Shown: one piece after another, positions 1-11,001 of the stretch
How positions within the stretch are numbered: the stretch's first letter is position 1
Layout of the letters: each line of letters starts with the position of its first letter
DNA from: a virus
Strand: one strand, 5' to 3'
Virus record (IMG/VR): IMGVR_UViG_3300045988_029143
Location: 1-11,001 of that record
DNA length: 11,001 bases
Notes under the pieces: generated by a model
The model's database searches: none
Told to the model about the DNA's origin: nothing
What the model saw: the letters and a program-made list of their open reading frames with translations, nothing else
Position numbers and translations under genes: made by a program

Positions 1-101
1 AAATATGCACAACGCCCCCATTTTTAACATTTCCCAACACATTTTTAACAGTAGCCAACATAGTTTGGCACGCTTTTTGCATAGGCCGTGCCAAACCTCC
101 A
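1..101. repeat. Left inverted terminal repeat (101 bp)
   Basis: Manual alignment: positions 1-101 equal the reverse complement of 10901-11001 except position 20 (A, versus C expected from G at 10982). Identity stops abruptly at 102. The repeat begins AAATATGCAC. Confidence 0.95.
66..81 (+). promoter_or_regulatory. sigma-54-like -24/-12 motif copy 1, inside the left ITR and pointing inward; alternatively an origin protein-binding site
   Basis: TGGCAC(66-71) GCTTT TTGCA(77-81) is an exact match to TGGCAC-N5-TTGCW. It is embedded in the 9-bp inverted repeat TTTGGCACG(64-72)-N14-CGTGCCAAA(87-95). Confidence 0.35.
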
Positions 102-107
102 CGAAGA

Positions 108-143
108 AATAAAAAAATAGCGTACCAAAAGAGTTGGCACGCT
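108..143 (-). terminator. Intrinsic terminator after the last (tail) gene
   Basis: The minus-strand RNA forms AGCGUGCCAA-CUCUU-UUGGUACGCU, a 10-bp stem with one G-U pair, followed by AUUUUUUUAUUU. It lies 15 nt downstream of the stop codon at 158-160. Confidence 0.7.
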
Positions 144-150
144 ATTTGCA
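135..150 (+). promoter_or_regulatory. sigma-54-like -24/-12 motif copy 2 (subterminal, outside the ITR, pointing inward)
   Basis: TGGCAC(135-140) GCTAT TTGCA(146-150) is an exact consensus match. The extended motif TTGGCACGCTATTTGCATAGG is shared with copy 1. It overlaps the terminator hairpin of the last gene and would fire antisense to it. Confidence 0.3.
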
Positions 151-157
151 TAGGTCG

Positions 158-1981
158 TTAATCTATAAAAACACCGCTCTGCAATAAATTAACAATTTCG
201 GTGTACTCGCTTTTCGGCACGTTGTCTATATCGTTATTTACAATCTCATCAAATTTGTAAAAACCCTTTGCACATTGCGAAAGTACAACTTTTTTATAGT
301 CATTGCCGCGTACATAGTTATACTCATTGGTGAAGTAATTCAGCCGCGCAAATGGCTCAAGGCCATATAAATTTTGTGCGTCCCACCTATCACTACCTAT
401 TACGGACGTGTCATAAGTAGTGTAAAGTATATCCGTATTAGGTTGTACGTTATGTAATTGTATGGGTAAATCGTTATTATCCAACAATTTACAAACCCCG
501 TCACCACTAATTACATTAATATCGTACACCAATTTTACAGATTTACCGACATAGTCAGAAGACAAACTAACGATACCAACGAACGGCAAAAATACCTCAA
601 TAAGCATATGTTTGTCAAGCGTTGTGTTATCTTTACGCGGTATTGTTATGCTGCCAAAATCAAGCGTTATTATATCCTTTTCGGGTAAATCTGCGTTTAT
701 CTCGGTGTCATAGTTACCGCATTTTATTCGGTCAGTGCCTTTTGTAGGTATGTGTGTATAAATACGCTTAATTCGGTTAACGTATTCGCTCAAATCTTGT
801 TCGTACGTAATAAATGTGCCGCTTTCAGTGAAGTACCTCTTTTTGCTAAAGGCTTCGAGGTTATCAAGCGTAACTACATACACATTGATAGCACCATAAT
901 TTTTAATACTTGGCTGCACCTCCACTTTCGCCCCTCCACGAAATTCGATGTACTCAGTTTTGGGACATTCGGCCGCAATATCAAGTGTAACGTTACCATG
1001 TTTGCCGTCTTCGCTAATCGTGAAACGTTTGTATTGTACACCTCCGAACTCGTCCGTATATCTTATTTCGGGTGGGTCTGTCTCGCTTGTAAACTTACTA
1101 CCCTCATTTGCTTGTATTGTAACGTTTACTTTGTCGGCCGCGGTGTAGTAGGTGGGTATATTTTCGGCCGTACAATTATACAAAGTATTTTTAACGGGTA
1201 TAGCCTTAATATAAGTACCATTAATAACCACGGACACAGAAGTATCTACATTTGTTAATGAGATATTTGCGGTGTCGCTGCTCTGTATGGTCATTGCATC
1301 AGTATGTGAAACACCGCCTGTATCTGTGTATGTAACGTTTGCCGCGGTTATAACATAGCCTCTTTTTGTACCCTTTAGTGTTACGTTGAAAGTACCATTA
1401 TCGTACGTATATGTGGCCGTTGTATCTGCTATGTTATTTGTTATGGTAATCGTTGGTGTACTCTCCGCAACCTCCCCGTTTAATGTAAAAGCACTATTTT
1501 TTGCGGCATCCTCTATGGTAAAAGTAGCCTTGCTTTTGTCCGTACTTATTACCCCGTCAACGCTTGACGTACCCCCGAAACTATCAATATAAACACATTT
1601 AGGTGCTGTGTTAAACTGATGCCCCGTATCAGCGGTAACTACAATGGTATGTACGCCACCGCTTACACTATATGTATAAGTAGTATTAGTTATATTATTT
1701 GTTATCGTTGGTTCTGCGGGGGCGTCGGGGTCGGCCTTAGTAGCCCCCGTTAAACGTATATTTGTGCCACTAACACCGCTAAAAGTACACGTTTTTAGGT
1801 CGGTAGATACTTTGCCCTTTATGCTGCTGCTCCCGAAATCATCATCAAAACGCGCTCGCGGTGTTGTCGCTGTATCAAACAAAAAACCCGTGTCCGCGGT
1901 ACTAACAATATTATAACCCCCTACACTCTCCGTGTATGTGAATGTAGTGTGTGGGATTTGGTTTGTTATTATATCTGCCAT
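158..1981 (-). CDS. Tail protein: four N-terminal tandem beta-rich repeats (about 88 aa each) fused to a phi29 gp9 tail-knob-like C-terminal region
   Basis: 607-aa ORF with an ATG start. Repeats begin ITNQIPHTTFTYT, ITNNITNTTYTYS and ITNNIADTTATYTY, sharing TADTG and DxFGG features. The C-terminal segments LPFVGIVSLSSDYVGKSVKLVY and NDIDNVPKSEYTEIVNLLQSGVFID resemble phi29 gp9 [22 protein letters not shown] and GDINNNDLQEIRTIFDNGITLW (from memory). Confidence 0.75.
   Translation of the reverse strand: MADIITNQIPHTTFTYTESVGGYNIVSTADTGFLFDTATTPRARFDDDFGSSSIKGKVSTDLKTCTFSGVSGTNIRLTGATKADPDAPAEPTITNNITNTTYTYSVSGGVHTIVVTADTGHQFNTAPKCVYIDSFGGTSSVDGVISTDKSKATFTIEDAAKNSAFTLNGEVAESTPTITITNNIADTTATYTYDNGTFNVTLKGTKRGYVITAANVTYTDTGGVSHTDAMTIQSSDTANISLTNVDTSVSVVINGTYIKAIPVKNTLYNCTAENIPTYYTAADKVNVTIQANEGSKFTSETDPPEIRYTDEFGGVQYKRFTISEDGKHGNVTLDIAAECPKTEYIEFRGGAKVEVQPSIKNYGAINVYVVTLDNLEAFSKKRYFTESGTFITYEQDLSEYVNRIKRIYTHIPTKGTDRIKCGNYDTEINADLPEKDIITLDFGSITIPRKDNTTLDKHMLIEVFLPFVGIVSLSSDYVGKSVKLVYDINVISGDGVCKLLDNNDLPIQLHNVQPNTDILYTTYDTSVIGSDRWDAQNLYGLEPFARLNYFTNEYNYVRGNDYKKVVLSQCAKGFYKFDEIVNNDIDNVPKSEYTEIVNLLQSGVFID
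917..1972 (-). repeat. Protein-level tandem repeats (4 units, aa 4-355 of the tail protein), probably Ig-like or adhesin-type modules
   Basis: Units 1 and 2 align along their whole length by eye. Units 3 and 4 are more diverged but keep the ITNN..TT.TY start and the YTD.(F)GG core. Confidence 0.7.
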
Positions 1982-1982
1982 A

Positions 1983-2423
1983 CTATTTATTACCTTTAAG
2001 TGTTACCATTATTATACTACCCTCTTTGTCAAATAGTTGTGAATTGGGAAAGTGCAAAATATCAGTTTTAGGGAAAACATTAAACACGTTACTATTTACT
2101 GACAAATTGCGGTTAGGGTTGTCGCTCTCCACTATTAACGCGGTGCTTTGCAAAATAACATCTTTGTAAGTCTGTAGTACATCAAGCGACAAAGTAAGTA
2201 AATACGTATTACCACCTATGTACCTAACGTTGTCAACAAAGTAATATTTTTGGAAATCCTCAATGTACACGTAATTAAACCCGTACATATTAGGTGGCAT
2301 TTGTATTTTTAGCGTTGGATTATGTACATTAAGTTCGGGGCGCAAAGCAACGTTAAGCGTGCCTAACGGGGTAAGTGCTTTGTTTATCGTGTTAGGTTGC
2401 CCCTTATAGTTATATATTATCAT
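1983..2423 (-). CDS. Tail knob N-terminal domain homolog (phi29 gp9 N-terminal-like), encoded as a separate 146-aa ORF
   Basis: FNYVYIEDFQKYYFVDNVRYIGGNTYLLTLSLDVLQTYKDVILQSTALIVES aligns with phi29 gp9 [57 protein letters not shown] (from memory). The TAG stop is followed one nucleotide later by the ATG of the next ORF. Confidence 0.7.
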   Translation of the reverse strand: MIIYNYKGQPNTINKALTPLGTLNVALRPELNVHNPTLKIQMPPNMYGFNYVYIEDFQKYYFVDNVRYIGGNTYLLTLSLDVLQTYKDVILQSTALIVESDNPNRNLSVNSNVFNVFPKTDILHFPNSQLFDKEGSIIMVTLKGNK

Positions 2424-2429
2424 AGTAGT

Positions 2430-2462
2430 AAAATAAAAAAGGTGGTGTTTATTACACCACCT
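2430..2462 (-). terminator. Intrinsic terminator after the major capsid gene
   Basis: The minus-strand RNA forms AGGUGGUGU-AAUAA-ACACCACCU, a perfect 9-bp stem (2440-2448 with 2454-2462), followed by UUUUUUAUUUU. It lies 21 nt after the MCP stop. Confidence 0.8.
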
Positions 2463-2482
2463 TGAGCCACAATATTAACTAA

Positions 2483-3655
2483 TTAAGCAACAAAGAAAAC
2501 TACAAAATTTTCGTTAGTATCGTTGAAGTAGCCAGCGTCAAACTTATAGTAGTTATTAAAGAACTCGGCCTTTGCGTTATAGTTAGTAGTTACGCGGCGG
2601 TTGAGGTTGCACACACCCAACGCATCGCGGTCAAACATAACACCTAAAACACCGCTAATGTCAACGGTTTTGCCGCCCGTCTCCTTAATGGTAATGTGTG
2701 CCGTACTTGCAAAATCGTACTTTGCACCGCTACCCTGCCAAAATGGTACACTTTCGGCATTCGGCAAAAGCACCTGTTCTTTGTTGTATGTATCGCTGTA
2801 CAAGTAAGCACGGGCCGCCTTTTCGAAGTCAGAGAGTAACACAACGTGTAAGTTTTCGCGAGGTGTAAAGCGTGGCTTACCTCCAATGTTAAATACACTT
2901 GAAATGCTCGCGAGTCTATCCGTGTACAAACCAATTGTGTAACTTGCAAACTTGATGAAATCGGGGTCTGTAAGTGCCTTTTCAGCGGTCAAAGTAGTGC
3001 TTTTGTTATCGTTGTACAACTTAAGCAAGTTAACGCAACGGGCGGTGCTACCTGTTTTGTAGTCTGTGCTACCATCACCACCAAAGGCCGCTCTGTCAGC
3101 TATCAAAGTTTGCGCTATCATGTTATTGATAGTACGCATAATTAACGCGTCCGTCTTAATGGTAATAGACTTTTCCACCGCGTTGTAAATCATAGACAAA
3201 AACGCGTTAAGTTGCTCAGCGTTAGAAAAACTATCTTTTACTTGACGCTCAGTGATAGACACGGGGACTTCGAAAGTTACGCGAGAATTGAAGAACTTTG
3301 CCGTAACTGTTGGCTTGTGAAATACATCTTGTGAGTATACCTCGCCGTCCGTTAGCTCCCAACTCTTATTCTCTTCGGCTTCGGGTAGGTCTGCGCTAAT
3401 CTTTTCGAGTACAGAGCCAAACTCCCAAGCGTCCATAAGTACAGAGGGAATTTTGCCTGCGTACGGGCGATTTACAAAAACCACCTTACCAATATGGTTA
3501 ACAAGTGATTTTACGTAATTGTCGACCGCGTTTTGGTTAAAGACCTCATTACCGAGGTCTACCAACCCCGTTAAATCATCGCTAACAAGTTCGGAGTTAC
3601 CTAAAACCTCTTTTGACACTGAATTTATCAGCGTGTAAATTTGTTTTACTTCCAT
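2483..3655 (-). CDS. Major capsid protein, phi29 gp8-like (HK97 fold expected)
   Basis: 390 aa. YVKSLVNHIGKVVF matches phi29 FITSLVDRIGLVVI, AFLSMIYNAVEKS matches SFVSSIINAIYNS, and the C-terminal NNYYKF...VVFFVA matches WNYYYHV...AVAFV (phi29 sequence from memory). It has its own upstream promoter-like motif and a downstream terminator. Confidence 0.88.
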   Translation of the reverse strand: MEVKQIYTLINSVSKEVLGNSELVSDDLTGLVDLGNEVFNQNAVDNYVKSLVNHIGKVVFVNRPYAGKIPSVLMDAWEFGSVLEKISADLPEAEENKSWELTDGEVYSQDVFHKPTVTAKFFNSRVTFEVPVSITERQVKDSFSNAEQLNAFLSMIYNAVEKSITIKTDALIMRTINNMIAQTLIADRAAFGGDGSTDYKTGSTARCVNLLKLYNDNKSTTLTAEKALTDPDFIKFASYTIGLYTDRLASISSVFNIGGKPRFTPRENLHVVLLSDFEKAARAYLYSDTYNKEQVLLPNAESVPFWQGSGAKYDFASTAHITIKETGGKTVDISGVLGVMFDRDALGVCNLNRRVTTNYNAKAEFFNNYYKFDAGYFNDTNENFVVFFVA

Positions 3656-3656
3656 T

Positions 3657-4226
3657 TTAATATATTAATTTGGTTATGTCATTTATAATTGCAAAAATAA
3701 TGCTTTTGCGCCAATTTTGCAAACTAAATTCAATTTCTTTTGTTAGTTCGTCCGTTGGTGACTTCGAGCCAAGACCTACAACCTTTTGTGTACTCGTGAC
3801 ATTGTTAGTACGTGTATTGTCGTACGTTGTACTATCTTTGTCATACTCCACAAAATCCGTTGCGTTGTATGGCTTGTTAGACGCTACATTTGTATTGTTA
3901 TTGTTGGCGTTTTCGGTGGTCTTATCCTCCCTCGTGGTTTGCTGCTGTACAGGGTTAAGTACATCATATTGGGCATTGTAGGCACTCGCCACGCGTACCC
4001 AATTACTAACACTCAACGCAATTATATTTTTAATGTATTCGTTTGCGTTGGTTTGTGTTATGGTGTTAATACACTCGCGCTCGCTGTAGTTGAGTAGTAC
4101 AAGCGTATCAAGTCCCACACTATCCATGTCACCAAATATTGCAGCGTATTCTGTGGGATAGTTAGGCTTAAATACCGCTGTAAATAGGCCGTGTTTAGGG
4201 TCGGGGTAAAGGTCAATTATCTTCAT
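3657..4226 (-). CDS. Hypothetical virion morphogenesis protein (scaffold or head-tail adaptor, by position only)
   Basis: 189-aa ORF between portal and capsid genes. It is the only gene with a strong SD (AAAGGAGGAAGAAA before the ATG). The centre is N/T/Q-rich and low complexity. I recognise no motif. Confidence 0.8.
   Translation of the reverse strand: MKIIDLYPDPKHGLFTAVFKPNYPTEYAAIFGDMDSVGLDTLVLLNYSERECINTITQTNANEYIKNIIALSVSNWVRVASAYNAQYDVLNPVQQQTTREDKTTENANNNNTNVASNKPYNATDFVEYDKDSTTYDNTRTNNVTSTQKVVGLGSKSPTDELTKEIEFSLQNWRKSIIFAIINDITKLIY
3692..3723 (-). promoter_or_regulatory. Bacteroides-type promoter (-33 TTTG, -7 TAnnTTTG) upstream of the capsid gene
   Basis: The minus strand reads TTTG(3723-3720)-20 nt-TATTTTTG(3699-3692). 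The -7 box ends 36 nt upstream of the MCP ATG at 3655. The motif lies inside the 3' end of the preceding gene. Confidence 0.5.
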
Positions 4227-4242
4227 TTTCTTCCTCCTTTTC

Positions 4243-5235
4243 TTAGTCCGTTTCGTTTTCCGTTTCGGTCTCCGTTTCGGTCTCTGTTTCGGTTTCCGTT
4301 ACTTCCTTTTCTTCCTGTTCAGCAACGCTTTCGCCAATAGTAGAAGTATTATCTTTATTATCTTCATTTTCTGTTTCTGTTTTGGTTTCGTCCTTGCGTA
4401 TCGCCCAACTACTTGCAAGTTCCACACTAATTCCAGTGCCAAACATAGCGTTTATTTTTTCCACCGCCTTTTTGCGCTCTTGTAGCATATTGTCTACATA
4501 CGGGTTGAGGGCATCTACATTCATTTGCACCTCACTTGTATTCAGTCGCTCGCGCTTTAGGTTGTAGTTGGCGTTTAGGCCAATTTCGTTAAACGCAGAC
4601 GCTTTGAAATATTGAAGTAATTCAATGAGTTGCGTTATTTGGTTCGCGCTCTGCGTGGAAATGCTTTGCAAGTTCACGCCCTTAAAAAATGCGTTTTCGC
4701 CTATTACGGAAAAATCTCCTTGCAAAATCTTTGTTATAAAATCGTCCGCGCTTTGTTTGGTCTTGTCATCGCTCGCACTTATTAACATGGTGATACGAGA
4801 GAGTACAGAGCAAGTATTGAGCGACAAAAGCGTATCACTACACAAAACGCCATATTTGCCGAAAATCGGCAAAAGGCTATTTGCGCCACTATCATTTTTA
4901 ATCAATACCCCCTCCACGTCTATTTTGTACGACTTGTTTAGGTTTAGGTATGGGTTACTTACAATGTATTCGGTCGCTTCGTTGTACGCGTTGGGGACAC
5001 CTCCAAGGCCGCCAGTAAAAGCATATATTTTGCCGTCTACCTCAGTTACAAAAACATTGCCGTTGGTCTGTAGTAGGTTTTCCAAATTGTTTTGGGGTAA
5101 CGTTTCGGGCAGACCTTTGTACTCAAACATTGCTTGTGTTATGGCTAACATTTTGCGTATGTAACCTTTTACACTTTTGTCTTTATTTTTTATTTCCTCT
5201 TGATACTTCAAGTACAAGTTATCTTTCTTTGCCAT
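4243..5235 (-). CDS. Portal / upper collar connector protein, phi29 gp10-like
   Basis: 330 aa. [25 protein letters not shown] matches phi29 [48 protein letters not shown] matches [21 protein letters not shown], and [10 protein letters not shown] matches ACEKINELYG (from memory). The C-terminal tail is acidic. Confidence 0.88.
   Translation of the reverse strand: [330 protein letters not shown]
4247..4306 (-). repeat. 12-nt tandem repeat (about 5 units) encoding the (Thr-Glu)n tail of the portal
   Basis: Plus-strand units are tccgtttcgttt, tccgtttcggtc, tccgtttcggtc, tctgtttcggtt and tccgttacttcc. They translate on the minus strand to [20 protein letters not shown]. Confidence 0.9.
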
Positions 5236-5425
5236 TTGTCAATGTTTTTATAAGTGTGCTTAACTCGCTCAAAACTCGGGTGTTATCCTCCAAAGTAGTG
5301 CGTAAATTGTCGGTTTCTTCCTTGTGCTGCTCATCGTGTTTTGTCATGTAGTAAAATACAATTAAGCACATCGCAATCGGAAAGCCTACGTTTGAAATCA
5401 TTTGTGTAACTTGTGTAATATCCAT
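5219..5425 (-). CDS. Small single-pass membrane protein (YvrJ-like; holin candidate)
   Basis: 68 aa. The N-terminal hydrophobic segment SNVGFPIAMCLIVFYY is followed by a charged helical tail. The NVGFPI motif recalls the YvrJ small-protein family (from memory). It overlaps the portal gene by 17 nt. Confidence 0.65.
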   Translation of the reverse strand: MDITQVTQMISNVGFPIAMCLIVFYYMTKHDEQHKEETDNLRTTLEDNTRVLSELSTLIKTLTNGKER

Positions 5426-5449
5426 TTTGTAAGGTGTTATTAATTACTG

Positions 5450-5481
5450 CAAATATACGAAAGTTATTTTATACTTACAAT
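5450..5481 (-). promoter_or_regulatory. Possible Bacteroides-type promoter for the structural gene block (good -7 box, imperfect -33)
   Basis: The minus strand reads ATTG(5481-5478)-20 nt-TATATTTG(5457-5450). The -7 box ends 24 nt upstream of the ATG at 5425, in the only intergenic gap between the ATPase and the late genes. Confidence 0.3.
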
Positions 5482-6594
5482 GTTGGTCTTTGCCGAAGTC
5501 ATTAAATAATTTCGCACAATTTCGCCAACCTCATTATTTTGGTAAAATACTTTGTCCGTGGCAAAATACCGCGCTACTTGACTCTCTAAATACGTCGCAC
5601 TACTTATTAATTTGCGCTTGTAGTTTGGTTTCCCGTTCATCGTTAGGCTGTATATTAGTGAGTTTTCGGGGTCTTTTATTGGGGTAGTCTTCATGTGAAT
5701 GTATGTAAAATTTTCGCCCCCGTGCTGTATTATGTTGCCTTGCAAAATATATTCGTTGAATACAATGTAATACACAAAAAGCACGTCATTTGGTTTGTAC
5801 TTCGTTGGCAAATGTGGATAGGCGGCCATTTCCCATTTGCCGCCCGTTATCATTTCCAAATTTTGATTATCAAAACAAAAGTACTTATTACTTGCTTTTT
5901 GTTTAACAATGGTACTGCAATACTCCACCGCTACCACCGCGCCATGTTGCCCAAACTTGTATATGTCAATAGTGCCTTGCTCCATGTTAGTTACTTGCTT
6001 TAGGCCCATTTCCGTGAAGTAAGGGCAAAACTTATTTATTGTGTTGCCCAACATAAATACTTTTACGTTGTCGCGCTGTCGTATTATGGTACTTAAAAGG
6101 TTCATATACAACATGAACTCATCGGGTAGGTAGTACCTACGAGTTAAAAACTCATCAAAAACGATTGTTGTAACGTTGGGGTAACTGCTACTTTTTTCAT
6201 GCTCTTGTTCTGACAGACAAAAGCCATAGCAAAAGGGTGTAGTTTGCGGTACGTACTTCTTTTTTTCGGGGTCATATTTTGCAAGATACCATTTGCCACC
6301 GATATAAAATACCGCGTTAAACTCCCCCTTTGTTATTTCTTCTATGTACCCGTTGGCCACGTGGTTAGTAAATAGATTTTCTGCACGTTTGCCGCGTAAA
6401 TCCTCGCGCCACCTACGTATATAGGCCATTTGTTCGCCCGTCTGTAAATAGCGTTTAATTCCATACGCTAAAGTAGCGTATGTTTTGCCATTCGAACGCT
6501 CGCCAAATATTATGTTATAATCAGCCTTTTTGTTTAGGATATTGGCGAGGGAGTAAAATTTTATCGTTTCTTTCTTATTTGTTTCTTTCTTCAT
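5464..6594 (-). CDS. DNA packaging (encapsidation) ATPase, phi29 gp16-like
   Basis: 376 aa. Walker A is GERSNGKT (nt 6481-6504) and Walker B-like is TTIVFDEF. Size and single-subunit organisation are typical of protein-primed podophage packaging ATPases. Confidence 0.8.
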   Translation of the reverse strand: MKKETNKKETIKFYSLANILNKKADYNIIFGERSNGKTYATLAYGIKRYLQTGEQMAYIRRWREDLRGKRAENLFTNHVANGYIEEITKGEFNAVFYIGGKWYLAKYDPEKKKYVPQTTPFCYGFCLSEQEHEKSSSYPNVTTIVFDEFLTRRYYLPDEFMLYMNLLSTIIRQRDNVKVFMLGNTINKFCPYFTEMGLKQVTNMEQGTIDIYKFGQHGAVVAVEYCSTIVKQKASNKYFCFDNQNLEMITGGKWEMAAYPHLPTKYKPNDVLFVYYIVFNEYILQGNIIQHGGENFTYIHMKTTPIKDPENSLIYSLTMNGKPNYKRKLISSATYLESQVARYFATDKVFYQNNEVGEIVRNYLMTSAKTNIVSIK

Positions 6595-6597
6595 TGT

Positions 6598-8784
6598 TCA
6601 ATCTTTTAGTTTTATGCCTTTTAGATAATTTAGATACATCACACTTAAAGATAAATTATAACTTGTTGGCTCTAAGTGTACACCCGTATTCTCTGCAAAT
6701 GTACACTTTTTACCCGTGTAGTCGGTTACTTCACCCGTTATTTTGTAGTCTATGTATGTATGTATGTTTTTGCCCGTGGCTTCACACGGAAATTCGAGAT
6801 AATTGGTAAAGGCGTTAAATATGTTATCACCATACTTTTTAACAAGGTAGGGTATTGCAGCCTTTTTGTTTACACCGCTTATTGTTAGGCTGTACTCATA
6901 ACTTTTGCCGCCTACGTTTAGGGCGTTTTCTTCCTGCACAATGTACCTCTTTGCGCCCAACGTCTTAAAACGTTTGTACGTCCCTTCATAGTCCCAAACG
7001 CCTAAAGTTTTAGTAACTCCCTTAATGGTTTCGGGTTCGCATTTGGCAAAGTCTATGTTATGATGTTTACACGCGGCCTTTAGTTTGTTATATACTACAT
7101 TGTTGTACATATCAAAATACCGCTTGTGCGCTGCTGCGTTTCTTAGTTTAATGCTGTCAGTATCGCTGTATATGTAATCTTGCTTTGCTTCGTAGATTGC
7201 GGTAAATAAATTGCGCCTTGCATACGCGGTAACAAAAACACCCCACGGATAAAACAAAAAGCGGTTTTTACTTTCGTTGTACTTCTGTAACATCTCGGCC
7301 TTTTCGCTGTCTGTCAATGTATTCTCGTCCCATTTGCCATTATATACAAATTCATCACGCAAAGGGTTAGTAACACACATACCATAGCACGAGTTTAGCA
7401 TTTCCTTGCTATTTAGGTACTCCACTTCCTTTCCTTGCACGCCTTTTAATTTGGTTTTGTTTTCGTACAAATCTAAGATTGTACGTACAAAATCAGTTGG
7501 CAAATAGTCGGCCTTATAGCAATACATTGCACCGATACGGACACCGCCCCACGTGTAAAATTTGCGTATTATGTTGTAGTCTATGTTTGTTATTGTCGTG
7601 GCTACTTTTGCAGCACAAACAAGCCGGCCGTTATTCTCCACGTGGTCTATCTTGACATAGCATTTGCTTACACTTATAGGGTTATCCTGCAACTCTTTAG
7701 CAAAGATGTTGGCAAATTCAATGTCAAATATGCAAAGGTACTTACTTATGTAGTATTCAAATTCTTGCATATTTCGGGGGTGCACTCGTACCCCCTTAGA
7801 CATAGGGAATTTTTCAGACACCATAACATACGGGTAACTGCTCGTAAAATCGTAACTTGCAACGTCTTCACAAATTTCGTCTATGTGGTTTGCGTTGCCG
7901 TGAGTAAATCCACCGCTAAAAGCCCTTTGCAGCATATTAAATTCATGCAACCCCGAAATAGTTAGCGAGTGGATTAAATTAATACACTCCCAATTACGAG
8001 CGGTTTTGCCGTTTACCTTTTTACTTAACATTGCTTTGCGGCAATGTTTACGCACGTACCCCGTTTTGGTTAGAGGCAAACGCGTTATTAACTTGTTTTG
8101 CTCTAATTGCTCTTGTATGTAGTTCATAACCACTTTTATATCATTCGCGCAGTAAAGCAACTCTTTCGGGGTTAGTTCGGTCTGCACGTGTCGTATTAGG
8201 GTATAGTCTAAATCTCCAACCATTTTTGCACACTTGTATGTTTGTAGTTGCTCGCCTAACTTTGCAAGGTTGTAGCCGCTTAACAAGTAGCTGCATCTAA
8301 ATTCTATGCCTAACGTTGTGGTTGCATATAGGGGCTTGCGCAAATCAATGCTAAAAACTTTCTCCCATTCAAACAGAGTACGCAAAAACTGAAATTCGTA
8401 GGATAAATTGTGTATATATACGATTAGTTTTTTGTTATTGGATAACTCCAATGTTTGTGCTATCGTGTTACACATTGTTACAAACTCGTCCCATGTACGG
8501 CCTACTATTACGTACCCATTTATACCAAATTGCCACACGTACATAATAGCACATTTTTCCATTTTTACACCTATCTTGTTGTATTGTTCGTAAGTGTATG
8601 TGTTGCCGTCTTCGTCTCGGTAAAAACTACTTACCTCAATGTCAAAGGCGCAAGGGACGTTGTAAAATTTACACCCCTTATTGTTGCCTATTACGTTTTT
8701 GTCATTTACGGCCAACTCCAAAATTTTTTGTATGTCGGTGGTCTTATATATACCGCTGTGCTGTTCATATTGCACCTTTTTCAT
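6598..8784 (-). CDS. Family B DNA polymerase, protein-primed type
   Basis: 728 aa. Exo I is FDIEV (D48, E50). Exo II is HNLSYEF. Exo III is YCANDIKV. Motif A is YDFTSSYP. Motif B is KEMLNSCYG. A TPR2-like insert lies before GVFVTAYARR. Motif C is YSDTDS (nt 7153-7170, verified by back-translation). KxY is AKRY. Confidence 0.95.
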   Translation of the reverse strand: MKKVQYEQHSGIYKTTDIQKILELAVNDKNVIGNNKGCKFYNVPCAFDIEVSSFYRDEDGNTYTYEQYNKIGVKMEKCAIMYVWQFGINGYVIVGRTWDEFVTMCNTIAQTLELSNNKKLIVYIHNLSYEFQFLRTLFEWEKVFSIDLRKPLYATTTLGIEFRCSYLLSGYNLAKLGEQLQTYKCAKMVGDLDYTLIRHVQTELTPKELLYCANDIKVVMNYIQEQLEQNKLITRLPLTKTGYVRKHCRKAMLSKKVNGKTARNWECINLIHSLTISGLHEFNMLQRAFSGGFTHGNANHIDEICEDVASYDFTSSYPYVMVSEKFPMSKGVRVHPRNMQEFEYYISKYLCIFDIEFANIFAKELQDNPISVSKCYVKIDHVENNGRLVCAAKVATTITNIDYNIIRKFYTWGGVRIGAMYCYKADYLPTDFVRTILDLYENKTKLKGVQGKEVEYLNSKEMLNSCYGMCVTNPLRDEFVYNGKWDENTLTDSEKAEMLQKYNESKNRFLFYPWGVFVTAYARRNLFTAIYEAKQDYIYSDTDSIKLRNAAAHKRYFDMYNNVVYNKLKAACKHHNIDFAKCEPETIKGVTKTLGVWDYEGTYKRFKTLGAKRYIVQEENALNVGGKSYEYSLTISGVNKKAAIPYLVKKYGDNIFNAFTNYLEFPCEATGKNIHTYIDYKITGEVTDYTGKKCTFAENTGVHLEPTSYNLSLSVMYLNYLKGIKLKD

Positions 8785-9419
8785 AGTCCGAAATTATTAA
8801 ACACGTCTAATATGCTCTGTATCTCGCTTTCTACTTCGTTAGTTAGTTTGTTAGCTTCACTTTCGATATTGCTATCTATCGCGTTTTGTAGGCTTACGGC
8901 TTCACTTTCAATTTGTTCGCTCGCGTCTCGTGCGCTTTGCTCCAAATCGCCCGTGAAGTCTTTATACTTCATGAGGTATTTTTCAACAAAATCGCTATCG
9001 CTTAAACTTGTTAGCTTTTCGTTTAACTTATCGGCCATTAAATTAAATTCTTTGTCAGTAAGGCCGTAGGCGGTTTTTAGGTGTTCGTTGTATGTACGCG
9101 TGCCTTGGGCGGTACTCGTAGGCTGACGCAAAAAAGACACGGCTTTCGCGTACTCTGTTTTAATTTCGTCCCAACTTTGGCCGCTCACAGAAAATTTGCT
9201 ATATCCTTTTATATCTCCTTTGTTTAAGGCTGTTACCGCAGGACTTAATAAACCTTTGTCTTCAATGTTTTGTATGCGTCTATTTGCTTGTTGGAATACG
9301 CGCCTTACTTCCTTTCTTAGTTCGGGACTGCTCTCAACGCTTTGTATAATATCTTGGCGTAATTCGGTGCGCTGCGTTGCTGTAAATACGCTTTGCTTGT
9401 ATCCTATCTTGTTAGGCAT
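8781..9419 (-). CDS. Candidate terminal protein (replication primer)
   Basis: 212-aa ORF immediately upstream of the polymerase gene, overlapping it by ATGA (8781-8784). This TP-then-pol synteny occurs in phi29, PRD1 and Bam35. The N-terminus is basic and the C-terminus is an acidic coiled region. I can verify no sequence motif. Confidence 0.5.
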   Translation of the reverse strand: MPNKIGYKQSVFTATQRTELRQDIIQSVESSPELRKEVRRVFQQANRRIQNIEDKGLLSPAVTALNKGDIKGYSKFSVSGQSWDEIKTEYAKAVSFLRQPTSTAQGTRTYNEHLKTAYGLTDKEFNLMADKLNEKLTSLSDSDFVEKYLMKYKDFTGDLEQSARDASEQIESEAVSLQNAIDSNIESEANKLTNEVESEIQSILDVFNNFGL

Positions 9420-9425
9420 AGCTGT

Positions 9426-9463
9426 AAAATTAAAATAGGTAGGTAGTTATATGCTACCTACCT
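9426..9463 (-). terminator. Intrinsic terminator or attenuator between the early small genes and the TP-polymerase genes
   Basis: A perfect 10-bp stem AGGTAGGTAG(9437-9446)/CTACCTACCT(9454-9463) has a 7-nt loop. On the minus strand it is followed by AUUUUAAUUUU, immediately before the ATG at 9419. Confidence 0.65.
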
Positions 9464-9477
9464 AATTGTGTTACTTG

Positions 9478-9831
9478 TTAGATGTCCTTAAAACTAATAG
9501 TGTGGCAGTTGCGGCCGTGGCTCTCGTACTTTCGTACTACAAAACCTACTTTGCCTTTTTTGATGTCTTCCACTGCGTTAGCATTGTTTACAATGTCATT
9601 AAACACCTTAGTTAGGTATATAGGCATATCAATGCGCTTTTTAACGTCAGACATCACCACCACGACTTTAACGCCAAATTTGCCGCGTGTGAAGTAGAAC
9701 CCATTTAACGCGTGTACCGCGTCGGGGTTAGTGTTGTATAACTCTTTAAGGCTTGTAAATTCGTAGCCTTTCAAATCAAACTTAAAGGGGTTTTCATTGC
9801 CCTTATTGTACTTTTCTGCAAAACTTGTCAT
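9478..9831 (-). CDS. Hypothetical early protein (candidate DNA-binding protein or SSB, by size and position only)
   Basis: 117-aa ORF with an ATG start. It is predicted beta-rich (GKFGVKVVVVM, GKVGFVVRKY). It occupies the position held by the SSB/DBP genes upstream of TP in phi29. Confidence 0.75.
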   Translation of the reverse strand: MTSFAEKYNKGNENPFKFDLKGYEFTSLKELYNTNPDAVHALNGFYFTRGKFGVKVVVVMSDVKKRIDMPIYLTKVFNDIVNNANAVEDIKKGKVGFVVRKYESHGRNCHTISFKDI

Positions 9832-9842
9832 AACTCAAAGCG

Positions 9843-10013
9843 TTAATTGTTAGCTGTATGTTCGTTGCCTAATGTAATCAGGAAATTTCTAAACTTCGAG
9901 ATTTTTAGAAGTGTGCGAGTACTCGCGTTAACTTCCTTGGTGGTCATAAGTTGGCCGAGGGCGTTTGTAGCGGTAAATATCGCTTCATCAAACGCATTTC
10001 TTTCTTCGTTCAT
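9843..10013 (-). CDS. Hypothetical 56-aa early protein (absent from the supplied ORF track)
   Basis: Hand translation gives MNEERNAFDEAIFTATNALGQLMTTKEVNASTRTLLKISKFRNFLITLGNEHTANN. Its ATG (10013-10011) overlaps the TGA (10012-10010) of the upstream gene as ATGA. It fills an otherwise unexplained 178-nt gap. The plus-strand ORF 9847..10047 is its shadow. Confidence 0.6.
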   Translation of the reverse strand: MNEERNAFDEAIFTATNALGQLMTTKEVNASTRTLLKISKFRNFLITLGNEHTANN

Positions 10014-10219
10014 TTCTTTTGGTATTTTAGTAGTGTGTTGTGATTGATGTACGTTGTGTCGGTTGTGACAATGGTAGCCTTTCCGTTAACGTCTGTTTGC
10101 TTGTACATTGAGCAACTTTGCAGGGCCATGCATAGGCCGTAAAGCACAGAGACCAAAACAAGCACGTAAGAGATACAAAAAAGTAATGTACCCACGCTTT
10201 TTAAAATTTTCTTTTTCAT
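10010..10219 (-). CDS. Small secreted, membrane or lipoprotein-like early protein
   Basis: 69 aa. A basic N-terminus (MKKKILK) precedes a hydrophobic segment, then ALQSC, a loose lipobox-like site before Cys. The C-terminus is polar. Confidence 0.65.
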   Translation of the reverse strand: MKKKILKSVGTLLFCISYVLVLVSVLYGLCMALQSCSMYKQTDVNGKATIVTTDTTYINHNTLLKYQKK

Positions 10220-10234
10220 TTTAATTGTTGGTTA

Positions 10235-10279
10235 ATGTTCCACGTGAAACAATTTTGTTTTGTTCCACGTGAAACAATT
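10235..10279. promoter_or_regulatory. Two copies of an operator-like near-palindrome (TGTTCCACGTGAAACAATT), 25 bp apart
   Basis: A perfect 19-bp direct repeat occurs at 10236-10254 and 10261-10279. Each contains TTGTTC-CACGTG-AAACAA (18-bp palindrome, with one mismatched pair in copy 2 and two in copy 1). It lies in the 63-nt gap between two early genes. Confidence 0.5.
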
Positions 10280-10282
10280 ATT

Positions 10283-10567
10283 TCACTTATTGTTATCTTG
10301 TGTGTATTCTCTAAACTTGTCGAGCAAACCATTTTCAAGGATAAACATATACGCTTCGTTTTTTAGGTTCATTTCAACACGTTTCGAGTTTTCGAGTTCT
10401 TGAATGTCTTTACCTATGTTCTGAGCAAATGCCGCTAAGTTGCTAAGAGTGGCGCAAACGCTTCTGAGTAGTTCAGAGTCGGTGCGCTTTGCTTCAAAAT
10501 GCACGTTTGTGCAAGTAGTTTGCAAGATTGTTGCAAGTTCGGTGTAAAGTTGAGACTTCGTTGCCAT
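10283..10567 (-). CDS. Hypothetical early protein (94 aa, helical)
   Basis: The track ORF 10283..10591 starts at a GTG inside a GC-rich hairpin. The first ATG (10567) gives MATKSQLYTEL... and I prefer it. No recognisable motif. Confidence 0.7.
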   Translation of the reverse strand: MATKSQLYTELATILQTTCTNVHFEAKRTDSELLRSVCATLSNLAAFAQNIGKDIQELENSKRVEMNLKNEAYMFILENGLLDKFREYTQDNNK

Positions 10568-10584
10568 TGTATTTTTGTTTGGTT

Positions 10585-10605
10585 GCCCCACTGGTTAGGT
10601 GGGGC
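10585..10605. other. GC-rich stem-loop GCCCCAC-N7-GTGGGGC just upstream of the first sizeable gene
   Basis: Perfect 7-bp stem with a 7-nt loop. On the minus strand it is followed by an A-rich tract, so it is not a classical terminator. On the plus strand it is followed by GTTACCTTTT. Confidence 0.5.
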
Positions 10606-10613
10606 GTTACCTT

Positions 10614-10721
10614 TTAAAGGTTAGCTAACGTTTTGCCAAGTGTGCGCAAATTGTTTTTAGCTATTCGCTTTGCTGTTTCGCTCTTTGCGTTTTTCAAATC
10701 CTCAAAATTATCATTGAGCAT
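10614..10721 (-). CDS. Possible 35-aa micro-ORF (could instead be part of a non-coding RNA)
   Basis: Hand translation gives MLNDNFEDLKNAKSETAKRIAKNNLRTLGKTLANL. It has an ATG start and TAA stop, lies downstream of the promoter-like motif at 10768-10799, and has no SD. It is too short to judge coding potential. Confidence 0.25.
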   Translation of the reverse strand: MLNDNFEDLKNAKSETAKRIAKNNLRTLGKTLANL

Positions 10722-10767
10722 TTTTAAGCATTTCTAAATCTTTCATTTGTTATTTATTTTGATATTG

Positions 10768-10799
10768 CAAAGGTAGTAACTTTGTGTACTTAATGCAAA
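10768..10799 (-). promoter_or_regulatory. Bacteroides-type promoter (-33 TTTG, -7 TAnnTTTG) at the right end, facing the early genes
   Basis: The minus strand reads TTTG(10799-10796)-20 nt-TACCTTTG(10775-10768). It sits in an AT-rich non-coding region upstream of all genes. Confidence 0.5.
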
Positions 10800-10847
10800 T
10801 TTTTAGTATTAAAATATCTTAAAAGATTATTTTTTGTTTCGTTGCTA

Positions 10848-10863
10848 TGCGAATAGCGTGCCA
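10848..10863 (-). promoter_or_regulatory. sigma-54-like -24/-12 motif copy 3 (subterminal at the right end, pointing inward, same direction as the genes)
   Basis: The minus strand reads TGGCAC GCTAT TCGCA. The GG and GC dinucleotides keep correct spacing, with one mismatch in the -12 box. Its distance from the right end (139 nt) is similar to that of copy 2 from the left end (135 nt). Confidence 0.3.
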
Positions 10864-10900
10864 AAAATCGCTTTTCGTAGGTGCTTTTTTCTTGTGATTT

Positions 10901-11001
10901 TGGAGGTTTGGCACGGCCTATGCAAAAAGCGTGCCAAACTATGTTGGCTACTGTTAAAAATGTGTTGGGAAATGTTAAAAAGGGGGGCGTTGTGCATATT
11001 T
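10901..11001. repeat. Right inverted terminal repeat (101 bp)
   Basis: Reverse complement of 1-101 with 100/101 identity. The single difference lies in a C5A versus C6 run. Confidence 0.95.
10921..10936 (-). promoter_or_regulatory. sigma-54-like -24/-12 motif copy 4, inside the right ITR and pointing inward toward the genes
   Basis: The minus strand reads TGGCACGCTTTTTGCA, the mirror of copy 1. It is oriented with all minus-strand genes. Confidence 0.35.

Follow-up and report, generated by a model that had tools for sequence, protein, structure and literature searches.

The window, i.e. the whole 11,001-bp stretch of DNA that was analysed, runs from one inverted terminal repeat (ITR) to the other, with the repeats occupying base 1 through base 11001. 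Counting the long open reading frames (ORFs) compatible with a non-overlapping gene model, we retrieved 13 genes, all on the minus strand, as well as a spurious 50-aa ORF within the repeat (together covering ~94% of the window), and no gene-model ORF on the plus strand. Read along the minus strand, four small genes are followed by a 212-aa terminal-protein candidate, the polymerase, the ATPase, a 68-aa membrane protein, the connector, a 189-aa protein, the capsid protein, and proteins of 146 and 607 aa, and thus both the single coding strand and the gene order given in the initial annotation were recovered. The features are, by position:

1..131, ITR at the tail-gene end (core nt 1-101), with the physical terminus 5'-AAATATGCAC
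66..81, plus strand, inward-facing sigma-54-like box TGGCACGCTTTTTGCA within the ITR, part of a palindrome (63-96)
115..147, minus strand, terminator-like hairpin after the last (tail) gene
135..150, plus strand, second inward sigma-54-like box TGGCACGCTATTTGCA, which on the minus strand is the 3' arm of hairpin 115-147
158..1981, minus strand, distal tail-knob protein, 607 aa
1983..2423, minus strand, proximal tail-knob protein, 146 aa
2439..2463, minus strand, terminator-like hairpin after the capsid gene
2483..3655, minus strand, phi29-type major capsid protein (MCP), 390 aa
3657..4226, minus strand, lower-collar (gp11-like) candidate, 189 aa
4243..5235, minus strand, connector (upper collar, gp10 type), 330 aa
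5219..5425, minus strand, 68-aa protein with a single transmembrane helix plus a coiled coil
5464..6594, minus strand, gp16-type DNA packaging ATPase, 376 aa
6598..8784, minus strand, protein-primed family B DNA polymerase, 728 aa
8781..9419, minus strand, terminal-protein candidate, 212 aa
9436..9464, minus strand, terminator-like hairpin separating the early genes from the terminal-protein gene
9478..9831, minus strand, 117-aa early protein
9843..10013, minus strand, 56-aa early protein, conserved in 68 of 72 relatives
10010..10219, minus strand, 69-aa small lipoprotein candidate (signal peptide, lipobox LQSC)
10283..10591, minus strand, first early gene, helical product of 102 aa from a GTG start or 94 aa from the ATG at 10567
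10768..10799, minus strand, Bacteroidota-type promoter candidate TTTG-N20-TACCTTTG
10848..10863, minus strand, second inward sigma-54-like box TGGCACGCTATTCGCA, with one mismatch
10871..11001, ITR at the early-gene end, from inverted-repeat comparison
10921..10936, minus strand, sigma-54-like box within the ITR, facing inward toward the early genes

Pfam and PHROGs searches identified four phi29 hallmark families, which confirmed the phi29-like identity initially proposed: the protein-primed family B DNA polymerase (PF03175 DNA_pol_B_2, 2e-72 for phrog_1907 and 8e-12 for the Pfam family), the gp16 packaging ATPase (PF05894 Podovirus_Gp16, 1e-22; phrog_2150, 1e-34), the gp10 connector (PF05352 Phage_connector, 2e-15; phrog_2038, 3e-37), which carries an acidic (TE)n C-terminal tail, and the phi29-type capsid protein (PF25622 Phi29_MCP, 2e-54). 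In addition, phi29 DNA polymerase was the only PDB sequence match of the window polymerase (E 1e-12). The 212-aa protein, whose gene overlaps the polymerase start by 4 nt, matched astrithr gp02, Phanie gp02 and a Shigella homologue in BLASTP (E 7e-7 to 4e-10), while no similarity to phi29 gp3 was detected and no direct match was obtained; the astrithr gp02-type family has been named the p3 counterpart (PMC11476376), and position together with homology to this annotated family make the protein a terminal-protein candidate. Replication would begin at both ends by protein priming. The 212-aa protein, whose gene lies just upstream of that of the polymerase and is translationally coupled to it, would be the primer, and the terminal 5'-AAA repeat would permit sliding-back as in phi29. 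The gp16-type ATPase would then move the DNA via the gp10-type connector into the phi29-type capsid. The 68-aa protein, conserved in the astrithr group together with its position, is a holin-like candidate.

A database search with the MCP, suggested in the initial annotation as a way to place the lineage, returned the known Astrithrvirus-like phages of Gram-negative hosts at 55–59% identity. This group (Salmonella phage astrithr/Astrid/assan, Shigella phage vB_SHGBLB0004, Pectobacterium phage DU_PP_III, as well as Enterobacter phage Entb_47) has linear genomes of 11.1–11.7 kb, e.g., 11,569 bp in astrithr and 11,151 bp in the Shigella phage. It shares with the window the core order of terminal-protein candidate, polymerase, gp16 ATPase, small membrane protein, connector, ~185-aa protein, capsid, 146-aa proximal knob, and distal knob. 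Identity is ~50% for the ATPase and 41–46% for the polymerase, and the terminal-protein candidate, 68-aa and 146-aa proteins are also detectable with their order kept, whereas no similarity was found at the nucleotide level. The Shigella phage has a measured terminal inverted repeat of 60 nt, and the ends of astrithr match over ~20 nt. In these phages, but not in the window, the knob gene is followed by one for a CHAP lysin, and the far end holds two to four early genes encoded on the other strand. Acinetobacter phage Aci01-2-Phanie (11,885 bp, 171-nt ITRs) resembles the window in gene order, a split tail knob with Ig-like domains, and its MCP (55.6% identity), but differs by a CHAP+CW_7 lysin and by two genes on the opposite strand. 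Bacillus phage phi29 (Salasmaviridae) likewise has a terminal sequence beginning with AAA; however, it differs in its 19.3-kb genome, in its 6-bp ITRs, and in the divergence of its early and late operons. It encodes its knob in a single gene, and it also has a pRNA, scaffold, head fibre, appendages, gp13, holin, and endolysin, none of which was found in the window. Mycoplasma phage P1 (Delislevirus P1) has a genome that is likewise small and linear (11,660 bp), ends in long ITRs of 350 bp, and encodes a family B polymerase, but its genes lie in two convergent blocks (six on the plus and five on the minus strand) rather than in one direction, and it was absent among the matches of the window capsid protein.

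Within IMG/VR, 343 relatives are nearer to the window than the Astrithrvirus-like phages, mostly as whole contigs of 10.6–12 kb, and the complete genomes of this clade span 10,545–11,944 bp. The nearest are collinear with the window, at 87% nucleotide identity over ~96% of its length. Uncultivated gut contigs such as L007 (IMGVR_UViG_3300045988_035343) have the genes, strand, and termini of the window at 10.9–11.5 kb, and differ from it in the first gene and in the stretch separating that gene from the left promoter; they are unannotated, and no description of them was found in the literature searched. The claim that the genome lies at or below the known lower size limit was not supported, and its reading as record-small is right only in part: isolated relatives measure 11.15–11.9 kb, and the window falls ~150 bp under the shortest isolate genome found (Shigella vB_SHGBLB0004). 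Because a large family of 10.5–12 kb gut relatives exists, 11,001 bp is an ordinary size, in the mid-to-low range of its own clade. The earlier size comparison had used phi29 and Mycoplasma phage P1, while the real relatives are the Astrithrvirus-like phages and the gut clade. Shine-Dalgarno motifs precede 8% of the window genes and 4–7% of those in the clade, versus 65% in the enterobacterial and Acinetobacter relatives. The near lack of such sites, together with Bacteroidota-type promoters, suggests a host that most likely belongs to the Bacteroidota; CRISPR spacers and binning gave no host evidence, with related contigs binned into MAGs of many unrelated phyla. The window very probably represents the genome of an uncultivated phi29-like podophage, a linear dsDNA molecule that is complete. 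The phage belongs to a large gut-associated clade, the sister of the Astrithrvirus-like phages.

The initial annotation had reported no recognizable lower collar, appendage, or head-fibre gene. The latter two absences stand, as no gp12 appendage or gp8.5 head-fibre homologues were found in the window with Pfam and PHROGs, while the first is probably wrong. The 189-aa gene adjoins the connector gene, as gp11 does in phi29, and its product aligned with astrithr gp07 (hhalign E 4.5e-5); its AF2 model is a helical bundle with a long beta hairpin, which gave weak BFVD matches (best E 1.9e-3) that include two named collar proteins, and no match in the PDB, Foldseek included. As a lower-collar candidate it is weak but consistent. 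The 146-aa protein (phrog_2248) resembles the N-terminal part of phi29 gp9 (hhalign E 4.9e-5), and its profile matches 8egs_Y, 4eo2, and 5fb4 at their N-termini. In the AF2 model of the 607-aa protein, four Ig-like domains (~residues 1–355) precede a C-terminal knob domain; Foldseek retrieved tandem Ig/FN3 folds and no lysin fold, and the C-terminal 300 residues are homologous to gp10 of the astrithr group (probability 98.3%, E 1.2e-14). These parts agree with the tail knob split in two genes that is described for the Astrithrvirus-like group (PMC11476376, section 2.6), and the short tail would be built from the 189-aa protein as a small lower collar and from a knob encoded by two genes, with the 146-aa protein proximal and the 607-aa protein distal.

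Since no endolysin, holin family, or receptor-binding protein was found in the window by sequence and fold searches, an autonomous lytic cycle is only putative. Phanie is experimentally helper-dependent (Pourcel 2024, summarised in PMC11476376), and the window could belong to a similar phage, with its own capsid and stub tail but dependent for infection and release on the tail, and perhaps the lysis functions, of another. The split knob with lateral Ig-like domains is described for Phanie and its relatives, a tail fibre or spike gene is absent, the window lacks any muralytic enzyme, which Phanie and astrithr have, and Phanie's strategy has been speculated to be common to other Gram-negative phi29-like phages (PMC11476376). 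We nevertheless consider helper dependence rather unlikely: no helper is known, astrithr-like phages that share this tail architecture have been deposited as isolates, with hosts named in the records (host fields only), and the missing lysin and receptor-binding genes are negative results of sequence and fold searches on small proteins.

Returning to the reading as a complete phage genome, the ITRs coincide with the window ends, as initially noted: in direct reading, nt 1–101 match the reverse complement of the other end with a sole mismatch at nt 20. The arms 1–131 and 10871–11001 are 90% complementary, and a gapped alignment reaches 157/153 nt at 87.9% identity. Independent contigs share the AAATATGCA termini, many of them beginning or finishing with AAATATGCA or AAAGGTACGC, and in relatives Illumina adapters are joined directly to the same terminal sequence (L010 at both ends, L016, L030, and L006), which shows that the linear DNA ends are real. 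Common termini, adapter fusions, ITRs at both ends, and collinear relatives of the same length together uphold the initial claim of a complete linear genome. That the molecule instead arose by deletion from a larger phi29-like genome, or carries fold-back ITRs produced by assembly, is very improbable and already largely refuted. Although one contig (L053) holds an inverted copy of the tail-gene end, another (L086) is a chimera with a truncated secA, and perfect long ITRs such as the 617-nt repeat of L015 could be assembly-inflated, a fold-back would not yield arms that are non-identical and diverge beyond the first 101 nt; moreover, termini, gene set, and length are common to dozens of independent contigs, the 87%-identical relatives are equal in length, and isolated relatives are likewise 11.1–11.9 kb. 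Equally improbable is a linear phage-plasmid or temperate element instead of a virulent phage, which reported phi29-related phage-plasmids (PMC11476376) and a 33.9-kb contig linking the element with bacterial DNA would favour, as searches for partition, toxin-antitoxin, integrase, or repressor families came back empty, the junction with bacterial DNA cuts secA short and falls within the ITR on one side and exactly at the physical terminus on the other (a chimera pattern), and the genome-collection matches are free ~11 kb contigs, with none of the 38 matches listed on a contig longer than about 14.7 kb and none visibly integrated.

The first early gene is a homologue of a 117-aa gene found in the sister clade on the opposite strand, at the right end (hhalign probability 97.4%, E 9.5e-12). 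On this basis the single-strand layout appears to be derived by a small change, the shift of one terminal gene from end to end: the ITR-proximal gene would have moved from the right to the left end in this subclade, with the direction inferred, and ITR expansion followed by loss of one gene copy would be a likely route. L015, in which the terminal gene is present in both ITR arms, was counted as support for such a terminal gene swap. The mature part of the 69-aa lipoprotein candidate contains a conserved GKATIVTTDTT. By position alone, a DNA-binding protein or SSB would suit the 117-aa early protein, for which no relation to phi29 p5 or the astrithr SSB-like protein was detected.

Host RNA polymerase would read one co-directional gene train from the left (early-gene) end, starting at the Bacteroidota-type candidate promoter just inside the ITR, whose hexamer and octamer elements are both invariant in close relatives. 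Transcription would end at the three hairpins (beyond the early block, the capsid gene, and the final gene), and the sigma-54-like boxes may also play a part. The repeats hold arrays of these boxes, and TGGCACG-N4-TTGCW boxes are absent from the Astrithrvirus-like phages. The promoter motif TTTG-N17-22-TAnnTTTG occurs 2.4 times per genome versus 0.4 in shuffles, and 43% of its matches lie outside ORF interiors.

The window has the anatomy of a phi29-like podophage. Its inverted terminal repeats (ITRs) start at base 1 and finish at base 11001: a repeat finder placed the arms at 1-131 and 10871-11001 with 90% complementarity, direct comparison of the ends showed the first 101 nt to be the same but for nt 20, with the arms diverging beyond, and a gapped comparison gave a similarity of ~155 nt at 88%. 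The ORFs of the non-overlapping gene model (13 genes, plus a spurious 50-aa ORF within the repeat) all lie on the minus strand and make up ~94% of the sequence. Read from the early-gene end (base 11001, here called left) towards the tail-gene end (base 1, right), the products are as follows.

From 11001 down, minus strand: 102, 69, 56, 117, 212, 728 (polymerase) and 376 aa (ATPase)
Continued, minus strand: 68, 330 (connector), 189, 390 (capsid protein), 146 and 607 aa

The polymerase is of the protein-primed family B type (PF03175 DNA_pol_B_2, 8e-12; phrog_1907, 2e-72), and its only PDB sequence match is the phi29 DNA polymerase (E 1e-12). The ATPase (PF05894 Podovirus_Gp16), the connector (PF05352 Phage_connector, GP10) and the major capsid protein (MCP; PF25622 Phi29_MCP) all exceed gathering scores. 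The window thus holds the traits of a phi29-like podophage, namely the polymerase type, the ATPase/connector/MCP trio and a linear genome with terminal ITRs. The initial annotation had described this layout, with ITRs at the window ends, one-strand order and hallmark families, and the ITR comparison, the gene model and the Pfam and PHROGs searches confirm it.

Within that range of phages, the window falls into a known group: small, Astrithrvirus-like relatives of phi29 whose hosts are Gram-negative bacteria. Megablast gave no nucleotide-level match to INPHARED phage records and an exact-sequence look-up of the MCP found nothing on record; the MCP nevertheless shows full-length identity of 55-59% with those of a compact group of phages, all with very small genomes, that were isolated from Gram-negative bacteria.

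Small isolated phages and their genome lengths
Shigella vB_SHGBLB0004: 11,151 bp
Salmonella S.Kent 1-2-1: 11,162 bp
Pectobacterium DU_PP_III: 11,504 bp
Salmonella astrithr / assan / Astrid: 11,569-11,713 bp
Enterobacter Entb_47: 11,593 bp
Acinetobacter Phanie: 11,885 bp

This astrithr group, in which Phanie (Aci01-2-Phanie) is a related member, is annotated with a core gene order that the window shares. It opens with a ~200-aa protein, followed by the polymerase, the ATPase and, ahead of the connector, a ~65-aa protein; next come a ~185-aa protein and the capsid protein, and finally a ~146-aa protein and a large tail protein. The Gram-negative phi29-related group has been described as phages of 11-14 kb whose lower collar is shortened and whose tail knob is encoded by two genes (PMC11476376, section 2.6), the distal knob protein carrying extra Ig-like domains and fibre or spike genes not being found (PMC11476376). 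The traits of its Astrithrvirus-like cluster (PMC11476376, cluster 23) that are present in the window include size, core order, the short collar protein and the Ig-domain split knob. The likeness stops short of the genus Astrithrvirus (ICTV), since the window has no genus-level nucleotide similarity to Astrithrvirus astrithr (MCP identity 57%, polymerase 46%).

A capsid-protein scan of IMG/VR found 343 relatives, and the 80 retained are mostly whole contigs of 10.6-12 kb. They fall into the window's own subclade, with 83-96% MCP identity and some contigs that are 87% nucleotide-identical and collinear across ~96% of the window, and a larger sister clade with ~76-79% MCP identity to the window. 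Sample names of the relatives indicate gut, faecal and rumen origin, and we refer to the two as the gut clades. The tail protein has >1,000 homologues in the protein collection, nearly all on contigs of <=12 kb. This large clade is already in public metagenome collections, yet apparently undescribed. The record of Vibrio phage K58 g2 (L003, OZ195715.1; 10,390 bp) begins in the terminase gene and stops within an open polymerase gene, and is not to be counted as a smaller complete genome because it is permuted or incomplete.

The ends of the window recur as ends elsewhere. Its own terminal sequence, AAATATGCA, starts or ends independent contigs, and the sister-clade terminus reads AAAGGTACGC. 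In several contigs of relatives an Illumina adapter tail (...GCTCTTCCGATCT) is joined directly to the terminal first A, at both ends of L010 and at one end of L016 and L030, with a TCT remnant in L006. In a ligation library, an adapter abutting a terminus is the expected product of a genuine blunt DNA end. Genomes with the canonical terminal sequence at both ends range from 10,545 bp (L050) to 11,944 bp (L020), and four of them are smaller than the window (L050, 10,545 bp; L018, 10,750 bp; L007, 10,904 bp; L049, 10,918 bp). Therefore the window is complete, and its size is ordinary for its clade. The initial annotation was right to call the genome complete, given ITRs at bases 1 and 11001 and adapters at the same termini in relatives, but its placement of the genome at or below the known lower size limit does not stand against that range of both-end-bounded relatives, and phi29 and Mycoplasma phage P1, with which it drew the comparison, were not the relevant comparators. 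Close relatives, mostly whole contigs of 10.6-12 kb, also do not point to a deletion fragment of a larger genome. The adapters at the ends of L010, L016, L030 and L006 are untrimmed remnants in public IMG/VR UViGs.

One 33.9-kb contig, L086 (ENA ERZ27272161 k141_156845), suggested integration: on one flank a truncated secA meets the phage sequence mid-ITR, and on the other, unrelated DNA abuts the exact AAATATGCAC terminus; we rejected this reading, as the junctions are those of a chimera. Matches in bacterial genome collections were free ~11 kb contigs with no sign of integration. At the left end of a 12.7-kb relative, L053, an inverted copy of the tail gene 3' end (788-1000, minus strand) is a fold-back assembly via the ITR.

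Small phi29-like phages of Gram-negative bacteria have been recognised only recently and set the lower size limit of tailed phages, which is quoted as 11.6 kb for isolates (bioRxiv 10.1101/2025.06.18.659913). The window and hundreds of relatives show that gut samples commonly contain complete genomes of 10.5-11 kb with ITRs at their ends, and surveys that use direct terminal repeats as their completeness criterion will miss them. The window itself is not exceptional among these genomes and is no outlier.

The one-strand gene order, also pointed out by the initial annotation, holds in that the gene model has no gene on the plus strand. It sets the window apart from Mycoplasma phage P1, whose record has six genes on the plus strand and five on the minus strand, and from the astrithr-like phages and the sister gut clade, which carry at the far end one to four small genes of the opposite strand that run inward from the right ITR. 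Such genes are absent from the window subclade, and the window has no gene-model ORF on the plus strand. Its first gene (10283-10591, minus strand) nonetheless has a 117-aa homologue in the sister clade (hhalign probability 97.4%, E 9.5e-12), which lies on the opposite strand at the right ends of L019-L084. The unidirectional order thus amounts to a small, derived rearrangement affecting one ITR-proximal gene and not to a different genome plan. In L015, a relative with a 617-nt perfect ITR (1-617 and 10973-11589), the ITR-proximal gene is found at both ends because it lies inside the ITR, which suggests that genes are shuffled between ends via ITR expansion and contraction. A plausible route to the window's layout is ITR expansion followed by the loss of one gene copy.

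Four further proteins could be assigned with varying confidence. The 212-aa gene, which overlaps the polymerase start by 4 nt, encodes a homologue of astrithr gp02, Phanie gp02 and their Shigella counterpart (E 7e-7 to 4e-10), a family that has been called the terminal-protein counterpart (PMC11476376). Its profile resembled neither phi29 gp3 nor the terminal-protein PHROG, and PDB and PHROG searches gave coiled-coil noise only; by position and by homology to astrithr gp02 it is a terminal-protein candidate.

The 146-aa and 607-aa proteins are the predicted halves of a split knob of the kind described in PMC11476376. The three top matches of the 146-aa family profile are solved tail knobs, all at their N-termini (Andhra 8egs_Y, C1 4eo2 and phi29 gp9 5fb4), with alignment to gp9, the phi29 tail knob, over residues 91-170 (E 4.9e-5). 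The AlphaFold model of the 607-aa protein (mean pLDDT 73.7) has four confident beta-sandwich domains (~residues 1-355), and beyond them confidence in the C-terminal region is low; Foldseek matched it to tandem Ig/FN3 adhesin-like structures only and found no lysin fold. Over its last 300 residues the protein shows homology to the C-terminal part of astrithr-group gp10 (hhalign probability 98.3%, E 1.2e-14), through which alone it is linked to the knob, as its profile had no direct gp9 match against PDB or phi29. Within the tail gene, three direct DNA repeats at 1408-1972, spaced 261-264 nt apart, correspond to tandem ~87-aa Ig-like domains; duplication of domains thus enlarged the distal knob protein. 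The length of this protein is 522 to 880 aa among the matches listed.

The 189-aa protein is likely the lower collar, on the basis of its position and predicted model. Its gene directly follows that of the connector, as that of gp11 (lower collar) follows that of gp10 (connector) in phi29, and the protein aligns weakly with astrithr gp07 (E 4.5e-5). The predicted model combines a bundle of helices and a long beta hairpin, which we take to be the general shape of a collar subunit. Neither PDB sequence, PHROG nor Foldseek PDB searches gave a match, and Foldseek against viral models (BFVD) gave weak full-length matches only (best E 1.9e-3), including the "Collar protein" of phage SOCP and the "Lower collar protein" of phage IME195. 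The statement of the initial annotation that no lower collar is recognisable is doubtful, as adjacency, fold shape and the weak BFVD matches provide a candidate.

Host assignment from genome collections was rejected, as the contigs are mis-binned in metagenome-assembled genomes (MAGs) of many phyla and carry no host signal. The ~11 kb phage contigs L088-L125 were found in MAGs of Prevotella, Melainabacteria, Treponema, Christensenellaceae, Methanobrevibacter and other unrelated taxa, and because of this binning, MAG-based host calls for the group are unreliable. A Shine-Dalgarno motif precedes only 1 of the 13 window genes, and its frequency is 4-7% in the gut clades versus 65% in the enterobacterial and Acinetobacter relatives. 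Just inward of the left ITR, at 10768-10799, lies a bipartite TTTG-N20-TACCTTTG element, both parts of which are invariant in close relatives and which we take to match the Bacteroidota -33/-7 promoter consensus. TTTG-type promoter motifs number 2.4 per genome, compared to 0.4 in shuffles, and 43% of the matches fall outside ORF interiors. Three terminator-like hairpins occur on the coding strand, at 9436-9464 behind the early genes, at 2439-2463 behind the capsid gene and at 115-147 behind the last one. From these signals we infer that the host belongs to the Bacteroidota and that transcription runs left to right as one programme, which the three hairpins would modulate. The gut clade probably extends the small phi29-like group to Bacteroidota hosts.

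A second set of signals is confined to the termini. TGGCACG-N4-TTGCW boxes in the ITRs and adjacent DNA gave six matches (<=1 mismatch; 0.08 expected), all of them <=150 nt from the window ends, and the copies listed here are all directed inward.

66-81, plus strand: sigma-54-like box
135-150, plus strand: sigma-54-like box
10848-10863, minus strand: sigma-54-like box
10921-10936, minus strand: sigma-54-like box

The motif is the sigma-54 (RpoN) -24 GG / -12 GC consensus TGGCAC-N5-TTGC, at exact spacing in the window. Both gut clades (first ~250 nt of each end, L005-L084) carry arrays of two to four inward copies, typically spaced ~58 nt apart (~70 nt in the window clade), with a TTTAACA element ~22 nt upstream in most copies; the astrithr group lacks these boxes. 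TTGC is replaced by TTGTT in many of the innermost copies, and the outermost box of the window has only ~65 nt of DNA upstream of it. Pfam and PHROGs searches found no sigma-54 activator gene in the window, and Pseudomonas phage YuA is a precedent for phage use of sigma-54 (PMC10914365). The boxes may be promoters, but could just as well be operators or auxiliary origin sites.

The clade offers a minimal gene set for a tailed phage, with 13 genes and no recognisable lysin, fibre, scaffold or pRNA, and this set raises questions that can be tested: how such a phage enters and lyses its host, whether it depends on a helper and how its early genes are transcribed. No muralytic enzyme was found by family or fold in the window, nor in ~71 of the 72 full-length gut relatives. 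The one exception, L015, has an Amidase_2 gene (10537-10941) after the tail gene, where the astrithr phages and Phanie have a CHAP lysin. Whereas the astrithr group has this CHAP-type gene downstream of the knob gene, the tail gene of the window ends at 158, beside the ITR. Two small proteins draw attention in this context: a 69-aa lipoprotein (10010-10219, minus strand) with lipobox LQSC and a mature peptide containing GKATIVTTDTT, both conserved, and a 68-aa single-pass membrane protein (5219-5425, minus strand) with a GFPI..C motif, which is kept and also occurs in the astrithr group. That they are parts of a lysis system is speculation, and they may form a lysis or an exclusion module; lysis by these two proteins without a muralytic enzyme would, if true, be new for tailed phages. 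The split tail-knob architecture is common to the window and Phanie, which needs the tail of a helper myophage (PMC11476376), and the window also has no receptor-binding genes. We regard it as rather improbable that this abundant ~11 kb gut lineage has lost receptor-binding and wall-degrading functions and either needs a helper phage to enter and leave its host, in the manner of Phanie, or lyses that host without a muralytic enzyme through the 68-aa membrane protein and the 69-aa lipoprotein alone. The interest of the window is moderate, resting on its likely Bacteroidota host, the absent lysin and receptor-binding functions, a possible helper dependence and the terminal sigma-54-like arrays.

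A pRNA has been established for Salasmaviridae and not for the whole phi29-like group. In the window there was no Rfam match to pRNA at E<=1 and no conserved non-coding region large enough for one; the 277-nt non-coding region at the left was rejected as the site of a pRNA gene, since past the promoter it is unconserved among 87%-identical relatives and it is absent from a further relative, L087. The 117-aa early protein was compared directly with phi29 p5 and the astrithr SSB-like protein, and was rejected as a homologue of either because no relation was detected. The connector C-terminus (window ~4243-4300, minus strand) is an acidic, low-complexity (TE)n tail, and connector size differs across relatives from 296 to 425 aa, the tail being variable in length. 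The GTG start of the first ORF lies in a GC-rich hairpin (10584-10606; GCCCCAC-N7-GTGGGGC); the ATG at 10567 may be the real start of this ORF, and the hairpin is kept in the relatives L007 (IMGVR_UViG_3300045988_035343) and L008 despite variable flanks.

Follow-up and report, generated by a model that had tools for sequence, protein, structure and literature searches.

The early promoters of phage phi29 (A2c/A2b and C2) lie near the genome ends, depend on sigma-A/sigma-70 and need no ATP-dependent activator. Promoters of the sigma-54 class, for their part, remain silent until an ATP-driven activator remodels the polymerase, and are seen as serving the stress and nutrient responses of cells rather than the programmes of lytic phages. 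To our knowledge, every known sigma-54 promoter requires an enhancer-binding activator, and we know of no lytic phage that relies on this activator-dependent class. A literature search on sigma-54 promoters in phages gave no report of phages built around them. The inverted terminal repeat (ITR) of adenovirus is a protein-primed replication origin that carries sites for the host factors NFI and Oct-1 at a fixed distance from the terminus.

The window (i.e., the whole stretch of 11,001 nucleotides analysed here) is the complete linear 11-kb genome of a phi29-like phage. It encodes a putative terminal protein of 212 aa, a type B polymerase, a gp16-like ATPase, a connector and a phi29-type capsid; it replicates by protein priming; and all its genes lie on the minus strand and are read from the right end to the left end. 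The order of the genes agrees with that of its Astrithrvirus relatives. With phi29 and Astrithrvirus the window shares the genome plan and the placement of promoters for early genes near both termini; it differs from them in that the terminal position is occupied by an element matching the sigma-54 class, while the housekeeping promoter lies further in. In Astrithrvirus (Proteobacterial relatives), the equivalent inward positions read as sigma-70 -35/-10 sequences, and inward genes are found at the tail end. Megablast of the window against GenBank phages returned no match. An Rfam scan of the window (E up to 1) was likewise empty and, in consequence, no pRNA or other known RNA was recognized at the window ends. 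The features needed for the argument are the following:

1-101 (partner 10901-11001), no strand: left ITR, 100/101 identical to the reverse complement of the right end
19-60 (mirrored at 10942-10983), plus strand: two tandem 21-nt units CATTTTTAACAnnnnCCAACA (repeat family D20, 86% identity)
63-96 (mirrored at 10906-10939), no strand: imperfect hairpin round copy 1, formed by GTTTGGCACG, a 14-nt loop and CGTGCCAAAC (family D2)
65-84, plus strand: left copy 1 of the motif, TTGGCACGCTTTTTGCATAG, inside the ITR; GG at 67-68, GC at 79-80; matrix score 32.5
108-147, minus strand: intrinsic terminator of the minus-strand gene array; stem of 14 pairs (147-134 with 128-115), T-run 114-108
134-153, plus strand: left copy 2, TTGGCACGCTATTTGCATAG, outside the ITR; GC at 148-149; matrix score 27.5
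158-1981, minus strand: last gene of the array, for a 607-aa putative tail protein; its stop end is 5 nt from left copy 2
10236-10276, minus strand: near-palindrome TGTTTCACGTGGAACA, two copies 25 nt apart (0/200 shuffles)
10768-10799, minus strand: housekeeping promoter of Bacteroidota type, TTTG-N20-TACCTTTG, a block that does not vary among relatives
10845-10864, minus strand: right copy 2, TTGGCACGCTATTCGCATAG, outside the ITR; one mismatch in the -12 region (TTCGCA); matrix score 27.4
10918-10937, minus strand: right copy 1, within the ITR and in the same direction as all genes; GC at 10923-10922; matrix score 32.5

The true physical terminus has the sequence AAATATGCAC; in two relatives (L004 and L012) an Illumina ligation adapter immediately precedes AAATATGCA and thus marks the physical terminus. 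A first-pass annotation of this DNA had placed two of the motif copies outside the ITR. The placement holds: the near-perfect repeat ends at 101, not at 131, covers positions 1-101 with one mismatch and, hence, leaves copy 2 outside. The tandem 21-nt units adjoin copy 1 on its upstream side, and their TTTAAC...CCAAC blocks are kept in all lineages of the family; their binding partner may be an origin protein or an activator, with no assignment between the two.

As the first-pass annotation had reported, the 20-mer TTGGCACGCTWTTYGCATAG occurs in four inward-facing copies, at 65-84(+), 134-153(+), 10845-10864(-) and 10918-10937(-), and no further match was found in the window with up to 3 mismatches allowed. 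In 200 dinucleotide-preserving shuffles of the window, the mean number of matches was 0.00 and no shuffle had any. TGGCAC-N5-TTGCA is exact in three of the four copies, and these same three match the extended consensus TGGCACG-N4-TTGCW at 12/12 positions; the fourth (TGGCACGCTATTCGCA, 10848-10863) has one mismatch (11/12) and keeps GG-N10-GC intact, a pattern present in 4/4 copies. This distribution had been described correctly, and so had the symmetric placement: counted from its own end, TGGCAC begins at nt 66 in both first copies and at nt 135 (left) and 139 (right) in the second ones. Copy 2 is a 19/20-identical island within diverged flanks, with a 4-nt offset between the two ends.

Scoring was carried out with a position weight matrix (PWM) built from independent large-phage promoter sites (65 by the matrix's own count, versus 64 unique sites). 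The two ITR copies of the window reach 32.5, which is the maximum possible score, and the outer copies 27.5 and 27.4; no other site of the window exceeds 9.7, and 100 shuffles yielded 17.0 at most. Given that the minus strand carries every gene, the right-end pair is in sense and upstream of the early genes, co-oriented with the whole array and with the first ORFs 100-270 nt downstream. For the same reason the left-end pair reads antisense into the tail gene, as had been claimed, without any plus-strand ORF to read in sense (the window has no plus-strand ORF of at least 40 aa before position 622). It is therefore the right-end pair, and not the left one, that looks productive. The predicted starts lie (i) at about nt 92 for left copy 1, inward and antisense to the tail gene; (ii) at about nt 161 for left copy 2, at the tail-gene stop codon; (iii) at about 10910 for right copy 1; and (iv) at about 10837 for right copy 2. 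This last copy stands upstream of the early promoter and genes and, in an alignment of the early ends of relatives, is kept between variable spacers.

Copy 1 forms part of an imperfect hairpin whose inverted arm is found in 4/5 lineages, with loops of 10-19 nt. Two uses of this dyad were set aside: (i) a second, outward promoter in its reverse reading, because the PWM score is only 8.2 versus 32.5; and (ii) an NFI-like dyad of fixed spacing for a dimeric protein, because the arm distance varies (10-19 nt) and the arm is absent in one lineage.

Five lineages of the family, with polymerases 61-95% identical, carry 1-4 inward sites at each end. These relatives come from human-gut assemblies, and the family as a whole from gut and rumen samples. 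In their alignment the conserved part is the sigma-54 consensus, TTTGGCACG-S-T-W-TTTGCW, and not the 20-mer of the window: conservation ends at TTGCW, the downstream ATAG is lost and the information content falls after -11. Among the 34 unique sites of the five lineages, GG and the G of GC are invariant, the -12 C is present in 28/34, and position -11 is split between A (19) and T (15); the scan pattern fixed TGGC and TT, so those columns are invariant by construction. The minority of copies that have lost the -12 C (TTGTT, TTGTA, TTGGT) includes early-end copy 2 of L001 and L003, copy 1 of L195, L203 and L213, and the sole copy of some lineages. The TGGCAC of copy 1 was found at nt 66 from the terminus in 31/33 ends scanned across the five lineages; the two remaining ends, both of L020, have copy 1 in the same alignment columns, but the pattern used for the scan did not catch it. 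The extra copies outside the ITR, instead, are variable in distance (124-190 nt) and in number (1-4).

In most lineages both ends follow the same order: sigma-54 sites, TGTTTCACGTGGAACA repeats, housekeeping promoter and inward gene. The near-palindrome, which in relatives is present in 2-3 copies between the sigma-54 sites and the housekeeping promoter of both ends, is probably an operator. As most relatives have inward genes at both ends, the left-end pair of the window is probably a mirror imposed by the ITR plus a re-used relic. The inward gene at the tail end of L174 was compared with one ORF of the window, and the two showed no similarity. Relatives with a polymerase identity of 53% or less are mostly represented by contigs without ends and, hence, no absence of the motif can be claimed for them.

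Unrelated large phage contigs, 116-361 kb in full length, carry the same consensus. Their 64 unique sites give TTTGGCACGnTwwTTGCATATA, with a variable spacer and with GG and the G of GC invariant. They stand before most genes and nearly all on the coding strand (18:1 in L034, 1:19 in L043), with an ORF start no more than 120 nt away in 54/64 and at a median of 48 nt. These dense arrays (for example, in IMGVR_UViG_3300028888_003249 and 3300032030_000285) have in common with the window the consensus itself, which window copy 1 matches exactly and with the maximum PWM score, and AT-rich leaders without Shine-Dalgarno sequences. They differ in that their sites precede most genes at about 48 nt from the ATG, whereas the window has four sites within 153 nt of its ends, and there is no detectable DNA similarity between the two. 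Blastn of L034 against GenBank phages gave no match, and PHROGs and Pfam searches of the large-phage ORFs were uninformative. The first-pass statement that RpoN-type promoters are rare in phages does not hold, in view of these 64 sites, for the uncultivated phages that share these environments.

The exact 19-mer is also found at no fewer than 120 bacterial loci, versus about 17 expected by chance (a uniform-composition estimate). Going by the first residues of the downstream ORFs, the matches listed lie upstream of what we take to be well-known sigma-54 operons: (i) glnB/PII in Fibrobacter; (ii) mannose-type PTS genes in Trichococcus and Pediococcus, and rocA in Priestia; (iii) pspA in Spirochaetales; and (iv) htpG, clpB, hsp20 and an FtsX-type permease gene in Prevotella and Bacteroidaceae. 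In one Muribaculaceae genome the site is also found upstream of a cas1 gene. Bacterial -24/-12 promoters (those of glnAp2, pspA, nifH and Bacteroidota chaperone genes) have the same YTGGCACG-N4-TTGCW, with GG and GC 10 nt apart, and the likeness extends to the identical 19-mer at such operons and to the position of the right-end phage copies, upstream of genes and co-oriented with them. The phage sites differ from the bacterial ones in that (i) they belong to a lytic, protein-primed genome, with copy 1 in the ITR at a fixed terminus distance; (ii) neither an upstream activator site nor an activator of the phage's own is visible; (iii) they are in tandem with a housekeeping promoter; and (iv) two of them are antisense to a gene. 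What is observed, then, is that the sites exist, are conserved and match the sigma-54 consensus, and that this consensus occupies promoter positions elsewhere.

The host is probably a gut or rumen member of the Bacteroidota, with Prevotella/Bacteroidaceae as the likely, inferred group; the absence of a Shine-Dalgarno sequence in 13/14 window genes fits such a host. As the host remains unidentified, the evidence that it possesses rpoN is indirect and consists of (i) the Bacteroidota-type host signals; (ii) the 19-mer at presumed chaperone genes of Prevotella/Bacteroidaceae; and (iii) the sigma-54 regulons reported for Bacteroidota, with chaperone genes reportedly enriched for sigma-54 promoters (PMC12316311).

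Regarding the activator, the earlier remark that none is encoded was borne out by the searches performed: (i) the window has no Pfam or NCBIfam match to Sigma54_activat or to an AAA+ regulator; (ii) its small ORFs yielded no activator or sigma factor with Pfam, NCBIfam and PHROGs; (iii) neither a GAFTGA motif nor an RpoN box was found in 1.3 Mb of phage loci; and (iv) no enhancer-binding protein, GAFTGA, RpoN box or recognisable upstream activator site was detected in the window or in any complete relative. In the same way, there is no bEBP-type palindrome upstream of the window copies, and no upstream activator site common to the phage ends and the host chaperone promoters was seen. This does not rule out a host activator that works from another place or from solution.

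Left copy 2 had been proposed to double as half of a terminator stem, and the folding confirms it. The -24 half plus the spacer of this copy make up, on the minus strand, the proximal arm of a 14-bp stem (147-115). Followed by TTTTTTTATTT with its T-run, this stem folds with -21.1 kcal/mol (z = -5.5), including a G-U pair on the minus strand only. Compensatory changes were found in two relatives: G->A in the arm with C->T in the motif (L002), and T->C in the arm with A->G in the motif (L004). The arrangement is absent at the other three motif copies.

Between right copy 2 and the first early ORFs lies the housekeeping promoter, whose predicted start falls near 10761. The pattern TTTG-N18-21-TAnnTTTG has 3 matches in the window versus 0.46 expected, among them this early promoter and one located 37 nt ahead of the capsid gene. 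Sigma-70-type promoters are not enriched in the window (31 found versus 27.6 expected). The motif itself was considered as a Bacteroidota -33/-7 promoter and discarded on inspection, no TAnnTTTG being present 18-21 nt downstream of either TTTG.

The reading to which we incline, not without reserve, is that the motif is a sigma-54-class (-24/-12) element, that the right-end pair drives the gene array and that the left-end pair is a mirror or relic. The first-pass interpretation of the motif as a sigma-54 promoter, which kept a role at the origin open, is supported as to type by the PWM, the relatives and the bacterial operons; its function as a promoter is only inferred. There are no transcript data, and sigma-54 binding, firing and the identity of both activator and host are all inferences. 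Under the sigma-54 promoter reading, the right end would present two tandem sites upstream of the housekeeping promoter and the early genes, facing the same way, at which the sigma-54 holoenzyme of the host would bind with high affinity and dock as a closed complex. Activation of an enhancer-binding ATPase of the host would then let transcription begin about 12 nt past the GC, at about 10910 and 10837, and proceed into the gene array. The htpG, clpB and hsp20 promoters of Bacteroidales are identical, and the ATPase that drives them may be the activator here too. Left copy 1 would be retained because it belongs to the 101-nt ITR core. Left copy 2 would be the relic of an ancestral inward transcription unit, which most relatives retain, and would have been put to new use as the proximal arm of the terminator behind the tail gene.

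Several observations speak against the promoter reading: (i) no activator was found in the window or in complete relatives; (ii) a good housekeeping promoter is already present between right copy 2 and the genes; (iii) the left-end copies have no sense target; (iv) the exact nt-66 placement in every lineage is not needed by a promoter, while an origin element might need it; and (v) the -12 C is lost in a minority of copies, including the only copy of some lineages.

The alternative that survives best, unlikely as we hold it to be, is an origin-auxiliary site. Nucleotides 66-81 of each ITR would be part of the protein-primed origin, bound by a phage replication protein or by the host sigma-54/holoenzyme as an architectural factor, and transcription would be incidental. 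It draws on the position of the site within the near-perfect 101-nt ITR core, with TGGCAC at nt 66 in 31/33 ends of five lineages and preceded by two TTTAAC units in phase, with 21 nt between their starts. It draws also on the retention of the site at the tail end of the window's clade, where there is no gene to express; on the tolerated loss of the -12 C in some single-copy lineages; and on the ITR of Vibrio phage K58 g2, which contains TTGGCACGATTATTGAA with TGGCAC starting 72 nt from the terminus. Nevertheless, the consensus stands as well before genes far from the termini in unrelated large phages and at bacterial sigma-54 operons, and the extra copies outside the ITR, given their variable distance and number, are not confined to origins. 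Moreover, conservation tracks the sigma-54 consensus, down to the choice between A and T at -11, and Astrithrvirus, with the same replication machinery, has sigma-70-like promoter sequences there instead. The resemblance to the adenovirus ITR is one of layout only (a site at nt 66 of the ITR in five lineages): no evidence ties the phage site to replication, the ITR does not hold the extra copies, and the protein bound would be a sigma factor or its holoenzyme.

A further possibility, to which we grant only a slight chance, is that the closed complex of the holoenzyme at nt 66-81 serves a purpose other than making mRNA. It might be a host-factor component of the origin, in which case it would be, by analogy, the bacterial counterpart of NFI/Oct-1 at the adenovirus ITR. 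Or else it might act as a decoy, the high-copy sites draining scarce sigma-54 from host stress genes and from defence genes that bear the site. Such a role would explain why the distance to the terminus does not vary, why copies exist at the end without genes, why the activator is missing and why loss of the -12 C is tolerated.

It is very improbable, in our judgement, that a different factor is involved, i.e., that the motif is an operator or promoter for a phage early protein or for an alternative sigma-70-family host factor and merely resembles the sigma-54 consensus. Several early proteins have no assigned function, and conservation does extend beyond the classic consensus (T at spacer position 9, the T-run and the upstream TT). 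Convergence on a 12/12 match to a 16-nt bipartite consensus is, however, very unlikely; the identical 19-mer stands at sigma-54-dependent operons in several phyla; and the motif, on inspection, misfits the Bacteroidota -33/-7 geometry. Besides, the 11-kb phage and the large phages have no identified protein in common and, in consequence, the factor should be the host's.

A purely structural origin of the motif, in which a GC-rich half and a T-run make a hairpin or terminator module and the sigma-54 likeness is a by-product, is barely tenable: left copy 2 is indeed a real terminator arm with compensatory changes, copy 1 has an inverted arm downstream, and the inverted arm AGCGTGCCA lies just upstream of many large-phage and some bacterial copies, giving a hairpin and T-run, but a partner arm is missing from right copy 2 and from many large-phage sites, the hairpin of copy 1 is not followed by a T-run on either strand, the -12 TTGCW is conserved though outside the stem, and the sequence of a terminator stem is normally not conserved across unrelated genomes.

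To return to the sigma-54 promoter reading, both terminal repeats bear a perfect sigma-54 site, always at the same position, throughout a family of phi29-like phages of 11 kb. Were an origin role true, it would be the first bacterial case of a host transcription factor site in a protein-primed origin. If the sites fire, these phages of Bacteroidota either couple their transcription to the host stress regulon or possess an unknown sigma-54 activation of their own; either outcome, if true, would be a new mode of phage-host transcriptional coupling. Sites that fire would also offer a handle for the engineering of Bacteroides and Prevotella phages.

The 20-mer TTGGCACGCTWTTYGCATAG lies, inward-facing at both ends of the window, at 65-84 and 134-153 on the plus strand (left copies 1 and 2) and at 10918-10937 and 10845-10864 on the minus strand (right copies 1 and 2). 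No further match with three or fewer mismatches was found in the window, nor any in shuffled sequences. The motif is genuine, conserved and far from random. As the first-pass annotation had reported, TGGCAC-N5-TTGCA is exact in three copies, and the fourth has TTCGCA in its -12 region and retains GG-N10-GC. The exact three agree with the extended TGGCACG-N4-TTGCW consensus as well, at 12 of 12 positions. The inverted terminal repeat (ITR) comprises 1-101, the reverse complement of 10901-11001 with one mismatch, beyond which the ends diverge. Copy 2 was rightly placed outside it at each end: the two are identical at 19 of 20 positions, with flanks that cannot be aligned and a shift of 4 nt.

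The window, of 11,001 bp, is a complete linear phage genome, whose main genes (the first four assigned with Pfam and PHROGs) are the following:

2483-3655, minus strand, phi29-type major capsid protein
4243-5235, minus strand, upper collar connector
5464-6594, minus strand, gp16-type packaging ATPase
6598-8784, minus strand, protein-primed type B DNA polymerase
158-1981, minus strand, putative tail protein of 607 aa, last gene of the array

All genes read leftward, which makes the right end early and puts the left end downstream of the last gene. Two hairpins with a T-run on the minus strand (9436-9464 and 2439-2463), a perfect bidirectional one between a 117-aa gene and a putative terminal-protein gene and a terminator hairpin after the capsid gene, are strong and suggest internal attenuation points of a single long transcription unit. 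Within the tail gene, three diverged 40-nt repeats spaced 261-264 nt (1408-1972) point to repetition of a protein domain of about 87 residues. The nearest cultured relatives are Astrithrvirus phages (of Salmonella, Acinetobacter and Pectobacterium) and one Vibrio phage, with polymerases only 40-46% identical, and no GenBank phage gave a nucleotide match to the window.

In two related contigs, L004 (1-49, both ends) and L012 (3' end), an Illumina TruSeq ligation adapter is fused directly to AAATATGCA, which is therefore the physical DNA terminus. IMG/VR contigs can keep sequencing adapters; the 5' end of contig L010 carries a Nextera adapter at an internal tagmentation site. ITR length differs widely within the family: the window has 101 nt, and other members exceed 300-430 nt (L013, L020, L174, L181, L213). 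In some relatives the ITR spans the housekeeping promoter and a gene start. Such variation implies that copying between ends is frequent and able to spread promoter copies to the opposite end.

By every sequence test applied, the motif reads as a sigma-54-class promoter element, an assignment supported by three independent lines: bacterial genomes, unrelated phages and small-phage relatives. Regarding the first, the exact 19-mer TTGGCACGCTNTTTGCATA was scanned against one genome per bacterial species (596 Gb) and found at no fewer than 120 loci, versus some 17 expected under our uniform-composition estimate. Among the matches listed, it precedes (i) PII/glnB in Fibrobacter; (ii) mannose-family PTS operons in Trichococcus and Pediococcus; (iii) rocA in Priestia and pspA in Spirochaetales; and (iv) htpG, clpB, hsp20 and an FtsX-type permease in Prevotella, Bacteroidaceae and Paludibacteraceae. 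By our reading of the first ORF residues, through which the downstream genes were identified, these are known sigma-54 targets. According to a 2025 survey, Bacteroidota chaperone genes are enriched for sigma-54 promoters (PMC12316311). In a Muribaculaceae MAG (L056, around 5378-5396), the 19-mer follows an inverted arm AAAGCGTGCCAAAG and is flanked by a CRISPR array on one side and, on the other, by an ORF whose first residues read as cas1; this position hints at a CRISPR-Cas locus under sigma-54 control in a Bacteroidales genome.

The same 19-mer is present several times in each of a number of unrelated IMG/VR phage contigs of 14-361 kb, and a loose-consensus scan of parts of them yielded 64 unique sites with the consensus TTTGGCACGnTwwTTGCATATA. 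These sites lie almost only on the coding strand (18:1 in L034, 1:19 in L043), for 54 of the 64 an ORF begins no more than 120 nt away (median 48 nt), and their spacer varies (CGCTTTT, CGATAAT, TGGTATT, CACTATT) with GG and the G of GC invariant; taken together, strand bias, ORF proximity and a variable spacer between fixed positions amount to promoter-like behaviour. The contigs L034 (the whole of IMGVR_UViG_3300028888_003249), L043, L042, L045, L025, L029, L030 and L036 have a GC content of 35-37% and dense sigma-54-consensus arrays, with sites about 48 nt upstream of most genes. Just upstream of many sites stands a TGTCA...TGACA palindrome or an inverted arm AGCGTGCCA, and the examined parts of these contigs showed no activator gene. 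The RpoN weight-matrix scan proposed in the first-pass annotation was run with a matrix derived from these sites (its own count is 65): both ITR copies score 32.5, the maximum possible, and the copies outside the ITR 27.5 and 27.4, against 9.7 for the next-best window site and a top score of 17.0 in 100 shuffles.

Relatives were collected by polymerase alignment scans of viral contigs and metagenomes (94-46% identity), many of them from human-gut assemblies. Every lineage of at least 61% identity has, in contigs reaching the terminus, one to four inward-facing sites per end, with the conserved core TTTGGCACG-S-T-W-TTTGCW. Position -11 holds either A or T, and ATAG, part of the 20-mer in the window, is not retained. 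Conservation thus follows the sigma-54 consensus and not the whole 20-mer, the outcome put forward beforehand as favouring such a promoter over a phage-specific operator. Among distant cultured relatives, the ITR of Vibrio phage K58 g2 (L018, a permuted assembly with its two ends joined by an N run) contains TTGGCACGATTATTGAA at 7384-7399(+) and 7141-7126(-), matching 11 of 12 consensus positions with GA replacing GC; its TGGCAC begins 72 nt from the terminus, and apparent sigma-70 promoters follow. Pectobacterium phage DU_PP_III (L017) carries TGGCACGAAATGTGCT from 11184(-), an inward sigma-54-like site (11/12) outside the ITR, 321 nt from the right end, which could be a chance match (about 0.1 expected per genome).

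In most lineages both ends contain, from the terminus inward, two TTTAAC...CCAAC units, one to three sigma-54 sites, two or three TGTTTCACGTGGAACA copies, a Bacteroidota-type housekeeping promoter (TTTG, about 20 nt, TAnnTTTG) and an inward-facing gene. The proteobacterial Astrithrvirus phages share this end plan, with sequences read as sigma-70 promoters. In the window, two tandem 21-nt units CATTTTTAACAnnnnCCAACA (19-60, mirrored at 10942-10983) stand immediately upstream of copy 1; their TTTAAC and CCAAC blocks are kept in all lineages, and in some relatives every extra sigma-54 site has its own TTTAACA block in front. The near-palindrome TGTTTCACGTGGAACA, probably an operator for an unidentified regulator, occurs in the window as two copies 25 nt apart between the first and second early genes (10236-10276, minus strand), and in L174, L181, L191, L195 and L210 as two or three copies between sigma-54 sites and housekeeping promoter at both ends.

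The tail end of the window clade lacks a counterpart of the relatives' inward gene: no plus-strand ORF of at least 40 aa occurs before position 622, and the one window ORF compared with the inward 117-aa gene of L174 bore no similarity to it (the window's 117-aa protein is a homologue of the early 118-aa protein of L174). Given this absence, the left-end pair is best explained as an ITR mirror (copy 1) and a relic promoter (copy 2), the latter retained because it became a terminator arm. It does double as half of a terminator, as had been claimed, pairing with an inverted partial copy at 115-128 in a 14-bp hairpin followed by a minus-strand T-run, which is the terminator of the gene array. Selection maintains this terminator as a hairpin. 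L002 compensates a G-to-A substitution in the distal arm with C-to-T in the motif, and L004 a T-to-C substitution with A-to-G, turning TGGCAC into TGGCGC. The sole non-Watson-Crick position of the stem forms a G-U pair only on minus-strand RNA. Left copy 2 is the only copy for which a purely structural role would be an adequate explanation.

The host is unidentified, and only indirect signals point to Bacteroidota: the -33/-7 promoter pattern has three window matches versus 0.46 expected, Shine-Dalgarno sequences are absent from 13 of 14 genes, sigma-70-type sites are at background level, GC content is 39%, and relatives were assembled from the human gut. Two of the matches are:

10799-10768, minus strand, conserved early promoter
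3692-3723, minus strand, 37 nt upstream of the capsid gene start, within the final part of the gene before it; possibly an internal late promoter

The most likely function, favoured with somewhat better than even confidence, is transcription from the right-end pair into the gene array; such firing is inferred, without transcript data. Several facts do not fit a simple promoter: (i) no enhancer-binding protein is encoded in the window, in agreement with the first-pass annotation, or in complete relatives, and neither a sigma-54 gene nor a palindrome typical of such activators is present in them; (ii) a housekeeping promoter already serves the early genes; (iii) the -12 C is lost in a minority of copies, including the sole copy of some lineages; (iv) in 31 of 33 ends scanned, from five lineages, the TGGCAC of copy 1 begins at nt 66 (in the other two, both from L020, copy 1 escaped the scan pattern and aligns to the same columns); and (v) an inverted arm, for which we cannot account, lies downstream of copy 1 in four of five lineages (loop of 10-19 nt). 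This arm was ruled out as a second promoter by matrix scoring. No sigma-54 promoter is known to be activator-independent.

The main rival, a role of copy 1 at the replication origin, is considered unlikely. A fixed start at nt 66 is what an origin element would show, and the adenovirus NFI and Oct-1 sites are origin elements of comparably fixed position; the fixed start may also reflect no more than an indel-free ITR core. Recognition by another factor is more doubtful still.

As to the missing activator, the Prevotella htpG, clpB and hsp20 promoters that contain the 19-mer directly follow a terminator and lack a visible activator site, unlike the permease promoters, with their clear TGTGCG...CGCACA palindromes. 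By inference only, the chaperone regulon might be driven by an activator needing no nearby site, to which the phage copies could respond too. Literature searches turned up no published account of phages that use this promoter class. If the chaperone-activator idea holds, phage transcription would be coupled to the stress caused by infection.

Follow-up and report, generated by a model that had tools for sequence, protein, structure and literature searches.

Two adjacent ORFs behind a phage capsid gene raise the question of whether a tail knob of the phi29 type can be made from two separately translated chains, or whether the stop codon between them marks an error, a recoding site, or the border between independent proteins. 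Both lie in the window, by which we mean the whole 11,001-nt stretch of IMG/VR record IMGVR_UViG_3300045988_029143 that was analyzed, where the gene order is capsid, ORF1, ORF2. The relevant features are as follows.

2439-2463, minus strand: terminator-like hairpin with a T-run, downstream of the capsid gene stop (2483) and ahead of ORF1
1983-2423, minus strand: ORF1, 146 aa, predicted "minor" N-terminal part of the tail knob (ORF call and homology)
1979-1997, minus strand: junction, with SD-like AAAGG (1997-1993), TAG (1985-1983), T (1982), and ATG (1981-1979)
158-1981, minus strand: ORF2, 607 aa (ORF call)
908-1981, minus strand: ORF2 aa 1-358, four tandem Ig-like/FN3-like beta-sandwich repeats (repeat statistics, AlphaFold2, and Foldseek)
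158-907, minus strand: ORF2 aa 359-607 and stop, conserved and predicted C-terminal "major" knob domain (conservation, collinearity, and homology)
115-147, minus strand: terminator-like hairpin (14 pairs) with a T-run, just past the ORF2 stop, where the late operon ends

Gene layout and conservation of the split

The coordinates given in the original prediction for the two ORFs and their junction (146 aa, TAG, one nucleotide, ATG, 607 aa) proved exactly right. Upstream of its ATG, the ORF2 frame stays open for 7 codons (21 nt) that are preceded by TAA, so the frame is closed 24 nt upstream of the start, the same distance that had been predicted. Because a single nucleotide separates stop from start, an arrangement that suits coupled translation, ORF1 and ORF2 are probably translated in this way. 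The hairpin at 2439-2463 may work as an attenuator, so that less knob than capsid protein is made. A megablast search with the whole window found no match among INPHARED phages, and a look-up of its exact ORF2 protein in assemblies returned no record.

The stop-start distance of 1 nt would be compatible with a single gene of ~750 aa broken by a recent inactivating mutation or by a mistake in sequencing or assembly, and a few relatives do carry a single fused ORF. The distribution of the split among relatives, however, argues against such an origin. Among the 120 listed of 208 ORF1 homologs, which reach down to 39% identity, the position of the stop is constant; these proteins measure 146-164 aa, save for one 105-aa fragment (P0043), and share an invariant C-terminal motif, M..T.KG. 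The ORF1 profile alone reached 8,298 cluster representatives at E <= 1e-3, and 146 of the best 150 are short proteins of 108-176 aa. The stop is kept at the junction in 75 of 80 related IMG/VR loci, all independent viral contigs, and isolated, sequenced Salmonella phages are among the relatives that bear the split. The fused forms, which include three independent natural in-frame ORF1-ORF2 fusions, come from deletions that removed the stop together with one to two repeats, not from restoration of the frame. Since the split is conserved, the error explanation is effectively refuted and retains almost no probability. The split is a genuine feature of these phages.

A further alternative, also raised in the original prediction, is that a programmed +1 frameshift (e.g., at AAA-TAG-T) or stop bypass produces a fused knob besides or instead of the two chains. 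The 21 nt that are open in the +1 frame ahead of the ATG would permit this, and some relatives evidently tolerate a covalently fused protein. In addition, the AAA in the P site, the stop after it, and the SD-like AAAGG upstream together bear a loose resemblance to prfB-type +1 shift sites. Conservation at the junction, on the other hand, speaks against recoding. Across the 80 related loci, ORF2 lies in frame 0, +1, or +2 relative to ORF1, the two genes overlap by up to 41 nt or stand up to 11 nt apart (-41 to +11), and local sequence differs even among the closest relatives, so that one clade of >88% identity holds both TAG-T-ATG (e.g., L003) and TAATG (L007). ORF2 has its own ATG in every locus, and an SD-like AAAGGA or AAGAG often lies a short distance ahead of it. 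Because frame and spacing vary among relatives, fusion by frameshifting is very unlikely, and this part of the original prediction found no support.

Relationship of the two ORFs to tail knob proteins

Our comparisons support ORF1 as a homolog of the N-terminal domain of phi29-type knobs, with a tail-tube-like fold. The original prediction had pointed to this domain and its DVLQT(Y/W) block, and profile searches of the PDB, Foldseek, and PHROG all agreed. The block YYFV...DVLQTY occupies aa 60-86 of ORF1, where DVLQTY (aa 81-86) aligned to DVLQTW at aa 111-116 of phi29 gp9. In the profile search against the PDB, the sole matches were the N-terminal domains of 4eo2 (C1 gp12) and 5fb4 (phi29 gp9). 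When the predicted fold of ORF1 was searched with Foldseek, ranks 1-7 were all knob proteins (probability 0.60-0.99, E 0.03-0.12), the best being 4eo2, 5fb5, and 8egs (Andhra) at a probability of 0.96-0.99. Comparisons by hhalign gave E values of 2.3e-4 and, against the gp9 family, 3.6e-5, and the best PHROG match (E = 0.0012) was phrog_2248, which is the gp9 family and is matched by gp9 itself at 1e-196. ORF1 drew nothing from Pfam at E <= 0.1 and did not reach the gathering score of Caud_tail_N (PF16838), a family matched by 1 of 120 ORF1 family members (E = 0.0079) and by gp9 itself at 3.7e-60. Single-sequence phmmer with ORF1 and ORF2 gave no matches in the PDB. The database-level matches of ORF1 to knob proteins are marginal (E 0.03-0.14) and are convincing mainly because the best matches are exclusively knob proteins and fall in the correct region.

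Phi29 gp9 (5FB4/5FB5), Streptococcus C1 gp12 (4EO2), and the Staphylococcus Andhra knob (8EGS) are likewise encoded after the capsid module, and they share with ORF1 an N-terminal tube-like fold and the Y-x-F-V...D-V-L-Q-T-(W/Y) block. These knobs are single polypeptides of ~490-600 aa without an Ig-like array, whereas the window encodes two ORFs. The gp9-type knob is a hexameric tube with a membrane-penetrating loop, and its central and C-terminal 450 aa showed no detectable similarity to the window ORFs.

The C-terminal domain of ORF2 (249 aa) is the best conserved region of the ORF2 family. The last 250 aa of ORF2 had been predicted to look like gp9 from its center to its C terminus, and on this point none of our own comparisons reached significance. 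The C-terminal profile gave E values of 0.24-0.5 in hhalign against gp9 and a 121-sequence gp9 family, the ORF2 family profile drew chance matches alone from the PDB, and phi29_gp9_C (PF20934) was not matched in Pfam. In a comparison narrowed to the final ~80-95 residues, the only signal was a C-terminal motif of 21 residues (EYTEIVNLLQSGVF in ORF2 and DLQEIRTIFDNGIT in gp9) that aligned at E = 0.089, which is not significant and at most suggestive. The AlphaFold2 monomer model of this domain has a pLDDT of 40-85, with low confidence at the start of the ORF2 core, which is too low for its fold to be compared with that of gp9, and Ig/FN3 matches swamp the list when the full ORF2 model is searched against the PDB with Foldseek. 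P0379, a 523-aa single chain, was considered as a bridge to gp9 and set aside because its alignments were too weak (N-terminal part versus gp9 8-185, E = 0.009; C-terminal 65 residues versus the ORF2 tail, E = 0.034). The likeness of this domain to gp9 rests on HHpred results published for its orthologs.

Those orthologs belong to a known architecture. In 2024, Pourcel et al. (J Virol; PMC11476376) described knobs built from two proteins, with differing numbers of Ig-like domains, in the Salmonella phages Astrid/astrithr (gp09 and gp10), Pectobacterium phage DU_PP_III, and the fecal MAG 2692_55609; the Acinetobacter satellite phage Aci01-2-Phanie, as described in the same account, has a knob of this kind composed of gp9 and gp10 with six Ig-like domains. 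ORF1 and ORF2 are homologous to astrithr gp09 and gp10. The ORF1 profile matched gp09 in hhalign with a probability of 99% (E = 3e-18), and tblastn gave ~36% identity over 64% of the ORF1 length (2e-9). The ORF2 profile matched gp10 272-567 with a probability of 97% (E = 1e-10, 278 columns), and Foldseek against BFVD paired ORF2 with the 568-aa Astrid protein A0A3G8F2C2 (E = 9e-22). Shared with the astrithr-type knobs are the order of capsid, 146-aa minor part, and major part, the adjacent stop and start, the similarity of the minor part to the gp9 N-terminal domain, and a major part composed of N-terminal Ig-like domains, variable in number, and a conserved C-terminal domain. The window differs in having four Ig-like repeats as opposed to the six reported for Phanie, in having no endolysin gene after ORF2 where astrithr has gp11 after gp10, and in belonging to a distinct clade from gut metagenomes. 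A weak hint from promoters points to Bacteroidota as possible hosts. Its two-gene knob is a fresh example of the published architecture rather than a novel type.

A single-chain relative showed how the two parts fit together. P0303 (contig L083), encoded directly after a Phi29_MCP gene, is an unsplit, repeat-free protein of 387 aa. Its residues 4-142 aligned to ORF1 1-145 (E = 7e-29) and its residues 140-387 to ORF2 361-607 (E = 5e-23), the latter in an hhalign comparison for which P0303 was left out of the ORF2 profile. Because P0303 is collinear with ORF1 plus ORF2 361-607, the stop codon and the four repeats occupy a single insertion point; relative to the window, P0303 is the knob core without stop, Ig-like domains, or insertion.

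This arrangement also bears on whether the two ORFs are independent proteins, with ORF1 forming a tube, stopper, or adaptor ring and ORF2 an attached fiber-like receptor-binding protein, so that no composite knob exists. The SaPI1 neck, the lambda neck, and the R4C stopper do appear lower in the ORF1 Foldseek list, and the missing significant match between the ORF2 C-terminal domain and gp9 is also what independence would predict. P0303, however, carries both parts as one polypeptide without a linker, and the three in-frame fusions join them again. AlphaFold3 models of the orthologs, built as 12-mers for Astrid and DU_PP_III, contain inter-chain beta-sheets and place the Ig-like domains laterally (PMC11476376). 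The C-terminal 50 aa of ORF1 are predicted with low confidence, as is the start of the ORF2 core, and this would be expected if these segments fold only in the complex. Taken with the fusions, these points make independence unlikely and favor a composite knob.

The Ig-like array of ORF2

The four tandem beta-rich repeats of ~88 aa named in the original prediction were recovered by shuffle statistics and structure prediction alike, with the following boundaries.

1709-1981, minus strand: R1, ORF2 aa 1-91
1454-1708, minus strand: R2, ORF2 aa 92-176
1196-1453, minus strand: R3, ORF2 aa 177-262
908-1195, minus strand: R4, ORF2 aa 263-358

Pairwise local alignments among R1-R4 gave z-scores of 3.2-18.1 against shuffles, with the observed score reached by 0-4 of 300 shuffles, and AlphaFold2 modeled every repeat as an all-beta domain with a pLDDT of ~90. 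Foldseek of the ORF2 model against the PDB returned 52 matches at E <= 1e-3; the best 50 of these are mostly tandem Ig/FN3/MG-type proteins, and the matches include the lambda tail tip (8k35, 8iyk). No Pfam Ig, Big, or FN3 family matched ORF2. TRF found no tandem repeat at the DNA level, so the repeat duplications are old.

The array diverges along its length. In a comparison with 55 close relatives, the window shows 48% identity in R1, 63% in R2, 83% in R3, 86% in R4, and 94% in the C-terminal domain, giving a gradient of divergence of R1>R2>R3>R4. ORF2 homologs cluster at lengths of about 525, 610, 692, 786, and 880 aa, in keeping with repeat numbers that vary; we judged repeat number from these length classes, as HMM counting missed divergent repeats. 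Tandem beta-sandwiches are likewise known as decoration domains on phage tail proteins, such as the FN3 domains of the tail-tip protein gpJ of lambda, and Ig-like/FN3 domains on phage tails are generally thought to mediate weak adhesion to carbohydrates (PMC11476376). Unlike decoration of the gpJ type, the array described here is N-terminal, on a chain that starts inside the knob fold.

No fiber, appendage, or endolysin genes were detected within the window. With no tail fiber or appendage gene in the genome, and with evolution fastest in the outermost repeats, the Ig-like array is the best candidate for a target-recognition module. Its target may be a carbohydrate on the host surface or, as described for Phanie, the tail of a helper phage. 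Under the second option the array would dock the capsid onto an unrelated helper phage by way of the contractile tail of that phage, and would not bind host receptors. Phanie, with the same knob and six Ig-like domains, is described as requiring attachment to the tail of the myophage Aci01-1 for infectivity (Pourcel et al. 2024, PMC11476376), and the lack of detected fiber and endolysin genes in the window points the same way. Astrid, in contrast, has the same architecture and is described as a non-satellite (bioRxiv 10.1101/2025.06.18.659913), while rapid divergence of the distal repeats suits either kind of target. We consider a role restricted to helper docking unlikely, and recognition of a target by the array, of whichever kind, remains our preferred reading.

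A probable composite knob and its implications

Together, these results support the core of the original prediction, a gp9-like knob that is divided between two ORFs and has a repeat module where they meet. We give a probability of roughly 0.78 to the proposal that ORF1 and ORF2 together form, as separate chains, the composite knob of a phi29-like podovirus, with the Ig-like array carried in ORF2. The original prediction had offered a two-chain knob and a knob with its own binding array as alternatives, which they are not; both appear to be true. In the proposed knob, ORF1 would supply the N-terminal tail-tube-fold domain next to the collar, and ORF2 would supply the C-terminal knob domain (aa 359-607) with four Ig-like domains (aa 1-358) ahead of it. 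In the unsplit relative, the final strand of ORF1 (SIIMVTLKGN) lies next to the first conserved segment of the ORF2 core (NYGAINVYVVTL), and we infer that the two form a beta-hairpin, in which case both the chain break and the array would fall within its turn. One transcript would then yield two separately translated chains that re-associate by strand pairing into a ring, presumably of 6 + 6 chains, from which six Ig-like arrays would project sideways at the tail tip.

As the basic architecture has already been published, the advance is incremental. It extends the two-chain, Ig-decorated knob beyond a handful of Proteobacteria isolates and shows it to be the standard tail tip in a very large group, mostly uncultured, of the smallest known tailed phages. 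P0303 and the three re-fusions pinpoint the site at which the knob fold can accommodate an insertion and a break in the chain, which helps structural modeling and the engineering of minimal phages. In a genome without a fiber gene, the array is the obvious place to seek specificity for a host or a helper. By analogy with Phanie as it has been described, one could even speculate, with low confidence, that the abundant ~11-kb gut clade consists of tail-hijacking satellites whose fast-evolving distal repeats dock on the tails of specific helpers instead of binding receptors on bacteria. If so, repeat number and swaps of R1 and R2 would track helper specificity.

Gene order and terminal motifs

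The window spans an entire linear phage genome, bounded by inverted terminal repeats of ~101 nt with one mismatch (window 1-101 and 10901-11001), and its minus strand carries every long gene of a phi29-like set. Its 11,001 bp fall below the 11.6 kb quoted for the smallest isolated tailed phage (bioRxiv 10.1101/2025.06.18.659913). A 95%-identical relative came from a gut metagenome.

Features of the window
66-93, 135-150, 10848-10863 and 10909-10936: TGGCAC-N5-TTGCA sites
10768-10799, minus (coding) strand: TTTG-N18-22-TAnnTTTG, upstream of early genes
8784..6598, minus: protein-primed type-B DNA polymerase
6594..5464, minus: gp16-type packaging ATPase
5425..5219, minus: holin, 68 aa (phrog_4898, E 5e-11)
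5235..4243, minus: portal / upper collar
3692-3723, minus (coding) strand: TTTG-N18-22-TAnnTTTG, directly upstream of the capsid gene ATG
3657-4226, minus: 189-aa ORF between the portal and capsid genes
3655..2483, minus: Phi29_MCP capsid protein
2463..2439, minus: strong terminator-like hairpin and T-run, between the capsid gene and ORF1
2423..1983, minus: ORF1, 146 aa, stop TAG 1985..1983
1981..158, minus: ORF2, 607 aa, ATG 1981..1979
147..115, minus: strong terminator-like hairpin and T-run, past the ORF2 end

The 189-aa ORF had no match in family searches, and its position is that of gp07 in the isolated Salmonella phage astrithr. A review (PMC11476376) describes a shortened lower collar in Gram-negative-infecting phi29-like phages, and judging by position, the 189-aa ORF and gp07 would be that protein. 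The sigma-54-like motif TGGCAC-N5-TTGCA occurs in six copies with at most one mismatch, all within ~150 nt of the ends (chance expectation 0.24), and a portion of the motif is palindromic (TTTGGCACG...CGTGCCAAA). The motif could be a promoter, an origin or a recognition site for the terminal protein. Three copies of the Bacteroides-type promoter pattern TTTG-N18-22-TAnnTTTG were found versus 0.69 expected, a count reached in 5 of 200 shuffles. The pattern points weakly to a Bacteroidota host, in agreement with the guess made for MAG 2692_55609 in the review (PMC11476376).

A probable tail knob divided between two ORFs

The original prediction described a phi29 gp9-like tail knob encoded as two ORFs with a repeat module at their junction, and this interpretation is supported except for its suggestions of frameshifting and of a gp9-like C terminus. 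Both ORFs, the four repeats and the junction were confirmed, with the ORF1 TAG followed by a single T (1982) and then the ORF2 ATG. An SD-like AAAGG lies at 1997..1993, and upstream of the ATG the reading frame of ORF2 stays open for no more than 21 nt.

The split is real. Among the 120 ORF1 homologues listed of 208 at E <= 0.01 (identity down to 39%), every protein is 146-164 aa long apart from P0043, a 105-aa fragment, and they share an endpoint just past an invariant M..T.KG motif. When 1.84 billion representative proteins were searched with a profile, 8,298 ORF1 relatives came up at E <= 1e-3, and 146 of the best 150 are short proteins of 108-176 aa. The stop is retained in 75 of 80 related IMG/VR loci, nearly all on contigs of ~10.4-12.7 kb, and astrithr encodes a comparable pair directly 3' of its capsid gene (gp09, 146 aa, at 7500-7940; gp10, 568 aa, from 7941). 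Homologue lengths, retained stops and the astrithr pair exclude a sequencing error or pseudogene as the cause of the split.

Production of a fused chain by +1 frameshifting, as had been suggested, is unlikely, since neither the spacing nor the frame of the junction is conserved. In the 80 loci the two ORFs overlap by as much as 41 nt or lie up to 11 nt apart, and all three frame relations of ORF2 to ORF1 (0, +1 and +2) occur; even in the closest clade, where ORF1 is 88-93% identical, the junction is stop-N-ATG in six loci but TAATG, in a different frame, in L007. Each ORF2 starts at an ATG of its own, in most cases with an SD-like AAAGG, AAGGA or AAGAG close by. The tight stop-start spacing suggests translational coupling, which would favor equimolar synthesis of the two chains. 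The pair is flanked on both sides by the terminator-like hairpins, and the one at 2463..2439 may attenuate transcription into the knob genes.

Profile and predicted fold agree, at marginal E-values, with the proposed likeness of ORF1 to the phi29 knob N-terminal domain. At E <= 10, the ORF1 family profile matched only two PDB proteins, C1 gp12 (4eo2 residues 50-151, E 0.08) and phi29 gp9 (5fb4 residues 90-129, E 0.14). Its two PHROG matches, phrog_2248 (E 0.0012) and phrog_16615, are also matched by gp9 itself (1e-196 and 8e-18). With hhalign, ORF1 aligned to gp9 at E 2.3e-4, and a broader ORF1 profile aligned to a 121-sequence gp9 family at E 3.6e-5 (ORF1 45-90 / gp9 71-121), centered on YYFV...DVLQTY in ORF1 and YAFV...DVLQTW in gp9. 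The AlphaFold2 model has pLDDT 85-94 at residues 1-95 and <50 over most of 104-130, and C1 gp12, phi29 gp9 and the Andhra knob account for its first seven Foldseek hits in the PDB (probability 0.96-0.99 for the best of each, E 0.03-0.12). ORF1 did not reach the Pfam Caud_tail_N threshold. Because the matches are exclusive to knobs and consistent in position, its assignment as the N-terminal domain of a phi29-type tail knob is credible.

The claim that the last 250 aa of ORF2 resemble the central and C-terminal parts of gp9 could not be verified, as Pfam, profile searches of the PDB and hhalign against gp9 or its family gave no match; the sole hint is a C-terminal motif, EYTEIVNLLQSGVF versus DLQEIRTIFDNGIT, at E 0.089 in a restricted comparison. 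Nothing else in the family is as well conserved as this domain (mean identity 94% in 55 close relatives, 43% in distant ones). Its monomer model has low confidence (pLDDT 40-85), as expected if folding needs an oligomer with the partner chain.

The Ig-like array and its insertion point

Residues 1-358 of ORF2 comprise four repeats, R1-R4, of 85-96 aa, with pairwise alignment z-scores of 3.2-18 against shuffles and no tandem repeat at the DNA level. AlphaFold2 predicts all-beta domains (pLDDT ~90), for which Foldseek returned tandem Ig/FN3 proteins, including adhesin extender regions, fibronectin and lambda tail-tip FN3 domains. ORF2 falls into length classes of ~525, 610, 692, 786 and 880 aa, which would fit arrays of three to seven repeats. 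Among the 55 close relatives, mean identity rises from R1 (48%) through R2 (63%), R3 (83%) and R4 (86%) to the C-terminal domain, with ORF1 at 90%. R1 (1709-1981) and R2 (1454-1708) are thus the fastest-evolving part of the knob pair, and R1 is swapped for unalignable sequence in many relatives. Such a steep gradient is expected if the distal repeats carry specificity.

An unsplit relative of 387 aa, P0303, has no Ig-like repeats and is encoded immediately 3' of a Phi29_MCP gene (contig L083, 3135-4298). Its residues 4-142 align with ORF1 1-145 (probability 99.8%, E 7e-29), and residues 140-387 with ORF2 361-607 (99.5%, E 5e-23, using a profile built without P0303); independent BLASTP gave 3e-23 and 1e-10, respectively. 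The two alignments adjoin each other. Compared with P0303, the window carries a single insertion, made up of four Ig-like domains together with a stop and a start, between the strands ...SIIMVTLKGN and NYGAINVYVVTL....

Within one subclade, in-frame ORF1-ORF2 fusions occur on five contigs (L017, L025, L027, L050 and L041) and in protein P0241; on the contigs the fused ORF extends from ~3983 to ~5812-5848. They have three different deletion breakpoints, each losing the stop and one to two repeats. These natural fusions indicate that covalent linkage across the array is tolerated, which argues that the two chains are neighbors in the assembly. Separately, P0291 (325 aa) joins an ORF1-like N terminus (aa 22-134) to unrelated hydrophobic sequence; a chimera or a frameshift in the gene call is the probable cause.

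Known two-protein knobs and possible target recognition

Astrithr gp09 and gp10 are homologous to ORF1 (E 3e-18) and ORF2 (E 1e-10 over 278 columns), and in a comparison with predicted structures of viral proteins ORF2 matched best an unnamed 642-aa protein (2e-27) and a 568-aa protein of Salmonella phage Astrid (9e-22). In the review (Pourcel et al. via PMC11476376, 2024), six two-protein units make up the knob: a minor part that resembles the gp9 N terminus, and a major part whose C terminus resembles gp9 by HHpred. The number of inserted Ig-like domains varies, 12-mer AF3 models place beta-sheets between chains and the Ig domains laterally, and the split is suggested to have arisen in the ancestor of the lineage that infects Gram-negative hosts. 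The window's knob would most likely be a ring of 6 + 6 chains, with ORF1 forming a tube ring on the collar side, the ORF2 C-terminal domain the distal knob, and the Ig arrays projecting laterally.

Searches across the whole window detected no endolysin, tail-associated lysin or fibre/appendage genes, and whereas astrithr has an endolysin gene after gp10, none was detected after ORF2. With genes of these kinds missing, the Ig array is the best candidate for a target-recognition module. According to the review (PMC11476376), the Acinetobacter phage Phanie is a satellite: its capsids become infectious only by attaching to the contractile tail of a helper myophage, Aci01-1. Astrid is described as a non-satellite (bioRxiv 10.1101/2025.06.18.659913). 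A helper phage tail is the less likely target of the array, and a host surface glycan is favored.

Since a two-protein knob with Ig-like domains is already published, this type of feature is not new, and the window provides a further example from a different, gut-derived clade. What the analysis adds to the published description is incremental: the size of the family (8,298 relatives), the insertion point as fixed by an unsplit relative lacking repeats, three independent re-fusions, and the ORF2 length classes with a gradient of divergence along the array.

Follow-up and report, generated by a model that had tools for sequence, protein, structure and literature searches.

Bacteroidota-type expression signals in a small phi29-like phage genome linked to gut Prevotella by CRISPR spacers

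Genome organisation and predicted promoters

The stretch of DNA analysed here, called the window throughout, is an entire virus record of 11,001 nt that originates from gut metagenomes and is classed as having inverted terminal repeats. In a relative (L009) a sequencing adapter abuts AAATATGCAC, in line with a linear genome. The window holds 13 genes, and every sizeable gene lies on the minus strand. Profiles for the polymerase (PF03175), capsid (PF25622), connector (PF05352) and gp16 ATPase (PF05894) each exceeded their cut-offs, and the features referred to below are collected in Table 1. Family searches gave no match for the gene at 8781-9419, which we regard as a putative terminal-protein gene from its expected position. 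No RNA polymerase or sigma factor is recognisable among the window's genes, so transcription must rely on the host enzyme.

Table 1. Coordinates of genes, predicted expression signals and protospacers in the window
Feature	Position	Strand	Details
Inverted terminal repeat	1-131, partner 10871-11001		131 nt, 90% complementary
Seven further protospacers	2333-2360, 3176-3209, 4225-4253, 4574-4605, 7019-7046, 7841-7870, 8783-8812		at most 3 mismatches
Terminator-like hairpin then T-run, past capsid gene	2439-2463	-	a hairpin occupies this place in every lineage, astrithr too
Major capsid protein gene	2483-3655	-	Pfam Phi29_MCP (PF25622), E = 1.9e-54
I-C protospacer, UMGS287	3548-3582	+	2 mismatches; PAM CTC, variant of canonical TTC
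Third exact motif match, probably chance	3612-3643	+	antisense within capsid gene; recurs in 1/80 relatives (L005)
P3, predicted capsid promoter	3692-3723	-	-33 TTTG 3720-3723; -7 box TATTTTTG 3692-3699; exact match
Only strong Shine-Dalgarno-like sequence	4233-4239	-	AAGGAGG, before gene starting at 4226; duplex energy -11.6 kcal/mol
Connector gene	4243-5235	-	family search
Holin-like small membrane protein gene	5219-5425	-	family search
P2, predicted late-block promoter	5450-5481	-	-7 box TATATTTG 5450-5457; -33 near match ATTG 5478-5481; box non-coding, past ATPase stop codon
gp16-type packaging ATPase gene	5464-6594	-	family search
Protein-primed family-B DNA polymerase gene	6598-8784	-	PF03175 E = 8e-12; phrog_1907 E = 1.8e-72
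V-A (Cas12a) protospacer, UMGS287	8009-8037	+	1 mismatch; PAM TTTG
Terminator-like hairpin then T-run	9436-9464	-	between small early genes and putative terminal-protein gene
P1, predicted early promoter	10768-10799	-	-33 TTTG 10796-10799; -7 box TACCTTTG 10768-10775; exact match, non-coding DNA

The original prediction had placed exact copies of a Bacteroidota primary-sigma promoter motif, TTTG-N20-TAnnTTTG, at the sites called here P3 and P1 and a near match at P2. All three were recovered as described. Searching the window for TTTG-N19-21-TAnnTTTG gave three exact matches, two on the gene strand, both with a 20-nt spacer, and one on the plus strand which had not been noted earlier. The plus-strand match lies antisense in the capsid gene and recurs in a single relative out of 80, and for these reasons it is probably a chance match. 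The expectation that fewer than one match would arise by chance also held: 200 dinucleotide shuffles gave a mean of 0.38 matches with none reaching three, and in a second set of 100 the mean was 0.48 with two reaching three. The full-motif count of three is by itself modest evidence (p about 0.01), and being only modestly above chance it leaves the weight to be carried by position, orientation and conservation. The -7 box alone, TAnnTTTG, showed no genome-wide excess or strand bias (13 on the gene strand vs 14 on the other), and we dropped its count as evidence. Sigma-70-type sites were likewise not enriched in the window, with 31 found vs 27.6 expected.

Transcript mapping in Flavobacterium johnsoniae gave the refined -7 consensus TAHHTTTG, and the -33 element of Bacteroidota promoters is only weakly conserved (PMC6847099). 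The -7 boxes of P1, P2 and P3 all fit TAHHTTTG; the -33 TTTG is exact with a 20-nt spacer in P1 and P3, and P2 has ATTG (the criterion allowing spacers of 19-21 nt). All three share the orientation of the genes, sit just upstream of genes and are conserved in relatives, the conservation of P3 being confounded by coding. From a Bacteroidota primary-sigma promoter, transcription would be expected to begin about 5 nt past the -7 box. The predicted start points are near 10762 for P1, near 5444 for P2, about 19 nt before the holin-like gene, and near 3686 for P3.

IMG/VR contains 338 contigs encoding a relative of the window's capsid. Within these, clade A (capsid at least 83% identical) includes the window, and its sister clade B (76-79%) makes up the bulk of the group. 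Though originally rated a near match, P2 is the best conserved of the three predicted promoters. Of 87 loci, 83 have its -7 box 20-32 nt (mode 25) upstream of the holin-like start codon, with diverging flanks, and it is kept even in lineages where the intergenic sequence is otherwise unalignable. The four loci that lack it belong to the three phages of gammaproteobacteria and to one further lineage, and each has a Shine-Dalgarno sequence at this place instead. The block behind P2, predicted to be late, consists of the holin-like gene, the connector and the genes onward.

For P1, alignment of 15 clade-A genomes showed all 10 specified bases to be invariant, with both 'n' bases varying and only 5 of the 20 spacer positions invariant. 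All ten motif columns thus fall within the 15 invariant columns out of 32, for which the hypergeometric chance is about 5e-5. The genes downstream of P1 are not homologous between these clade-A genomes. Two observations count against the assignment of P1 and the model built on it: the first sizeable gene is about 200 nt away, and no promoter motif lies between the 9436-9464 hairpin and the replication genes.

P3 is the least secure of the three. As originally stated, 36 nt separate its -7 box from the capsid ATG at 3655, and the box is conserved in clades A and B, being kept in nearly all relatives with a capsid identity of at least 76%. However, it is written in the codons for I-I-F-A at the 3' end of the gene at 3657-4226, so coding and promoter constraint are inseparable; in addition, clade B has lost the -33 element, and in sub-lineages L086-L089 the capsid gene is not preceded by a box. 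It could therefore be argued that, in a phage that still infects Prevotella, the motif is no promoter but a by-product of the upstream gene's conserved peptide (...NWRKxIIFA...), the capsid gene being transcribed from P2 only. The exact coincidence of the box with the codons AT[T ATn TTT G]CA would fit, as would the two losses just named, and P2 does lie upstream on the same strand with no terminator between it and the capsid gene. Yet the synonymous sites that the motif requires (ATT, TTT) are almost invariant while its free 'n' site varies, the spacing to the ATG fits a promoter, and P3-like segments exist in host sequences. An extra capsid promoter with a terminator after the gene would also be a sensible design. 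We consider the by-product explanation unlikely and retain P3 as a predicted capsid promoter.

The predicted promoters also resemble sequences of the proposed host. In a sample of Bacteroidaceae genomes, the weak short matches to the window cluster at its three predicted promoters (3681-3727, 5435-5480 and 10735-10803). In clade B, its own three predicted promoters account for 11 of the 14 matches that are neither CRISPR spacer nor phage contig. The host copies are in promoter position, with the -7 box 20-40 nt before an ORF or tRNA gene: a tRNA gene in a host genome is preceded by a P2-like sequence, and near-identical copies of the P1 box plus leader are found in Bacteroidaceae genomes 27-41 nt upstream of ORFs. 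Such promoter-concentrated matches were not seen in the Enterobacteriaceae and Firmicutes-order controls, with two candidates scored per genome. Because only two candidates per genome were scored, we take this likeness as supporting evidence only.

Translation signals

The observation that only one of the 13 genes, that starting at 4226, has a clear Shine-Dalgarno sequence was confirmed; averaged across the genes, the duplex energy is -0.45 kcal/mol. The sequence itself is present, but it does not stand as a conserved signal. Relatives read AAGGAAG, AACGAAG or AAAGAAA at the same site, and only 21 of 84 homologues reach even a weak threshold. The motif is a by-product of the purine richness of this stretch, and its non-conservation rules it out as a regulatory feature.

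Shine-Dalgarno sequences precede a fraction of 0.08 of the genes in the window and, on average, 0.04 (maximum 0.17) in 70 near-complete relatives; in Bacteroides phage B40-8 the fraction is 0.11. The corresponding values are 0.80 for Salmonella phage astrithr, 0.69 for Acinetobacter phage Phanie, 0.62 for Vibrio phage K58 g2 and 0.93 for the Firmicutes phage AD70P2 of Amedibacillus. A set of 77 genes from six representative genomes of the gut clade has A at a frequency of 0.61-0.81 from -14 to -11, with almost no G; for the window alone A reaches 0.60 at these positions, vs 0.35 strand-wide. The gammaproteobacterial relatives are rich in G across much the same stretch, from -14 to -7. At -3 and -6, where Bacteroidota-type initiation would also have A, its frequency is 0.49 and 0.57 over a background of about 0.35-0.40, the compared genes being related and hence a non-independent sample. 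An A-rich block at -14 to -11 and initiation without Shine-Dalgarno sequences have been described for Bacteroidetes (PMC6847099).

CRISPR spacers and the host

The Bacteroidota host originally proposed is borne out by CRISPR spacers. A search of the window against 401 genomes from the GTDB family to which a Prevotella MAG belongs (Bacteroidaceae) singled out one, the uncultured Prevotella sp. isolate UMGS287. It has eight clustered short matches, which fall in two CRISPR arrays of 17 spacers each (34 in total). The first array is of type V-A, with a Cas12a-type repeat (...AATTTCTACTATTGTAGAT), and adjoins cas12a (TIGR04330, 1523 bits), cas4 and cas1. The second, of type I-C, adjoins cas1c and cas8c on a contig that also has a Bacteroidota-specific EF-G2 (NF058620, 1316 bits). 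The UMGS287 genome has SusD genes, and both CRISPR contigs are poor in Shine-Dalgarno sequences.

Clade A is matched at no more than three mismatches by 15 of the 34 UMGS287 spacers, 8 of 17 in the V-A array and 7 of 17 in the I-C array. Nine match the window itself at 1-3 mismatches, and several are perfect matches to relatives L006, L007 or L010. The seven I-C matches are contiguous at one end of the array, with the repeats intact, and we infer this to be the leader end. When the spacers are oriented by the repeat, the PAMs are mostly TTC (I-C) and TTTV (V-A), with a few variants. Clade B is also targeted: in Prevotella sp. CAG:755, which has a closed 2.67-Mb chromosome, 3 of 24 array spacers match this sister clade at 0-1 mismatch, the array being probably of type II-C as judged from its 47-nt repeat alone.

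Spacers pointing instead to Firmicutes or another phylum, which had been named as contrary evidence, did not appear: 401 genomes of a Firmicutes order and 401 of Enterobacteriaceae gave no clustered matches of the spacer type. Counting against the host link, 147 other genomes of the UMGS287 genus gave no spacers (two candidates scored per genome in each of these searches). Genomes with weak BLAST matches were about equally numerous in the three groups, at 63 of 401 Bacteroidaceae, 63 of 401 Enterobacteriaceae and 59 of 401 in the Firmicutes order. We rejected their number as host evidence, and with counts so alike only the location and clustering of matches are informative. Gut Prevotella (Bacteroidota) is thus supported as the host, the link to clade A being made through one MAG and not an isolate.

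MAG membership of the relatives was also set aside. Sixteen relative contigs were binned in MAGs labelled Prevotella, Scatosoma, Staphylococcaceae, Gastranaerophilales, Melainabacteria, Tissierella and others, and such a scatter over several phyla makes membership unreliable, a binning artefact. This bears on whether the host could belong to another phylum sparing in Shine-Dalgarno use, for example Melainabacteria/Gastranaerophilales, as L087 and L088 (capsid 75% identical) come from two independent Melainabacteria-type MAGs and L087 had no spacer-type match in 236 Bacteroidaceae genomes. We hold this to be very improbable, given that the bins of these small contigs spread over at least three phyla, that L087 and L088 both keep the Bacteroidota -7 box before the holin-like gene, and that CRISPR systems of Prevotella target the clade to which the window itself belongs.

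Least probable of all is a gammaproteobacterial host with the motifs arising by chance in AT-rich DNA, a reading suggested by the best cultured matches, all on phages whose hosts are Salmonella, Shigella, Enterobacter, Pectobacterium, Acinetobacter or Vibrio and whose gene order is the same, and by the motif count taken alone, and already largely refuted, since those relatives have Shine-Dalgarno sequences at 62-80% of genes and 0-1 motif matches against a single non-conserved Shine-Dalgarno sequence in the window, the motifs are conserved where the surrounding DNA diverges, the 401 Enterobacteriaceae genomes lack the spacer-type matches of which Prevotella has 15, most at sites with correct PAMs, and the genomes without Shine-Dalgarno sequences stand apart from the gammaproteobacterial clade in the capsid tree.

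Expression model and comparison with known systems

Our overall reading, to which we assign a probability of roughly 0.85, is that the window comprises the whole linear genome of a small, protein-primed, phi29-like podophage of gut Prevotella, which uses host-type promoters on a P1-P2-P3 plan and translation without Shine-Dalgarno sequences. On this reading host RNA polymerase with a Bacteroidota-type primary sigma factor would recognise the phage genes through the -33 TTTG and the -7 TAnnTTTG. P1 would start early transcription leftwards through the small early genes, P2 would start the late block, and P3 would add extra capsid transcripts. The two hairpins may act as terminators that modulate read-through. 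Translation would begin as in the host, without Shine-Dalgarno pairing, and may be aided by the A-rich block. The motifs with their conservation, the near-absence of Shine-Dalgarno sequences, the A-rich block and the CRISPR link are observed, and the firing of the motifs, their start points, the roles of the terminators and the early and late assignments are predicted.

How such a phage came to be is suggested by the capsid tree, which is unrooted. The genomes without Shine-Dalgarno sequences form one group of 14 rows with weak support (84/51), apart both from the gammaproteobacterial clade (93/97) and from Shine-Dalgarno-using lineages that were binned with Firmicutes. A single shift to Bacteroidota would fit this tree, allowing for the weak node and the lack of a root. 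We lean slightly towards the view that the ~340 gut contigs derive from one jump into Bacteroidota, with sister branches in Firmicutes and Gammaproteobacteria, in which all promoters and ribosome-binding sites were rewritten and the order of the genes and the virion proteins can still be recognised (capsid identity 55% or more). If true, this would be a natural experiment on how a minimal phage re-tunes its expression after a change of host phylum, these would be the first tailed protein-primed phages whose link to Bacteroidota rests on direct host evidence, and both Prevotella promoters and a linear replicon could be drawn from them in compact form.

Prevotella and related bacteria are abundant in the gut; their manipulation is difficult, and few of their phages have been characterised. 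A large family of 11-kb, 13-gene phages with a spacer link to Prevotella would count among the simplest tailed phages of the phylum, and it offers short, conserved and probably strong promoters and leaders. Set against the Salmonella and Vibrio relatives, expression signals alone can reveal a change of host phylum that is hidden by protein similarity, and the approach helps in assigning hosts to metagenomic phages. No new mechanism is involved, the phage carrying the host's ordinary signals.

That phi29-like phages infect Gram-negative hosts is already established. The original prediction took the Firmicutes phages of the classical phi29 group as its comparison, which is outdated: the nearest cultured phages are Astrithrvirus-like and infect the gammaproteobacteria Salmonella, Shigella, Enterobacter, Pectobacterium, Acinetobacter and Vibrio. 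It also called a Bacteroidota phage of this kind unusual, which holds less than was thought, as a Bacteroidales host has already been suggested in silico for another lineage, represented by Bacteriophage sp. isolate 2692_55609 (cluster 30 of Evseev et al. 2024; PMC11476376). That phage likewise has a small phi29-like genome and comes from human faeces. By the published description it lies nearer to Amedibacillus phage AD70P2, and its host was proposed from protein homologues, without spacers, promoters or Shine-Dalgarno analysis (PMC11476376). In the library searched we found no description of a phi29-like phage of Prevotella, no paper linking this group to Prevotella and none on its expression signals, although public virus catalogues may well contain spacer-based host predictions.

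The Astrithrvirus-like phages (astrithr, Astrid and assan of Salmonella; DU_PP_III of Pectobacterium; Phanie of Acinetobacter; K58 g2 of Vibrio) share with the window a linear genome of ~11 kb with inverted terminal repeats and the gene order of terminal protein, polymerase, ATPase, small membrane protein, connector, ~185-aa gene, capsid and two-gene tail knob, as well as the hairpin past the capsid gene. Their capsids are 55-59% and their polymerases 41-46% identical to those of the window; for Astrithrvirus astrithr the protein-level values are 57% and 45%. ICTV practice sets a genus at about 70% nucleotide similarity. Protein identities this low rule out genus-level DNA identity with Astrithrvirus, and we would place the window outside that genus. 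The Astrithrvirus-like phages differ in host phylum, in their frequent Shine-Dalgarno sequences and lack of TTTG/TAnnTTTG promoters (the proportions are given above), and in two features that the window lacks, an endolysin gene and, at the far end, a block of leftward-reading genes.

In its expression signals the window instead resembles its proposed host. The housekeeping promoters of Bacteroidota have the same consensus, spacing and orientation, with a short leader of about 20-30 nt for P2 and P3, and Bacteroidota initiation shows the same A-rich block at -14 to -11 with almost no Shine-Dalgarno sequences (PMC6847099). Bacteroides phage B40-8 has the same pattern of expression signals as the window. 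What sets the window apart from these housekeeping signals is that here they are found in a protein-primed phi29-like phage, where their activity and start points are predicted.

Probable physical end of the genome

Two related IMG/VR contigs, L009 (1-50) and L013 (1-60), start with sequencing-adapter sequence. In L009 the adapter, ending in GTGTGCTCTTCCGATCT, is joined directly to AAATATGCAC, and this direct abutment suggests that base 1 of the window coincides with the real terminus of the linear DNA molecule.

Terminal motifs and the start of the predicted early region

Four sigma-54-like repeats (TTGGCACGCTnTTTGCATAGG), which match the consensus TGGCACG-N4-TTGCW, face inward from the two ends of the window. 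P1, the predicted early promoter, lies downstream of the right-end pair. In most loci of the sister clade B, TTGGTGCAAATTTCGTGCC is conserved immediately upstream of the box of P2, the predicted late-block promoter (e.g., L030 at ~5270-5300), and its antisense strand, GGCACGAAATTTGCA, is a sigma-54-like -24/-12 motif. Downstream of P1, ahead of the window's first sizeable gene, lies a micro-ORF followed by a hairpin; other clade-A genomes carry different, non-homologous ORFs at this place.

Features of the window
Feature	Position	Strand	Sequence or description
Sigma-54-like repeat	64-84	+	TTGGCACGCTnTTTGCATAGG
Sigma-54-like repeat	134-153	+	TTGGCACGCTnTTTGCATAGG
Paired repeat	10231-10283		GTTCCACGTGAAACAATT, two copies, CACGTG at centre
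Hairpin	10584-10606
Micro-ORF	10620-10727	-	35 aa, MLNDNFEDLKNAKSETAKRIAKNNLRTLGKTLANL
Sigma-54-like repeat	10845-10865	-	TTGGCACGCTnTTTGCATAGG
Sigma-54-like repeat	10918-10938	-	TTGGCACGCTnTTTGCATAGG

Matches in bacterial genomes

The paired repeat is matched over 23-29 nt in about 12 Bacteroidaceae genomes (96-100% identity) and over 40-76 nt in a Firmicutes order (76-86% identity); it may be a widespread operator-like element. Sixteen contigs of the phage group (L084-L099) are binned in GTDB species-representative MAGs of unrelated taxa, including Scatosoma, Staphylococcaceae, Melainabacteria and Tissierella among others, and are contaminant contigs within these reference genomes. The lineage of one of them, L087, has 47-96-nt stretches (61-172, 4897-4956 and 6094-6191 in L087) with 73-84% identity to chromosomal DNA of many Bacteroidaceae genomes.

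Lysis gene and comparison with gammaproteobacterial relatives

Family searches across the whole window recognised no endolysin gene. In contrast, the gammaproteobacterial, Astrithrvirus-like relatives carry one directly 3' of the tail gene, and they also possess a leftward-reading block that is absent from the window.
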